From Spirochaetia bacterium (GTDB lineage: Bacteria; Spirochaetota; Spirochaetia; SP-2023): a stretch of 64,000 nt of DNA. The DNA lies in assembly GCA_965263295.1 (NCBI GenBank), contig OZ253665.1, positions 288,001-352,000 on the forward strand, read 5' to 3'. Positions 1-64,000 of the stretch are shown one piece after another; position 1 is the first letter of the stretch, and each line of letters starts with the position of its first letter. The notes below the pieces were generated by a model. The model did no database searches. It saw only the letters and a list, made by a program, of their open reading frames with translations, and was not told the DNA's origin. The translations under genes were made by a program, and so were the position numbers.

Positions 1-1797
1 GCGCAAGTTTTCTGTCATCTTTTGCGAAGCCGAACCCGATAACAACTGGGCGATACGTCGCCGCCCGACCGAAATACCTGCCACTTCCAGTTGACGTATG
101 CTATCCAGCACGATTAAGGCCGCACGTTGCGGCCGATTGAGCTGACTCAATAAATTGGGCTCTGCCAGAGCTTCCGAAGCATCATAATTGTGCCGCAGGC
201 CTTGGCGGAAACAATAGTCGCAGCAGACGGATGCACTTAGCTCCACATTGCCACTATGATCGCTAAAGTATGCCAGCAGAATTTGCCGGCGGCAAGAATC
301 AGTTTGAGCGTAGTGGGTCATCTGCTCTAATTGGCTCTTGCGGTGACTTTTATATTTTTCTAATTGCTGGATTGACGCTGCTGCTCTAGCCTCATGCCAA
401 GGACTTAATTGCAGATGCAGAGTGCCGTCTTCAATGCCAGACATGGCAAGCTCGGCATGCCGTAAGATCCCAGCCTTCTCCAGGTGTGAGAGAGCCAGCC
501 TTAATTTCTGCGCATTCCACCCCAAACGCTGACTCAAATCTTGCAGCCGGCAAACTAAGCTTACAGCTTCTCTGATACTTTCTGGCTTCTGATCTATGGC
601 ATACTCTTGCAGATGCTGGTATAATGTATACAAATTATTTGCATCAATACTATTTTGGCAAATAAAGAAATTTTGTAGTGAACGATCCTGTGGCGAATAC
701 AGTAACACGGCACGAGCTGGCCGCCCGTCACGCCCGGCACGTCCCGCTTCTTGATAATAGGCTTCCAGCGTAGCCGGTAAGCTATAATGTAGCACCAAGC
801 GTACGTCCGCGCGATCTATGCCCATGCCAAAAGCATTAGTGGCAACGACTATCCCCAATTTGCCAGCGCTAAAGTCATCTTGAATCTGTTCGCGCTGCGA
901 CACAGCCATGCCGGCATGGTAGCAAGCACACGGCAACTGCAAATTTTGGCCGATAAAAGTAGCCACCTCTTCCGTTTCTTTACGCGTTGCCACATAAACA
1001 ATGCAAGCTCCGGCACTTCCGTGTACAGTTCCCCTCTGCACTGGCCTGGCGCTTGTGACAGCAAACTGTTCTTGTAGCAACAGAGCCAGCTCCTGCAGTT
1101 TAGCCCGGGCTCCAGACGCATAAAATACCTCAAAGCTCAGGTTGGGGCGGTTAAATCCTGTGACAACACGCTGAGCTGCAGGTATGCCTAGTATCTGGAT
1201 AATGTCGTCTTGCACCAAAGTAGTCGCCGTGGCCGTCAAAGCCACAGTCAAAGGTTCTCCCAGTTCCTTGCGAGCTCCGGCTATGCGCCGATAATCTGGA
1301 CGAAAGTCATGTCCCCAGCTAGAAATACAATGAGCTTCGTCAATCACTAGCAGATTGATTTCTACATTTTTAAGAGCCTCCACAAAGGAGCTCTGCCGCA
1401 ATCGTTCGGGCGTGACATACACCAGGTCATAGTGGCCTTGCAACATCGCACTGCTACGTTGCCTCTGTTCGGCTCCACTCAAAGTGCTATTAATATATGT
1501 CGCCGCGATGCCTCGCGCATGTAAATTGTCTACCTGATCTTTCATCAGTGCGAGCAGAGGCGAGAGCACCAGAGTCAAAGATACGCTTTGCCCCAGCTGT
1601 CCCGCAGCCTCCGCGACCCTACATTTGCGACGCTCTGCCAAAGCCAAGGCGGAATATTGATAGATCAATGACTTCCCAGCACCGGTGGGCATTATCACCA
1701 AAGTATTATGCCCAGCAAGAATATGCCGGACTGCCCGTTCTTGCCCGCTACGGAACTCCTTGAAGCCAAAGTATCTCTGCAGTAAATCTTGCTTCAT
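1..1797 (-). CDS. recQ: ATP-dependent DNA helicase RecQ family (3' end runs off the window)
   Basis: Not in the ORF track because it is truncated; translated by hand. MKQDLLQRYFGFKEFRSGQ, Walker A MPTGAGKS, LSPLLALMKDQV, VIDEAHCISSWGHDFRPDY, YHAGM, VATNAFGMGID, YYQEAGRAGRDG, and the Zn motif CRRQILLAYF...CCDYC. Confidence 0.93.
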   Translation of the reverse strand, partial: MKQDLLQRYFGFKEFRSGQERAVRHILAGHNTLVIMPTGAGKSLIYQYSALALAERRKCRVAEAAGQLGQSVSLTLVLSPLLALMKDQVDNLHARGIAATYINSTLSGAEQRQRSSAMLQGHYDLVYVTPERLRQSSFVEALKNVEINLLVIDEAHCISSWGHDFRPDYRRIAGARKELGEPLTVALTATATTLVQDDIIQILGIPAAQRVVTGFNRPNLSFEVFYASGARAKLQELALLLQEQFAVTSARPVQRGTVHGSAGACIVYVATRKETEEVATFIGQNLQLPCACYHAGMAVSQREQIQDDFSAGKLGIVVATNAFGMGIDRADVRLVLHYSLPATLEAYYQEAGRAGRDGRPARAVLLYSPQDRSLQNFFICQNSIDANNLYTLYQHLQEYAIDQKPESIREAVSLVCRLQDLSQRLGWNAQKLRLALSHLEKAGILRHAELAMSGIEDGTLHLQLSPWHEARAAASIQQLEKYKSHRKSQLEQMTHYAQTDSCRRQILLAYFSDHSGNVELSASVCCDYCFRQGLRHNYDASEALAEPNLLSQLNRPQRAALIVLDSIRQLEVAGISVGRRRIAQLLSGSASQKMTENLR

Positions 1798-1856
1798 ATT
1801 AAATAAAAAGGAAGGAATACAAAATTATTGCTCGACGGTGCAGTGCTCTTTTGCCG

Positions 1857-4133
1857 TTACTGGCCAGGGCTCTCTCCCTGAGCTTGTTCTTCAGCGTCTC
1901 TGCTGCCCGTTTCCGTATCTCCCCTCGCCGCGTTAAACGACGCCCCTGTGTCGAGCTTATCAACAGCTTGTATAGACACAAAAGTATTATCGCTGTGTGG
2001 CTCAACTTTTTTATGGACACCTTTGCGATAACTTTCAGGGTCATCAAGCAATTTGCCATCTTTGAGCTCACGCCATAACACCAGGCTATCCAACTTCATG
2101 TTCAAAAGTTCTTTACTGGGATCGCGCCGCCTGTCGTGAATGTGGTAATTGTCGTGAATATAATCAGCTAGTATCCCATCCAGCTCATCACTCTCATCTC
2201 TAGAAAGATAATTTTGTTTACTAATTTCAGCCAACACTAACATGCGATAAAAAATATCAACCTTATTGTCCGTATTCTCAACTGCGGACAAAGACTTGCG
2301 TAACAATCGCACAGCTGCTGCGAAATCAGCTTGATATACATATAAATTGGCCATATTATAGTAAATACGCCAACTGGGATTTTGGGCGATTAAATCCTCA
2401 AAAACACTTTGCGCAGTATCAAAATCTCGCTTTAGAGTTGCGTTAATAGCCATGTATTCTTGGGCCCATACCGGAAAATCTTTTTCCTGTATGCGGGAAT
2501 CAGCATCCACTAAAACCAGATTACGATAACGTTCTAAAGCCAGGTCTACATCTTCTGTACGGTTTAAACCAATGAAATACCACAACAAATAATGCAGGAT
2601 CTGATCATATTGGGGAAATCGACTGAACAAGTCCCAAAGTTTACTGCTGAACTTCTGTCGATTGATACGCTTTTCTTCAAATATCAAAGAGGCCAGGACT
2701 AAATTAGGCTGGTTATTGGTATCCTTAGAAATAAGTTCACTTAACATACTTTTGGCATACTCTTTTTCATCCGCAGGGGCTACCATATTGAGTAACAGAA
2801 GTAGTTCACTCGCATGTGGAAAGGTGTTACGCCCCTGACGCAAAACTTCAAAAGCTGTGGCATTTTCGCCTAACTCGCGATAGGCCGCTGCAAGATTATA
2901 ATATAGTTCCCAGGACCCCAGGTTATCCGAAAGCCCTGCCGAATTGTGACTAACATCAAATTCTGGAGAGCTGATTGAGGTCTGAGCTGCCGATTCTGCC
3001 CCTTTCTCAATAAGATGATGGTCTTTCATTGCATGCAAGGACTTGTCCACCAGGCCAATAGCGGAATCCAGTACCCCAATAGCCTCGCGATACTTTCCTT
3101 GATAAACGTAGGCATCGCCCAAATATTGTAAGGTTTTAGCATTCAGATTCCCGGCCTGAACTTCCCTGATTCTCTCGTTTTCAAATAAGCGGCTAGCCAA
3201 AGACCAATCTTTGTTGTCATAAGCAATTAGGCCGGCGGCAAGACGATTGAGCCAGCTTTGCTCCTGCAATTCCCGAACCAAGGCCAAAGCTTTATCCTTT
3301 TCGCCTTGCAGCATATACAACAATGCCGCATTCCAGGCAAAGCGCGGTTGTCGCAACAAACGTGCTAAATTGATGTAAGTGGCTGCGGTATAGGGTGACT
3401 CACGAACAACCTCTGCAATACTCAAGTTGCCGATGTCATCCTCTTTGCGACTATTACGCTCTGCACGCCGATATTGGGCGCGTGCTTCCACAAGGCTGTA
3501 AACCAAGATTTCACCTTTTAAAGGCTGATAACGACTGGACTCCAAGTGATCGGAAGCCGCGATCGCCTGCGCCAGTTTATCCTGATTTAACAGGGCCGCA
3601 GCTCGATAAGCCCACAAATTCTCGTTCCCAGGTATATCTTTGACAGCGTAATTGGTTACTTTCAAGACATATGAGGCGCCCATTTCCAGGTCTGGGATTT
3701 GATACGCCCGCTTTATAAGGCGCAGATAATCCCGTTCATTGTCAGCTTTTTTGGCGGCACTCTGATACAACTTAATATTAGCGACACTCGCACCTCGTCC
3801 TTGAATCTGATCAATTTCTTGCAATATCGCTTCAAAGTTGCGCCCTTCACGAAAGACAAGGAATACCAGTAATATACCACTAAGTAAAAGCAAAAAAACA
3901 AAGACAAATGAAGTCGACACATTATTTCTGCCCCGCGCCGGACCGGACCGGGGCCATAGTTGTCGATTAAGCTTCCCAGATGATTTTGGGGGCTGGCCCC
4001 CAGGCCATGAATCAGCAGCTTTACTTCCATTTTTTACGCTACCGGGTTGCGCGCCTTTTTTTAAGACCTTTGCCGAAGTCGCAATTTGAGAATTATTGAG
4101 AACAAGCGGATTCTCTCCCGGCTCATCTGCCAA
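1857..4133 (-). CDS. Membrane-anchored tetratricopeptide repeat protein
   Basis: 758 aa ORF with a TTG start and AGGAGG upstream. One TM segment and several TPR-like helices (LQYLGDAYVYQGKYREAI, IYYNMANLYVYQADF). Follows nusB, as in other spirochaetes. Confidence 0.75.
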   Translation of the reverse strand: MADEPGENPLVLNNSQIATSAKVLKKGAQPGSVKNGSKAADSWPGGQPPKSSGKLNRQLWPRSGPARGRNNVSTSFVFVFLLLLSGILLVFLVFREGRNFEAILQEIDQIQGRGASVANIKLYQSAAKKADNERDYLRLIKRAYQIPDLEMGASYVLKVTNYAVKDIPGNENLWAYRAAALLNQDKLAQAIAASDHLESSRYQPLKGEILVYSLVEARAQYRRAERNSRKEDDIGNLSIAEVVRESPYTAATYINLARLLRQPRFAWNAALLYMLQGEKDKALALVRELQEQSWLNRLAAGLIAYDNKDWSLASRLFENERIREVQAGNLNAKTLQYLGDAYVYQGKYREAIGVLDSAIGLVDKSLHAMKDHHLIEKGAESAAQTSISSPEFDVSHNSAGLSDNLGSWELYYNLAAAYRELGENATAFEVLRQGRNTFPHASELLLLLNMVAPADEKEYAKSMLSELISKDTNNQPNLVLASLIFEEKRINRQKFSSKLWDLFSRFPQYDQILHYLLWYFIGLNRTEDVDLALERYRNLVLVDADSRIQEKDFPVWAQEYMAINATLKRDFDTAQSVFEDLIAQNPSWRIYYNMANLYVYQADFAAAVRLLRKSLSAVENTDNKVDIFYRMLVLAEISKQNYLSRDESDELDGILADYIHDNYHIHDRRRDPSKELLNMKLDSLVLWRELKDGKLLDDPESYRKGVHKKVEPHSDNTFVSIQAVDKLDTGASFNAARGDTETGSRDAEEQAQGESPGQ

Positions 4134-4265
4134 AGCTTTGCCCTCCTAAAATCAATACCCGCCAGGATGCCGACCAGCAAGAGGCGAACACTGAAATTAT
4201 CGGAATCCGCATGCCATCTGTTAGTTAAATCCTGACTCAGCTATTTTTTCTGATGAGAATGCAGA

Positions 4266-4772
4266 CTAGAATTCAGACTCACCGGGAGCCACCTCCTCAG
4301 GCGAGAATCTACTATCTGAATTCTCTAATTCACTGCGGAATTTTCTTGACAAACTGTGCAGGACCCCATTGACCAGGCGATAAGACTGTTCACTAGAGAA
4401 ACTATGGCACAGATTGACACATTCATCAATGATAACCTTAGACGGCGTGTCTAACAAGAATTGCAACATATAACAACCTAATCGTAATATGGCACGGTCC
4501 ACCGCCAGAAGTCGATCCATCGTCCAGTTTCGCAGCTCGCCAATAATATTCTCATCAAGTGAAGCCAAATTTTTCCCCACGCCTTGCACTAACAGCTTCG
4601 CCATTAGGAGTTCATCAGAGCTAGCTTCGCGATCCAACCAGGAGAAGTCCAGCACATCGGCTTCATCGGCTTTCGAGCCGAGCCGCTGTTGTTCTTGGGC
4701 ATATAAAACCTGTAGAGCGAGTATCCGCGCACGGCGCTGTAACTTTCGACCTGCCATATGATTTACAGTCAC
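4266..4772 (-). CDS. nusB: Transcription antitermination factor NusB
   Basis: RRARILALQVLY, VDRAILRLG, VIIDECVNL and LVNGVL motifs. Confidence 0.93.
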   Translation of the reverse strand: MTVNHMAGRKLQRRARILALQVLYAQEQQRLGSKADEADVLDFSWLDREASSDELLMAKLLVQGVGKNLASLDENIIGELRNWTMDRLLAVDRAILRLGCYMLQFLLDTPSKVIIDECVNLCHSFSSEQSYRLVNGVLHSLSRKFRSELENSDSRFSPEEVAPGESEF

Positions 4773-5839
4773 TTTTGCAAAGGCTTGTACAAAATCTTTA
4801 TTGTAGCTTCCTTGCGCAACTGCTCCATATATTTGCTAACTAACTCTTCCAGGCGTTTGGCCTGGGCCTGCTGCACTAGCAGGCTACGTACAGCATCCTT
4901 GACAGTTTGACCATTAGAGCCCGGAATCTCCGCGTCCAACTTATAAAGCCCAGCTGCCTGATAATCTGTGATCACAACTATATGGTAACCAACATTCGAT
5001 TGCAACATTGCAATCTCGCCTTTACGCAAAGTAAAAAGCTGATCAAAAAAGCTTTTGCCAAAAACTTTTTCCAACTCCGGCATACCGCGCGGTATATAGC
5101 TAACATCACCGCCGCGAGTCTTTGATTGCGGATCGTCAGAGTAGAGCGGTGCCAAGTCAGAAATCTTTTCACCGTTGACTTTAACGCGCTTCAGCAGGTC
5201 TTCAGCCTTATTTTTTACGGCTTTTTTGGCATTTTCATCCGTACTGTCAAACTGCACTAAAATCTGATTAAAACGGATCATGTCCTTGTGCACAAATTGT
5301 TGTAGATTTTCATTATAAGTATACTCTATCTGTTTGTCGGACGGCTCGGCAACATTCTGTAAATCACTACCATATTTTTTTTGCACAAAGCGACGAATAA
5401 TTATGCTATTGCGGGCATTATTTAAAAATTCCTTATAGGCCAGGCCTTTTTGCTCCAGGAGCTTACGCATTTCGGCCTCACTGAGCGGCTTGCCCGCCTG
5501 TTGCGAAACCATTTGCAGAGCAAAAGTATTCACCTCGTCGTCACTGACGGAAATGTCGTCGCGTTCGGCCGCCTGCAGTACCAAATGATTATTAATCAAA
5601 GACTCCAATACTTCCTTGCGATCATCGTCATCCAGCTGCCCACCTCGCAATTCGGCTAGACGACGGATCACCTCATTGTACTCTTTTCCTAAAATAACTT
5701 CAGTCTTGATCAAGCGAATAGTCGCCAGTGTCTCAGTATCTTTCTGGGCAAACAAAGCTGTCACAACAAAGCTGACAGACAACCAAGTCAAACCAGTCTT
5801 TAACAACAGCGTCGTACTTCTCGCCATATATCCATTCAT
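4769..5839 (-). CDS. surA: SurA-like peptidyl-prolyl isomerase/chaperone
   Basis: Signal peptide, SurA N-domain (VLESLINNHLVLQAA) and parvulin motifs YSDDPQSKTRGGDV and SNVGYHIV. Confidence 0.85.
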   Translation of the reverse strand: MNGYMARSTTLLLKTGLTWLSVSFVVTALFAQKDTETLATIRLIKTEVILGKEYNEVIRRLAELRGGQLDDDDRKEVLESLINNHLVLQAAERDDISVSDDEVNTFALQMVSQQAGKPLSEAEMRKLLEQKGLAYKEFLNNARNSIIIRRFVQKKYGSDLQNVAEPSDKQIEYTYNENLQQFVHKDMIRFNQILVQFDSTDENAKKAVKNKAEDLLKRVKVNGEKISDLAPLYSDDPQSKTRGGDVSYIPRGMPELEKVFGKSFFDQLFTLRKGEIAMLQSNVGYHIVVITDYQAAGLYKLDAEIPGSNGQTVKDAVRSLLVQQAQAKRLEELVSKYMEQLRKEATIKILYKPLQK

Positions 5840-5889
5840 AAATTATCTCGATTATTGCCTGCCCCGGAAAACCTTTCGCAGAATCAAAG

Positions 5890-6303
5890 TTATTTGTAAA
5901 TATTCAGACGCTGACCAATTGAGTGAGCCTCACTGGGCTTAACGACAATGTCTGACAGAAACAATACCAAGCCGCAGGACTCCAGCCAATTCATCCATAA
6001 CAGTAAGCTTTTACTCGCCCAAAGGCCTTTTCTCAAAAGGAAAGCATAAGCTGCCTTGCCTGAAATATTACCAATATTTTTCAAGCTTTGCCTGGCAGAA
6101 TTATCCAGTTTGCCAGAAAGTAGGGAGTAAGCTTCAATTCCCAGCAACAGGTAATCGTAAATAAACAAATTACTTGAGTCTTTCAAGCCATTAATCAGTG
6201 TCACATCATGCCCTTGTTTACCAACCCCTTGGGCGTAGGCCCTAGCTACTTGAGAAAGCCGGCCCTGTGTATTGGAACTAAAGTAAACAACGGCAACACG
6301 CAT
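5890..6303 (-). CDS. Flavodoxin-like fold protein
   Basis: MRVAVVYFSS...YAQGVGKQGHDVTLI...YDYLLLG, a flavodoxin-like pattern. GGAG RBS upstream. Confidence 0.6.
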   Translation of the reverse strand: MRVAVVYFSSNTQGRLSQVARAYAQGVGKQGHDVTLINGLKDSSNLFIYDYLLLGIEAYSLLSGKLDNSARQSLKNIGNISGKAAYAFLLRKGLWASKSLLLWMNWLESCGLVLFLSDIVVKPSEAHSIGQRLNIYK

Positions 6304-6479
6304 CCGTATCTCCTAAATATCTTGAAGCTCCAGAAATCCCAGCCAGTATACTAAAAAAATATGAACCGTTTGAGAATACATATAAATACGGGCCGAATAT
6401 CAATAAATATTTGATTGAAATCGACTCTGGATTCATGGCGAGATAGAAAACCCAATAAATGACTCCCGCAATCCAATCC

Positions 6480-6980
6480 CTAGTTCTCTTCCTTTGCTTC
6501 GGCTGTCTGCGCCTCAGCACCTGTACTCTCTTCTGTCTGCATTTCAACTGGTACATTGACCCGAACTGGTTCTTCAATATCCTGATCTTCCCCTGTGGCA
6601 GGAGCAGCAAGACCTCCTTCAGCTTTCACAGCATCTTCGGAATTGGCAGCATCTTCTGCCCCCGGAGTTTGCAAAAACCAAGATTCCTCTTCTAATTGTC
6701 CCTGATTTTGATATTCGCTCTGCGCTTCTTGCAAGGCATCGTAATTAACCCCAAAACGACTAATTACAAAGGCCACAGCTAGACACAACACCAAAAATGA
6801 AATCCCCAAGATCCTCGTCAATTTTCCCAAGAAGCTATCGCCGCTACTAAACGGACTCTGACCACTACTACCAAACAGACCCATTCCCGAACCTTGGTCA
6901 TCTTGCAGCAAAATCAACAATATCGTAATAATCGCTGATATAACCAGCAAGGTAATCAAAGTTGTCAATAAAGTTCCCAT
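6480..6980 (-). CDS. secG: Preprotein translocase subunit SecG with acidic C-terminal extension
   Basis: LILLQDDQGSGMGLFG...FLGKLTRILG, two TM segments, downstream of tpiA. Confidence 0.88.
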   Translation of the reverse strand: MGTLLTTLITLLVISAIITILLILLQDDQGSGMGLFGSSGQSPFSSGDSFLGKLTRILGISFLVLCLAVAFVISRFGVNYDALQEAQSEYQNQGQLEEESWFLQTPGAEDAANSEDAVKAEGGLAAPATGEDQDIEEPVRVNVPVEMQTEESTGAEAQTAEAKEEN

Positions 6981-7030
6981 AATTTACGTTTCCGCCTACC
7001 TCTTCCACCCATTTGAAAATTCTCTTCTAC

Positions 7031-7777
7031 TCAGAACCGAGTCAACGCGGCAAAGGATCCCGCTTCCAGGGAGGCGCCGCCCACCAGAGCACCGTTAATG
7101 TCACTCTCAGCCATCAAAGCCTTTACATTATCCGGTTTCACCGAACCGCCGTACTGGATCACAAGCTTTGCAGCGATATCTGCCGAGTACAGCTGAGTCA
7201 GCTTTTCACGGCAAGCCATATGAATTTGATTGGCATCTTCGGGACTGGCCGTCTTACCTGTACCAATGGCCCAAACGGGTTCATAAGCAATAACTACATT
7301 AACCATGTCGGCGGCGCTGACACCATTGAGGCACTCAGTTAATTGACGGCAACAGACATGGACAGCCTGGCCTGCCTCTCGTTCTTCCAAAATCTCACCA
7401 ACACATAAAATTGGCTTCAAACCCTGAGACAAGACTGTCTTCACCTTGGCATTAATGATTTGATCATTTTCACCGTAATACAGACGCCGTTCGGAATGCC
7501 CAAGAATCACATACTCAACACCCAAGTCTTTTAACATTAGGACAGAAGTTTCGCCGGTATAAGCACCTTCCAGATGTGCCGAAGCATTCTGTGCCGCCAG
7601 TTTGACATGGCTGGCGCGAATCGCGTCGGCCACTCTGGCCAAAGCGACAAAGGAAGGCGCGATGACTACTTCGCAACTAGCTCCAGCTGTTTGTTCTACG
7701 ACAGCCTTAGCCAAGGCCACAGCCTCCGATGGGGTTTTATTCAATTTCCAATTGCCCGCAATAATATACTTGCTCAT
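7031..7777 (-). CDS. tpiA: Triosephosphate isomerase
   Basis: IAGNWK, GHSERR, AYEPVWAIGTG, YGGSV, LVGGASL. Confidence 0.98.
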   Translation of the reverse strand: MSKYIIAGNWKLNKTPSEAVALAKAVVEQTAGASCEVVIAPSFVALARVADAIRASHVKLAAQNASAHLEGAYTGETSVLMLKDLGVEYVILGHSERRLYYGENDQIINAKVKTVLSQGLKPILCVGEILEEREAGQAVHVCCRQLTECLNGVSAADMVNVVIAYEPVWAIGTGKTASPEDANQIHMACREKLTQLYSADIAAKLVIQYGGSVKPDNVKALMAESDINGALVGGASLEAGSFAALTRF

Positions 7778-8664
7778 AAGGACTCCTCGGATGCAGAAGC
7801 GGCCTGCATCAATATTTTTTGTTGAATTTTATCAATCAGCCAGTCTGGCGAAGAGGCTCCGGCGGACAAGCCGATGCGTCGATATTTTCCCGCAGAAATT
7901 TCTGCAGGCACATCGTCTTCATCCGCACAATGCCAGGCGGGCAAACCAGACTCTTGCGCGATCAAAAAGAGCTCTTGCGTGTTGGCACTGTGCTTGCCCC
8001 CAATTACCACAATGGCATCCACCTTGCCAATTAGTTGACGCAAGGCATTTTGCCTGTCTAAAGTCGCCTGACAGACAGTATCTTCTACCAGGATATCTGG
8101 GCGTTTTCCACGCAGGATTTCCGCCACCCTCAGGAAGGTCTCGCGTTTCCAAGTACTCTGAGAGAGCAATACCAGTTTATCAATATTATCGGGAACTTCA
8201 TATCTTCGCGCCTCCTCCAGTGATTCAATTACCCGGCCGCGCCCGGCAAAACTGATCAGGCCGCGCACTTCAGAATGTTGGCCATCGCCAGTCAAAAGAA
8301 CAAAATACCCTTGTTTTGAGTATTCAATAATTTTATTCCTGATGTCGCGCACCAAAGGACAAATACCCTCAAGAATATCAACTCGGCGGTTCTTTAACGC
8401 TTCATAATCGCTCTTTGGAGCACCGTGAGCGCGGATCAGAACGGTCGCCCCCTCACTGACGCTCTCCACGCTGTCGATTGAACGCAGTCCCAAGCCCTCA
8501 AGACGCTCAATCTCACTTTTGTTGTGAATTAAATCGCCGACAGTCTCCAAACGAAATTTCGGCTTGCGGGCATTCTTGCGGAACTCCTGCTCCGCGAGAA
8601 TGATGGCGCGCTGAACACCACCGCAAAACCCAAGGACGTCTGCCCGAATGACTTCCATCTGCAA
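7774..8664 (-). CDS. ispH: 4-hydroxy-3-methylbut-2-enyl diphosphate reductase
   Basis: GFCGGVQRA, LIHN, IRAHG, ICPLV, TVCQAT, GGKHSANT, SAGASSP. Confidence 0.95.
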   Translation of the reverse strand: MQMEVIRADVLGFCGGVQRAIILAEQEFRKNARKPKFRLETVGDLIHNKSEIERLEGLGLRSIDSVESVSEGATVLIRAHGAPKSDYEALKNRRVDILEGICPLVRDIRNKIIEYSKQGYFVLLTGDGQHSEVRGLISFAGRGRVIESLEEARRYEVPDNIDKLVLLSQSTWKRETFLRVAEILRGKRPDILVEDTVCQATLDRQNALRQLIGKVDAIVVIGGKHSANTQELFLIAQESGLPAWHCADEDDVPAEISAGKYRRIGLSAGASSPDWLIDKIQQKILMQAASASEESL

Positions 8665-8675
8665 ATTACTGCCTA

Positions 8676-9755
8676 TTATTTCTTCTTGCGCCGCGCTTCG
8701 CGCCTTTTGCGCTTGGCCTCCGTGGCCAGCCGGATTTCTTCTGCACTTTGCTTTACCTGCGGCTTTTTTTCTTTTTTGGCAGCAATACTCAAACTGTCCG
8801 CCCCTGAGCTGGAATGACTTGGCCTCACGCCACTGACTACTTTTAGCGGGCCGCCTTCAAGTCCTTTGCGACGGCGCATATCAAAGTACAACACGAGCGA
8901 CGAGGCAATGTAGACCGAAGAATAGGTACCGACAGCCACGCCGACAATCAGTTCCAAGGCAAAGAGTTTGACCGAACCATAGGCAAAAAAGTAAATAGCC
9001 AGCACAGCCAGCAATGTCGTCAAACTGGTGATCAAAGTACGACTCAATGTCGCTGTCACTGAATAGTTAATAATATCCTGCAGATTGCTGGTGTGCATTG
9101 TCATGCGATTTTCGCGAATGCGGTCAAACACGACAATAGTATCGTTTAACGAGTAACCGATCACGGTCAAAATAGCCGCGATTGTAGTGCTGGAGAAATC
9201 GAGCTGAAAAGCGCCGATAAAACCGACCAGAATGACACTGTCGTGAATCAAGGCAATGATCGCAGCCAGCGCGTAGCGAAGCTGAAAGCGATACCAGATG
9301 TACAGCAAAATCAAAAACAGAACGAAAAAAGTTAAAACCAAAGTTTGCCAGCGCAGGTAAGCCGACTGAGTCGGACTCACCAAGTCGGAACCTTCTATCC
9401 GAACGATATCCAGACCTGCAATTTTTTCCTTGGCCTGTCTTTCAAACTCCGCAATGTTCTCTTCTTCACTCGCCAGCTTCAGTGAATAACGCTTCTGATC
9501 ATAAAGGGCATTATCCACAATGTTCTGCACCTGCACCGGCTTACGGAACAAAGGCCCGACTTTTTCTTCAATCGCCCGGGCGTCGCTCCCATGATCTGCA
9601 GTGACGGTAAAAATCACACCTGAACTAAAATCAATACTAAAGTTAAAGCCGCCGCGCACAACAGTCAGGGCAGCCAGAAGTAAAATAGCCGTAACGGAAA
9701 GGGCGAAAAACAGCTTGTTGTACTTGGTAAAACTAATGACCTTTGCAACAGTCAT
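8676..9755 (-). CDS. secF: Protein translocase subunit SecF
   Basis: FSIDFSSG, IGYSLNDTIVVFDRIRE, TLSRTLITS, GTYSS. Confidence 0.96.
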   Translation of the reverse strand: MTVAKVISFTKYNKLFFALSVTAILLLAALTVVRGGFNFSIDFSSGVIFTVTADHGSDARAIEEKVGPLFRKPVQVQNIVDNALYDQKRYSLKLASEEENIAEFERQAKEKIAGLDIVRIEGSDLVSPTQSAYLRWQTLVLTFFVLFLILLYIWYRFQLRYALAAIIALIHDSVILVGFIGAFQLDFSSTTIAAILTVIGYSLNDTIVVFDRIRENRMTMHTSNLQDIINYSVTATLSRTLITSLTTLLAVLAIYFFAYGSVKLFALELIVGVAVGTYSSVYIASSLVLYFDMRRRKGLEGGPLKVVSGVRPSHSSSGADSLSIAAKKEKKPQVKQSAEEIRLATEAKRKRREARRKKK

Positions 9756-9758
9756 ATT

Positions 9759-11600
9759 TTAAAGCCCTCCCAATTTTTGCCGAGCAACGGCAGAATCTGC
9801 CTTGCCCCACATAATTGCCAGTTTTTTGAATCTAAGTACATCCGTATTGAAGTCGAAAATCAGGCGGGCAATAAACAGCGCGGTAAACAAGGAACAGACG
9901 ATGCCCCAGGCCAAAGTAATCGCAAAACCCTGAATCCCGCCGTTACCCAACATGGCTAAACAAATCGCCGCAATACCAGTTGTAATATTGGAGTCGATAA
10001 TGGTCCAGAAAGCCCGCGAAAAACCGACTTCAATCGCTGCACGACGGCTTTTGCCTGATCGCAACTCTTCTTTGATCCTCTCGTAAATAATCACGTTAGC
10101 ATCCACAGAAATACCAATAGTCAAAATAATACCGGCTATCCCAGTCAGGGTCAGGGTACTATTCATAGTTGCCAAAATGGCAATCAGAAAAAATAAGTTT
10201 AAAACCAGCGCCAGATCGGCAATAAAGCCAGCAGAGCGATAGTAAAACAGCATAAAAAGCATCACCGCAAGCAGGCCGACGCCGATACCAATCAGGCCGG
10301 AGCGAATACTCTGTTCCCCAAGGGTGGCGCCGACCACGCGCTGCGAGTCAATATCCAGCGAAACAGGCAAATTGCCCGAATTGAGCACATTGACCAGATT
10401 TTTCGCCTCCTGGTCACTGAAGCGACCGGTGATGCGGCCGCCGCTGTACGAACTGGCGCCACCTGCGTTCTTGCTGATACGCGGGTAAGACAACACGCGT
10501 TTATCGAGCACAATAGCCATCAAGCGCTCACCGTTATTTGTAAAAATCTTCTGCTGCTTGGCCGCCCCGTCCTGATTCAGGTTGTAATTAATCTCCCATT
10601 GCCCGACTTGATTCTTATTCATTTGGGCATTGGTAATATTCTCACCATCGAGCAAGACATCTGACTCCAGCACGAGGTAGCCCCGCAACCTGTCCATACC
10701 AAACTTATCTTTTTCGTAGTAGCCTCGAATTACTTTGCCGGCAGGTAAATTGTAATCTTTAAATTCCCCCACCTCTGACAGGTCACGGGATTTAGCCGGG
10801 TTGGCGTTCAAATACTGGCCGAGTCTGTCCGTCTCAGATTCGTCGACCAAGTGGAATTCTAAACTGCCTTTGACCTGAAGTAAACTTTCGAGCACACCAG
10901 TATCGGTCTGCCCAGACTTATTGTTTTGACTGGGGACGACAATTTCAATGCGACCATCCTGATAAGAGTGGATCTCCGGCTCAGTCAAACCGAACTGGTC
11001 GACGCGATTTTGCAAAGAAGTCACGATCCGATCCCGCAGATAACGAGTGATATCGTTGCGCCCCTGAGGGCTATCAGCCATTAACTCTTCTACTTTCGCA
11101 TCGAACTCACTCTGATTGGGACGCACCATGACGCTTTGACCGCCATTCAAATCCAGGCCCAGACGTAAAGAGCTAGACTTGCGGCCGCGATACACGAGTA
11201 CCTGCTCCAGCAAATAGTCCTCCAGGCTAGAACGCATCAATTCGCGACCATCGTTATCGCCGCCAAACATTTTGGCGATGGCTTCCAAGGTCCAGGAAGC
11301 CGGCTTCTGAATATCTCGATAGCTTTTCTGGTAGCGCTTGGCCACTGTCAAAATATAATGCAGATTCTCTGGCAAGGCTGCGGCCAAAGCATCTTTATCT
11401 TTTGAGGACAAGTTCTGGAACTCCAGCATGTCCTTTTCCGATTGCAGGCGCAGCTCTTGTGCCAGCGCCGTGCGCGTCATGTTCGCAAACACCTGCTGTT
11501 CCTCGGTGGCGATAAAATACCACCATATACTTGGATATAAACCCCACAGAGCCAGAGCCAGGCTCAACAGGACAATGCTCAGGCGAGATATTTTACCCAT
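9759..11600 (-). CDS. secD: Protein translocase subunit SecD
   Basis: LRLGLDLNGG, RVDQFGLTEP, GISVDANVIIYERIKEE, IIDSNITT. Confidence 0.96.
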   Translation of the reverse strand: MGKISRLSIVLLSLALALWGLYPSIWWYFIATEEQQVFANMTRTALAQELRLQSEKDMLEFQNLSSKDKDALAAALPENLHYILTVAKRYQKSYRDIQKPASWTLEAIAKMFGGDNDGRELMRSSLEDYLLEQVLVYRGRKSSSLRLGLDLNGGQSVMVRPNQSEFDAKVEELMADSPQGRNDITRYLRDRIVTSLQNRVDQFGLTEPEIHSYQDGRIEIVVPSQNNKSGQTDTGVLESLLQVKGSLEFHLVDESETDRLGQYLNANPAKSRDLSEVGEFKDYNLPAGKVIRGYYEKDKFGMDRLRGYLVLESDVLLDGENITNAQMNKNQVGQWEINYNLNQDGAAKQQKIFTNNGERLMAIVLDKRVLSYPRISKNAGGASSYSGGRITGRFSDQEAKNLVNVLNSGNLPVSLDIDSQRVVGATLGEQSIRSGLIGIGVGLLAVMLFMLFYYRSAGFIADLALVLNLFFLIAILATMNSTLTLTGIAGIILTIGISVDANVIIYERIKEELRSGKSRRAAIEVGFSRAFWTIIDSNITTGIAAICLAMLGNGGIQGFAITLAWGIVCSLFTALFIARLIFDFNTDVLRFKKLAIMWGKADSAVARQKLGGL

Positions 11601-11620
11601 AATTCACCAATTAGCGGGCT

Positions 11621-12133
11621 TTATAAGGCCCCCTCTTCTCCCTTAATTTGCTTATCGTTGTCTTCAGCTTTCTCGTCTTTGTCCTTTTTGATTTTTGCTG
11701 CGCCATTTTGCTTGCCAGAATTCAAAATCTCGCTGCGACGACGGGCATTTTCTTTCTCATCCAGCAACACTTCGGCAATAGCCGAACGAGAAAATTCAAT
11801 CTTACAATTATCGTCAACCTTGATACTCACGGTTTCGTCACTGACCTTGGCCACTGAGCCCCGCACGCCGCCGATGGTAACCACACGGTCATTTTTTTCA
11901 ATGGTTTTCAGCATCGCTTCGCGCTGTTTTTGTTTCTGCCTTTGGGGGCGAATCATAAAAAACCAGAACACGACAAAAATAAGCCCCATAAAGACAAAAG
12001 TCTGAACCATACTGGGCCCCTCGCCGCCCGCGCCAGATTGTGGCGCCGCCAACAGGAACAAGCCCGCGTGCCGAATTGCGCAAACCTGACCGAAAAAGTC
12101 CTGACTCGCAAGATTTTGCATAGCAGAAAACAT
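11621..12133 (-). CDS. yajC: Preprotein translocase subunit YajC
   Basis: FWFFMIRPQRQKQK...DRVVTIGGVRG, directly upstream of secD. Confidence 0.93.
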   Translation of the reverse strand: MFSAMQNLASQDFFGQVCAIRHAGLFLLAAPQSGAGGEGPSMVQTFVFMGLIFVVFWFFMIRPQRQKQKQREAMLKTIEKNDRVVTIGGVRGSVAKVSDETVSIKVDDNCKIEFSRSAIAEVLLDEKENARRRSEILNSGKQNGAAKIKKDKDEKAEDNDKQIKGEEGAL

Positions 12134-12363
12134 GTCTTGTACTCCTCAAATTAAATTCCCGCCTGAGTTCCTACCACAAAAAACCTTCCGGGCTAAAAAC
12201 AGACAGGGAGAACTAAAGCCCGGCCAAAACCAAGGTAAATATAGAATGACAAAGCATTAAGCAAGAATAAAATGCATGAATCACATCCCACACCCACGGC
12301 AAACAACCAGGCGCGGTTGCAAAAGCATTTTGCAGTGGAGCGGAATGTAACATGTCGCAGCCA

Positions 12364-14946
12364 TTAGGTCAAGTACCTATAAGCTTTTCGCAGATCTACA
12401 CCACGCCTAAAACGCGAGCTGAAAGCCCAGCGCAAAAGTATCGGCGTCAGGTACAAATCCGCGAACAGAGCCGCCAGCATGGCAATTATAGTATACAAGC
12501 CCATATAACTAATGTTAGCCGCCCGCGAGAGCAGCAGCGAGGCAAACAAGACACAAAGGATCAATGTCGTCGTAATCAGTGCCGGGGCTATTTGATTTAG
12601 TGCTACCTTGATCACCCGGTCAATCTGGGCATAGCTGTAGAGCCCCCGACTCCCCGTAGAATCTTGGCACCTTAAGAGCCATTGCACATAACCGAGGAAA
12701 TATACCGTGTCATCGACTGCCAAGCCAATAATCATAGGCCCTACAGTCATGGAAACGAACTCTAACTGGCGCCCCAACAGCACCACTGCGGCCCCACTCA
12801 GAAGAACCGGGAACAAATTAGGCACCAGGGCAATCAGGCCAATACGCAGGCTGCGCAGCAAGACGAAGAGCAGCAAGGACACAAGCAGCAGCGATATTGC
12901 AAAAGAATGCAGCAAGCCATAAGTGATGTACTGATTCATAATGGCCAATTGAAAAACTCCACCCAGGGGTTCGACGCGCACGCCCCAAGCTGCCGGAAAG
13001 AATTCCGCCGCCTGTCGGCGGACCTCCTGCATGTGGGCAATATTTTCTTCAGAACTACCCTGACGCACTTGCACCAGGATGCGCAGACTGTGGTCACCGG
13101 CTGAGTACCACTGGTCACTCTCCCCCTGAAACAAATGTTCCCAAGTGAGCAAGGCCTGTTGCGCCTGGCGCGCCGTGGGCGGAAATTCAGAACTTCCGCG
13201 GTAAGTCCGTTGCACACTTTGAATGAAATTCGTAACCGATGTGACATTCTTTACCAACTCATTGCTCGCCAGGCGTTGTTCAAACTTTGCCACCTGCCGC
13301 AGGTATTGGGGTTGCAATGCTTCTTCGGCAAAGATTAAATCCACATTGTAAAAGCCCCCGGCACCCGTCTCTGAACGTGAAACCTGCATTAGTTCGCGCA
13401 CATATTCAAACTTTGCACCCAGGACGGACTCAGTCGACAAATCTACCTGCAATTGCGGCAGAAGCCACAGACTGAACGCCATTAGCAAAGCTGCCAGCAC
13501 CAGAGTCACACGCCGCCTGCGATAGCAAAGTAGGGCCAGACAAATAACTGGAGCGTATACGGCCTTCTGAATGCGGCGCTGTAAGCGCACGGCACGCCGC
13601 GTATCGGGCCTGCGGGTCCGTTTGCCCGCATTTAGCAACAAGCTACTAAACAGTGTCAAAGAAAATACATAAGAAAAACTGACCGCCAGGGCGGACTGCA
13701 ACCCGGCTGTCCGTATCATGGGAATAGGTACGACAAGGAAACTGAGTAGAGAAAGTACAGTCGTCAAAGCAGCAAAACTCAAGGGGCGGAAATTCTGCGC
13801 CAAAGCCTGAGACAAAACCTGCCGCGCTCGCACACTCTGCGAATGCCCCCCTCCACGATGGCAGAAACCCTGCTTCTCCCACGACTTTTCAATGTGCACG
13901 CAATAACTGATGCTGCTGGCAAATCCCAGCAGAACCGGTATCATGACGAAGGTCTTGTCAATCGCCATGTCTAGCCAGGCACTGAGCCCGAAGACAAGCA
14001 ATACATTGGCCACGACACAGAGCAGTGCAGCTACAGCGGCCATGCGGCTTTGCATGAGTATAAAAATGCATATCAGACAAACCAGACTCGCAATGCCGAG
14101 CACTTTAATTAGGTCCGCACTCAATTCGCGCTCCAAGCGATGACTGTTCACAGGGATTCCCACCGGAATAAACTTCAACTCTGGGTCCGCAAATTTGCCC
14201 TGATAGCGTCTCAACAGCGCGTCGAGCAGCTCTCCCACGATGCTCCCGGGTTCCTGTTCGCCTGCCCTCTCCAACAATTCACTGACAGTACGCAGTTTGG
14301 CCTGCTGGAATAACGATGGCAATTGCCACGACCAATCTGCGACCTGGCTAACCTGATGATTGAATGAACGCTGCACCAGATAGTCACGAAACGACTCCAA
14401 CTTGCCCACATCCACTAATGGAGCCGTCGGTTCCGCAGCGGCTTTCTGCCGCAGTTGCGCAAAGTAACTATCATAAGGGTAAACTTCGACGAGTAGCCAA
14501 AGGCTACGCCAGTCTTGCGAATGCAAGGAATCCAGCTCGGGAAACTTCGCCGCAAAATCACGCACATACTGCAAACGTTCTGCCGCCGTATCGCCATGAC
14601 TCTTTAGCCACAGACCGCTCAGACTCCGCACCGAACGCACATAGGGCAGCTGCTCTATCTCACGGCTCAGCAGGCTAAGTCGGTCCATTACTTGGGGCTG
14701 CAACAAGTCTTCATGCGGCGCGGCGGCTTCGCCTAGTTCGACATAAATCCCGATATTGTCGCCAATCTGATATTTCTGCTTAAATTCCCGGTTGGCGCGG
14801 GCACTTTCGTCGCGCTGCAAAAAAAACTTGCCTGGGTTCACGTCAATATGCAAACGAGGCAAGGCCGCGGCGGCGGCGACCAACAACAGGGTCAGAGCCA
14901 GCCACAACCACGGCGAATAACGCCCCAGCCACTTGGCATATGCCAT
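12364..14946 (-). CDS. MMPL/RND-family transporter
   Basis: Two repeats of periplasmic domain plus TM bundle (ALVPNLFPV, IGLAVDDTVYF). Start moved to the ATG at 14946 (MAYAKW) to avoid the overlap with the upstream gene. Confidence 0.82.
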   Translation of the reverse strand: MAYAKWLGRYSPWLWLALTLLLVAAAAALPRLHIDVNPGKFFLQRDESARANREFKQKYQIGDNIGIYVELGEAAAPHEDLLQPQVMDRLSLLSREIEQLPYVRSVRSLSGLWLKSHGDTAAERLQYVRDFAAKFPELDSLHSQDWRSLWLLVEVYPYDSYFAQLRQKAAAEPTAPLVDVGKLESFRDYLVQRSFNHQVSQVADWSWQLPSLFQQAKLRTVSELLERAGEQEPGSIVGELLDALLRRYQGKFADPELKFIPVGIPVNSHRLERELSADLIKVLGIASLVCLICIFILMQSRMAAVAALLCVVANVLLVFGLSAWLDMAIDKTFVMIPVLLGFASSISYCVHIEKSWEKQGFCHRGGGHSQSVRARQVLSQALAQNFRPLSFAALTTVLSLLSFLVVPIPMIRTAGLQSALAVSFSYVFSLTLFSSLLLNAGKRTRRPDTRRAVRLQRRIQKAVYAPVICLALLCYRRRRVTLVLAALLMAFSLWLLPQLQVDLSTESVLGAKFEYVRELMQVSRSETGAGGFYNVDLIFAEEALQPQYLRQVAKFEQRLASNELVKNVTSVTNFIQSVQRTYRGSSEFPPTARQAQQALLTWEHLFQGESDQWYSAGDHSLRILVQVRQGSSEENIAHMQEVRRQAAEFFPAAWGVRVEPLGGVFQLAIMNQYITYGLLHSFAISLLLVSLLLFVLLRSLRIGLIALVPNLFPVLLSGAAVVLLGRQLEFVSMTVGPMIIGLAVDDTVYFLGYVQWLLRCQDSTGSRGLYSYAQIDRVIKVALNQIAPALITTTLILCVLFASLLLSRAANISYMGLYTIIAMLAALFADLYLTPILLRWAFSSRFRRGVDLRKAYRYLT

Positions 14947-15152
14947 ATATATTTTGGCCTCAGGCTGGCGCGAGCGCAGCTTGAGGCTGCGGAACTTTGA
15001 TCTCTTTAACAAATAGAACTCCTGTGGCTCAAATTGATCTTGACCCCGCCAGGTGAGAAATAAAAGCCGCATTGAAAACGGTTTAAAACCTGCGAGCTGT
15101 TGGAACTCAGCATATTTTGAGTTGCAACTTACAAAATATTGCCTCTCAAATT

Positions 15153-16808
15153 TTACAGCATGGCAAAGTCTAGTTCCAAACAAGCAAAGGGGCAACGATC
15201 TTGAGCTGCGGGATAGAGCTGCTGCAGCAAGGGCCACAACGCGGGAGCCAGGAGCTTGCGCAGCCGCAGCAAGAGCGCCGCCCCGGGCCTAAGCTGTGGC
15301 TGCTCGCCCGGCAGCCAGGCAAAGCGCATCAATAACTGGCTGCCAGCACCTTCCCGGCCGTCAGCGTCACGGCTGCCGCGCAGCTCTCCATAAGCTTTGC
15401 ACGCTGTATAATCCGTTTCCCAACGCTTTGCCGTCCCACCCGCCTCCAGCAAACTGAGTTCTGGCCAATAGCCGTGCCAATGCAGTTGGGTAAAACCGGA
15501 CATTCGCGCAGCTGCTGCCGGCTCTGTCTGGCCGGCGGCTCGCAAGCCGGCCTGTCGCATACCGAAGGGCGGCAGCCACTGTAAGTGCCGCCGCAACTGC
15601 GGCAGCAGGCGCCGCTGTACCGCCCGCCATACGTTATTTAGGCTGGCGGGCTGTAACTCCGAACTGCCCTGTGCCGATACTGGCGGCTCATCCTCAAGCT
15701 CAAGCTGCGGCGAAGGCACCGCGGCAGAGAGTGGCGCAAAATTGCGCAGACCCCAGTCGAGCAGGGCCTCAGCCTCAGCGGCACGCCGCTTCAAGCCCCG
15801 CGTCACATCATTGGCGCGAATACCCATCAAAACAGCGATAAGACGCCAGTCCCCGCGTCTTAACTCGGCCGTAAAGTTAAAACCCGCTTCATAGGTAAAA
15901 CCCGTCTTCAGGCCGTCAATCTCAGGGTAGTGAGCCAGCAAGAGGTTGGTATTGCGCTTGCGGCGCCCCAGCACTTCAATTTCCTGCTGGCGGTGCCAGG
16001 CCAGAGCCTGGGGAAAGCTATGAACGTAATAGGCCGCCAGATGCGCCATGTCCAAAGGCGAAATCAGGTCGTCCTCGCTCCAGCCGTCCGGGTCGACAAA
16101 CTGTGCTGATTCCAGGCCCAATGCTGTGGCGCGGCGGTTCATACGCGCCACGAAACGGGCCAAAGCTTCGGACTCGCCCAGTTGCTCGCCCTCCCGCGCG
16201 ACTTCGCGCTCAGCCAAAATAGCCAGGGCATAAATGGCATCATTGGCCGAAATAATAATGCTGTAAGAAAGTAGTTCGGCCCAACTGTGCCACTCGCCGG
16301 CCTTCAGACCCGCAACCGCGGCATCAAAGGGCCGCTCTGTGGCGGCCGCAAGTGAAGGCACCCGCCGCAGTTCCTCCACGTTGACGCCCTGCCGCTGCAA
16401 AATCTCTTGCACCAGCAACAAGCTCATCAACTTAGCCATCGAGGCCGTAGGCCGAGCTGTCGTCGCATCGCGCTGCCACAGCAGCTGGCCGGCGGACCAC
16501 GACCGCTCAAGGGGGCTGACGCCTCCTTGCCGCACGGCGTAAAGGGCGGCCCCAGGGGCCGTGATCTGCTCCACCGCAGAGTGCAGTACCGCAGAATAAG
16601 CTAGCTGTGGCACGGCATCGGGCGGGGCGACTTGCTGCCACAACGGAGCTCCAGAAGCCGGCAGCTCGGCCAGGTTCCCTGGCAATGCGCCCAGAGCCGA
16701 ATTATCATGCGAACTATAATGCAAGAGCAGCGCCAAAGCGGCGAGCGTACTCAACACGAGAAAAAGCACAGCCGAGAGCAACTGAGCCTGAATATTCAGA
16801 CTGGCCAC
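15153..16808 (-). CDS. D-alanyl-D-alanine carboxypeptidase (peptidase S11)
   Basis: SxxK (ASMAK), SxN (SAND) and KTG (GLKTGFT) motifs; N-terminal TM/signal. Confidence 0.85.
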   Translation of the reverse strand: MASLNIQAQLLSAVLFLVLSTLAALALLLHYSSHDNSALGALPGNLAELPASGAPLWQQVAPPDAVPQLAYSAVLHSAVEQITAPGAALYAVRQGGVSPLERSWSAGQLLWQRDATTARPTASMAKLMSLLLVQEILQRQGVNVEELRRVPSLAAATERPFDAAVAGLKAGEWHSWAELLSYSIIISANDAIYALAILAEREVAREGEQLGESEALARFVARMNRRATALGLESAQFVDPDGWSEDDLISPLDMAHLAAYYVHSFPQALAWHRQQEIEVLGRRKRNTNLLLAHYPEIDGLKTGFTYEAGFNFTAELRRGDWRLIAVLMGIRANDVTRGLKRRAAEAEALLDWGLRNFAPLSAAVPSPQLELEDEPPVSAQGSSELQPASLNNVWRAVQRRLLPQLRRHLQWLPPFGMRQAGLRAAGQTEPAAAARMSGFTQLHWHGYWPELSLLEAGGTAKRWETDYTACKAYGELRGSRDADGREGAGSQLLMRFAWLPGEQPQLRPGAALLLRLRKLLAPALWPLLQQLYPAAQDRCPFACLELDFAML

Positions 16809-16898
16809 AGCGCTGTGCGGCCGCGCTTCAGCGCAAGGCTCCAGGTTCTGTACGGATTCCTTTTCGGGCGCGGCGACAGATTTAATGACAGAACCTCG

Positions 16899-17579
16899 CT
16901 AAAGACTCAGAAAGTACTCGTGCAACAAAGTACTGTCTGTCAGCTCAGGATGGAAACTGGCAACCACCACCTTGTCTTGCTGCAAGCAAATAGCTTGCGC
17001 TTCGTAGCGCAGCAGTACACGGACACCCGGCCCCCAAGATACCGCCTGCGGGGCGCGAATGAATATCAGCGGCAACGCAGTGCCGTTCTGCCCGCGCTGG
17101 CGCACAAAATCGGCAAAATCGGTTGCTTGCGGCCGTTGCCGCAGCAAGTCCAGTTGCGTGCTAAAACTGGCTATCTGACGACCATAGGCATTGCGCCGGA
17201 CTTGCAAATCAATAGCTCCAAGGCAGGGCTGTTCGCCAAAATTGCGCGTGTGATCAGCCAGCCGCCTACCCGCGCTGTGTTCAGGGCCCACGCCATCACT
17301 CAGAGCGGCAATATGGCGCGAAAGCAGTATCATGCCGGCACAGGTCCCCAACATGGGCATGCCCGCCTGGGCACGTTTGAGCAGAGGCTGCCAGAGATCG
17401 GCCTTTTGCAACAGGCGATACATGGTTGTGCTCTCGCCGCCGGGAATCACCAGGCGCTCACAGCGCTCCAGCTCTTGGGGGCGGCGCACCTCTATGGTGG
17501 CGACACCGCAGCGACTCAAGGCCTCGCGGTGCTTGGCATAATCGCCCTGCATCGCCAGGACCCCACATAAATTACTCAT
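16899..17579 (-). CDS. pdxT: Pyridoxal 5'-phosphate synthase glutaminase subunit
   Basis: GVLAMQG, PGGESTT, GTCAGMI, RNAYGRQ, FIRAP, FHPEL. Confidence 0.95.
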   Translation of the reverse strand: MSNLCGVLAMQGDYAKHREALSRCGVATIEVRRPQELERCERLVIPGGESTTMYRLLQKADLWQPLLKRAQAGMPMLGTCAGMILLSRHIAALSDGVGPEHSAGRRLADHTRNFGEQPCLGAIDLQVRRNAYGRQIASFSTQLDLLRQRPQATDFADFVRQRGQNGTALPLIFIRAPQAVSWGPGVRVLLRYEAQAICLQQDKVVVASFHPELTDSTLLHEYFLSL

Positions 17580-17628
17580 CTAGCTCACTCAGAATGCAAG
17601 AAGACGCAGACAAAACCAGAAATATCAT
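17572..17628 (-). CDS. Putative 18-aa upstream ORF (MIFLVLSASSCILSELDE) overlapping the pdxT start
   Basis: Strong tandem SD (GAGGAGGCAGGAGG) 5 nt before the ATG; the ORF overlaps the pdxT start by 8 nt. Confidence 0.35.
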   Translation of the reverse strand: MIFLVLSASSCILSELDE

Positions 17629-17685
17629 GGATACCTCCTGCCTCCTCGGTTTTGTTTTATCTGGCTCAAGTGCAAATAGCGTTGC

Positions 17686-18597
17686 TCACCAGCCGCGGCG
17701 CGCGAGGCGCGCCTCTTCGCTCAGCTCGTCCATGCCAATGCCCGTCATCGCTTCGCCCAGGTCGTAAGACAATTCGGCCAGCTTCTTCGGCTCCCGATAA
17801 AAGGTTACGGCCTCGACGATGGCCTTGGCCCGCTCCGCCGGATTGCCAGACTTGAATATGCCCGAACCGACAAACACCGATTCGGCCCCCAGGCTCATCA
17901 TTAGGGCGGCATCCGCCGGCGTGGCTATGCCACCTGCCGAAAAGTTTGGCACGGGCAGGCGGCCCAGTTCCCGCACTTCCAGCAGTAATTCGTAGGACAC
18001 TCCCCAATCCTTTGCCATGCTAGCCAGCTCGTCGCGGCGGGCAGAATGCACGCGGCGAATTTCGGCCTGCAGGGTGCGCATGTGGCGCACAGCCTCAAGC
18101 ACATCGCCGGTACCGGCCTCGCCCTTGGTGCGGATCATGGCCGCACCCTCGCCAATGCGGCGCAAGGCTTCGCCCAAGTCGCGGCAGCCACAGACGAAAG
18201 GCACCTTGAAATCATGTTTGTCAATATGGTAGACATCGTCGGCCGGAGTCAGGACTTCACTCTCGTCGATAAAGTCCAGTTCCAGCGCTTCAAGTATCTG
18301 GGCCTCGACAAAGTGGCCGATGCGGCACTTGGCCATTACGGGAATGGAAACAGTGTTTTGAATCTCCTGGATTAATTTAGGATCCGACATGCGCGCGACG
18401 CCACCTTCAGCTCTTATGTCAGCGGGCACGCGCTCTAGCGCCATTACCGCGACCGCTCCCGCTTCTTCGGCAATGCGGGCATGCTCGGCGGTGACTACGT
18501 CCATGATCACACCACCTTTGAGCATCTCGGCAAGGCCGACATTGTGCTTCCAGTTGCCACTGGCCCGGCGTTGCTGTAGTCCGTTTGCTTCACTCAT
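17686..18597 (-). CDS. pdxS: Pyridoxal 5'-phosphate synthase lyase subunit
   Basis: [53 protein letters not shown]. Confidence 0.98.
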
Positions 18598-18704
18598 GCT
18601 AGTTACTCCTTTATTAATTAGGACTAAAGTTACAGTCTATTGTTTTTAAGCGCTTACGGCTACTGTTCGGAGACTTTCAGTCCACAGTCTGCCTTCCCAC
18701 TGGC

Positions 18705-18735
18705 ATGGGTAAAAAGTATGGGTAAAAAGTATGGG
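18705..18735. repeat. 13-bp tandem repeat (ATGGGTAAAAAGT x2.4)
   Basis: Read directly: atgggtaaaaagt atgggtaaaaagt atggg. Confidence 0.85.
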
Positions 18736-18799
18736 CCGCAATTGTCCTCGCACTGCCGGCGCAGCACAAAGGCTCTGGAGCAAGTGCAGCTGCGAGAGC

Positions 18800-19741
18800 T
18801 CAATCTGAAATCATGTCCCAATCGGCTTGGCGCACTTCGCCAGTTTGATAAAACTGGCGAAGTAACTTGATGTAGCTTAAAAAATCCGTGTTTTCCTCAG
18901 TCAGTCTATTGGCCGTGTCCCAGTCGATTTCGCCGCGCTCCTGCGCGGGAATCATAATCTGGCTTTCTGAGATATCTTCCGCATCAAGCCGTATAAAGCC
19001 AATTCCATGCCGGCTTGCGAGCATGCGCAGCTCTTTGAGAGTCTCCGCTCCTTCAATCTCGCCGGCGACAAGATAGCCCCAATTAGCCCATGAGGAATTA
19101 CTTACGGCCTGAAAGAAGGCTTCACGCACATTGGAGCGGTTGACCAGAATTTTAACTTCAAAAGACCACAACTTTGTCTTTTTCTTCATGTATTGCTGCA
19201 CACAGTCCTTAATCTCGCGCTGCCAGTCACAGCTGAGATCTTCCATGCCAACCAGATCGGGATGCAGCCATTTATTGGCACCGGCTCCATGCGAGTTACG
19301 GGAGCGCTTTTCATCAATGTGCTTGCTGTAAACCTCAAGTTCAGACCACAAGAAACTCGAGAGCATGCGATACATGTCACGCTCTCTGGCGATCGCGCCA
19401 TTGGCAAGTAAAGCGGCTGCGTTGCCTTCTGCCCGGTCGATTTCTGCACTGTCGCTCGATTCAGTAAAATAATACTTGCGAGGTCGACTTTCTGTGGTTT
19501 TGATTTCAGGATCTTGTTTTTGCATGCGGGGACGCTGCGAGCTAATCTCAGCGGCAAGTTGCTGCACAAGCGCCGTGTCATTGTCGAGCGGGATTACCTT
19601 TGCATTAGAGCGCTGTTGCTTTTGGCGACACTCCACGGGATACGTCGCAAATATCCACTTGGCGATTTCCCGTGCCGTAAACTTACGCTGCGGATTTTGC
19701 CGCAAAAATTCGACAACGATGTTAGCCAAATTTAGTCCCAT
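18800..19741 (-). CDS. HrgA/COG2958-like protein (N-terminal HTH plus PD-(D/E)xK nuclease-like domain)
   Basis: KFTAREIAKWIF...RPRKYY N-domain; NKWLHPDLVG, WSFEVK, REAFFQAVSNSSWANWGYLVA. Confidence 0.8.
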   Translation of the reverse strand: MGLNLANIVVEFLRQNPQRKFTAREIAKWIFATYPVECRQKQQRSNAKVIPLDNDTALVQQLAAEISSQRPRMQKQDPEIKTTESRPRKYYFTESSDSAEIDRAEGNAAALLANGAIARERDMYRMLSSFLWSELEVYSKHIDEKRSRNSHGAGANKWLHPDLVGMEDLSCDWQREIKDCVQQYMKKKTKLWSFEVKILVNRSNVREAFFQAVSNSSWANWGYLVAGEIEGAETLKELRMLASRHGIGFIRLDAEDISESQIMIPAQERGEIDWDTANRLTEENTDFLSYIKLLRQFYQTGEVRQADWDMISD

Positions 19742-19756
19742 GCTTCAATCTCCCTA

Positions 19757-20471
19757 GATACCGTAGTTACGAGATGCTAGTCCACAGTGAAATACACCGT
19801 ATTTGTACGGCGGCCTGGCATGATTCCTTATTTTTGACATAGCGGGTCGCTATTCCTCGCAAGCGCTTGCTCGATGATCTCGTTGCTATCGTAACCTTTA
19901 TCAGCCAACAAATACTCCGCCGTCAATCCCTCTATCAAGGTTCTGGCTTGAGTGCAATCTGCCGTTGTACCTTTTGTAACAACAACCCTGACCGGCAAAC
20001 CATGCGAATCCACGGCCAGATGCAATTTTGTGTTGAGCCCCCTTTTGTACGATTCATGTCTTGATTGCCCCCTACGGCACCCGCCGCATGAGGATGCACC
20101 TTGCAATGACTGGCGTCAATCATCAGCCATTTGTAGTCCGGCTCATCGATCAATATTTCCATCAATTTTTCCCATATTCCTTTGTCACGCCATCGAATAA
20201 AGCGACGATGCGTGTTACTCCAGCCGCCATAGTCAGGCGGTAAATCTCGCCACGGCGCACCCGTGCGCATGATCCAGAAAACGGCATTGATAAACAGGCG
20301 ATTATCTCGTGCTACACCACCCCAATCCCCTGAACGACCAGGCAAATGCGGTTCCAATAGCGCCCAAACTCTATCTGAAATATCATGCCGGCGATGTGCT
20401 GCCATTGAATTTGCTCCTATAACTGAGAAAAGGCAATTGTACCATTTAAAATATTTCGTGACTACACCATC
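19757..20471 (-). mobile_element. IS5-family (IS427-group-like) insertion sequence, internally deleted
   Basis: Imperfect 19-bp TIRs GATACCGTAGTTACGAGAT (19757-19775) and GATGGTGTAGTCACGAAAT (reverse complement of 20453-20471), 14/19 identical. CTAG at both ends. Two-ORF transposase inside. Confidence 0.9.
19767..20405 (-). pseudogene. IS5 transposase (OrfA plus frameshifted OrfB) with internal deletion
   Basis: OrfA: DNRLFINAVFWIMRTGAPWRDLP...IDASHCKVH. AAAAGGGGG slippery site at 20038-20046. OrfB: NTKLHLAVD...ADKGYDS. It then jumps out of frame to the C-terminal RGIATRY...IS* (19767-19859). Confidence 0.88.
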
Positions 20472-20597
20472 TAGCGATATTTCCACCAATTGGTGCGGCA
20501 GCCGGCTGTATTCTAGTACCATGCGGCAACGGATGGCGTAGGGGCAGCGGCGAAATGAATACAGAATATAGGGATGGGGGGCTTGTGCCGTACTCAT
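20472..20597 (-). pseudogene. Glutathione S-transferase N-terminal fragment truncated by the IS
   Basis: ILYSFRRCPYAIRCRMVL...VEISL, a typical GST-N start. It ends at the IS CTAG and does not continue on the far side of the IS. Confidence 0.8.
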
Positions 20598-22075
20598 AAA
20601 AGTCCCGTTAGACGGTAAAGTGGAAGTTCCAGAGCCAACAGCAGAACCGTCAGTTGTAGGAATAGGCCCAGGGCCAGCAGGCGGTAACGAGGGTGGCCTG
20701 GGAGATCTTTAGCTGACATCCTTCGCGATTTTTCATTTTTTCCTGAATCGGCATTCTGTTTTTGCTTTCCCCTGATTTTGGGTGTGCCTGGGACGCTTGG
20801 TGTGCTTGGGGCCGGAATGTTCGCCTGGATTTTACTTTTCTGTGTGGCGGCGAATAATTCGCCGCTGATCTGGCAAAGTATGGCGTCCAGAGAGGCGAAT
20901 GGGCGGCTGGCGCGAAACTCTAGCGGGCAATTCAGGAAGGCTTCGTAGTAGTAAAAGACCAATTGTACGATATGCCCCAAACGGCCGGGCAGGCTTAACT
21001 CGCGACTGACAGCGAAGCGGGAAATCTGGATTAGGTTGAGCAGAAAAAAAGCCTTGCCGATGCCGCGTTGCAGGGCCCCTTGGGTCAGCTTAAAATGCAG
21101 GCCCGCAGGCGAGGGAAATGCGAATGCTCCGACGGACAACGGCGGGATATGCAGTTCCCAAAGCAGGCGCCCGGAGGGCAGGAGCAGGTTGAAAAATACC
21201 AGTGTGGCCAGCAGGATTAAAATGGAGCGCCACCAGGGGCGGTAGCCTAGGCTGCGATTCAGACCAAGAAAGATGAGGAATTCGGCCCCTAGATACATGG
21301 GCTCAAGCTTATGGATGGCGAACATTAGGCCCATGCTGAGCAGCCCAAAGCCAAAGCGCAGCCGGGCCGAGCCATTGCCGTGAGTCAAGGCTTGGGAATA
21401 TTTGAGGTTTGTTCCCGTCTGCATTGTTGACTCGCTATCGCAACTTTTGTCTTTTGGGCCCAGAACCGGGCCAACGGCCGAGCCAAGAGCCAGGTATGGG
21501 GCTTGGAATACGGGCAGCAGAGATTTAAACCAAAGAGAGACGTGGTGGAACTGGAGAGCAAAGAGCCCCAATAGGACGCCGCTGCCCAGGCCAAAGCTGA
21601 GACTCCAGGGGATCAACAAGCTGCCGGTACCGGGGAAAAAGTAGTTGAGCGCCAGCAATAGTTGCATACCGTTGCTCGCTGCCGCACCCATTACGCTAAT
21701 GCCCAAAAAAGAAATATGGCGCCGCGATACGTGCGCCAGCAGCCACATGGCGCAGCCGCTGGCGCAACTCGACGCCGCTGAAAATACAGCAATATATGAA
21801 AGAATATTACCTGAAATTAAGTTTTGGCAAAAGACTTTAAGAAAAATAAGGAGTAGCATTTCGCGCAAACGCAGCTCGCGTACAAACAGTAGAATCGGCA
21901 GGTTGGCAATGCCCAGTTTTAAAAACGGCATGGGCTTGGGGATGAGCATCTCAACCGTGGCCAAAAATAGTGACAAACCGGCCAGCTGCAGCAAGCAGTC
22001 GAATCGATGCTGCATTTGCGCACTGTCCGTAGCCGAAAGACCATCTTCAACGGGGTGTGCCGAGACGGACATCAT
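20594..22075 (-). CDS. Gx transporter family (heptaprenyl-PP synthase component I-like) membrane protein with C-terminal extension
   Basis: LSLFLATVEMLIPKPMPFLKLGIAN and SFLGISVMGA motifs; adjacent to a NusG domain II gene. Confidence 0.8.
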   Translation of the reverse strand: MMSVSAHPVEDGLSATDSAQMQHRFDCLLQLAGLSLFLATVEMLIPKPMPFLKLGIANLPILLFVRELRLREMLLLIFLKVFCQNLISGNILSYIAVFSAASSCASGCAMWLLAHVSRRHISFLGISVMGAAASNGMQLLLALNYFFPGTGSLLIPWSLSFGLGSGVLLGLFALQFHHVSLWFKSLLPVFQAPYLALGSAVGPVLGPKDKSCDSESTMQTGTNLKYSQALTHGNGSARLRFGFGLLSMGLMFAIHKLEPMYLGAEFLIFLGLNRSLGYRPWWRSILILLATLVFFNLLLPSGRLLWELHIPPLSVGAFAFPSPAGLHFKLTQGALQRGIGKAFFLLNLIQISRFAVSRELSLPGRLGHIVQLVFYYYEAFLNCPLEFRASRPFASLDAILCQISGELFAATQKSKIQANIPAPSTPSVPGTPKIRGKQKQNADSGKNEKSRRMSAKDLPGHPRYRLLALGLFLQLTVLLLALELPLYRLTGLL

Positions 22076-22078
22076 GAC

Positions 22079-22552
22079 TCAGAAAACCTCAGCATCCCAA
22101 TGGAAAGGCGCGGTGTCGCTTTCGTCAGAATCTGTATGGGCGGCCAAGACTCGGATGAAGACCTGATTGGGGAGGCAGGCAATCCATTGCCCGGCGCTGT
22201 CTATGGCGCCGCGCTGGACGCAGTATTTTAGGAAACAGCTGGCTTCCTGTACCCAGACTTTGTCGTCTTGGATCTTGACCGACATGACTGGTCGGCCGGC
22301 TCGATTTTTTAGGACCAGATTTCTGTCTTGATCCAAAGGGTAGATAGAACGCTGTTCCCTTTGTTTGATTTCAACCAAGAGCCGACTACCTTCGCTACTT
22401 CGACTCAGCTGCCAGGCGTAAATGGCCAGGCCGCCAAGTAAGATTAATATGAGGCTATCGCCCCAGCGCAGCTGGGAAAAAATATGGCTGTGCCAAGGGC
22501 GGAAACGCGCGGCCGCGTGAAATCTTTGGGAAAATATTGGGATACGAGGCAT
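22079..22552 (-). CDS. NusG domain II-containing protein (DUF1312-like)
   Basis: TM segment, then VWVQEASC..KYCVQRGAI...WIACLPNQVFI. Confidence 0.8.
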   Translation of the reverse strand: MPRIPIFSQRFHAAARFRPWHSHIFSQLRWGDSLILILLGGLAIYAWQLSRSSEGSRLLVEIKQREQRSIYPLDQDRNLVLKNRAGRPVMSVKIQDDKVWVQEASCFLKYCVQRGAIDSAGQWIACLPNQVFIRVLAAHTDSDESDTAPFHWDAEVF

Positions 22553-22573
22553 AAAAGGGCTGTCGCCCGGCGC

Positions 22574-23434
22574 TCAAACGTCTGTTTCAATGGAAAGCGC
22601 AGCAATCAGGGTGGGGGAGCTCATATTCTGGCGCCAATCGGTCCAGTTTGTAGGGGACAGGTTGGAGGTTTGACTCCACTGGCCGCGTTCAATAATTTGC
22701 ACAACAGTCCGCCGAGAGCCTTCTACTAAGGCAAACTTGCCGGCACCTAAGTAGGCCACCGACTGGCCTTTTTGCAGTTGTAAACCTTCGCTCATGGCTT
22801 CCAGTACGCATTTGAAGTGGGCCGAACTGGAACTACGGGCTTGTTCTGCGAGCTGTGCCATGTCTTTTGGTCCGTCCGGCTTGTCGGCAAGCTTGAGGGC
22901 AAACTCGCCGGGAACTACTTCCACGGCTTCTCGCAAGTCCACACCGCGAATGGTCTGGCCACAGATGGCGCAGATTAGATGTTCAGGTTTTTCGGGTAGC
23001 TCAATTTTATTGTACTCTGGGCGGTAATTACGACGCTGCAATAATTTCGCTCTGCGTATGGGAGAGCCAAAGATATTATAAGTTTTGTTTTCACTTGTGT
23101 TACTGTCTTGCCGCGCGGGACGACGGTTGCGAATGGATGAATTGTTCTTGCTGGAGTTTTTACTGTGCTTTGTTTTTTTTCCTGGACTTTGTGCAACGGA
23201 AGAAGCTACAGGCTTGGTAATGCGATTTTCGTTTCGTCTTTCGTTTCGTCCTTGGCCGCGGTGATCTGTGCTCAATTGCAATGGAGCATTCCTGGTCGGG
23301 CGCATATTTTCTGCCGTTTTGCCTGTCAGGTTTGGTTGGGGCGCCCTGCTGCCCATATCTTTAGGCTGGCGTTGCGGTCTGGCGGCACGCCCGCGTGAAT
23401 TTCGAGGCCGTTTATTTTGAGATCTATTAGCCAT
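22574..23434 (-). CDS. Hypothetical protein with basic disordered N-terminus and putative Zn-binding C-domain
   Basis: R/K/N-rich N-terminus; CAICG...HFKC...AYLGAGKFALV. Confidence 0.6.
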   Translation of the reverse strand: MANRSQNKRPRNSRGRAARPQRQPKDMGSRAPQPNLTGKTAENMRPTRNAPLQLSTDHRGQGRNERRNENRITKPVASSVAQSPGKKTKHSKNSSKNNSSIRNRRPARQDSNTSENKTYNIFGSPIRRAKLLQRRNYRPEYNKIELPEKPEHLICAICGQTIRGVDLREAVEVVPGEFALKLADKPDGPKDMAQLAEQARSSSSAHFKCVLEAMSEGLQLQKGQSVAYLGAGKFALVEGSRRTVVQIIERGQWSQTSNLSPTNWTDWRQNMSSPTLIAALSIETDV

Positions 23435-23815
23435 TTTTTTTCGCTTTTTTCCGCTTTGTCTGTGACTTTCAGGGATCGCTAGTTGGGCACGAGTCTGTTC
23501 ATGGAGTGTTCATGAGGCTATTTTAGAAGCCTGCCCGCTTCGGGCTGTCTCGTGGCAAGCCTTGTATTTCGTCAAGTATGTATTTGTGAAGTATGCCCAA
23601 AAGATTTCAAAGATACAAGGCCCTGCCGACAAAATTGCGGGAGCAAATGTCTTGTGGCAAAGACTGGCTGCATTGTCGTAGATTCGCTATAATTTCATAA
23701 TATTTTTCCATAAATATTCCTTCATGGAAATTTTTGATATCAAAACCTTAACTTTTTTGCAAGTAAATAACAAGCAAAGCGTGAGACATTCAGTTTAAAA
23801 GGGGGGCGGGGTACA

Positions 23816-24907
23816 ATGGTTGAAGCGCAGGCAACGACAAACCACACTACCGCAAGCTCGGAGGGAAATGGGGCTTTTGCGGCTACGTGGCAAGATTTTG
23901 ACTTGAATTGTCAATATGCCGGTTTGGCCTTGCGTACACCGATTATAGTAGCTGCCAGTCCTTTGACGGACAGCCCGGCCAAAATTGTGCGACTGGTGGA
24001 GGCCGGTGCGGGCGCGGTGGTCTTGCGCTCGTTGTTTGAAGAGGATGCCATGCAGGTGGCCGTGGACTCCTTGGGTGATCAAAGCGTGGATAAACACACC
24101 GAAGCCTATGAATACATTCGCGAAATGGGTAAGTTGGTCGAACCTGATCAGTACATGGACATCCTGGCAGAGGCCCGGCGCCAGACAGACGTTCCGATTA
24201 TTGCCAGCCTCAATGGCATGGATCTGCGCTGGTGGCAAGACTATGCCTTCGGTTTGGAGCGGGCCGGAGCTTCGGCGATTGAACTGAATTTGGGTATGCT
24301 CCAGCTGGATCCAAACTGGAGTGCGCAAGATGAGCGCAAGGCGGAACAAAAATTCTTGAGTACTTTGGCTGAGAGTGCGGCGGAACTGGGCATTCCGTTG
24401 ACTTTAAAAGTTTCGCCACACATGGCAAATTCATTGCCGCAGTTGTGCCGTATGGCGCAGTCGGGGGTGCGGGGAATGGTGTATTTTAACCGTTACTTTT
24501 TGCCTGACATCAACTTGAAGACTTTAGCCTTCCAGCCGGGGCCCAGAATTTCCCATCCCGTCGAATTCCATGTGCCGCTGCGCTATTTGGCGCTACATGC
24601 GCCGTTGTTACAACATGCGGCCGAGAAAAGTGGCCAATCTTGCGATTTGGTACTTTCAACGGGTGTGCACAGCGGGGAACAGCTGCTGAAGGCTTTACTC
24701 GCCGGGGCCGCGGCCGTACAGGTCTGCAGTGTTTTAATGCAGAATGGACCCGCCTACATTGGCGAGATGCTGAATGAGTTGACACAGTGGCTGCGGCGTG
24801 AGCAAATCCCTTCGCTGAAAAGGCTCCGCGCCCAGCAGTGTTTAAAGGACGACCCGCACTTTTTGCAGCAGTTCCAGCGATTGCAATATGTGAAAACCTT
24901 GCGTTAG
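23816..24907 (+). CDS. Dihydroorotate dehydrogenase-like flavoprotein (DHOD-like)
   Basis: GLALRTPIIVAASP, GAGAVVLRSLFEE, VPIIASLNG, FNR...PDI, STGVH, LLAGAAAVQVCS. Confidence 0.85.
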   Translation: MVEAQATTNHTTASSEGNGAFAATWQDFDLNCQYAGLALRTPIIVAASPLTDSPAKIVRLVEAGAGAVVLRSLFEEDAMQVAVDSLGDQSVDKHTEAYEYIREMGKLVEPDQYMDILAEARRQTDVPIIASLNGMDLRWWQDYAFGLERAGASAIELNLGMLQLDPNWSAQDERKAEQKFLSTLAESAAELGIPLTLKVSPHMANSLPQLCRMAQSGVRGMVYFNRYFLPDINLKTLAFQPGPRISHPVEFHVPLRYLALHAPLLQHAAEKSGQSCDLVLSTGVHSGEQLLKALLAGAAAVQVCSVLMQNGPAYIGEMLNELTQWLRREQIPSLKRLRAQQCLKDDPHFLQQFQRLQYVKTLR

Positions 24908-24937
24908 GTTAAATCGGGATATTGAATTGAGGTTGTT

Positions 24938-25807
24938 TTGCTGGTACAGAAGGATACTTTACGTTGTGACTTCCATTGTCACTCTTTTTATTCGGATGGG
25001 GCACGGGCGCCCGCCGACGTAGCGGCGGCGATGAAGGCCAATGGCGTTCAAGTTTTTGCTTTGACGGATCACGATACCGTCCGCGGAGTGGCCGAGGCGC
25101 AGACGGCTGCCGCAGAGCTGGGTATCCGCTGCCTGGGCGGCATTGAGCTGACAATACAGTGGGAAAACGGCACTTTTCACCTTTTGGGGCTGGGCCTGCA
25201 GGACTTGTCCGTTTTGGGGCAAGCGTTGGATGAAATCCAGGAGCGCCGCAGAGAACGCAATGAAATGATTTTAAAAAAATTGCGCAAGCAGGGCTTGAAT
25301 ATTGATGGAAAAAACTTGCGCTCACACTGTGGCAAGAATGAACAGGATGTTCTGAACCGGAGCCATATTGCCGCCTACTTGTTTGACTTGGGTTACAGCC
25401 CGTCGGTTCAGGAGGCCTTTCAGCGCTATCTCTCTGTGGGGGCGCCCGCGTATGTGCCGATTGACGGGCCCCTGCCCGAAGAGGGGATTGAATGGATCCA
25501 CAACGCCGGCGGTCATGCCTTGATCGCCCATCCCCACTCCTTGCATTTAAGTTGGCGCCGTTTGGGTGGCTATGTCGCTCACTGGCGCCGGGCGGGGCTG
25601 GACGGGCTGGAGGTCAGTCATCCGCGCACGTCCTTGAAAGATAGCAAACGCTTGTCCCGACTAGTGGAGAACTTTGATATGCAGTACTGTGGCGGCTCGG
25701 ACTACCATTGCGGTGAAACCGAAAATGTATTGGGCCTGGGAACTGGCGGGCGACCGATTGAGCTGCCCGTCAACCTGGCTTTTTTGCAAGGAATTGCCAA
25801 ATGCTAG
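24938..25807 (+). CDS. PHP-domain phosphoesterase (TrpH/YciV-like)
   Basis: DFHCHSFYSDG, ALTDHDT, GIEL, HLLG, LIAHP, GGSDYH. Confidence 0.9.
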   Translation: MLVQKDTLRCDFHCHSFYSDGARAPADVAAAMKANGVQVFALTDHDTVRGVAEAQTAAAELGIRCLGGIELTIQWENGTFHLLGLGLQDLSVLGQALDEIQERRRERNEMILKKLRKQGLNIDGKNLRSHCGKNEQDVLNRSHIAAYLFDLGYSPSVQEAFQRYLSVGAPAYVPIDGPLPEEGIEWIHNAGGHALIAHPHSLHLSWRRLGGYVAHWRRAGLDGLEVSHPRTSLKDSKRLSRLVENFDMQYCGGSDYHCGETENVLGLGTGGRPIELPVNLAFLQGIAKC

Positions 25808-25845
25808 CACGCTTGCCCGATTAGAAACGGAAACTTCTGTTTGCC

Positions 25846-27156
25846 ATGAATTCGTTTTGCCTGTCGTCTGGGCTTCTGCGCCTCGGTCTGTCGCGACGGC
25901 TCTGGCTTGTGCTTTTGTTCCATGCCTTGGGATTGTTTGCCTCTGTCCGTTGGGCTAATTTGAGGGACATGCTGTATGCCCAGAATCTGGCCGAGGCGCA
26001 GACAGCTTACGGCAAGGCGGACAGAACGGGCGCATCTCAAGGTCTGGCCATTAATCGCGAGGTTACTGGGCAAGCAAGGGGCCAAGAGGAGGCCCAAGTC
26101 GAGGGCCAAGTCGAGGGCCAAGTGGATGGCCAAGTCGAGGCGCAAGAGGGGGCTCAAACTGGGGGCCCAGGGAACCGGCCTTTTACCGAGGCCGTCGCTT
26201 CTGCGACAATCAATACGGCGAAGCCGCAAGAAGCCGGTTCCTCTATGCCTTGGCCTTGGCGTGATTATCCTAGGATTCCTGACCTCAGTCGGCCCACGGG
26301 TATTTTCCGGCAATTTCTGTTTGAGGTGCAAGAAAATAAAAAATACTGGGCTCAGGGTCAGCCATTGCTGCCCATTTCTCTGTATGTCTACCGCATTAAG
26401 GCGCGGGACAACATTTTTAGTATCAGTGCCAAAACCAGCGTGTCGGTGGAAAGCATTGCCACCTTGAACCGGATTGAGCATCCGAATGGTTTGCCAAGTA
26501 AACAGAATTATATTTTGTTACCCAATAATTCAGGTATTTTTTTACCTCAGGATCAAAGCACAGACGGCGAAGAACGGGAACCCTATCAGAGCCTTTCTGT
26601 GTGGGAACAACAGTTGCGCGGCAACCGCGCAGATATTTTGTACCACCGTCTGGTTGTCGGTTCGCGGGTCTACTTCTACTACCCCCGCAGCCAGTTCAAC
26701 CTTGAAGAGCGCCGATATTTTCTGGACAATGTTTTTCGTTCTCCCGTGCAGCGGCAGTTTTACATTACTTCGCCCTTTGGCATGCGGCGTGATCCGATTA
26801 CGGGTAGACCCTCATTTCATGATGGCATAGACATACGTTCGGCCTATGGCGCGCCAATTTACAGCATCGCGAACGGTATTGTGTTGGAATATGGCGAGAG
26901 CCGGCTTTACGGTTTGTATGTCAAAATCAGGCTGGAACATGGCATGAATCACGACATGGCCCATGACAAGTCGCAAGTGGCTTTGTATGGACACCTGAGT
27001 GCCGTTCTGGTGCATACAGGGCAGCGCGTCAATGCCGGCGAGGTCATCGGCAATTCGGGGCAAAGCGGGCGCATTACAGGGCCGCACCTGCATTTGACGA
27101 TTTTTGAAAATGGCAAGGCCGTGAACCCGGCGCCGTTGTTTAAGGGTTTATATTGA
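25846..27156 (+). CDS. LysM plus M23 family peptidase
   Basis: LysM-like YRIKARDNIFSIS...IATLN; M23 motifs HDGID, YGHL and TGPHLH. Confidence 0.88.
   Translation: MNSFCLSSGLLRLGLSRRLWLVLLFHALGLFASVRWANLRDMLYAQNLAEAQTAYGKADRTGASQGLAINREVTGQARGQEEAQVEGQVEGQVDGQVEAQEGAQTGGPGNRPFTEAVASATINTAKPQEAGSSMPWPWRDYPRIPDLSRPTGIFRQFLFEVQENKKYWAQGQPLLPISLYVYRIKARDNIFSISAKTSVSVESIATLNRIEHPNGLPSKQNYILLPNNSGIFLPQDQSTDGEEREPYQSLSVWEQQLRGNRADILYHRLVVGSRVYFYYPRSQFNLEERRYFLDNVFRSPVQRQFYITSPFGMRRDPITGRPSFHDGIDIRSAYGAPIYSIANGIVLEYGESRLYGLYVKIRLEHGMNHDMAHDKSQVALYGHLSAVLVHTGQRVNAGEVIGNSGQSGRITGPHLHLTIFENGKAVNPAPLFKGLY
26071..26166 (+). repeat. 12-bp coding tandem repeat (about 8 units, QVEG-like)
   Basis: caagtcgagggc and variants, every 12 bp. 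Confidence 0.8.
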
Positions 27157-27210
27157 GTATCTAGTTTTTCTTGTTTTTTTGGGGGCTTTTTAGATACTTT
27201 CGGCTTTGGC

Positions 27211-27738
27211 TTAAACTTCTGCGCTGTGATAATCAATCAGGGTTTGTAGCTGCAGGTCGGGCACGGTTTCGGCAAATTTCAGGAAAGGCAGTCCGATCAT
27301 GCCAAAGGCGTGGCGCACCGAAGCCCCGGCTTCGTTGAGTATTTCGCAAGCCGCCTTTAGAGTATTGCCCGTCGCGATCAGGTCATCGACGAGGAGAATG
27401 CGCGCGCCCTGTGTGACGTCGGCCAAATGGACCTCGACTTCGGCTTTGCCGTATTCGAGCTGGTAGACTTTTTTTAAGGTCACGCCGGGCAGTTTGCCGG
27501 CTTTGCGCACGAGTATCTGAGGCAATTGGCGCTCCAGGGCAAAAGCCGTCGCAAAAATAAAACCGCGCGATTCAATGCCCGCCACGGCGTCGAATTCCAC
27601 ATCCCTGTAGCGCTTGAGCATTTGGTCGACAACCCAGCGAAATACTTCTGGCTTGCCGAGCACACTTGTGATGTCGTAGTATAAAATGCCTTGTTTGGGA
27701 AAGTTGGCTACCTTGCGGATGTGCGCGTCCAAATTCAT
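27211..27738 (-). CDS. apt: Adenine phosphoribosyltransferase
   Basis: NFPKQGILYYDIT, GIESRGFIF, VRKAGKLPG, LEYG, LVDDLIATG. Confidence 0.96.
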   Translation of the reverse strand: MNLDAHIRKVANFPKQGILYYDITSVLGKPEVFRWVVDQMLKRYRDVEFDAVAGIESRGFIFATAFALERQLPQILVRKAGKLPGVTLKKVYQLEYGKAEVEVHLADVTQGARILLVDDLIATGNTLKAACEILNEAGASVRHAFGMIGLPFLKFAETVPDLQLQTLIDYHSAEV

Positions 27739-27971
27739 ATGTATCTCTCGCGGGCGATCAGGGTCTTAGAAAAAAAGATATTGGGAACAAGGCCTTGGGC
27801 ATCGGGCTAGTGACAAAAGCCAGAGGCCGCTGCGGCGAAAACAAATACCGCGCGGCCGCCTGACGGCCCTAAGTGTTGGCCCCGAACGCCAAACAGATTA
27901 TCGGCATCGCGGCCCATAGTCCAGGCCTGCGTAAACCGAACACCTGGACTATGAACCTGACCCAGTTACCT

Positions 27972-29690
27972 TTACTGTGGATAATCGGGAGTAGGCGGGG
28001 AGATAATATTTATAGGAATTTCATAAATGTCTTCCGCAATAGTATTTTTCTCAATGATAAGTTTGAGAGTATATTTTTCGGTACTAAGACTAGGAGGCCA
28101 TTCAAATTGTATTTGATTTTTATTCATAATAAAATTATTATATATCCCAGGTGATTTTGGGGAGTTGTAGAAAATTCTGATAGTAATACTAAATTCTTTC
28201 TTACTAAGATCTTGCAAGGTAGTATCTGCATCTTTAAAATCAATTTCAAAGTGCAGTTGCTCATTTTGATATATTTTAGAACCATTGATCAATTGAACTT
28301 GTTTAATTTCATTCTCTTTTCCTTTTACATGATTTAGTGTAACAGGAGGCAGGGGGATGACAGTTATATTAGTTTCAAAAATATCTTTCGCAATGATAAG
28401 TTGGAGAGTATGTTTGCCGGGAGATAATTGGCAGTTAAATTCTATTGTATTTCTTTTTTTTATTTGACCTTCCCATTTTTCTCGGAAAGAAGATTCTTTT
28501 TTTTCAGAAAAGAGAGTAATATCATTTTCTTGTTTTTGATCTTCAAGTTCTTGTTTTTGATCTTCAAGAAAATTTTCCAAGGTAGTCTCTGGATCTTTAA
28601 AATCAATATGAAATTGCAGTTGATCCTTTTCATGTATTTGAGAGCCATTGAGCAATCGAACTTGTTCAATTTTATTCCCCTCTCCTTCTACACGAATTAG
28701 GGAAACAGAACGACTCCCTTCTTCAGAGGATTTTTTAGTTGTGGGCTTTTCTGTGGGTGGCACAGGAGTCTCAGTTTCGGGCTTTTCTTCGGTTTCCGTC
28801 TCCGCCTCTACAGTCTTAGTTGCGGGCGTGGCCTTGCCCGATTGAGATTGGCCCTGTTTGGGTTTTTCTGTGACAGGAGTACCGCTTGACTCTGTTGGGG
28901 CCGGGGTCTCTACAGTCCCTTCCTTTTCGACTTTAGCCTCATCACCTTTTACACGAGTTAGGGAAACAGAACGACTCCCTTCTTCAGAGGATTTTGTCTC
29001 AGTTGTGGATTTTTTTCTGGTTTCCTTCTCTGGCTCTACAGCCTTAGTTGTGGGCGTGGGCTTGCCCGCTTGAGATTGGCCCTGTTTGGGTTTTTCTGTG
29101 ACAGGAGTACCGCTTGACTCTGTTGGGGCCGGGGTCTCTACAGTCCCTTCCTCTTTGACATGGTCTATGGGTCCATGTTCAGAAAAAACTTGCGAGATAG
29201 TTTCTGGGTCCAGATTACAGGCGCTTCGCATTATATTAGAATTAGGTATCCACAACTTGGCGACGATTTGTAGTTCTATTCCATTTTCCCGTTCAATTTT
29301 TTGCTGTATTTCTTCTAGCAGTTTTGACGGCAGTGCATCCGGCAGAGTGAATTGTTTGACATCCTGACCTTGCTTTGGCCATTCTATCGGTTTGTCTTTT
29401 ATCCTCAGACCCCAAGAAATGATACAGTCTCGCCAGATAAGCGGGGCCACGATGGGCTCATTGAGATTACTATCGTAGACGAGCTCGTTGTCTTTTTTAA
29501 TTTGGTCGACGACATAAACCGAACTTGTGTCAGCCTTTAGCTTAATGCGAAAGACATTTTCACTCTTGGGGCTTTCTCGGTGTTCTGCAGTATCATTGCA
29601 GCCTGCGAGCATTAGGAAGGTCCATATATATATATATATATATATATATGGTGATTTAGGGAAACGAAAATAATTTTTTTTGCGCGGCAT
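27972..29690 (-). CDS. Repeat-rich putative surface lipoprotein
   Basis: AGGAGG RBS; basic N-terminus; lipobox LMLAG-C; duplicated P/T/E/K-rich linkers; two homologous AT-rich C-terminal domains (QVRLLNGSQI...HIDFKD / QVQLINGSKI...EIDFKD). Confidence 0.8.
   Translation of the reverse strand: MPRKKNYFRFPKSPYIYIYIYIWTFLMLAGCNDTAEHRESPKSENVFRIKLKADTSSVYVVDQIKKDNELVYDSNLNEPIVAPLIWRDCIISWGLRIKDKPIEWPKQGQDVKQFTLPDALPSKLLEEIQQKIERENGIELQIVAKLWIPNSNIMRSACNLDPETISQVFSEHGPIDHVKEEGTVETPAPTESSGTPVTEKPKQGQSQAGKPTPTTKAVEPEKETRKKSTTETKSSEEGSRSVSLTRVKGDEAKVEKEGTVETPAPTESSGTPVTEKPKQGQSQSGKATPATKTVEAETETEEKPETETPVPPTEKPTTKKSSEEGSRSVSLIRVEGEGNKIEQVRLLNGSQIHEKDQLQFHIDFKDPETTLENFLEDQKQELEDQKQENDITLFSEKKESSFREKWEGQIKKRNTIEFNCQLSPGKHTLQLIIAKDIFETNITVIPLPPVTLNHVKGKENEIKQVQLINGSKIYQNEQLHFEIDFKDADTTLQDLSKKEFSITIRIFYNSPKSPGIYNNFIMNKNQIQFEWPPSLSTEKYTLKLIIEKNTIAEDIYEIPINIISPPTPDYPQ
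28689..29152. repeat. Intragenic tandem duplication (about 230-260 bp units)
   Basis: 83-nt identical block at 28842-28924 and 29070-29152; a second near-identical block at 28689-28733 and 28950-28994. Confidence 0.9.
29624..29649. repeat. (AT)13 microsatellite inside the lipoprotein signal peptide
   Basis: 26 nt of alternating AT, encoding YIYIYIYI. Confidence 0.95.
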
Positions 29691-29714
29691 ATGCCTGCCT
29701 CCTCAGGTTCAAAA

Positions 29715-29746
29715 TAGATATCCCATAGTATCCCATAGATATCCCA
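29715..29746. promoter_or_regulatory. Triple direct repeat TAG(A)TATCCCA upstream of the lipoprotein gene
   Basis: tagatatccca tagtatccca tagatatccca, 10-11 bp period, 25-55 bp upstream of the start codon. The repeat is seen directly; the regulatory role is inferred. Confidence 0.45.
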
Positions 29747-30012
29747 AGGGGCGGATAAAGGTGGCGAAAATTGAAGTAAAAATTGGATAGGCAAAATGCC
29801 GCAGATATTTACTTTACATTTGTGATGTATTTTTCATTTTCCGATGAAATACTATTTTGAAATATTGTTTAAAATTTGCTTGCAATATTTCTTGCTTGCG
29901 ATCTTATTTATACATATATTCTATGTTTTAGTAAATAGTTTTTGCATAAAATTATTATTTTTTATACTTTGATGATTTTGCCTGTTTAATCGACCCTTGG
30001 ACCAGGCATGCA

Positions 30013-30189
30013 TTGGCCGGCTTGTCGGCAGAATGTCGTTTATTTGGCCGGTTATATTTTTTGCCTTCAGCTCGCTGCTCTGCCTAATATTTCTGTGGCC
30101 GTTTTGCAGCTTGTGCGGCACATGGTGAAACGTGGCAAAACTCAGCCGGCCAAGATAGCCGGTGCTGATCGGTGCGAAAGCCCCGGCCC
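30013..30189 (+). pseudogene. Degenerate nfeD duplicate, left part
   Basis: Aligns by eye to 32214-32388 (ttggccggcttgt...tcagctcgctgct...actcagccg.ccaa.atagc...gctgatcgg...gaaagccc.ggccc), with indels. Confidence 0.8.
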
Positions 30190-30229
30190 GGTTCTTCCTC
30201 CAGATAAAACGTTAAGCAATGAGATGCTC

Positions 30230-30258
30230 TTGAAGAAAGTGAAACAAATTTATACAAT
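30230..30258 (+). promoter_or_regulatory. sigma70-type promoter of the inserted cassette
   Basis: TTGAAG (30230-35), 17 bp spacer, TACAAT (30253-58). Confidence 0.6.
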
Positions 30259-30270
30259 GCCAAATAATAA

Positions 30271-30358
30271 CAGCCTCGGCAAACTGAGGGAAAGTCAGGA
30301 CAAATAGCTCCCGTTCAGGGTGCGGGGGAGCCAAAGCAACTTGAGCAAAGTCAGGCTG
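30271..30358 (+). ncRNA. Candidate structured leader RNA
   Basis: CAGCCT...AGGCTG closing stem; hairpins CCTCGG-CAAA-CTGAGG and GCTCCC...GGGAGC; imperfect direct repeat ending AAAGTCAGG twice; GC-rich patch within AT-rich DNA. Confidence 0.4.
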
Positions 30359-30401
30359 CTAAAGGTTGTGCATAAACTTAGAACACTTTTGTTGGGTAAA
30401 T

Positions 30402-30728
30402 GTGGACAATAACGAGACAAGAGTAGCGTTAGCGCGCTTGGAACTAAAACGCCAGACAAGGCAGTATATTCTGTATGGTTTTCTGGCTTTGGCTTCCGTT
30501 ATTGCTATAGCCGTAGTTTCTATCTATCTAGTACCAAGTATTGCAGGAAGAAAGACAGAATTCCTCGCGAATGTTAATATTTCTATGGCATTCTCTTGGC
30601 TGGTATCCGGGGCTTCTATGATGTATGGACTAAATCAAAGAGGACAAAGGAAAAAGGACAATAAACGGTTAGGTAGGCAGATACAGTTATTGAAAAGTCA
30701 ATTACAATCAAAGGCAGAGAATATATGA
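30402..30728 (+). CDS. Hypothetical two-TM membrane protein with basic coiled-coil tail
   Basis: GTG start (an alternative TTG is at 30366); two hydrophobic segments; ATGA overlap with the next gene. Confidence 0.7.
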   Translation: MDNNETRVALARLELKRQTRQYILYGFLALASVIAIAVVSIYLVPSIAGRKTEFLANVNISMAFSWLVSGASMMYGLNQRGQRKKDNKRLGRQIQLLKSQLQSKAENI

Positions 30729-31255
30729 ATAATTTAATCGTTTTAATGAACCTAGTGATATTGGCAATAATAGTATTCTTAGTTCATCGCGCTGTAATAG
30801 ACAAGTACATATCTGAGCTGCAAATATTACAGAATGACCTGTTTATACATGCTTGCCAGCACCATGAATTAAACAGCGAGAGCTTTTTATTCATGCAAAG
30901 ACAGATAGAACTGCATATTGAAAAAGCCGAGATACTTACTTTTGGTTTTATGCGTGATTTACATAAATTCTATAATAAACATACTATAATAATTGAAAAA
31001 CCTTCTCTGAGCCTGGAGTACGATAAAGGGTTTAAACAACTCAATTTTCGGACTATTGATTTAATGGTTTTGAGAGCCCCCCTACTGTGGCTAATGATTA
31101 TACCAGCTTTTATATGGGCCATTGGATACTTAGTATGCAAGGCTATGAAAGCCGATGGTACTTCGGGTAAGGGATCTATTCTTAAGGAAGCCATATATAG
31201 CCAAGTCTCTAACCGTTGTGTTCCCGAATACGAAAAGCTAAATATGGCTGTCTGA
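30725..31255 (+). CDS. Hypothetical membrane protein (TM, helical domain, TM)
   Basis: 176 aa AT-rich ORF, translationally coupled to the upstream gene. Confidence 0.7.
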   Translation: MNNLIVLMNLVILAIIVFLVHRAVIDKYISELQILQNDLFIHACQHHELNSESFLFMQRQIELHIEKAEILTFGFMRDLHKFYNKHTIIIEKPSLSLEYDKGFKQLNFRTIDLMVLRAPLLWLMIIPAFIWAIGYLVCKAMKADGTSGKGSILKEAIYSQVSNRCVPEYEKLNMAV

Positions 31256-31338
31256 GATAACCATACTGTAGTAATCACCTCTCGCAGTTTTAGAATCGTG
31301 CCAGTGCTGCAAATGTTAGCGGTGGGGGGGAGAACTCT

Positions 31339-31407
31339 GGCCCTCGCGGATATCCCGGAGCTGGAAGGCAGGCTATGACTTCCGATGCCGAGCGGTTGAC
31401 ATCAAGG
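31339..31407 (+). pseudogene. Degenerate nfeD duplicate, right part
   Basis: ggccctcgcggatat...ggctatgacttccgatgccgagcggttgac matches nfeD 32384-32485 (ggccctctcggatat...ggttatggcttccgacgccgagcgattgac). Confidence 0.75.
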
Positions 31408-32090
31408 TAATCCCTCAAAGAGGATTATCCCCTAAATACCTGAATATAGAAGGGGGATAAGCATAACGACTTGAGAGCTAGATATCATGCCAACGCTTTG
31501 CTACTCTGCTATCTGAGGTAGTTTTGTGGGGTCGTTGGCGCCTCCCGTCTCGTCCTGTGTATTCTTTAAACGAAGAGAATTTTTTTTCAAATTGAAAGGC
31601 CCTTAACAAACACACGCATTCGTTTAGATGATTGCCATATGAATCCACTTCAAGCTCATTCATTATGTTCATTTTTCCAACTTTTCCTCCTGGCACAGCC
31701 GATAGAATCTATACATATTTAAATCTATCTTATTCAGTCTATTTACAGATAGCGAGATAAGATTTGATAACTACACGGGGGAAGCTAAAGACCAGAAACT
31801 CCCTCCTGCTTGCAAAAGGATAATGTAGAAATGGCGCTAGGTTATATGGCAAATACTCACTTTTAAAAAAAACTGAATAAATTATAAGTCTTTATATCAG
31901 TATTATAAAAACAGTTTATAATATATGTATTTAATTTTTGTCTATACTTTTGTTTGGGTTTGCTGTCGGGGCCAGTCGGGACAAAGTCTTGCGGAAATGT
32001 GATACATCCATATATTGCAATGTTGTCGGCAATGTTGTCGATATTGCCAATAATTGTATGATGAAATTTATGGAAGTGGAGCCCCGTTTT

Positions 32091-32585
32091 ATGGTCTTTG
32101 ATTTGTACTTGTTGACCCACCTGTGGTTGTTGTGGATTGCTCTGTTAATTTTGTTTTTAGCTGCGGAAGGTATATCGCAGAATTTTATTACCATTTGGCT
32201 GGCTTTGGGGGCTTTGGCCGGCTTGTTGGCGGAGCGGCTGTCATTGTCGTTTACTTGGCAGGTTGTATTTTTCGCCCTCAGCTCGCTGCTGTGCATAATA
32301 TTTTTGCGACCGTTTTGTATGCGTGTGCTGCATAGTAAGACTCAGCCGACCAATATAGCGGCGCTGATCGGCCAGAAAGCCCAGGCCCTCTCGGATATTC
32401 AGGGGAGTGAAATAGGGCAGGCGAAAGTGGGTAGCCAAATCTGGAGTGCGGTTATGGCTTCCGACGCCGAGCGATTGACGCCAGGCGAAAAAGCAGTTGT
32501 CCGCGAAATCCGTGGGGTCAAGTTGGTTCTGGCAAAAGAACCGGACGCAGGAGAAATTGCGGGCAACAGCGAGCCGAGTTCCTGA
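32091..32585 (+). CDS. NfeD family (short, YbbJ-like) membrane protein
   Basis: TM bundle, then an OB fold (LIGQKA...GQAKVGSQIWSA...VVREIRGVKLVL). Upstream of the SPFH gene. Start set at the ATG at 32091 with GGAG upstream. Confidence 0.88.
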   Translation: MVFDLYLLTHLWLLWIALLILFLAAEGISQNFITIWLALGALAGLLAERLSLSFTWQVVFFALSSLLCIIFLRPFCMRVLHSKTQPTNIAALIGQKAQALSDIQGSEIGQAKVGSQIWSAVMASDAERLTPGEKAVVREIRGVKLVLAKEPDAGEIAGNSEPSS

Positions 32586-32688
32586 CTAGGCAAGTCAAAA
32601 TATTTGTAGTAATATGATTTAGACTTAGGAATGCCAAAAACGCAGGCACATTTGTTGTACTGGTTGTTTTTTGTAAAAAGGAGTTTTT

Positions 32689-33573
32689 ATGAGCGTTATT
32701 GCCATAATCCTGATTTTGATTGTGCTGGTTCTGGTATTTGCCAACCTGCGCATTGTCTCTCAGTCAAATTCGTATGTATTGGAACGCCTGGGATCTTATC
32801 TGTGCAACTGGGAGCAAGGCCTACATTTTAAGATGCCCTTGATTGACCGCATTGTGGCCAAGGTATCGCTCAAGGAACATGTGGTCGATTTTGCCCCTCA
32901 AGCTGTGATTACCAAGGACAATGTGACAATGCAGATCGATACGGTGATTTTTTATCAGATCACTGACCCGAAGCTGTTTGTCTACGGTGTTTCCAATCCG
33001 CGCACGGCTTTGGAAAACCTCTGTGCCACTACGCTGCGCAATATTATCGGTCAGCTGGAGCTTGACGACACGCTTAGCTCGCGCGATGTGATCAACACGC
33101 GAATGCGCACAATTTTGGATGAGGCCACCGATCCTTGGGGCATTAAAGTCAACCGTGTGGAAGTTAAGAACATTCTGCCACCTGAGGATATTCAGAATGC
33201 AATGGAAAAGCAGATGCGCGCGGAACGCGAACGCCGCGAACAAATCTTGCGGGCTGAAGGTCAGAAGACGGCGGCTATTTTGGAGGCGGAGGGTAAGAAC
33301 AAAGCTGTGATTCTGCAAGCTGAAGCCGACAAAACGGCAAAAATACGCCGTGCCGAGGGAGAAGCCGAGGCTTTGTTGCGCGTACAGGAGGCCACGGCTA
33401 AAGCTATCGGCTTGATTAAACAAGCCGCACCCGATCGCGGTTACCTAGCATTGAAGAGCCTGGAGGCCATAGGGACTCTGGCGGATGGCCAGGCGACCAA
33501 GATCGTGGTACCTGCGGACATGAAGGATCTCTCCGCCTGGGCGGTCTCGCTCAAGGAGCTGGGCCACAGCTAG
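32689..33573 (+). CDS. SPFH/Band 7 (QmcA/stomatin-like) protein
   Basis: VLERLG, QAVITKDNVTMQID, WGIKVNRVEVKNI, MEKQMRAERERR. Confidence 0.95.
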   Translation: MSVIAIILILIVLVLVFANLRIVSQSNSYVLERLGSYLCNWEQGLHFKMPLIDRIVAKVSLKEHVVDFAPQAVITKDNVTMQIDTVIFYQITDPKLFVYGVSNPRTALENLCATTLRNIIGQLELDDTLSSRDVINTRMRTILDEATDPWGIKVNRVEVKNILPPEDIQNAMEKQMRAERERREQILRAEGQKTAAILEAEGKNKAVILQAEADKTAKIRRAEGEAEALLRVQEATAKAIGLIKQAAPDRGYLALKSLEAIGTLADGQATKIVVPADMKDLSAWAVSLKELGHS

Positions 33574-33582
33574 AATGATTAG

Positions 33583-33646
33583 ACCAACAAACTAATTAAA
33601 CGGCAGCGACAGCTCGCTGTCGCTGCCGTTTAATTAGTTTGTTGGT
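33583..33646. repeat. Perfect 31-bp inverted repeat with 2-nt spacer (probable terminator or cruciform)
   Basis: accaacaaactaattaaacggcagcgacagc-tc-gctgtcgctgccgtttaattagtttgttggt, 10 bp after the SPFH stop. Confidence 0.92.
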
Positions 33647-33685
33647 GACTGTGGTCAATCCAAGCATGGTGGCCAGAATACTTGC

Positions 33686-33714
33686 TTGTCGATTCATAAT
33701 CGACGTGCTATAAT
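33686..33714 (+). promoter_or_regulatory. dapF promoter with overlapping palindrome
   Basis: TTGTCG, 17 bp spacer, TATAAT with an extended TG. GTCGATT-CAT-AATCGAC palindrome at 33688-33704. Confidence 0.6.
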
Positions 33715-33746
33715 TTCGAGGAAAAACTCACTGAGGAATTCTTTAT

Positions 33747-34706
33747 ATGCAAGCTGCGGATTATTTTCGTTATCACGGCTTGGGCAACGACTATCTGGTC
33801 ATGGACCCGGCCTTCACAGGGGTGCCGATTAACAAGGAAACTGTTCGGTTGATCTGTCACCGCAATTTGGGTGTCGGTTCAGATGGCATTTTGTACGGGC
33901 CACTGCCCAACCCCAAAAGTAGTGCGCCAGATGGGCCGCGATATTTCCAGATATGGAATCCGGACGGTTCTGAGGCTGAAAAGAGCGGTAATGGGATCCG
34001 CATATTTGCCCAGTATTTGCTTGATCAAGGCTATGAGCAGGGGCCGGGATTTTTGCTGGAAACTTTGGGGGGCCGGGTCCACGTTGAAGTCGTGGATGAT
34101 AAAAAGCACATTCTGAAGGTGCAGATGGGCTATGCGACCTTGCATGCCGAGGAAGTTCCCGTGGATGTGGAACAACTGAGTTCTCACAATACGAATGAGC
34201 GCGGTGAAGTGGTGGCCTTGACCTTGGAGGCCGGCAAGCGCGATTTTACGGTAACCTGTGTCAGTATAGGCAACCCGCATTGTGTGGTGATTGACGATGG
34301 AGGCCGGGAGGGTATCTCGGCCGAAGAAGCCCATATTTATGGGCCTTTGATTGAAAATCATGCGGCATTTCCCAATCGTACCAACGTGCAGTTTTTGAGA
34401 GTTCATGATAAGAATACGATACAGATTGAAATATGGGAGCGGGGTGCCGGCTATACTTTAGCCTCTGGTTCAAGTAGCTGTGCCGCGGCGACTGCCGCGT
34501 GGCGCAATGGGCTGGTTGAATCGCCGGTGCGGGTGCGAATGCCTGGCGGTGAATTTAGCATCTCCATTAAGCCGCTAGCTGAAGCAGAAAGTTGCCCGGA
34601 AATTGAGTGGCAATACGCTTGTGCCCGCCTGGAATTGACCGGGCCGGTCTCCGCCATCTGCGGCGGCATGTTCTTGCCGGATTTTAAACAGCAGTTAAAA
34701 CAGTAA
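33747..34706 (+). CDS. dapF: Diaminopimelate epimerase
   Basis: HGLGNDY, GVGSDG, NPDGSEAEKSGNG, GNPHCV, FPNRTNVQF, WERGAGYTLASGSSSCA. Confidence 0.93.
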   Translation: MQAADYFRYHGLGNDYLVMDPAFTGVPINKETVRLICHRNLGVGSDGILYGPLPNPKSSAPDGPRYFQIWNPDGSEAEKSGNGIRIFAQYLLDQGYEQGPGFLLETLGGRVHVEVVDDKKHILKVQMGYATLHAEEVPVDVEQLSSHNTNERGEVVALTLEAGKRDFTVTCVSIGNPHCVVIDDGGREGISAEEAHIYGPLIENHAAFPNRTNVQFLRVHDKNTIQIEIWERGAGYTLASGSSSCAAATAAWRNGLVESPVRVRMPGGEFSISIKPLAEAESCPEIEWQYACARLELTGPVSAICGGMFLPDFKQQLKQ

Positions 34707-34740
34707 GTTACAATTCATTGATTCACTCTCAGGAGATGCT

Positions 34741-35922
34741 ATGGAAGTAATGTATTCCGAGCGCATTAGCGATACAAAGCCGTATCCTTTTGCCGAAATT
34801 GATAAAAAAGTAAGCGATTTGCGCGCCTCTGGGCAGCGAGTGATTGACTTTGGGGTCGGAGACCCCGCCAGTCCAACGCCGGATTTTGTGATTGATGCCT
34901 TGCTCGCAGCCGGTAGGAAGCATGCCTGCACAGGGTATCCGAGTTATATCGGTTCGCCGGGTTTTCGTGAAGCTGCGGCCAAGTATATGAAGGCTACTTT
35001 TGGCCTGAATCTCAATCCCGACACACAGCTCAGCTCGACTATTGGTTCGAAGGAAGCGGTGTTTAACTTCCCTTTGGGCTTTGTCAATCCAGGCGATGTC
35101 GTGATCTGCCCGACGCCGGGTTACCCGGTATATGAGACGGGTACAAGGTTTGCTGGCGCCAGGCCGTATATGGTTCCCCTGTTGCCAGAAAACAACTTTC
35201 TGATTGATTTAAAAGCGATTCCTGTAAAGATTGCGCAAAAGGCCAAAATTATCTGGACAAATTATCCCAACAGCCCTACGGGCGTCACTGCCCCCAAAGA
35301 GTGGCTGGAGGAACTCCTGGCCTGGAGCCGAAAGTACAATGTCATTATTGCCGCCGATGAGGGCTGTTACATTGATATTTATTTTGGCGAGCGGCCGTTG
35401 TCGATTTTAGAATTGGCTGGCGATGCTTACGATGGAGTGATTACTTTTTACTCGCTATCCAAACGCAATAATATGACGGGCTATCGCGCGGGCTTTGTAG
35501 CTGGCGATCAACGTATTATTGATGGCTTTAAAAAGGTTAAGACGAATATTGATTCAGGTACGCCTAATATTCTGCAAGATGTTTCTGCGCTGGCCTTGCT
35601 GGATATGGAGCATATTCGGCAGGTGCGCGAGGAATACCGCGAAAAACGCAAACTTATGATGGCTGCCTTTGAGTTTGCGGGCTTACCTAAAACCCCAGGT
35701 GATGCGACATTCTACTTGTGGCAACAAGGCCGGGCGGAGATGTCTGGCCTGGACTTTGCCGCTAGGTTGCTTGATCTGGGCATTGTCGTGACGGCCGGTG
35801 CAACAATCAGTCAAACTGTAGACGGTAAAAATCCGGGAGAGGATTTTGTGCGCTTTGCTCTCGTTCCTTCTATTGAAGATGTCAAATATGCCGCAGAACT
35901 TATTGAAGAAGGCTTTCATTAG
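34741..35922 (+). CDS. PLP-dependent class I/II aminotransferase, probably a diaminopimelate aminotransferase (DapL/DapC-like)
   Basis: YPFAEID, GVGDP, GSKEAV, NYPNSPTG, SLSKRNNMTGYRAG; in an operon with dapF. Confidence 0.8.
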   Translation: MEVMYSERISDTKPYPFAEIDKKVSDLRASGQRVIDFGVGDPASPTPDFVIDALLAAGRKHACTGYPSYIGSPGFREAAAKYMKATFGLNLNPDTQLSSTIGSKEAVFNFPLGFVNPGDVVICPTPGYPVYETGTRFAGARPYMVPLLPENNFLIDLKAIPVKIAQKAKIIWTNYPNSPTGVTAPKEWLEELLAWSRKYNVIIAADEGCYIDIYFGERPLSILELAGDAYDGVITFYSLSKRNNMTGYRAGFVAGDQRIIDGFKKVKTNIDSGTPNILQDVSALALLDMEHIRQVREEYREKRKLMMAAFEFAGLPKTPGDATFYLWQQGRAEMSGLDFAARLLDLGIVVTAGATISQTVDGKNPGEDFVRFALVPSIEDVKYAAELIEEGFH

Positions 35923-36015
35923 GTTGATTTATTGGTTTTAAAAAAAACTGGGAATATTGCAAACGATAGCTAGAAACGTGTAGCAGTTGCAAGATGCTGT
36001 AGGCAGGTACCGAAG

Positions 36016-36519
36016 ATGAAGAACACCAACGCACAAGATAAAAAACGACAACGGGAGCTTAATCTGGGTGTCGTTACGTGTTATCTGGTGGCTAGTGCGG
36101 CTCGTCTCTGTGGAATTTTTTGGCGGCGACAAGCTGTTGCGAGTGAGAAGGTTGAGCTATCTGGCTCTTCTGTAGTTTTGGATGAGACGGAACGACAATT
36201 AAGAGAATATTTTGAGGGTGAACGACAAGGCTTCGACATCCCTATAAATCTGGCCGAGCTTGAAGGAACGGAGTTCCAACGGCAAGTCTGGTCTCAGTTG
36301 CAGACGATACCTTATGGAGAAACCTGTTCTTACAAGGAGCTGGCAACTTCGTTGGGCAAGCCCAAAGCTTGGCGGGCAATCGGGACGGCCAACGGGCGAA
36401 ACCCGCTCAGCATAGTGATCCCTTGTCATCGTGTCATTGCTGCTGACGGGAGCCTGGGGGGCTATGCGGGCACTTTGTCTGTAAAAAGAATGCTGTTGGA
36501 ATTAGAACAAGCTGAGTAA
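36016..36519 (+). CDS. ogt: Methylated-DNA--protein-cysteine methyltransferase
   Basis: [33 protein letters not shown]. Confidence 0.93.
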
Positions 36520-36540
36520 AAAACTTAATATGCTGTTAAA

Positions 36541-36580
36541 TAATAAAAGATGGGAGAAATTTTCTTCCCATCTTTTATTA
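36541..36580. terminator. Bidirectional intrinsic terminator between the convergent ogt and eno genes
   Basis: taataaaagatggga ... tcccatcttttatta, a 15-bp stem. Confidence 0.8.
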
Positions 36581-36607
36581 CGGCTTTATATGTGCCTGCT
36601 ATAGTCT

Positions 36608-37915
<1,308 letters not shown>

Positions 37916-38137
37916 TCACTCCTTTTCATCAGCGGGTTTACCGCTTGGCTTTTGCGTAACTGGAATGTTATGAGTTTGAAGTATAAGCGTTTCAGGCTTT
38001 AGGTCAAGGGAAATGGCGTGTGTAATGACTAGCAATAAACACTTTATAATTTGATTGCCATTTTAATAGATATCTGAAACTATGGGTTTATTTTCTGTGC
38101 AAAATATTCTAAAGAATTTTTGCCGGGGTTGCCGGCT

Positions 38138-39349
38138 TTAATTCTTAGATAACTTGCTATTCTTAATTCGTACATTTTCCAATCCATAAATAAATAATCC
38201 TAAGCTATTTTTGGTTCTTCGTTGCAACTTGTCAAATTTTACATGGATGTGACACAAACCATCATGGGTTTGATCAATAAAACTGGTGATGCGGGTAATG
38301 TGTCCGACCATCTGATGGAATGGCTCCTCATCTTTATTGTTATATGTTCCAGAACGAAGGGCGAGAGGATTGTTACAGCGCACCAGAACTTTTTGCCCGC
38401 GTTCAAAGAAAGCTTCATACTTAGAGTTCGAAACAATGCTGCAGCCCCCGAGCGAAATGTCCATGATCAGGACATTAATTTGTTGTGGAATAGTTTTGCT
38501 TTCGACAGGTCGAGGGGGTGAAAGCAATTTAATTTTTCCCGGTTGAGTAAATTGTACGCGTTTGTGTCTGCGCGTAATATTATTGGGAGCTTCTTTACGC
38601 CAGCTGTGGGATAAAAAGTATTCTTTGCGCCCAGATTGGGGATAACTACGAATTTTTTTCAGTTTAACATTGTAAGTAGCGTAACCATTGCCGTTATTAC
38701 CCATCAGCCACAACGTCAGCTGATGCCCGGCCTTTTGTAGATATTCATCGTTGTTTTTATCCGAGAATTTATAGTTGAGGACTAGTGCCCGGGGAGTAGC
38801 GCGGTTTACCGACATCTGAATCCGGAAATGATTATTAAGATCAGATAGGAAGACTATGGCAGTAGGTTGTATTAAATAAGTACTCAGTGCAGCTGAAACA
38901 GATTGAAAGTGTTCTTCCAGTATGTCAATGGCATCAATTAAATAAACAATCTTCTCCTGGAATTTCACAGGGTCACCTTTTTTCCAAAGCTTTTCCTGTT
39001 GATAAATGCCTTTGAAAATCTGCAACATATTGGTATAATTAAAAAAAATTAGCATAGGATTATGGTTAGTATGAGACCGTACATGTTGGAATAGATATTG
39101 AGTTATATCGCGTGGCAAGCCGGAGCGGGAGGCAAAGGTAAAAAAATTATCTTTATTGAAAGGAGGAACTTCCTTGACCCCCTTCAGTTTTTTACGCAAT
39201 TGTCCCAGGATAATCGGAACAATAGTGAATAGCGAACCGATTATTAGGATTAATATGATCAGCCCTGGAAAATTTTGATTTGTGTCGCTGTTAATGAATG
39301 GCTCAAGTTGAAAGTTGGATGTCTGTAAGAATAAAATATCGTATTGCAA
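38138..39349 (-). CDS. Membrane-anchored PilZ-domain protein (YcgR-like c-di-GMP receptor)
   Basis: N-terminal TM segment; RxxxR (RRHKR) and DxSxxG (DISLGG). Confidence 0.8.
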   Translation of the reverse strand: MQYDILFLQTSNFQLEPFINSDTNQNFPGLIILILIIGSLFTIVPIILGQLRKKLKGVKEVPPFNKDNFFTFASRSGLPRDITQYLFQHVRSHTNHNPMLIFFNYTNMLQIFKGIYQQEKLWKKGDPVKFQEKIVYLIDAIDILEEHFQSVSAALSTYLIQPTAIVFLSDLNNHFRIQMSVNRATPRALVLNYKFSDKNNDEYLQKAGHQLTLWLMGNNGNGYATYNVKLKKIRSYPQSGRKEYFLSHSWRKEAPNNITRRHKRVQFTQPGKIKLLSPPRPVESKTIPQQINVLIMDISLGGCSIVSNSKYEAFFERGQKVLVRCNNPLALRSGTYNNKDEEPFHQMVGHITRITSFIDQTHDGLCHIHVKFDKLQRRTKNSLGLFIYGLENVRIKNSKLSKN

Positions 39350-39547
39350 AATAGTCTTCCCTCATCTGTCATTAATAAATTTCGATGTCAACATCAAATG
39401 AAAACAAATAACATCATTTATATTCAATCAGCTCAAGAACATAGCTTATGTTAATTAAATTAAGTGATTTGAACACATATTTTTACTTTATTTCTATAAA
39501 TTTGTTAAGGTCTTCTAAAATTTCAATGAATGAAGAATGCGCTCATT

Positions 39548-41302
39548 TTATTGCGAGTTATCGGCAGGACGATGACTGCGGCTGAAGTCGTGATACATTT
39601 CTAGTTGTTTCTGAGTCAAGAAATCTTCTGGTCTATATAAAAGCGCCAGGTTTTTAGCGCTGTGGCGTAGAGATTCAATTTCATCGAGAATATTTTGGGG
39701 GTGTTTCAGGTTTTGCAAGCGAAAGAGCTGGGCTCCCACGGTCAGGGAAATGGTTCCAAAGCCCAGGATATTTAGATACTCCAACCGAATATCCTGTATT
39801 TCTCGAATTGGAATGCGGCGATTACCTCGATAGCCGAGAAATTTGTCTGAGCAGAACAAGAATTCTTCGTTGATCCTCCAGCTGTAGCGTGACCAGCGCA
39901 TTACCTGGAAGATGAGCAACAGGCCTAAGGCAATCAGGGGAATGGTCAGGTAGATTTTATATAATTCCGATTTCTGGCTATATAACAGGCCGACCAGGGC
40001 CAGTAGGGCAATTGGCCCCGTCTGTAGTAGCAGTGCCCGCAGGCTTCGCTGTAGGCGACCTTCTAATTTGTCATTGCGGTAATCAATTTCTTTGATCAGT
40101 TCAGGCTGTAACTTATGCCATTTTTGAAATTGTTTCAGCTGGGCACTGTTTTGTAAGTGTTCTTGCAATTCGCGAGCCTCTTTAAGGCTAGTTTGAAGAA
40201 CGGTTAACCATTTTTTTACACGATCTATGGGAAAAATCTGCACGACTTCGCCGTTGTACGTATGTAGTCGCAATCCTCCAAACTGGAAAAAACGGGTCAT
40301 GACGGGGATTTTTAATAATTCGACTTGGCTAATGCTGAGTAGTGGATAACTTTTGATCTTACTGCTGAGACCCAATAGGTCTCGCTCCGTGATATGCAAT
40401 AAGCTGCGTTTCAGTGTGTATTCGCAGCGGGAGCGCTGCATCACGACAAAGCCCAGGGTCAGCAAGGAAAACAGAGCCAGAATAACGTTGAAAAAAGGTA
40501 TCGCTTCCCAGTGCAGTTGGGAAAATTGCCAGATATTCATCACTCCCAGGACAAAGGATGCGACGATGCTGTTAAGCCAGCTATTGTGGCTGCGCAGCAA
40601 GGATCTGCGTTGTAGCCATTGTTTGCCAAAGTTGCGAGTATGCGGCGGTGGTACTTCGCTCATCTGTTGCCAGACGGGCATGGGAAGCCCTGAAACTAGG
40701 TAACCTTCGACATTGTAAAGCGGACGGAGGGCGCGGTGGATCTTGGGTTGTTGCTGGGCTAGCTTGGCTAGGTGAAAGGCCGTCATGCACAGGACTTGGG
40801 TATCATCTTCAAGTGAGATAATTTCATTTTGGGCAATCAATTCTTCGGTCAGGGCATGGACGTTGATTAGGTCTCCGGGGTAAAAATAACGCAGCAAAGC
40901 TTTGTTTTTTTGCGAGAATTCAGCATCTTCATTGGCGGGTATTTCTGCCGTTGCCGGTGGCTGCAGCTCATCGGAGTTGGAATGTGAAATCCCGCTTTTT
41001 TTTGCTTCTGTCTCTTCACTTGTATCCTCTGTGCTAGGATTTGAGGCTGAGTCTTGCTCGCAGGCTTCTCGATAATGACATTTTTGTGTTTTATCTTGGA
41101 AACGGGCTTGTTTCTCACTGTACTCAGCCAGGCGACCGCGCACAACAATCCACAGAACTTCCTGCAGTTCATTGGGCAGAACCAGGTAGGAATTTTTGGG
41201 ACAGCGGTAGAGTTCTATATAGTGGGCCAGTATGCGGCGCTCATGTTCAAACAGGGCGCAGAAAAAGGGATGTTCGGCCAAAAAGCGGTCGATTAGTGTC
41301 AT
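39548..41302 (-). CDS. Cyclic-nucleotide-binding domain plus bacterial PH-domain membrane protein
   Basis: cNMP-like N-terminus (FLAEHPFF...LWIVVRGRL...YFYPGDLI); two TM hairpins, each followed by a bPH-like segment (PLLSISQVEL...FGGLRL; IPIREIQDI...GFGTISL). Confidence 0.65.
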   Translation of the reverse strand: MTLIDRFLAEHPFFCALFEHERRILAHYIELYRCPKNSYLVLPNELQEVLWIVVRGRLAEYSEKQARFQDKTQKCHYREACEQDSASNPSTEDTSEETEAKKSGISHSNSDELQPPATAEIPANEDAEFSQKNKALLRYFYPGDLINVHALTEELIAQNEIISLEDDTQVLCMTAFHLAKLAQQQPKIHRALRPLYNVEGYLVSGLPMPVWQQMSEVPPPHTRNFGKQWLQRRSLLRSHNSWLNSIVASFVLGVMNIWQFSQLHWEAIPFFNVILALFSLLTLGFVVMQRSRCEYTLKRSLLHITERDLLGLSSKIKSYPLLSISQVELLKIPVMTRFFQFGGLRLHTYNGEVVQIFPIDRVKKWLTVLQTSLKEARELQEHLQNSAQLKQFQKWHKLQPELIKEIDYRNDKLEGRLQRSLRALLLQTGPIALLALVGLLYSQKSELYKIYLTIPLIALGLLLIFQVMRWSRYSWRINEEFLFCSDKFLGYRGNRRIPIREIQDIRLEYLNILGFGTISLTVGAQLFRLQNLKHPQNILDEIESLRHSAKNLALLYRPEDFLTQKQLEMYHDFSRSHRPADNSQ

Positions 41303-41311
41303 CTGGCAACA

Positions 41312-42133
41312 TTATTCCCTTGCAGTGTTTGTGTTTGTGCGAACAGCGCGCACAGTTAGCACTTTCTTGCGCGGCGGTGCGCCGGAACTCAAATTCGGAC
41401 GAGGTCCTCTGGATCCATTTCTGAGTTTTGCTTGAGATTTTTCTTGAGTCCTTTCTTTGACGAGCTCCTTATGTGCCTTACTGGGTTGCTCTTGTTCAAT
41501 TTCCAGCCATTTTTCGATGCTTTGAATTAGAGTCTGGCTAAATTGACCGGCTATATTTTGTGGTATTTGTAATTGCTCTTGCAGGGGCTTGCCGTAGTGA
41601 TGGCTATCTTCACGTATGATTAGTAGTCTGTTATGACGTTTGCACTGAGTTTGAAAGCTAAATTGGCGCTGCAGACTTTCTGCTTGCCCGCGATAGTCCT
41701 GACCTTCGCCTAGAGCTTCCAATGCGGCCAGGCATTCGCGGGCAAAGCCTTGACGCTGTTCGCTGAAGATCAGAATGGAATGTCGTTTGAACAACGTTTC
41801 TTCGTTTGAGGTGTATGAAATATTGCCGCCCGGTCTTACGTGTACTTTATTTTGATTGCGGCTTTCAACGATATTCAAATATATGTCACCTTCGCGGTTT
41901 TGTTTTAGGTTGAAAAAAAAGCTGGACTTGGTATCGCATTTTAGGCGTCGGGAGTACAGTTCGCCACGGTAGTTGCCCCCTGCGTCATATTCATCATTTG
42001 TATACTGCTGAAACTTTTTTCCACGATCTCGCTCGCTTGCATTGCGCCTTGGCGCATGGTGGCCCTTTGAAGTAAAGTCCCTTGGAGTACAATCCCTTGG
42101 TGGATGCGAGAAATGATTATGCCTGTCTTTCAT
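41312..42133 (-). CDS. PUR-family (DUF3276/BpuR-like) nucleic-acid-binding protein
   Basis: RGELYSRRL...FFFNLKQNREGDIYLNIVESR...FKRHSILIF. Confidence 0.72.
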   Translation of the reverse strand: MKDRHNHFSHPPRDCTPRDFTSKGHHAPRRNASERDRGKKFQQYTNDEYDAGGNYRGELYSRRLKCDTKSSFFFNLKQNREGDIYLNIVESRNQNKVHVRPGGNISYTSNEETLFKRHSILIFSEQRQGFARECLAALEALGEGQDYRGQAESLQRQFSFQTQCKRHNRLLIIREDSHHYGKPLQEQLQIPQNIAGQFSQTLIQSIEKWLEIEQEQPSKAHKELVKERTQEKSQAKLRNGSRGPRPNLSSGAPPRKKVLTVRAVRTNTNTARE

Positions 42134-42224
42134 GTGCCATTTATCCTGTCTTTGCTGTAATTACGATTCGTAAGACGTCTGCATATCTGTTTAAAGTGGA
42201 TAGAAACTCCTGTGCTAAGCCATT

Positions 42225-42256
42225 GCTATGGTTTTAGCTATGGTTTTAGCTATGGT
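42225..42256. repeat. 12-bp tandem repeat (GCTATGGTTTTA x2.7)
   Basis: Read directly in the intergenic DNA upstream of the PUR gene. Confidence 0.85.
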
Positions 42257-42390
42257 CTGCTCTACATTATTCCCCAATTTATAAGGACCAAGGAAAGTTA
42301 ATACTTTTTGAAACATTTGTATTTACTGCAAGAAACCAGCGCTGAATTTTAGAGGCCAGTGCGTATTTCATTCTCTTGGTGGGGCAGAAT

Positions 42391-43995
42391 CTAGATGGGA
42401 AAGCCGCAATCACGTCGTAATACTTTGGTGTAACCGCTGGAAAAACTGCGGGCTAAATTTGTCAGGTCCTGCAGCGCAGGGTTATCGGCATAGCGCTGGA
42501 GCTGATAGCTGGTATTGACGAAGGCCTCCAATTGCAATTTGGCCGCCAAGAAATGATCCTCCTTGCGCACGGCACCGATCAGCACTGAGTTCAGCAGGCC
42601 GATGACTTCCCATGTGACTTGTTCCACCTGCCAATAATGTCCGCGATCTTTACTTTGTTCTGAAATACGCAGCGGCAAGCTGGCGATAATATGATCAATT
42701 TTTTGCAGCAAGGCTTCCAGATCAAAGTAGCCAATGGCACAGTTAAACAGTAAATCTTCACCTTTGTTTTCAGCCACTTCCAGTATATCCTTGTCGACAC
42801 CAACGCCGATATCAAAACAGTTAAGTCGACTGTGTCGTGGCTGCCTGGGCCGCAGCAGCACTCCGCCTTTAATGTCAACTGCTGTGCGATAAGAGCAGAT
42901 GAAAAGACCATTGCGACCACTCAGGGCCAAAAGGCCAATAAAGCTGGGCTGAGGATTATACGCAACGTTGTCGATGTTGCCCAGGGAGATATATCGCGTG
43001 CCTTGCCGGTAGAGTTCATGCAATAGTTTTTTTAGGGCAAAAAAACATTGTCCGTGGCCGCCGGGCATAGGCACGTAAGCGCCATTTTTATCACGAAAAA
43101 AATTCCAAGATTGGGGGCGAGAGTTTTTGTCTCGGTCAAAAGTAGCTATTAAGGGCTGCTGTTTTGAAAAAATTTGTTCGTCCGGTCGCCATTTCAGTTT
43201 GCTTGCGAGTTCCTTTAGCACGGCTGGATCGCGTTGCCAGCCTCCGTTTGTAATGTAGTCTTGCAAGGGGGCGTGGGTCAATTGACTGGTCATCTGGAAA
43301 AATTTAGTCTGATCATTGGGCACAGATGCTAAACCGAGATTTTGGCGTAGCTTTTCCTGTTTTTGAAGCGTGCTGAATAGGGCTCGGAGTTTTAGACCGA
43401 TAAAGCTCGGACCAAAACTTGGGCCAGTACTTGGGTCATGGCCGCCGTCGTTATTTAGAAACGCTGGGCAGAGTGCCTTGGGTTGGGAAGCAAATTTATT
43501 GGAGAGGAACTCAAATTCGTCTTGCAGTATTTGAAACAGCTCAGGAGAAAATCCGCGGTTTTTTTTACGGTCAAAATAAGAGGAGGCAGAACCGCCGTTG
43601 AGGACGCCAAAGGCGAAACGGGGGCTGAGTAGTAGCCCGACCTCACTGAGTTCGGCCTCATTCAATTCGACTTTTGAGTGCTCTATGTCTCTTGCACGCC
43701 GGGCCATGGAACTGGCTGCCAATTCTGGATACTGCGATAATAGCTCCTCAATACGTTGCCGCGAGACTTTGTAATTAATTCCACTGGAAAAATCTATGAT
43801 ACTTTGCCCATCTGTGACGGGAATTTCAAAATCTTTGCAGTCGGTAGATTGTCCTTTGCTAGATATCAGCTGGTTTTCTCGTAGGATTTGCAACATCTGC
43901 AGACTCAGCCCGACGTCGATGTTGGCGCGGCGCATGGCTTTTTGCTCTTCTTGAGAAATACTCCTCAAAATATTTTCTGATAGATCTATGTTCAT
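42391..43995 (-). CDS. UTP--glucose-1-phosphate uridylyltransferase family protein
   Basis: LNGGSASSY, FQMTS, PGGHG, LGNIDN, DIKGG. Confidence 0.75.
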   Translation of the reverse strand: MNIDLSENILRSISQEEQKAMRRANIDVGLSLQMLQILRENQLISSKGQSTDCKDFEIPVTDGQSIIDFSSGINYKVSRQRIEELLSQYPELAASSMARRARDIEHSKVELNEAELSEVGLLLSPRFAFGVLNGGSASSYFDRKKNRGFSPELFQILQDEFEFLSNKFASQPKALCPAFLNNDGGHDPSTGPSFGPSFIGLKLRALFSTLQKQEKLRQNLGLASVPNDQTKFFQMTSQLTHAPLQDYITNGGWQRDPAVLKELASKLKWRPDEQIFSKQQPLIATFDRDKNSRPQSWNFFRDKNGAYVPMPGGHGQCFFALKKLLHELYRQGTRYISLGNIDNVAYNPQPSFIGLLALSGRNGLFICSYRTAVDIKGGVLLRPRQPRHSRLNCFDIGVGVDKDILEVAENKGEDLLFNCAIGYFDLEALLQKIDHIIASLPLRISEQSKDRGHYWQVEQVTWEVIGLLNSVLIGAVRKEDHFLAAKLQLEAFVNTSYQLQRYADNPALQDLTNLARSFSSGYTKVLRRDCGFPI

Positions 43996-44292
43996 ATTGA
44001 CTCTTAAATTTTGCCCATAAATTCAACCCAAATTCTAATCCAATTCTATCTATGGACTTTGCACAGATGAGCCTAAATCCAAAGGGGAAGCAAAAATTAC
44101 ACCTAGAAATTATACCGTTAAATTTTCCTTCTATCTATTCTAGATTCTATTGCTAAGATCAATAGCAATAAGTCAACGTCAATTATTACATAAAGTATTC
44201 ATTCTGTAAAGAGAAAAATTCAGCTCATACCTGCTTGGCTTCGCGGCTGTAAAGATAGGAAAATTGTAAGATAAAAAAGTTTAAGATGAGCC

Positions 44293-46221
44293 TTAATTCT
44301 GCTTTCCCTTCTGCTTTTCCTTCTGCTTTTCCTTCTGCTTTTCTAAGGGCAGCCGTAGATACAGTACACCTGGTATATTTGCTTCCAGGCGTTCAATAAT
44401 TTGCCCTTGTGGGCCAATAACAGCTGTTTGGCCTGAGGTGCTACCACGCAGGAAGTAGCGGTGTTGTTCCACGGCGCGGCTAACAGCGCTGCTGAAGTGT
44501 TGTAGGCCACCGATGGGAGAGGGGGCCCAGGAGTCGTTGGAGACTGACAATAAGACATCAAAGTCTTGTTTTTGAAGGGCTTGGAGCAAGTCGGGAGGGG
44601 CTAATAGCTGCTGCGGCCAATATAGGGGGAGCGAATCTTCATAGCAGATCATTGCAAAAATTTTTAGTTCCGTATACAGCTTGTTTTGTAGGGGCACATG
44701 TATTATTGGGCTTCCCTGTCCGGCATTATATTGGGCAAAGCCGTTGCGTTTTAAAATGGCGTTGATGCGTGGTAGCAGCTCAGGCCATTTGGCTTCTTCC
44801 GTGAAGGGGACCAGACGGTGCTTGTGGTAGGTCGCCAAGATCTTCCCGCCTTGAATTAGGAGCAGAGAGTTGTATTGAGCCCATCGCTGTTCATTCGGGA
44901 AAATATCTGGTTGGCCGTAATCGTTTGTGCCGATCAGGTATATCGCTTGGGCCTGCTCTAAATATTTTTGTAATTTACGCGTTAAAAAATGTTCGCGGTA
45001 GGTTCGGAGGAGATATAGAAGCCTATTCTTTAAGTCTTGCCGTTCTCCCACAGTCTGGGCGTTTGCCAACTGTTCCTTTAGGTGGCTTATGCTTTCGTCA
45101 ACCGGTTCCAGGTCGATATTGCGATTGAAGCGGAAGAACGGAACAAAGGCGGTCTCAGACCATACGATCAGTTCGGCACCGGCTTGTTCAGCCAGACGGC
45201 TTAGCTGTAAAAGGCGCTCAAGGGCTTGGCGGCTGGTGTCTTTTTCAGTTTGCCAAGAGTTTATATTATGTTGCAGTAGTGCGATGTTTAGTTTGTCCGG
45301 GGCAATGGGGAGCTGTATGCGCGATGTAAGGCTAGAAGTTCGGCTTGAATCCGCTGAGAGCGTTTGTTGTCCTGATTCTTGGCTCAGGAGCGTAATCTGC
45401 TTGCGGAATGCCAGCTGTAATATGGCTATTGCGGCCACAATACTGAAGCAGGTCAAACCGAGCTGTCGCAGCATAGGCTTTTGGCTTTGGGCAGTTGTAC
45501 CCCAGCTTGCGTACCAGCGTTGCGCAAAACTATGGATAGCCATTGCCGGGTAAAGGATCAGTAAATCAGCTATGTTTTTCAGGATAAAATTATGGCTAAA
45601 GTACAATGGTGCTGGCTGGAGGTAGTGACTGTAGAGGAGGCTGCCGTATGTGTAGGCGACCCAACCGACGGACTTGAAATATTCAAGTAAAATCCAAGCT
45701 ACGCAGAAGGCTAAATAGCTGAGATATTCAGGGAGACCGTGCCGCAAGATATATTGGTCTAGCAGATAGTACGTGGAAAAAAAGATGCTGAAGTAATACA
45801 AGTAGATGCCGGGGATCAAGATAAAAGCGATCCAGTCATAATCCAACAGCCATAAACTAAGGAGTAGGTAGCTGATGAAGCCGTAAAATGCCCCATAAAA
45901 TATGGCCTCACGCAAACTGCGTAGCTGCCGGCAAGCTTGCAGCAAGGGAAGGGCAAATATATAGATCAATACGGGTAAACCGCGTTCCCAAGTGGCATTG
46001 CCTTCAATGAAATTGCTGGGAAAGCTCAAAGCAAACAATAAGGCCGAGAGTGTGAGTAAGAATAACGGGCTACAGCATAACCATAGCGTAAATTTGCTGC
46101 CAGAGCTGCTTCTCGTTTGGGTCTGCCGGGATAAGCTGCCAGGATCAGACAGAACGGAAATCTTACGCTTAGGACCTGGTCCCAGTTTCAGGCGAGATAC
46201 CATATCATGGATTGATTGCAT
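44293..46221 (-). CDS. lnt: Apolipoprotein N-acyltransferase
   Basis: TM N-terminal half; WSETA, YHKHRLVPFTE, ICYED, SNDSW, RAVE. The C-terminus has a 12-bp repeat (KQKE)n. Confidence 0.9.
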   Translation of the reverse strand: MQSIHDMVSRLKLGPGPKRKISVLSDPGSLSRQTQTRSSSGSKFTLWLCCSPLFLLTLSALLFALSFPSNFIEGNATWERGLPVLIYIFALPLLQACRQLRSLREAIFYGAFYGFISYLLLSLWLLDYDWIAFILIPGIYLYYFSIFFSTYYLLDQYILRHGLPEYLSYLAFCVAWILLEYFKSVGWVAYTYGSLLYSHYLQPAPLYFSHNFILKNIADLLILYPAMAIHSFAQRWYASWGTTAQSQKPMLRQLGLTCFSIVAAIAILQLAFRKQITLLSQESGQQTLSADSSRTSSLTSRIQLPIAPDKLNIALLQHNINSWQTEKDTSRQALERLLQLSRLAEQAGAELIVWSETAFVPFFRFNRNIDLEPVDESISHLKEQLANAQTVGERQDLKNRLLYLLRTYREHFLTRKLQKYLEQAQAIYLIGTNDYGQPDIFPNEQRWAQYNSLLLIQGGKILATYHKHRLVPFTEEAKWPELLPRINAILKRNGFAQYNAGQGSPIIHVPLQNKLYTELKIFAMICYEDSLPLYWPQQLLAPPDLLQALQKQDFDVLLSVSNDSWAPSPIGGLQHFSSAVSRAVEQHRYFLRGSTSGQTAVIGPQGQIIERLEANIPGVLYLRLPLEKQKEKQKEKQKGKQN

Positions 46222-46235
46222 CCTCTGGAGGCGTG

Positions 46236-47558
46236 TTATCCCAATTCAGGAAAATAAATTCCGAAAGGTATTTGCTCATCAATAAAAGATTGTCGCAACT
46301 GCGATTTGGCGCGAAGCCGCCATTGGCCTGCCTGGGGGAGATAATTTAAAACATTTAGGATATTATTAGCACCGCCCATATAGCCCTGGATAGAGAGCGT
46401 TGAACCAATGAAATATAATTGACGATAGAGATGATTTTTGTGAATGAGATTCCGAGTTGCTGGATACTGCTCAAAAGTATTTAGGTAATAGCCTAGCAGA
46501 TTGAAACTATATATTGGATCAACTTCCTGGATTTTAGCAATGATTTGGGGGAGTTGAGTATCTGGGTTTTTTAAGGTCAGATCTTCTAGATTCCACGCCA
46601 AAGGATAATCAATGCCGATACTCTTAAGGTCACTGCTGAGTTTGTTGATAACATATTCAGGGCTAATGTCAAATAAATCTTTGGCATTTCGTGGTATGCG
46701 CGTGATATATTGCTGCTGCCTCAGGTAATCAATGCCTTGAGACATGGTGGAAATGACAGAATATAGCCCCAGGCGCAAAGTGTCGTTGTAGTAACCTTGC
46801 TTATAGTAGTAGAGAGCAAGCTCATTAAGGGCTGGGATTATGTGCGAATAGTTGTCACCATAGTAATATAATACCTCGTCAATTCCTTGCTCCTGAAGCA
46901 TACTGCGTATCTGTCGGCCTTTGCGCAGTTCGTCTGCTGTGGCCGGGAGCTCCATAGTTATAACTTTAAGCAGGGTCGCTTCGTATTGCTGGTAATCCTG
47001 TTTACGAAAATAGAGGTTGGCCAAAGTCATGTACAAGTTATAAATATCATTGGGATCATAAAAAAAATCTTTTTGGTCAAGGGCTTCTTGCATTTGAGAG
47101 ATTGCCAGACTGAGATTGTTGTCCGTATTAAAAATACGACCAATCAAATAATTGGCTTCGGGTGCATAGACAGTTGACCTTTTCGTCAGTAGAAATTTAC
47201 GTAAAGCCTCGCCATAGTCACCTTGTTGATACAGACTCTTTCCTTGCTCTAGCAGTAGCCAGCTAGGAATGCGTTGTTCGGCCACGACAGGAGATAGCTT
47301 GTCTTCAAGCACTCCGGTACCGCTAGATTTTGTCGGATGCGGGACCTCGGTTTCTTGAGCGCCTAGACTGACAGTGAAAAGTATGGCCAATATCGGAAGG
47401 TGGAACTTAGACGGGCAAAGGAGAGCAGAAAAACACAGCGGTTTATTTGGCAGTTGTCGCGGCAGAGTATGGCTTTCAAAATATTGTTGACCAGTGTGTT
47501 GGCTGGTTTTTGTTGCCAGGGGTGTTGCCCTGTGCTGCCCGGGGAAAAAATTAGACAT
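46236..47558 (-). CDS. Tetratricopeptide repeat protein
   Basis: WLLLEQGKSLYQQGDYGEAL...PEANYLIGRIF. The start codon is uncertain. Confidence 0.7.
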   Translation of the reverse strand: MSNFFPGQHRATPLATKTSQHTGQQYFESHTLPRQLPNKPLCFSALLCPSKFHLPILAILFTVSLGAQETEVPHPTKSSGTGVLEDKLSPVVAEQRIPSWLLLEQGKSLYQQGDYGEALRKFLLTKRSTVYAPEANYLIGRIFNTDNNLSLAISQMQEALDQKDFFYDPNDIYNLYMTLANLYFRKQDYQQYEATLLKVITMELPATADELRKGRQIRSMLQEQGIDEVLYYYGDNYSHIIPALNELALYYYKQGYYNDTLRLGLYSVISTMSQGIDYLRQQQYITRIPRNAKDLFDISPEYVINKLSSDLKSIGIDYPLAWNLEDLTLKNPDTQLPQIIAKIQEVDPIYSFNLLGYYLNTFEQYPATRNLIHKNHLYRQLYFIGSTLSIQGYMGGANNILNVLNYLPQAGQWRLRAKSQLRQSFIDEQIPFGIYFPELG

Positions 47559-47567
47559 GTAATTACC

Positions 47568-50500
47568 TTAATAATCCATCGTTTCCTGCAATGAGTTCGG
47601 GTCTAATATATCGACCCAATAAGGCTTTACTTCTAGATTGAAGGTTGGAATCCCGATTTTGTTTTCCAAAATTTGCTTCAAGTTGTGGTCCGGCAAACTA
47701 CCCGGTACTAGGCCTTGGGCGGGAATGGAATTCTCCAACAAGTCAATGGTCTTCTTGGTAAGCAGTCGGGGGCGGAACAATAATTCGGGCGGGAGCTTTA
47801 ACTCTACTGTTTCTTCGCGGCTTAGTATATCAAGGTAGCCCATGGCTTGCATTAAATAGGCGAGGGCAATTTCTTCATTGCTAATCTTGGGACTTTGCAA
47901 GGTCTCGCGGTAGTAGGCAACACCAAGGTCATTTGCTAGACGCACCAGCATAAAGAGTCGGTCCCTAGCCTCCTGTGAATTTTGCGGGTCAAGAAGGAAA
48001 CTCCTGCGCAGGTCTTCTTGGATGTTGGAATATACTTCTTCCAGAATACCTTGTGCGCTATTATAGTTGCCTATCTGCAGTAAGCTGTTGCCCAGTGCGT
48101 ACTTGACTTTATAGTTATCAGGCAAGTGCAACCCGCTCTGGCGAAACTGTTCTACGGCGTGTTCAAAATTTTCTTGCTGATACAACTGTTGGCCGTAGCG
48201 ATAACGTAAATAAGAATCTTCAAAACCCATACTGCCGGCTTTTTGATAGTATGGAATGGCGCTGAGGGCATGGGGAATATTTTGATAGTAAAAATTGCCA
48301 AACATCCCGTAAACTTCAGCCATCTGCAATTGTTCAATGGGCAATTGACGCTCCTCCGCCTCTTTAACTTGCCTCAACAATTTATTGAGTACGTAACTGG
48401 CGTTAAAAATCTGTTCACTGCTGGAAATATATTTTGCTCTTTGTTCAGTCAGTGCCAGGTTCTCCAGTAAGTTGGGGGAAGTATTGCGATCGTCGCGGTA
48501 ATTGAGGAAAAATAGCGACATATTCAAAGCCTCTAACTCTTTGGCTCTGTCTCCGATGCGGGCATAATACTGAGCAAAAGAGCGATATACTTCCATACTG
48601 TCACTACTAATTTGGGAAGCATTCAGTAAAAGTTTTTTGGCTATTTCGACTTTGCCACGGTTTAGATAGTAATCTGCAGTCTCGCTCATAATTTGAGCAT
48701 AAAGTTTAGATGGTACTTCAAGTTCACGGGGGTTGGATTCCATAAAAAATGAGGTCAGCTTCTGTAACTGGTTTTTATGCGTGCTGAAAGGGGAGATGCG
48801 GATGTAATAGTCAAGCAGATACAGCAGTGGCAAGTCGTCTTTACTCTCAAGGGTGTAAGTTGCCGCAAAAACTTGACGAGCTTCTTCGTAATAGGCCGGA
48901 TCAATTTTCCCCCAATAAAGGTAGTTCTGCCCACGGATGATTAGAGACTGGTAGTCGCGACCAAAACGGTTATAATATCGTTGAATAGCTTCTTCGGCTT
49001 TGGCAAATTCTCCCATCTGTTCACTGAGTAACGAAATATATTGAAACCAGGCCGCCCTATAATTGGGATAGTGACGCAGGGTTTCGCGCAGTTTGAAAGT
49101 TGCTTCGGCAAAATCTTTACGTTCTGTATAAGCTTTTGCATAAAGTAGATACCAAGATTTATAAGGCCAACCTTTGACAAATAGGGAGTCGCCAAACAAC
49201 TGCCAGCCATTGGTTGCGAGAGTAAAATAACGTTCCGCATCGTTAAATCGGTCATGAAGAATTTCAGAGTGCCCTTTTTGATAGTACAGATAAGCCTGAA
49301 CAGGACGATAAAGAAAATAAAATGGGAGACCTAATAATAGGGCTAGTATTGAGATTCCGAAAAAGGCACGTCGGAGCAGAGGTATGCCGAGTTGGACAAA
49401 CTGCCGATAAAAAAGGTTATTGATTTGATCCCGGTCAATCGCATGGTAGCGCTGACCTTTGGGAAGCAATATGCGTTTGCCCGTTTGTGAGAAAAAGTAG
49501 TTGGCAACGTGGCGTGGATTGACGCCTGAGCTCACCATTTCAATCAGGGTTTCGACTGCTTCTTCGCGGAGCTCATTCTCGCCAATTTCTTCTTCGATAG
49601 CCAGTTTTAGGGCAATGGGGTAGGCGCAGAGCTGTAACAGAAACTCCCGGGCATTTTCATGAGAAATGCGGAATTCAAGCTCTTCAAATTCGTTTTCTTT
49701 GGCCTCGACTTCCTCTTCATTGATATTGAGCAAATCAATGCTGCGATGTTGATTTAAGGCCTTTTCCAATTGAGAAACACTCTCCAGTGTGGAGAGATTT
49801 TCAGAGTTTGGCGCGAGCAATTCGTCTGGTTCTCTGTCGCGTGACCCTCGGTCCGCCTTGGCTACTGTGCCGGATTCAGAACCTTCGCCTTCGGTCCCTC
49901 CGTCGAAAGAGCCAATCTGCGTCGTCGCTTCGGCTCCTAAATCCCCTGGTTTTTCTTGGATGTCTCCCTGTGTTTTGTAGGCAGGCTCAGCTGTGGGCGC
50001 TGGCTCATTCGTGGTTTCTTTAGTGGAATACTCAGGCGTTTCAAGCGCCTCGTCATTAGCGGATTGCTCTACTTGATCAAGTCCTGTTTGCGCAAGTGTA
50101 TCTGGGACTCCCTCGCCCGAAGGTTCAGAGCTGAAGCGCTCGCTGTCTAATTCTCCAAACCTTGTATCCAGCATCTTGTAAACATCCAATGGGACTTCCG
50201 GTGGAGCCGTAGCTTCTTCAGTTTGAAAATCTTCTTGCTCTATCGCCTCTAACTCTTGTACTGGCAGTTCATCCTCAGTTTCCTCAAGACTTTGTAAGAG
50301 TTGATTGATATCTGGTTCAGAATCATTGTCTGGGTTATTGACATCCTGGCCGTCATTCTGGTCGCCAAGCAAATCTTCAAACTCCCGCGGCACGGTATAC
50401 AGCGACTCTTCTTTTGGTTCATCGTCATCGTCCATGACAATTCCAGAGTCGGATTGCGCTTCCAGAATTTCGGGGTCTGAATTGAGCTCATCTAACCTGG

Positions 50501-50705
50501 TGCTGAGCTCTGCTTCTTCGGTATCAGCCTCGGTTTCTCCTCCGATTATTTCCCGCATCGTGGAGAGCTCAGGCATTAGTGGATCAGCACCCTCGTTTGG
50601 TTGAATATCTTCTAGCACCTCGTCGCGCGACTCTACGACAGCTGGTTCGTCACCTAGCTGATTTACCGCATTCTTAAAGGAGTTGAGATCCTGGATAGAT
50701 GGCAT
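47568..50705 (-). CDS. flcA: Periplasmic flagellar collar protein FlcA-like
   Basis: N-terminus MPSIQDL..F...LGDEP, a long acidic region, one TM segment and a TPR-rich periplasmic part; downstream of flgG. Confidence 0.7.
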   Translation of the reverse strand: MPSIQDLNSFKNAVNQLGDEPAVVESRDEVLEDIQPNEGADPLMPELSTMREIIGGETEADTEEAELSTRLDELNSDPEILEAQSDSGIVMDDDDEPKEESLYTVPREFEDLLGDQNDGQDVNNPDNDSEPDINQLLQSLEETEDELPVQELEAIEQEDFQTEEATAPPEVPLDVYKMLDTRFGELDSERFSSEPSGEGVPDTLAQTGLDQVEQSANDEALETPEYSTKETTNEPAPTAEPAYKTQGDIQEKPGDLGAEATTQIGSFDGGTEGEGSESGTVAKADRGSRDREPDELLAPNSENLSTLESVSQLEKALNQHRSIDLLNINEEEVEAKENEFEELEFRISHENAREFLLQLCAYPIALKLAIEEEIGENELREEAVETLIEMVSSGVNPRHVANYFFSQTGKRILLPKGQRYHAIDRDQINNLFYRQFVQLGIPLLRRAFFGISILALLLGLPFYFLYRPVQAYLYYQKGHSEILHDRFNDAERYFTLATNGWQLFGDSLFVKGWPYKSWYLLYAKAYTERKDFAEATFKLRETLRHYPNYRAAWFQYISLLSEQMGEFAKAEEAIQRYYNRFGRDYQSLIIRGQNYLYWGKIDPAYYEEARQVFAATYTLESKDDLPLLYLLDYYIRISPFSTHKNQLQKLTSFFMESNPRELEVPSKLYAQIMSETADYYLNRGKVEIAKKLLLNASQISSDSMEVYRSFAQYYARIGDRAKELEALNMSLFFLNYRDDRNTSPNLLENLALTEQRAKYISSSEQIFNASYVLNKLLRQVKEAEERQLPIEQLQMAEVYGMFGNFYYQNIPHALSAIPYYQKAGSMGFEDSYLRYRYGQQLYQQENFEHAVEQFRQSGLHLPDNYKVKYALGNSLLQIGNYNSAQGILEEVYSNIQEDLRRSFLLDPQNSQEARDRLFMLVRLANDLGVAYYRETLQSPKISNEEIALAYLMQAMGYLDILSREETVELKLPPELLFRPRLLTKKTIDLLENSIPAQGLVPGSLPDHNLKQILENKIGIPTFNLEVKPYWVDILDPNSLQETMDY

Positions 50706-50745
50706 TTCTAGTCGGCAATAATTGGTTTGTCAGTTGCAAGGGGTT

Positions 50746-51540
50746 TTAACGCTTGATATTGATAGCTGTATTGAGCATGCTGTCGCTGGTTTGTATTGCG
50801 CGCGAGTTAAATTCATAGGCACGATTTGCGACAATCATGTTGACCATTTCTTTAGCCATATTGACGTTTGAATATTCGAGAAAGTGCTGGTATAAAGTGC
50901 CCATACCTTTACCATCTTCGGGGCTGCCTTGAATTGCCTCGCCAGAGGCTGGGGTTTCCTGAAACACATTTTCACCGATGGCTTTTAGCCCCGCTGGGTT
51001 GACGAAGCGAAAGAGTTCAATATGACCTACGTCTTTCACATCGTTGTCAACGCGCACGTTGACCTTGCCGTCGCGGGTAATCGCCAGGTCATTTTCCAAA
51101 CTAATATTTTCCGGCAAGATGATTTCCGGCGACAGGCGGAAACCTTGTGCTGTAACAATTTGCTTGTTGGCGTCAACTTTGAAGGCCCCATTGCGAGTGT
51201 AGGCATATTCGCCATTCGGCATTTCCACGCGGAAAAAACCTTCGCCCTGAATGGCTATGTCCACAGGACTATCACTGGCTTTGACGACACCCTGATTAAA
51301 GATGCGCTGGGTTGCGGCAACGCGACTGCCGTGACCGACAGAAACGTCTAAAGGACGAAGAGTTTCGTCCGTGGCTGGGGTTCCGGCAAGTTTCTGATGG
51401 GCGTAGAGCAAGTCTTCGAACTCTGCTCGTACCTGGCGGTAGCCGACGGTATTTACGTTGGCCAAGTTGTTGGCTATCGTGTCAAAATATTGCTGAGTGC
51501 TGTTCATGCCTGAGGCGGCTGTCCAAAGGGAACGTATCAT
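50746..51540 (-). CDS. flgG: Flagellar basal-body rod protein FlgG
   Basis: MIRSLWTAASGM, IANNLANVNT, IQGEGFF, LEYSNVN, RAYEFNSRAIQTSD. Confidence 0.96.
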   Translation of the reverse strand: MIRSLWTAASGMNSTQQYFDTIANNLANVNTVGYRQVRAEFEDLLYAHQKLAGTPATDETLRPLDVSVGHGSRVAATQRIFNQGVVKASDSPVDIAIQGEGFFRVEMPNGEYAYTRNGAFKVDANKQIVTAQGFRLSPEIILPENISLENDLAITRDGKVNVRVDNDVKDVGHIELFRFVNPAGLKAIGENVFQETPASGEAIQGSPEDGKGMGTLYQHFLEYSNVNMAKEMVNMIVANRAYEFNSRAIQTSDSMLNTAINIKR

Positions 51541-51618
51541 AACTTTCTCCTTAAATTATATTTTGCATTTACGCTTGATTGGCTCGCCAAGACTTTAAAA
51601 TAAAGAATCCAGTTGATT

Positions 51619-52488
51619 TTATGCGTAAGTGCCGACTCCGTTGATTAAACGTCCCAGCAGCTGGTCGTCCGTCTGAATTACTTTTTGATTGGCTTCGTAG
51701 GCGCGCTGAATTTCGATCATATTTACCATTTCGGAAACGGCATTAATATTGGATTTTTCCAGCATCTTCCAGCGCACGACTGGGCGCTGATTCCCAGATA
51801 GCAATTGCGGCTCACCGCTGAGTGGAATATGTAAATTGCTTTCGTAGGCAGGCTTAAATAGGGAAGAACCCATTTTCTCTAAATGTTGGGGGCGATCAAA
51901 ATTGACAATTTTAATTCTGTCGAGCAGTTCTTCCGAATTCCAATTGTTGTCGCGTTCTGCCACCAGGCGTTGCGAATCATCTTGTAATTGAGGGTTGTAG
52001 TAAATACCGCCGTCACGTTCAATGCGGAAATTATTCAATTTTAGAGAGATAGGACCTGCCTCGCCCATGACTCGCAGGCCTTCTTTGGTCTCAAGAAAGC
52101 CTTCTGTCCCCAAGGTGAATTCGCCATTGCGGGTGTAGCGCTCACCCTGTGGCGTTTCAATTGCGAAAAAACCCTGGCCTTCAAGACCTATGTCATAGGG
52201 GTTTTCTGTCTCCACCAGGCTGCCTTGAGTAAAGTCGATAAATGTCTGGTTAGACTCAACACCGGTACCCATCATGCCAATTACAGGTGCATTGTCAATG
52301 CTGCCAATGGGCAGGCGCTGTACTTGGTCATTTAGGCGGCTGATTAACATTTCGGGGAATGCCTTCATGACTGAAATATCACGTTTAAAACCTGTCCGGT
52401 TGACGTTAGCCAAATTATTGGCCGCATTGTTCATGCGTTGTTCCTGGGCTTTTAGGCCGCTAGTGCTGGTATAGAAACTCCGTAACAT
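51619..52488 (-). CDS. flgF: Flagellar basal-body rod protein FlgF (FlhO-type)
   Basis: ANNLANVNRTGFK, RYTRNGEF, LEKSNINAV; precedes flgG. Confidence 0.85.
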   Translation of the reverse strand: MLRSFYTSTSGLKAQEQRMNNAANNLANVNRTGFKRDISVMKAFPEMLISRLNDQVQRLPIGSIDNAPVIGMMGTGVESNQTFIDFTQGSLVETENPYDIGLEGQGFFAIETPQGERYTRNGEFTLGTEGFLETKEGLRVMGEAGPISLKLNNFRIERDGGIYYNPQLQDDSQRLVAERDNNWNSEELLDRIKIVNFDRPQHLEKMGSSLFKPAYESNLHIPLSGEPQLLSGNQRPVVRWKMLEKSNINAVSEMVNMIEIQRAYEANQKVIQTDDQLLGRLINGVGTYA

Positions 52489-52591
52489 AAGCTGGGCCCT
52501 CTCTTGAATAAAATAGAATGGATCTAGACAGAACGCCTGAATTTTTGCTGAAAAACCCGTAATTTTATTTCGGGGCCTAGCTTTGAATGCT

Positions 52592-52912
52592 TTAGCTTTT
52601 TCTGAAATCCTGCTTTGAAAAAGTCTCGCTATGGGCTTGCTCCTGTCCTTGAGAATTTACGCTTTCCTGAGAAGGTGGGGAAGGTTTGGGAGGTTCTGGC
52701 TGTAATTTCGCCATGATGGTCGAGACGCTGGGGCAAGCCCCTCGATGGCTACAGGACTGACATTTGAGCGAGGCCGGACTTCGTCCCTGTCTCCATATCT
52801 GGCCGCTATTGCGCAACCAATGCAGGAGCCAAATTAGAACGGGAACACAAAGTATTACAAGCAGGGCTATACTGATCCACAAGCTGGCAGTTTGTGTCAT
52901 AATTTTCCTCAT
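52592..52912 (-). CDS. FeoB-associated Cys-rich membrane protein
   Basis: TM segment, then CQSCSHRGAC; abuts the feoB stop. Confidence 0.6.
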   Translation of the reverse strand: MRKIMTQTASLWISIALLVILCVPVLIWLLHWLRNSGQIWRQGRSPASLKCQSCSHRGACPSVSTIMAKLQPEPPKPSPPSQESVNSQGQEQAHSETFSKQDFRKS

Positions 52913-55198
52913 TTAGCCAAACAGCAGTCGGCTGAATTGAAAAAACATTAGGCTGGCGACGTAGGGTATAAGGAGGTAGGCAAAGGTTACACCCGTGACA
53001 AATTTGGCGCCAAATTCCTGGCGCATTGCCCCCAGCACTACGATGCAGGGAACTACGAGCAAGATGAAGATGGCAAAGCTCAGCGAGCGGATCGGTGCCA
53101 ACGGGTCGCCTTGCCAGAGATCGCGGACGGCACCGATAATGCCGCGGCCGTAGTCCGATTCGATGGCGCTCTCCGAACTCCCGCTAATGAAGCCAATAAT
53201 GTCAAAATGGAAGGCCTCCTGGATGCTTTCCCAGAGTAGGAAGCCCTGTTCGGCTAAACCCACGTGAAAATTGGTGACTGCGTCATCGCTGCCAGCTTCG
53301 GGCGCTGTGCTACCACCCATGAATTGACCCAGAGCCGCCAGGGCGCCCTCCTTAGCGATTATGGATGTCGGCATGGCTCCGATTAGTTGCCAACGATTGC
53401 CAAAGCCTAGCGGTTCAAATACGGGTTGAATCCACTTGGCAAAGCTGGCGGCGTAAGACTTTTCGATGTCGCCGTGGGCGGGGAAAAAAGTGAATAGCCA
53501 CAAGGCAATTAGCAACGCTAGAATGCGTGTCGAAGCGCGCTTGACGTAGCTCCAGGTGCGAAAGCCGGCGGTTTTGCCTAGAGACTGGAGCAGGGGCCAG
53601 CGATAAGGGGGCAAGTCTATGACAAAGGCTTTGCCGTCATTTTCGAAATAATGTAGGCGCTTGAGTAATAGACTGACCAGTACGGCTACCAATATGCCCA
53701 GCAGGTACAGGGAGACTACGGCAAAACCGGCCCACGGGCCGAGGAATGTCGCTGTAAATAAACCGAGAACAGGCATGCGTGCGCCGCAAGACATAAAACC
53801 AGCGAGAAAACCTGTGATGCGTTTCTCGCCTTCAGACTCAAGAGTGCGGGTGGCATAAATGGATGGGACGTTACAGCCAAACCCCATGAACAGCGGGATC
53901 AGGGATTTTCCAGAAACACCCATGCGTGCCATGCCGCGGTCGGCCATAAAAGCAATGCGCATCATGTAGCCACTTTCTTCCATAATACCGATCAGAATAT
54001 ACAGAATTAACATCAATGGTGTAAAGCTTAAGATCAGACCGAGGCCGGTCAATATGCCGTCGCGGATTAATGAGTTAAGCCAGAATGGCGCGTTGCCAGT
54101 TATCTTGCCGACTTGATCGTATAGAAAGCCCGAAAAGAACTGGTCCACAAAGCCAATAAAAGGATCGGCGAAGCTAAAGGTAATACTAAATACGATCAGC
54201 ATGGAAAATATGCCTAAAAAGGGTCCTAAAACGGGATGCAAGAGGACGTGGTCGGCCTTTTCGCTGTGGCTGAGGCGATGCTTGTCTTGTCCGCGAAACA
54301 AGCACTTTTGGGCGACTTCAGATGCCCGTTCCTTGAACCGCAGGAAACGTTGTTCAAAGTATTGATAATTGTGTTTTGGTTCTAGTTCATTGGTAGCGGC
54401 CTCCAGCAAGCCTAATTGCCGGTTCAGATTGGGCCGTTCACTCTCGGGCAGAATTTCCTGCAGGTTTTGCAGGCGGAGCAACTGTGGGAATTCGGCAAAA
54501 ATCTCGTGCCAGGTCAAAGGAGGAGGGGAGGCGTCTTGGCGCTGCGCCGCTTGTAAAACTTCAGCCAGGTTCGGCTGGCTCAGTAAATCTCTTTTAAGCA
54601 TGATGCGCCAGCCGGTTTGGTTTTTTGTGGATTGGGCTGTGACCTGGCTGTACAGTTGTTGTATTTTCTCCTTCAATTTGTCGACACCCGTTCTCAAACG
54701 GGCGGAAACCATCACGACGGGGTAAGCTAATTCGGCTTCCAGAGCCTGAGTATCAATGGTCCAGCCAAGTTTTTCCAATTCGTCGGCAAAGTTCAAGGCT
54801 ATAATCATGGGCACGTCCATGCTCTGGAATAACTCCCGCAGGCGCAAGGTCAGGCTTAAATTCTCGCGCAGATTGGATGCTTCGACGACGTTGACGCAGA
54901 CGGCCAGACTCTCGTCGAATAAAAAGTTACTGGCAATACATTGATCCTGGGTACTGCAGGAAGTGTCTCGGAGGCCAGGCAAGTCCATGAGATGCAGGTT
55001 TTGAGTTTGACCCTGCCATTGCCACTGAGTGTGGGCTTCGTAGCGTTCTACGGTGACACCCTGCCAGTTGCCCACGCGCAAACGGCTGCCGGCAAGGGCG
55101 TTAATCAGGGCGCTTTTGCCTACATTAGGCTTGCCACAAAACGCGATTACCGGGCGGCTGGCGGCACTTGTTTTTTCGTTAGTGTCTTCATTGGTCAT
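52913..55198 (-). CDS. feoB: Ferrous iron transporter FeoB
   Basis: GKPNVGKS, VGNWQGVTVE, DLPG, NFAD, GFGCNVP, FMSCGARMP. Confidence 0.96.
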   Translation of the reverse strand: MTNEDTNEKTSAASRPVIAFCGKPNVGKSALINALAGSRLRVGNWQGVTVERYEAHTQWQWQGQTQNLHLMDLPGLRDTSCSTQDQCIASNFLFDESLAVCVNVVEASNLRENLSLTLRLRELFQSMDVPMIIALNFADELEKLGWTIDTQALEAELAYPVVMVSARLRTGVDKLKEKIQQLYSQVTAQSTKNQTGWRIMLKRDLLSQPNLAEVLQAAQRQDASPPPLTWHEIFAEFPQLLRLQNLQEILPESERPNLNRQLGLLEAATNELEPKHNYQYFEQRFLRFKERASEVAQKCLFRGQDKHRLSHSEKADHVLLHPVLGPFLGIFSMLIVFSITFSFADPFIGFVDQFFSGFLYDQVGKITGNAPFWLNSLIRDGILTGLGLILSFTPLMLILYILIGIMEESGYMMRIAFMADRGMARMGVSGKSLIPLFMGFGCNVPSIYATRTLESEGEKRITGFLAGFMSCGARMPVLGLFTATFLGPWAGFAVVSLYLLGILVAVLVSLLLKRLHYFENDGKAFVIDLPPYRWPLLQSLGKTAGFRTWSYVKRASTRILALLIALWLFTFFPAHGDIEKSYAASFAKWIQPVFEPLGFGNRWQLIGAMPTSIIAKEGALAALGQFMGGSTAPEAGSDDAVTNFHVGLAEQGFLLWESIQEAFHFDIIGFISGSSESAIESDYGRGIIGAVRDLWQGDPLAPIRSLSFAIFILLVVPCIVVLGAMRQEFGAKFVTGVTFAYLLIPYVASLMFFQFSRLLFG

Positions 55199-55252
55199 TA
55201 ATTTATTCCTTTTCGCATTGTTATGGTCTAAGTGCCTAGCGCTAGGGGTTGA

Positions 55253-55498
55253 CTAATGGTTTGATTGAATATTGGGCAATAACTCAATTTGAATTTTCTG
55301 GGCAATATTTTTGCGTATTGCCACCATGTTGTCGCCAATTAGAAACGCTAACGGGTTGCCCAGCGGGGCTCTGCGCAAGAAACGAACTTCTGAGTTCAAA
55401 CTGACTTCCAGATTGAGAAGTTTACGGCGCAGCCCGACATCTCCATCAATTCTGACAATGCGGGCAATGTCACCTTTTTCCAACTGATTAAGGGTCAT
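55253..55498 (-). CDS. feoA: Ferrous iron transport protein FeoA
   Basis: MTLNQLEKG...LRRKLLNL...APLGNP; start at 55498 with an AGGAG RBS. Confidence 0.9.
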   Translation of the reverse strand: MTLNQLEKGDIARIVRIDGDVGLRRKLLNLEVSLNSEVRFLRRAPLGNPLAFLIGDNMVAIRKNIAQKIQIELLPNIQSNH

Positions 55499-55722
55499 AG
55501 GAAGCTCCTGAATATGGTATTGTGGCACAACTTCAATGTGCTGAGTCGCAATGTTGAATTGAGACTCTCTGTTTCTCAATGTTAAAATATGCAATAAAAT
55601 AGTTTATATTAAATTTTTAATTGTTGTGACATTTTGATAAAATTGGTGGTTGAATTACCTTACTCGGCAAGGGAAGCCAAAGTTTGTAAAGACCAAATCA
55701 CACAGATGGAAAAGATAGCACC

Positions 55723-55741
55723 ATTGATATTCATTGTCAAT
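55723..55741 (-). promoter_or_regulatory. Fur-box-like operator overlapping the -35 of the feoAB promoter
   Basis: ATTGATATTCATTGTCAAT matches TGATAATnATTATCA at 12/14. On the minus strand: TTGACA, 17 bp spacer, TATCTT. Confidence 0.6.
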
Positions 55742-55957
55742 ATCTTAACATAAATATCTGCGAAAATTGTTATTTGGAGGCATTTTGAATATTAAACTTT
55801 CAATGGTTGTGGCAGTCTCCCAAAATTTAGAGCTAGGCTTCCTAGCCTTTTGGTCGATTCTTGCTTATTATAGCCGCGAATATGCTTCCGGTTCGCAGCG
55901 CCCTCGTCTTTGTATCCCGGCGCCTGGAGCCGCCTTTGCCGATTACAGGAGATACTT

Positions 55958-57394
55958 GTGAATATTGATTTTCCCAAATTGATTTATTACGACCAGGATT
56001 TTATCCAAGCTTATCAGAAAACCTGGTTGAATTTAGAAGACTTCTGGAGTCCGAATCCCAAGGACGCCAGATCGTATTTTTTTCACAAGCCTGATTCTAG
56101 CGTTTTAAATCAATTTGAGGTCACGATGTCCGCATTCTCGTTGGTATATCAAGGCAAGCCTCAGCTAACGGTGCAACAGGTCGACTATTTTTACCAACAG
56201 CAGGAAGAAAACGGAGCCATTCGGGCCAATTATGATTTTAAAAGTGGTGCGGTAGTCGAACAAGAAGGCAACCCAGAGAATGTCAATCCCCCTCTGTTTG
56301 CTTGGCTAGAGTTTCATCTCTATTATAAGGTGGGATTGAAAAAGCGTATTCAGGAAATTTTTCCAAAGTTGGAGCGATATTTTCAGTGGATTGATGGCCA
56401 GTTCCGCGATGAAGAACTGGGCCTACTGAGGGCGCCGTTGGCCGCCGTTGGCTGGCAGAACTCGGTACGGCAGAAAGACGGGGCCGTTTACCTGATTGAC
56501 TTCAACGCTCAGCAATTGCTTAATGCTCATTACATGGCCATTATTGGTGACTTGCTCAACGATAAGGAAATAGCTTTCCGTTATCGGAAATACTATTTCT
56601 CGCTGAAAACTCGGATCATGAATCTGATGTGGGACCCTGCAAAGAAATTTTTTTATGATTTGGATGCCCAAGCTAAGCCAATTGCTTCGGCGACTCTTTG
56701 TAGTTATTGGATTATGCTCAGCGAAGTGCTGAATGAAGAGCGCTTGGAGCAGCTCATTGCAAAATTGAAGGATCCAGAGTGGTTTGGTTCGGATAACCCT
56801 TTCCCATGTTTGGCGCAGCATCACCCCGAATTTAGTCCCGAAGGCCGGGGCCACCATGGTTCGGTGTATCCAGAGCTCAGTTTTGTGGTGATCAAGGGTC
56901 TGGAAGTTTATCAGTATTATCGCCAGGCCCGTGAATTTGCCATTATGCACATGTACCATATACTTGATACATACTTTCTGGAGAGTGAATTTCAGCATGG
57001 TTTCTGGCAAGCGTACATGCCGTATGAAAATAAGCCCGCACTGGTCATCGAGTCGAACAGTCAGGACCGCATGGTGCAAGCCAGCGGTAATTTTGCCCAC
57101 ATGATTTCCTTAATTACAGTCAACCTGTTCATTGAGACGATTATCGGTTTAAATATCAGCTTGCCGCGCAAGACAGTGGACTGGGTGGTTCCGACTCTGG
57201 AAGAAATGGGGGTCCGGAATTTGTCCCTGCGGCGCAATATTATTTCGATCCAAACGCGCAAGAGTGTGCGTGGTTGGGAAATTCGTCTGGAGTCGGAGAA
57301 ACTATACTATTTTACAGTGGATATCCTGGACTACAAAAAAAAGACCTTACCCATTCCTTCGGGTAAATGTTCAATGTTGGTGGATAAGTTGTAA
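55958..57394 (+). CDS. GH63/MGH1-like (trehalase-fold) glycoside hydrolase homologue
   Basis: FYQQQEENGAI, NPPLFAWLE, LIDFNAQQ, MWDPAKKFFYD, GSVYP; GTG start after AGGAG. Confidence 0.75.
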   Translation: MNIDFPKLIYYDQDFIQAYQKTWLNLEDFWSPNPKDARSYFFHKPDSSVLNQFEVTMSAFSLVYQGKPQLTVQQVDYFYQQQEENGAIRANYDFKSGAVVEQEGNPENVNPPLFAWLEFHLYYKVGLKKRIQEIFPKLERYFQWIDGQFRDEELGLLRAPLAAVGWQNSVRQKDGAVYLIDFNAQQLLNAHYMAIIGDLLNDKEIAFRYRKYYFSLKTRIMNLMWDPAKKFFYDLDAQAKPIASATLCSYWIMLSEVLNEERLEQLIAKLKDPEWFGSDNPFPCLAQHHPEFSPEGRGHHGSVYPELSFVVIKGLEVYQYYRQAREFAIMHMYHILDTYFLESEFQHGFWQAYMPYENKPALVIESNSQDRMVQASGNFAHMISLITVNLFIETIIGLNISLPRKTVDWVVPTLEEMGVRNLSLRRNIISIQTRKSVRGWEIRLESEKLYYFTVDILDYKKKTLPIPSGKCSMLVDKL

Positions 57395-57409
57395 GGTAGA
57401 TAGTTTCAT

Positions 57410-58048
57410 ATGATTACTAATTTTAGTCTTACATCGCAAATTTTTGCGTTGCTGTATCATTTGCTAAATATTTATTACTTCATGGTTCTAATGCGCGTTG
57501 TGCTTAGTTGGTTTGTCAATAGCTATACTTTGGAGCGTCACTCATTCGGTTACTGGCTGTGTTTATTGACCGACCGTTTCCTCGGTTTTTTCCGGCGTTT
57601 ACCTTTTGCCGTGCTGGGCGGAGTCATAGATATTTCCCCGATCTTTGCCTTGTTGTCGATCAATCTGCTGCAGCGCTTTGTGCGCGGGTTGGGGGCTACG
57701 CAAAGCGCGTCTTTTGGCGTGGTGTTTGTGGGAATGCTTTTTCAGCTTTTGCTGGGGGCTGTTTCAATTGTGAAAACCGCAGTTCTCATCGTCACCTTGA
57801 TTTTATTATTCAGATTGTTGCATCTGCTGTTTAGCAAGCGGGCGAGCTACAATGTGGTATTGAGTCATATAGATTTTTACATTCGCAAACTGGTGCAGGG
57901 CCCTTTGTCTTTTCTAAATATTTCTAGCGGCAATTTTGGCATGCAGGTCACGGCACTATTTGTGATAGCTGTGCTGCTAACTTTTGCGCTTTCTTTAGGC
58001 GAGTCTGCCTTGGGTGCCTTTTTCTTGCGCGTTTTAGCGAATTTATAA
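57410..58048 (+). CDS. YggT family membrane protein
   Basis: LMRVVLSWF...LTDRFL..FRRLP...IDISPIFAL. Confidence 0.85.
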   Translation: MITNFSLTSQIFALLYHLLNIYYFMVLMRVVLSWFVNSYTLERHSFGYWLCLLTDRFLGFFRRLPFAVLGGVIDISPIFALLSINLLQRFVRGLGATQSASFGVVFVGMLFQLLLGAVSIVKTAVLIVTLILLFRLLHLLFSKRASYNVVLSHIDFYIRKLVQGPLSFLNISSGNFGMQVTALFVIAVLLTFALSLGESALGAFFLRVLANL

Positions 58049-58052
58049 TGGC

Positions 58053-58940
58053 TTAGCTCATTGTCTGCTTGGCCTCTTGCCACAGGGCTTCCATTTCGTC
58101 TAGGCTGCTCTCTTGCAGTGAGCGGCCCTGGGCGGCCAACTGCTGTTCAATGTACTCAAAGCGGCGTCGAAACTTTTGGGCACTGCGCTCCAGGGCTAAC
58201 TCTGGGTTCAGAGAATGGACGCGGGCCATGTTGACCACGCTGAAAAGCAGGTCTCCGAGCTCCTCTTCTAGCCTTTGATCCTGTGTTTGGGGTTGTGAAT
58301 TTGGCAATAGCTCTTGCTGGAATTCGGCCAATTCTTCGGCAATCTTGTCGGCGCTGTCTCGACTGGCTGACTCAGCTGGCCAGTCAAAGCCCAACTGAGC
58401 CGCCCTTTGCTGCAGTTTCAAGGCATATAATAGGCAGGATGCTCCCTGATGGATGGCGCCTAGTAGCGATGGCGTTTGATCTCTGGTCCGGAGATTGGAC
58501 TCTTCGTCTTCTTTGATTTTCTGCCAGTTACTTAGGGCTTGCTCGGCATTGTCGGCATGAGCTGTGCCGAATACATGTGGATGGCGACGGATCAGCTTGG
58601 CCCGCAAATCAGTGATTACCTGGTTGAGGAAGTGGCTTGGGCCAAACTGCGCTTGGCGCCCAGCGCTGTCCGGGGTTTGTTGAGAATTGGCAATGTCGCT
58701 CAGAAGTATTATATTTAGCAGCAAGTCGCCCAGCTCTTCGCGCAAATGCGGCAGGTCTCTGCAGTTAATGCTGTCTATGACTTCCCAAGATTCTTCTAGC
58801 AGGCAGGAGCGCATACTCTCCAGAGTTTGTGCGCGATCCCAGGGACAGCCGTCAGGGCCTCGCAGCTGGGCAACGACTTGCAGCAATCGCTCAAATACGA
58901 CACGGATATCTGACTGCTGTGGGCTTACTTTTGTATCCAT
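58053..58940 (-). CDS. mazG: Nucleoside triphosphate pyrophosphohydrolase MazG
   Basis: LRGPDGCPWDRAQT, EELGDLL, KLIRRHPHVF, GFDW, KFRRRF. Confidence 0.95.
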   Translation of the reverse strand: MDTKVSPQQSDIRVVFERLLQVVAQLRGPDGCPWDRAQTLESMRSCLLEESWEVIDSINCRDLPHLREELGDLLLNIILLSDIANSQQTPDSAGRQAQFGPSHFLNQVITDLRAKLIRRHPHVFGTAHADNAEQALSNWQKIKEDEESNLRTRDQTPSLLGAIHQGASCLLYALKLQQRAAQLGFDWPAESASRDSADKIAEELAEFQQELLPNSQPQTQDQRLEEELGDLLFSVVNMARVHSLNPELALERSAQKFRRRFEYIEQQLAAQGRSLQESSLDEMEALWQEAKQTMS

Positions 58941-59111
58941 AATATTCTCCCCTCCCTACATCTATCTATAGAGGTGTTTTTTCTCTAAAATCATCGGTAG
59001 TTGGTTTAGAGTAAATTTGAATCAAGCTAGGTGAAAATGAGGGTTTATGCAAGTCCCTCCAAACATTTGTTTTGGCCATAAAAACTTGCATAAACAATTG
59101 CATGGAAATTT

Positions 59112-59630
59112 GTGGTGAATGACGAGAACAACTGCTTTGAGTGTAAGGAGAAATGGCACAGCTGTAGCCCGCGCAACAAAGCCCTAAGGTTTTTAAGCAT
59201 AATCTGGTGCGGATCTTTGGTTATGTTAGCCCTAGTGATCTCGGCTTGTCTGGATACGAGTCAAGAAAGTTTTGCAGTGCGCAATACGTATTGGACTGGA
59301 GAGACCCCAATTCCTGAGTATTTTATAGCTACAGGTCCGCCTATAGATATAAAAATAAGATTTGGAGTGAGCCAAGTACATATCTCTTATGGGAATTCTA
59401 CTTACGATGCCTCTTATACTCACGATGCCCGCCAACTTCAGGGCGGTATTTTCATTGAGGATTTTAAGTTCGATGACGGCAGCTCAAAAGATGTCTTCTG
59501 GCTGTTTACAGTGGCAAAAGATACGCGATCAATGTCGCTTACAATGTTCCCCGCCGATCCGAGCATTAGCTGGTCTCTTTTCAGCCTCCCTGGTGAATAT
59601 CCGAAGGTATCGGTGGTATTATCACGCTAA
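59112..59630 (+). CDS. Hypothetical lipoprotein
   Basis: Hydrophobic stretch plus a VISA-C lipobox, then a beta-rich domain. The start codon is uncertain. Confidence 0.55.
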   Translation: MVNDENNCFECKEKWHSCSPRNKALRFLSIIWCGSLVMLALVISACLDTSQESFAVRNTYWTGETPIPEYFIATGPPIDIKIRFGVSQVHISYGNSTYDASYTHDARQLQGGIFIEDFKFDDGSSKDVFWLFTVAKDTRSMSLTMFPADPSISWSLFSLPGEYPKVSVVLSR

Positions 59631-59848
59631 AATTGAAGATGCCAGCCGCCTGCAACTTATGTGGCCCCCAGCTGAGACCTGTTGGAGACCTAGCGAGCCA
59701 AAAGGACGCGGCGACAAACATTTTCAGTAATTTTAATTCGGTCTTGATAAGTTTGCCTTGACAGAGAACCTTTTCATGTTGAATTCTTTTATTGTTTTTG
59801 TTATAAACTCAGCAGATTTTTGCAGCAGGTATACATGAGGAACCCACG

Positions 59849-60976
59849 ATGGAGCAAGACCTTTCCCTGGCTCTGGTCACCTGTCCCGGGGGGGCGGCCT
59901 TTGCCAAAAAAATCGACCATTATTTGTATTCGCGTTACACCAATGCCAAACTTTCAGGTACTATCCATCCCCAAAGTTTTCTCGTCCCCTGTGAACATAC
60001 TGTGTTTGCTAACGGTGAAGTTAAAGCTTCGGTTGGGTCTTCTATTCGGGGCAAGAATGTTTTTATCATTCAAGATGTAACTAATAATCAGCCAATTACA
60101 ATCAACGGCAAGCTGCACCAGTTTTCCATCAACGACCACTTGCTATCGTTATTTGTAACCTTGGATGCCGTTTACAGTAGTGATGTCGAGCAAATATCCC
60201 TGATATTACCATATTTTCCTTACAGCCGGCAACACGTGCGCAAGGGCCGTGAAGGCCTGGCCGCCGCTCGTATTTCACGGCAGCTGGAAGACCTTGGCGC
60301 CAAGCGTATCATTACCTTGGATATCCACTGCAAGGAAATTGAAAACGCCTTTCACAAAACTAATTTGGAGGATTTACACGCTTCATATCAGATCATGCGA
60401 GAGCTGCTTTATAAGGTGAAGCGCAAAGATCTGATGATTGTTTCACCGGATGTCGGTGGGCTCGGACGCAATCGTTTCTTTGCCAATGCCCTCGGCTGTC
60501 CCCTCGGGGCCATATATAAGGAGCGCGACTACAGCCGTGTCTCGGCTAATGCCGAGGATAATAATATTATCAATATGCGCCTGCTGGGGGATGTCCAGGG
60601 GGCTACCGTGTTTATTGCGGACGACATTTTGGGCACGGGCGGCACTATGATTAAGGCCATGCGCATCCTTAAAGAACATGGCGCGAAAGATATACTTTTA
60701 GGTATATCCTTGCCGCTGTTTAATGGCGATTCTATTGAGCATTGTGACAAGGCGTATGAAGAAGGTTTGTTTTCGTATCTGATCGGTACTAACGGGGTTA
60801 TGTTGCCACCAGAAGTGCTTACCAAGCCTTGGTTTGTCGAGGCTGATGTCTCGAAATTTTTCGGCCAAGTCATCGACCATATCTATCATAACCATTCTGT
60901 GACTCACCTGTTGGATAACCGCGAAATGATTTTGCGTCTTTTTTCCCGCCATCCCAAGCTGGCGCAAGAAGACTGA
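59849..60976 (+). CDS. prs: Ribose-phosphate pyrophosphokinase
   Basis: FANGEVK, PYFPYSRQ, TLDIH, VSPDVGG, DDILGTGGT. Confidence 0.93.
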   Translation: MEQDLSLALVTCPGGAAFAKKIDHYLYSRYTNAKLSGTIHPQSFLVPCEHTVFANGEVKASVGSSIRGKNVFIIQDVTNNQPITINGKLHQFSINDHLLSLFVTLDAVYSSDVEQISLILPYFPYSRQHVRKGREGLAAARISRQLEDLGAKRIITLDIHCKEIENAFHKTNLEDLHASYQIMRELLYKVKRKDLMIVSPDVGGLGRNRFFANALGCPLGAIYKERDYSRVSANAEDNNIINMRLLGDVQGATVFIADDILGTGGTMIKAMRILKEHGAKDILLGISLPLFNGDSIEHCDKAYEEGLFSYLIGTNGVMLPPEVLTKPWFVEADVSKFFGQVIDHIYHNHSVTHLLDNREMILRLFSRHPKLAQED

Positions 60977-60982
60977 TTTTTT

Positions 60983-62566
60983 GTGATCCTAGCCTGCGAT
61001 ATCGGCACTACCTATACTAAATGGGCACTGCTGTGCAATCCGCGGGAAGAGAAGCTAGGCCAGCCTATTGTTTATACTAGCCACCGTAAGTATTTGCCTC
61101 TTGAACGACAAAACGGTGAAAGCTGGCGGGCTCTACTTCAAGATATTGCTTTAATTCTCAGGCTTGTAAGTGATCCTGCTTATGCAGCTGCCAGGTTTCC
61201 AGGCTCTTGCGTGTCGGCTTCTGACATTGCGACTGTACGGCGCCTGGAAGCTCTCAGTTTCTCCAGTCATGGTCCCAGTCTGCTGGCCATTGACCGCGAT
61301 GGCCAGCCTATTGCCAGCTGTCATAACCCTGTGCATCGCACTGATCCCGGCCTTGCACAGTACCGCAGGGGGGCTTCTTTTTACCTGCCGCTGGCCCGGG
61401 CCCTGTGGGACCGTTTAAGCCTAGAGCAGCGCGGCCAGGTGGCTTGTATTCTCCCTCCGGCCAATTACATGTGCTACCTACTCGGCGGCGCTCTTTGTGT
61501 CCCTATCCCACGACACTATCAGAATTTTTACTGGCCCGAAGCCACACAGGAAGGCACAGAGGCAGAGATTAAAATAAACAGCAGTGTCAAAGATGCAGAG
61601 CTTTTACCTCTTTTGCCTCGGCTCTGCGACTTTAGTGCCAGCGTTGGGCGGGTACAGGTTTCAGCCCTGCGTCTACACGGCTTGCCGCCAGAGTTGGAGG
61701 CCCTGCCACTGTTCTGCCCTGGTGTGGATTTTTTTGCCGCCGAAGCGGGTCTGAGTCACAGCTGCGATACTCTATTGCGCAATCGTACTGGTACCTCCGA
61801 AGGATTTAATCTCTTTCTGCCGCGACATTATACGATTGATGCAGAAGCCAAGAGTTTGCGAAATCCGCCCGGCTATTTCCTAAATTACCATGTGATCAAT
61901 AAGCGGCCCGTCCTCTCTTACGTACAGGAAGGTAGTGGCAAGCTATTCGGGCAGTTATTTGAACTTTGGCAAGCCTACAAGCAGCTTCCATCTGGAGGTC
62001 TGCCCGCAAAACCGGAGCCTTGTTCTCTAGCCGGCTTTGTGAAGGCCGAAACGCATGCCAATGCTCCGCATTGTTCAGCTTGGCAACGTAGTCAGGAAAA
62101 CCTGATGTTGCAGGAAATTATTTTAAATGCTAGCTCAAATGAGCTGCGTAGGGCAGAACAGTATGCACAGAACTTTGTCCAGGCCAGACACCCGATTAGC
62201 GAATTTTTGAGTTCTCTTTCAGACGCTTTTCCTGTCGTTGAATTTCCCTTGTTGGGATTGTATGGAATTCAATTGTTGGTACAGTTTTTTGTGTGGCACA
62301 GTCAGATCATATTTGAATTGTACAGGCAATATTCTGGCAGGCCATTCTGCCAAGAGCGGCAAGCCCTGCTTTCGGGAGGGCAGGCCTATTATCCGGTTTG
62401 GCTGAATTGGAAGGCCCGACAAAGCGGCATTGTCATTCATACACCGAGTATTTGTGATGCCGAATTTATTGGAGCGGCTGCGATCTGCTACTACCGTTTG
62501 GGATATTTTGACTCCATTGAAATGGCCAGCAAACATTTACTTAAAATTTCATACACCTACACCTAA
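60983..62566 (+). CDS. FGGY-family carbohydrate kinase (divergent)
   Basis: ACDIGTTYTK, SFSSHGPSL, GVDFFAA, NRTGTSEGFN, LSGGQA, EFIGAA. Confidence 0.7.
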   Translation: MILACDIGTTYTKWALLCNPREEKLGQPIVYTSHRKYLPLERQNGESWRALLQDIALILRLVSDPAYAAARFPGSCVSASDIATVRRLEALSFSSHGPSLLAIDRDGQPIASCHNPVHRTDPGLAQYRRGASFYLPLARALWDRLSLEQRGQVACILPPANYMCYLLGGALCVPIPRHYQNFYWPEATQEGTEAEIKINSSVKDAELLPLLPRLCDFSASVGRVQVSALRLHGLPPELEALPLFCPGVDFFAAEAGLSHSCDTLLRNRTGTSEGFNLFLPRHYTIDAEAKSLRNPPGYFLNYHVINKRPVLSYVQEGSGKLFGQLFELWQAYKQLPSGGLPAKPEPCSLAGFVKAETHANAPHCSAWQRSQENLMLQEIILNASSNELRRAEQYAQNFVQARHPISEFLSSLSDAFPVVEFPLLGLYGIQLLVQFFVWHSQIIFELYRQYSGRPFCQERQALLSGGQAYYPVWLNWKARQSGIVIHTPSICDAEFIGAAAICYYRLGYFDSIEMASKHLLKISYTYT

Positions 62567-62845
62567 TTTTTTTAAGATTCACAGTTTTTTTATAAAAAAT
62601 GGCCCTGAAATATAATTCTTTGCCAATATCATCAAACAAAATATTTATACAGAGTAAATATCAGCTTCAAACTATAACAATTAAATAATATATAATATTT
62701 TATACTGCAAGTAGTTTTTATTGATTGTCTTTATTGAGACTCATTACCAAGTTAATGATGTTTATTTAATTTGTATATCAGTTATTTTAAAAATGTACTA
62801 TCTTGATATTTTAGATTTGAACTGTTATAATTACCAAGCTTGTGA

Positions 62846-64000
<1,155 letters not shown>

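Follow-up and report, generated by a model that had tools for sequence, protein, structure and literature searches.

An AT-rich two-gene insertion in a decayed nfeD copy

The window analysed here is a 64,000-nucleotide stretch (C1:288001-352000) of G000, a Spirochaetia genome of 2.41 Mb assembled in one contig. Near its middle a low-GC piece of 1,149 bp interrupts a decayed duplicate of nfeD and carries two short, overlapping genes, which we call ORF1 and ORF2. The features of the locus, in window positions, are as follows.

30010-30189, plus strand: 5' part of the decayed nfeD duplicate, with several indels (73% identity to 32211-32388 of the intact nfeD, E 1e-26)
30185-30189: left GGCCC direct repeat
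30190-31338: low-GC insertion, 1,149 bp, probably missing from a co-occurring strain
30191-30201: left arm of a weak terminal inverted similarity (9/11; p ~0.002-0.02, post hoc)
30230-30258, plus strand: candidate sigma70-like hexamer pair, not above chance
30402-30728, plus strand: ORF1, 108 aa from GTG (120 aa from TTG at 30366), phrog_27816 family by profile
30725-31255, plus strand: ORF2, 176 aa, with hydrophobic segments at residues 3-21 and 120-138 around a predicted helical domain
31325-31335: right arm of the weak terminal inverted similarity
31339-31343: right GGCCC direct repeat
31339-31405, plus strand: 3' part of the decayed nfeD duplicate, by nfeD similarity
31938-32585, plus strand: intact nfeD frame, source of the duplicate, true start probably later (Pfam NfeD, E 6.5e-11)
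32689-33573: SPFH gene following the intact nfeD (Band_7, E 1e-41)

The original prediction, made from the sequence alone, read this locus as an AT-rich insert in a decayed nfeD duplicate, and the alignments agree with it. Similarity to nfeD picks up again past the insert at 31339-31400, the right flank aligning over 31330-31358 (76% identity) and 31371-31400 (87% identity; BLAST E 0.008-0.03), so that nfeD-like DNA lies on both flanks with GGCCC at both junctions. The GC content of the insert is 39% versus 49% for the genome, a level equally low in 3.6% of the genome's windows. The weak inverted similarity that had been noticed between the ends is also recovered: 9 of 11 positions pair, and against random 1,149-bp windows this gives p ~0.002 near the ends and 0.02 anywhere in 25 nt, with parameters that were set post hoc, after the match was seen. 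Inside the insert there is no transposase or integrase ORF, as the prediction had stated, and none of the elements listed for G000 is a cognate or multi-copy element with such ends. The 5-bp GGCCC repeat at both junctions is what a non-autonomous IS-derived transporter (a MITE with cargo) would leave as a target-site duplication; the repeats are either target duplication or microhomology. As searches of G000 turned up no further copy of either end and this genome has no IntI over the cut-off, we infer the mechanism of insertion: a single event, either of the transposase type or by microhomology at GGCCC, would have put the piece into a gene copy that was already dead, and we propose that the insert was retained because its target was already a pseudogene. 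The source of the piece would likely be a temperate phage or other mobile DNA.

The DNA to the left of the duplicate has features of its own. Positions 29600-29987 are non-coding and AT-rich, include a TA run and have repeats of 66-86% identity in at least five other places of G000. This stretch sits upstream of a lipoprotein-like gene, a 572-aa ORF (27972-29690, minus strand) with internal repeats and no Pfam match that varies strongly among strains in the read sets. Further away, two overlapping ORFs at 19828-20597 (minus strand) resemble by eye an IS5-family transposase split over two frames.

Part of the region is present in five sequencing runs of two studies, none of them recorded as RNA. 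An empty site was sought in this related sequence, and one contig fits it. In run X3 a filled contig of 1,360 nt contains the insert with no differences, and a second one, 204 nt long and of similar depth, connects 30159 with 31406, compared with an expected length of ~202-206 nt for the empty allele; this second contig comes from one sample, matches on its left side over 27 letters, which is under the 31-letter bar, and is represented by its matched ends, the intervening letters not being shown. The insertion is probably strain-variable, with a probable empty allele coexisting at similar depth in this one sample. A low-depth contig of 1,573 nt in sample S1 (runs X1 and X2) matches 31231-31287, the end of ORF2, and then runs into other sequence, so that a second context to the right of the pair exists within that sample. 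The motif at the loose end of this minor contig occurs in none of the four genomes of the genus, and three matches to it in the collection looked like chance and were rejected.

ORF1, ORF2 and their upstream region

The two frames do overlap at the ATGA that was proposed to couple them: ORF1 runs to 30728, and ORF2 begins at 30725. The upstream region did not behave as predicted. TTGAAG-17-TACAAT, taken for a promoter of the insert's own, exists and matches at 9 of 12 positions, but the region holds 12 such promoter-like sites compared with 8.7 +/- 2.9 in shuffled sequence, and the leader, described as structured, folds no better than its shuffles (z -0.14 and -0.32, computed with DNA rather than RNA parameters) and has no Rfam match. 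No obvious ribosome-binding site stands in front of ORF1.

ORF1 is a predicted membrane protein with a basic C-terminal helix, modelled by AlphaFold2 from a shallow alignment as a helical hairpin (pLDDT 69, pTM 0.32). The model of ORF2, likewise from a shallow alignment, is all-helical (pLDDT 61); searched for a known fold, it had no Foldseek match at E<=0.001, and the structures it did resemble were generic helical bundles (Z<=9.1). Hydropathy analysis finds at least two hydrophobic segments in all eight ORF2 proteins analysed, and for ORF1 two segments in five of eight; of the remaining three, the window's protein has one and the others have none above threshold. The C-terminal part of the ORF1 family is basic, and the window's ORF1 is without the family's C-terminal tail. 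Invariant alignment positions are mostly small or hydrophobic and form no evident enzyme motif, and neither family matches a toxin family in Pfam, NCBIfam, PHROGs or PADLOC. An intact, 98%-identical ORF2 was found in another assembly.

Relatives of the pair in genomes, phages and plasmids

Searches that started from the window's own proteins returned little. A single-sequence search with ORF2 gave only protein P0001 among 31 candidates and one with ORF1 gave none among nine, whereas phmmer over 1.84 billion proteins returned P0001, P0004 and P0003, the last a repeat protein that was rejected as compositional. Profile A3 matched 2 of 576 and, in Spirochaetia genomes, 2 of 401, G000 included. 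Pattern scans of viral contigs with A3, A4, P0004, A7 and A8, and of genome and metagenome contigs with A3, confirmed nothing; tblastn found no match of the G002 ORF2 in phages or of the G002 ORF1 and ORF2 in plasmids, and blastn of the insert against plasmids gave only matches at E>=0.09.

The link to a wider family runs through G002, a genome of the same genus, in which both genes are adjacent and in the same order at 27-28% identity (E 1.3e-6 and 4.7e-9 per genome). A protein encoded in G002 is attributed by one source to Candidatus Haliotispira prima, which places the host of the window in that genus of spirochaetes. In G002 the pair is located just within a Mu-like element, ~300 bp from its end and opposite the lysis genes. 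The element spans ~27.8 kb (C1:229790-257557), carries transposase, repressor, tail and lysis genes and ends in inverted CAAGACGYGA repeats. Its lysis genes are upstream of the repressor and, among the listed ORFs, early and tail genes are present and no head or terminase gene was noticed; judged by this gene content it may be a head-less, tailocin-like derivative.

A two-row ORF1 profile gave four further matches in 401 Spirochaetota genomes, three of them followed by a whole ORF2 relative and the fourth, at a contig end, by the first 27 codons of ORF2 as read by eye. A phrog_13156 search matched in 5 of 401 genomes; two weak matches (E 7-8e-4, each with a stop) were dropped. The ORF1 relatives match phrog_27816 (E 1e-12 to 1e-21) and the ORF2 relatives match phrog_13156 (E 6e-14 to 5e-109), two families of unknown function. 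The window's proteins match neither family directly, and the G002 ORF1 reaches only E 0.016 against phrog_27816.

The pair is also found at the end of a Mu-like prophage contig (G520), on plasmid lcp3 of Leptospira interrogans, at a metagenome locus (L109) and in P2-like phages of Burkholderia, between the replication/integrase genes and portal Q. Morons in Burkholderia phages in general are a subject of Ronning et al. 2010 (PMC2920897), in the accessible part of that paper. On plasmid p2 the ORF2 gene lies behind a DUF2335 gene in place of ORF1. Two Leptospira plasmids (L105 and L106) have near-identical ORF2 genes in the same position, one preceded by phrog_27816 and the other by DUF2335, an apparent partner swap as judged from the sequences.

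For counting, three Burkholderia phages with identical ORF2 were taken as one locus, their ORF1, which has no PHROG match at 1e-5, being included by position and aligned motifs; L108, with the same ORF2 as L109 and little upstream DNA, was counted together with L109. On this basis ORF1 precedes ORF2 in nine of ten loci, the exception being p2 with its DUF2335 gene. Five of the ten are on prophages or plasmids (G002, G520, lcp3, p2 and the Burkholderia phages) and the other five stand alone among housekeeping genes (the window, G598, G626, G438 and L109). The co-occurrence expected of the two genes is borne out by this order, which together with the probable empty site supports their description as a mobile two-gene membrane module. 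In the ESM Atlas each family has 30 unnamed look-alike clusters, with top scores of 0.95-0.97 for ORF2 and 0.93-0.95 for ORF1, the top rows being mostly from Pseudomonadota plus Uroviricota and Acidobacteriota.

The window's proteins diverge from the family core, and they were scored with models from which the window and G002 had been left out. With such an HMM the window's ORF1 reaches E 4.8e-6 in a set of 9,323 targets, where the next background match is at E 0.49, and by this profile score ORF1 belongs to the phrog_27816 family. For ORF2 the corresponding value is E 0.13, and hhalign of the window's ORF2 against three relatives gives P 0.0037 at a probability of 9% over 76 N-terminal columns. 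As these direct scores go no further, it is the G002 link, together with position and hydrophobic pattern, that supports the membership of ORF2, which on these grounds is likely a divergent member of the family formed by phrog_13156 and the 1TM protein of the AC1 locus described below. The earlier remark that the two proteins have no recognisable domain holds for the window's proteins taken by themselves and fails for their relatives, which match phrog_27816, phrog_13156 and the 1TM-TIR model.

Resemblance to the Rst_2TM_1TM_TIR locus

PADLOC model PDLC02977, named '1TM-TIR', matches four of ten ORF2-family proteins (E 2e-9 to 1.2e-4), and its length is covered nearly in full by ORF2 relatives. 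Two more proteins match more weakly (E 0.015, that of G002, and E 0.02), and four of the ten, including the window's ORF2 and P0001, have no match at E<=10. PDLC02977 is taken to be the 1TM protein of the AC1 '2TM + 1TM + TIR' locus because of its name, a length of 186 and the 2TM-TIR model next to it. The 2TM-TIR model matched none of nine ORF1 relatives; over genomes it matched 0 of 5, and no control matched it either. PDLC02976 and PDLC02979, tried as partner models, proved unrelated.

The AC1 locus belongs to a P2-like phage and has the gene order 2TM, 1TM, TIR; cloned with its three genes together it protects against lambda, LF82_P8 and P2, and the authors suggest that the TIR protein makes a messenger for the membrane proteins, the proposed effectors, all according to the accessible part of Rousset 2022 (PMC9122126). 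The same part of that report places the P2 defence hotspot between the replication gene and portal Q, the position to which that of the Burkholderia pair is equivalent. In the accessible part of one survey, Rst_2TM_1TM_TIR was undetected in that survey's bacterial genome set (10.1101/2024.10.26.620412).

The pair is like Rst_2TM_1TM_TIR in that a small 2TM-type gene precedes a gene of ~180-200 aa, in that ORF1 lies upstream with a size and architecture similar to those of the 2TM protein, and in that one relative occupies the portal-proximal slot of a P2-like phage. It is unlike it in that a TIR gene is absent beside every pair examined. In addition, the ORF1 relatives do not match the 2TM-TIR model, and the window's ORF2 has two hydrophobic segments, whereas the accessible AC1 table lists one, and is too divergent to match the 1TM model. 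The window's ORF2 would accordingly be tied to the 1TM family transitively, via G002, and by position, and ORF1 would be the positional counterpart of the AC1 2TM protein.

No TIR gene stands beside the window's pair, where nfeD remnants alone follow ORF2, and none was seen beside the other pairs with readable downstream DNA, those of G520 and G438 ending at contig edges. TIR_2 (PF13676) has no match in G000, a genome 92.6% complete by markers, and is present elsewhere in two of five genomes searched. Nor did a PADLOC scan of 33 proteins from the pair loci show a defence island.

Discussion

Based on our data we propose, tentatively and with somewhat less than even confidence, that the insert is a horizontally acquired TIR-less form of Rst_2TM_1TM_TIR that acts by abortive infection through a directly triggered membrane complex. 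As the TIR gene is missing, the pair is not a member of Rst_2TM_1TM_TIR as defined and is best filed as a TIR-less variant outside it. The insertion, the conserved gene order, the carriage in accessory slots of prophages and the match of ORF2 relatives to the 1TM protein are the observations behind this proposal. The original prediction had named anti-phage, exclusion or toxin-immunity functions for the pair; the anti-phage part gains from the match of the ORF2 family to the 1TM protein and the toxin part finds no toxin family to match. Its further suggestion of an undescribed system has to be narrowed: the pair is related to a system published in 2022, and it is the TIR-less form for which we found no description, in a literature search that covered few subscription journals and no bioRxiv supplements.

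In the mechanism that we envisage, ORF1 and ORF2 would form a joint unit of the inner membrane that halts phage growth and needs no nucleotide signal for it. The ATGA overlap would couple the synthesis of the two proteins and keep it about equal. The ~100-residue helical domain of ORF2, between its hydrophobic segments, may sense a phage protein or envelope stress directly, upon which ORF1, with its predicted helical hairpin and basic tail, would oligomerise or be released and the membrane potential would collapse, such that the infected cell dies or stalls. ORF1 would in this way play the part of the 2TM protein. A parallel is lambda RexAB, which we take to be a two-component membrane abortive-infection pair: two genes on a prophage that, as envisaged here, act through an effector in the membrane and do without a second messenger. 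Unlike in RexAB, to which no sequence or structure similarity was found, both partners here are predicted membrane proteins.

Several results count against a TIR-less form of Rst_2TM_1TM_TIR. The activity of AC1 without its TIR gene is untested in the accessible part of PMC9122126. The PADLOC scan of 33 proteins showed no defence island at the pair loci, and half of these loci are alone among housekeeping genes. The window's proteins are divergent, its ORF1 lacks the family tail and its promoter match is at chance level. Weak scores of the window's ORF2 and the failure of all nine ORF1 relatives to match 2TM-TIR also weigh against it, as far as sequence comparison goes.

A broader reading, possible though rather doubtful, is that the pair is a complete signal-free anti-phage system distributed across Spirochaetota, Burkholderia phages and other phyla, in which phrog_27816 and DUF2335 are exchangeable 2TM partners and the TIR gene of AC1 is a separate add-on.

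Among the alternatives to a TIR-less abortive-infection system, superinfection exclusion fares best and is still unlikely. The pair would be constitutively in the membrane and block phage DNA entry or the injection channel, as prophage morons often do. Two predicted membrane proteins without enzyme motifs would suit such a role, and so would the slots of the pair in a P2-like phage and at the ends of two Mu-like prophages, which resemble those of morons. The protection given by the AC1 locus extends to P2, a related phage, which likewise suits exclusion (accessible part of PMC9122126). Classical exclusion proteins are, however, mostly single genes. Against exclusion, too, the known relative comes together with a TIR protein, and its membrane proteins are proposed to be effectors (accessible part of PMC9122126).

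We consider it more unlikely that the family is functional elsewhere and that this copy is a neutral, decaying passenger, a stranded fragment poorly expressed or inactive. The weak promoter match, the lack of an obvious ribosome-binding site before ORF1, the strong divergence from the family core, the probable absence from a co-occurring strain and the lack of a TIR_2 gene in G000 are all in keeping with this idea. Yet both frames are intact and coupled, ORF2 is intact at 98% identity in another assembly and in G002, at 27% identity, both genes are still intact, implying that selection has long acted on this branch.

Less probable again is a membrane toxin-antidote pair, an addiction module in which one protein would be harmful by itself and its partner would act as the antidote, keeping the piece in place regardless of phages. 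The absence of any match to a toxin family in four databases and the probable empty allele that coexists at similar depth in one sample speak against addiction, even though it could account for the tight coupling and conserved order, for the stand-alone insertions among housekeeping genes at five of ten loci, and for plasmid p2, where a near-identical ORF2 lies behind DUF2335 as if a partner were needed yet exchangeable.

That the insert consists of attC-bounded integron cassettes dropped at a secondary site is very improbable: GTTRRRY-like words occur at ~30208, 30365 and 31315, IntI scores over its cut-off in 127 of 401 Spirochaetia genomes and G002 holds an IntI fragment, but none of the four genomes of the genus (G000 and three congeners) has IntI over the TIGR02249 cut-off, an attC screen that does pick up genuine sites at integron loci detects no such hairpin of paired R and L boxes in the insert, and the non-coding parts of the insert have no BLAST similarity to 50 integron loci. 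A single attC site had come from a pattern built on that same site and was rejected as circular. In G002 itself, locus L027 (G002:C1:2591258-2594674) has cassette-like genes in divergent orientation together with an integron integrase that is truncated.

If the membrane pair works alone, as a TIR-less form of Rst_2TM_1TM_TIR would, the TIR-messenger model of that system would be incomplete and the system would be far commoner than detectors report. Should the signal-free reading be true, defence catalogues would miss most copies and DUF2335 would gain a candidate role. Two PHROG families that lack annotation would gain a candidate function through the pair, and the locus would be a case in which landing in a pseudogene led to the fixation of phage cargo in a host-associated spirochaete.
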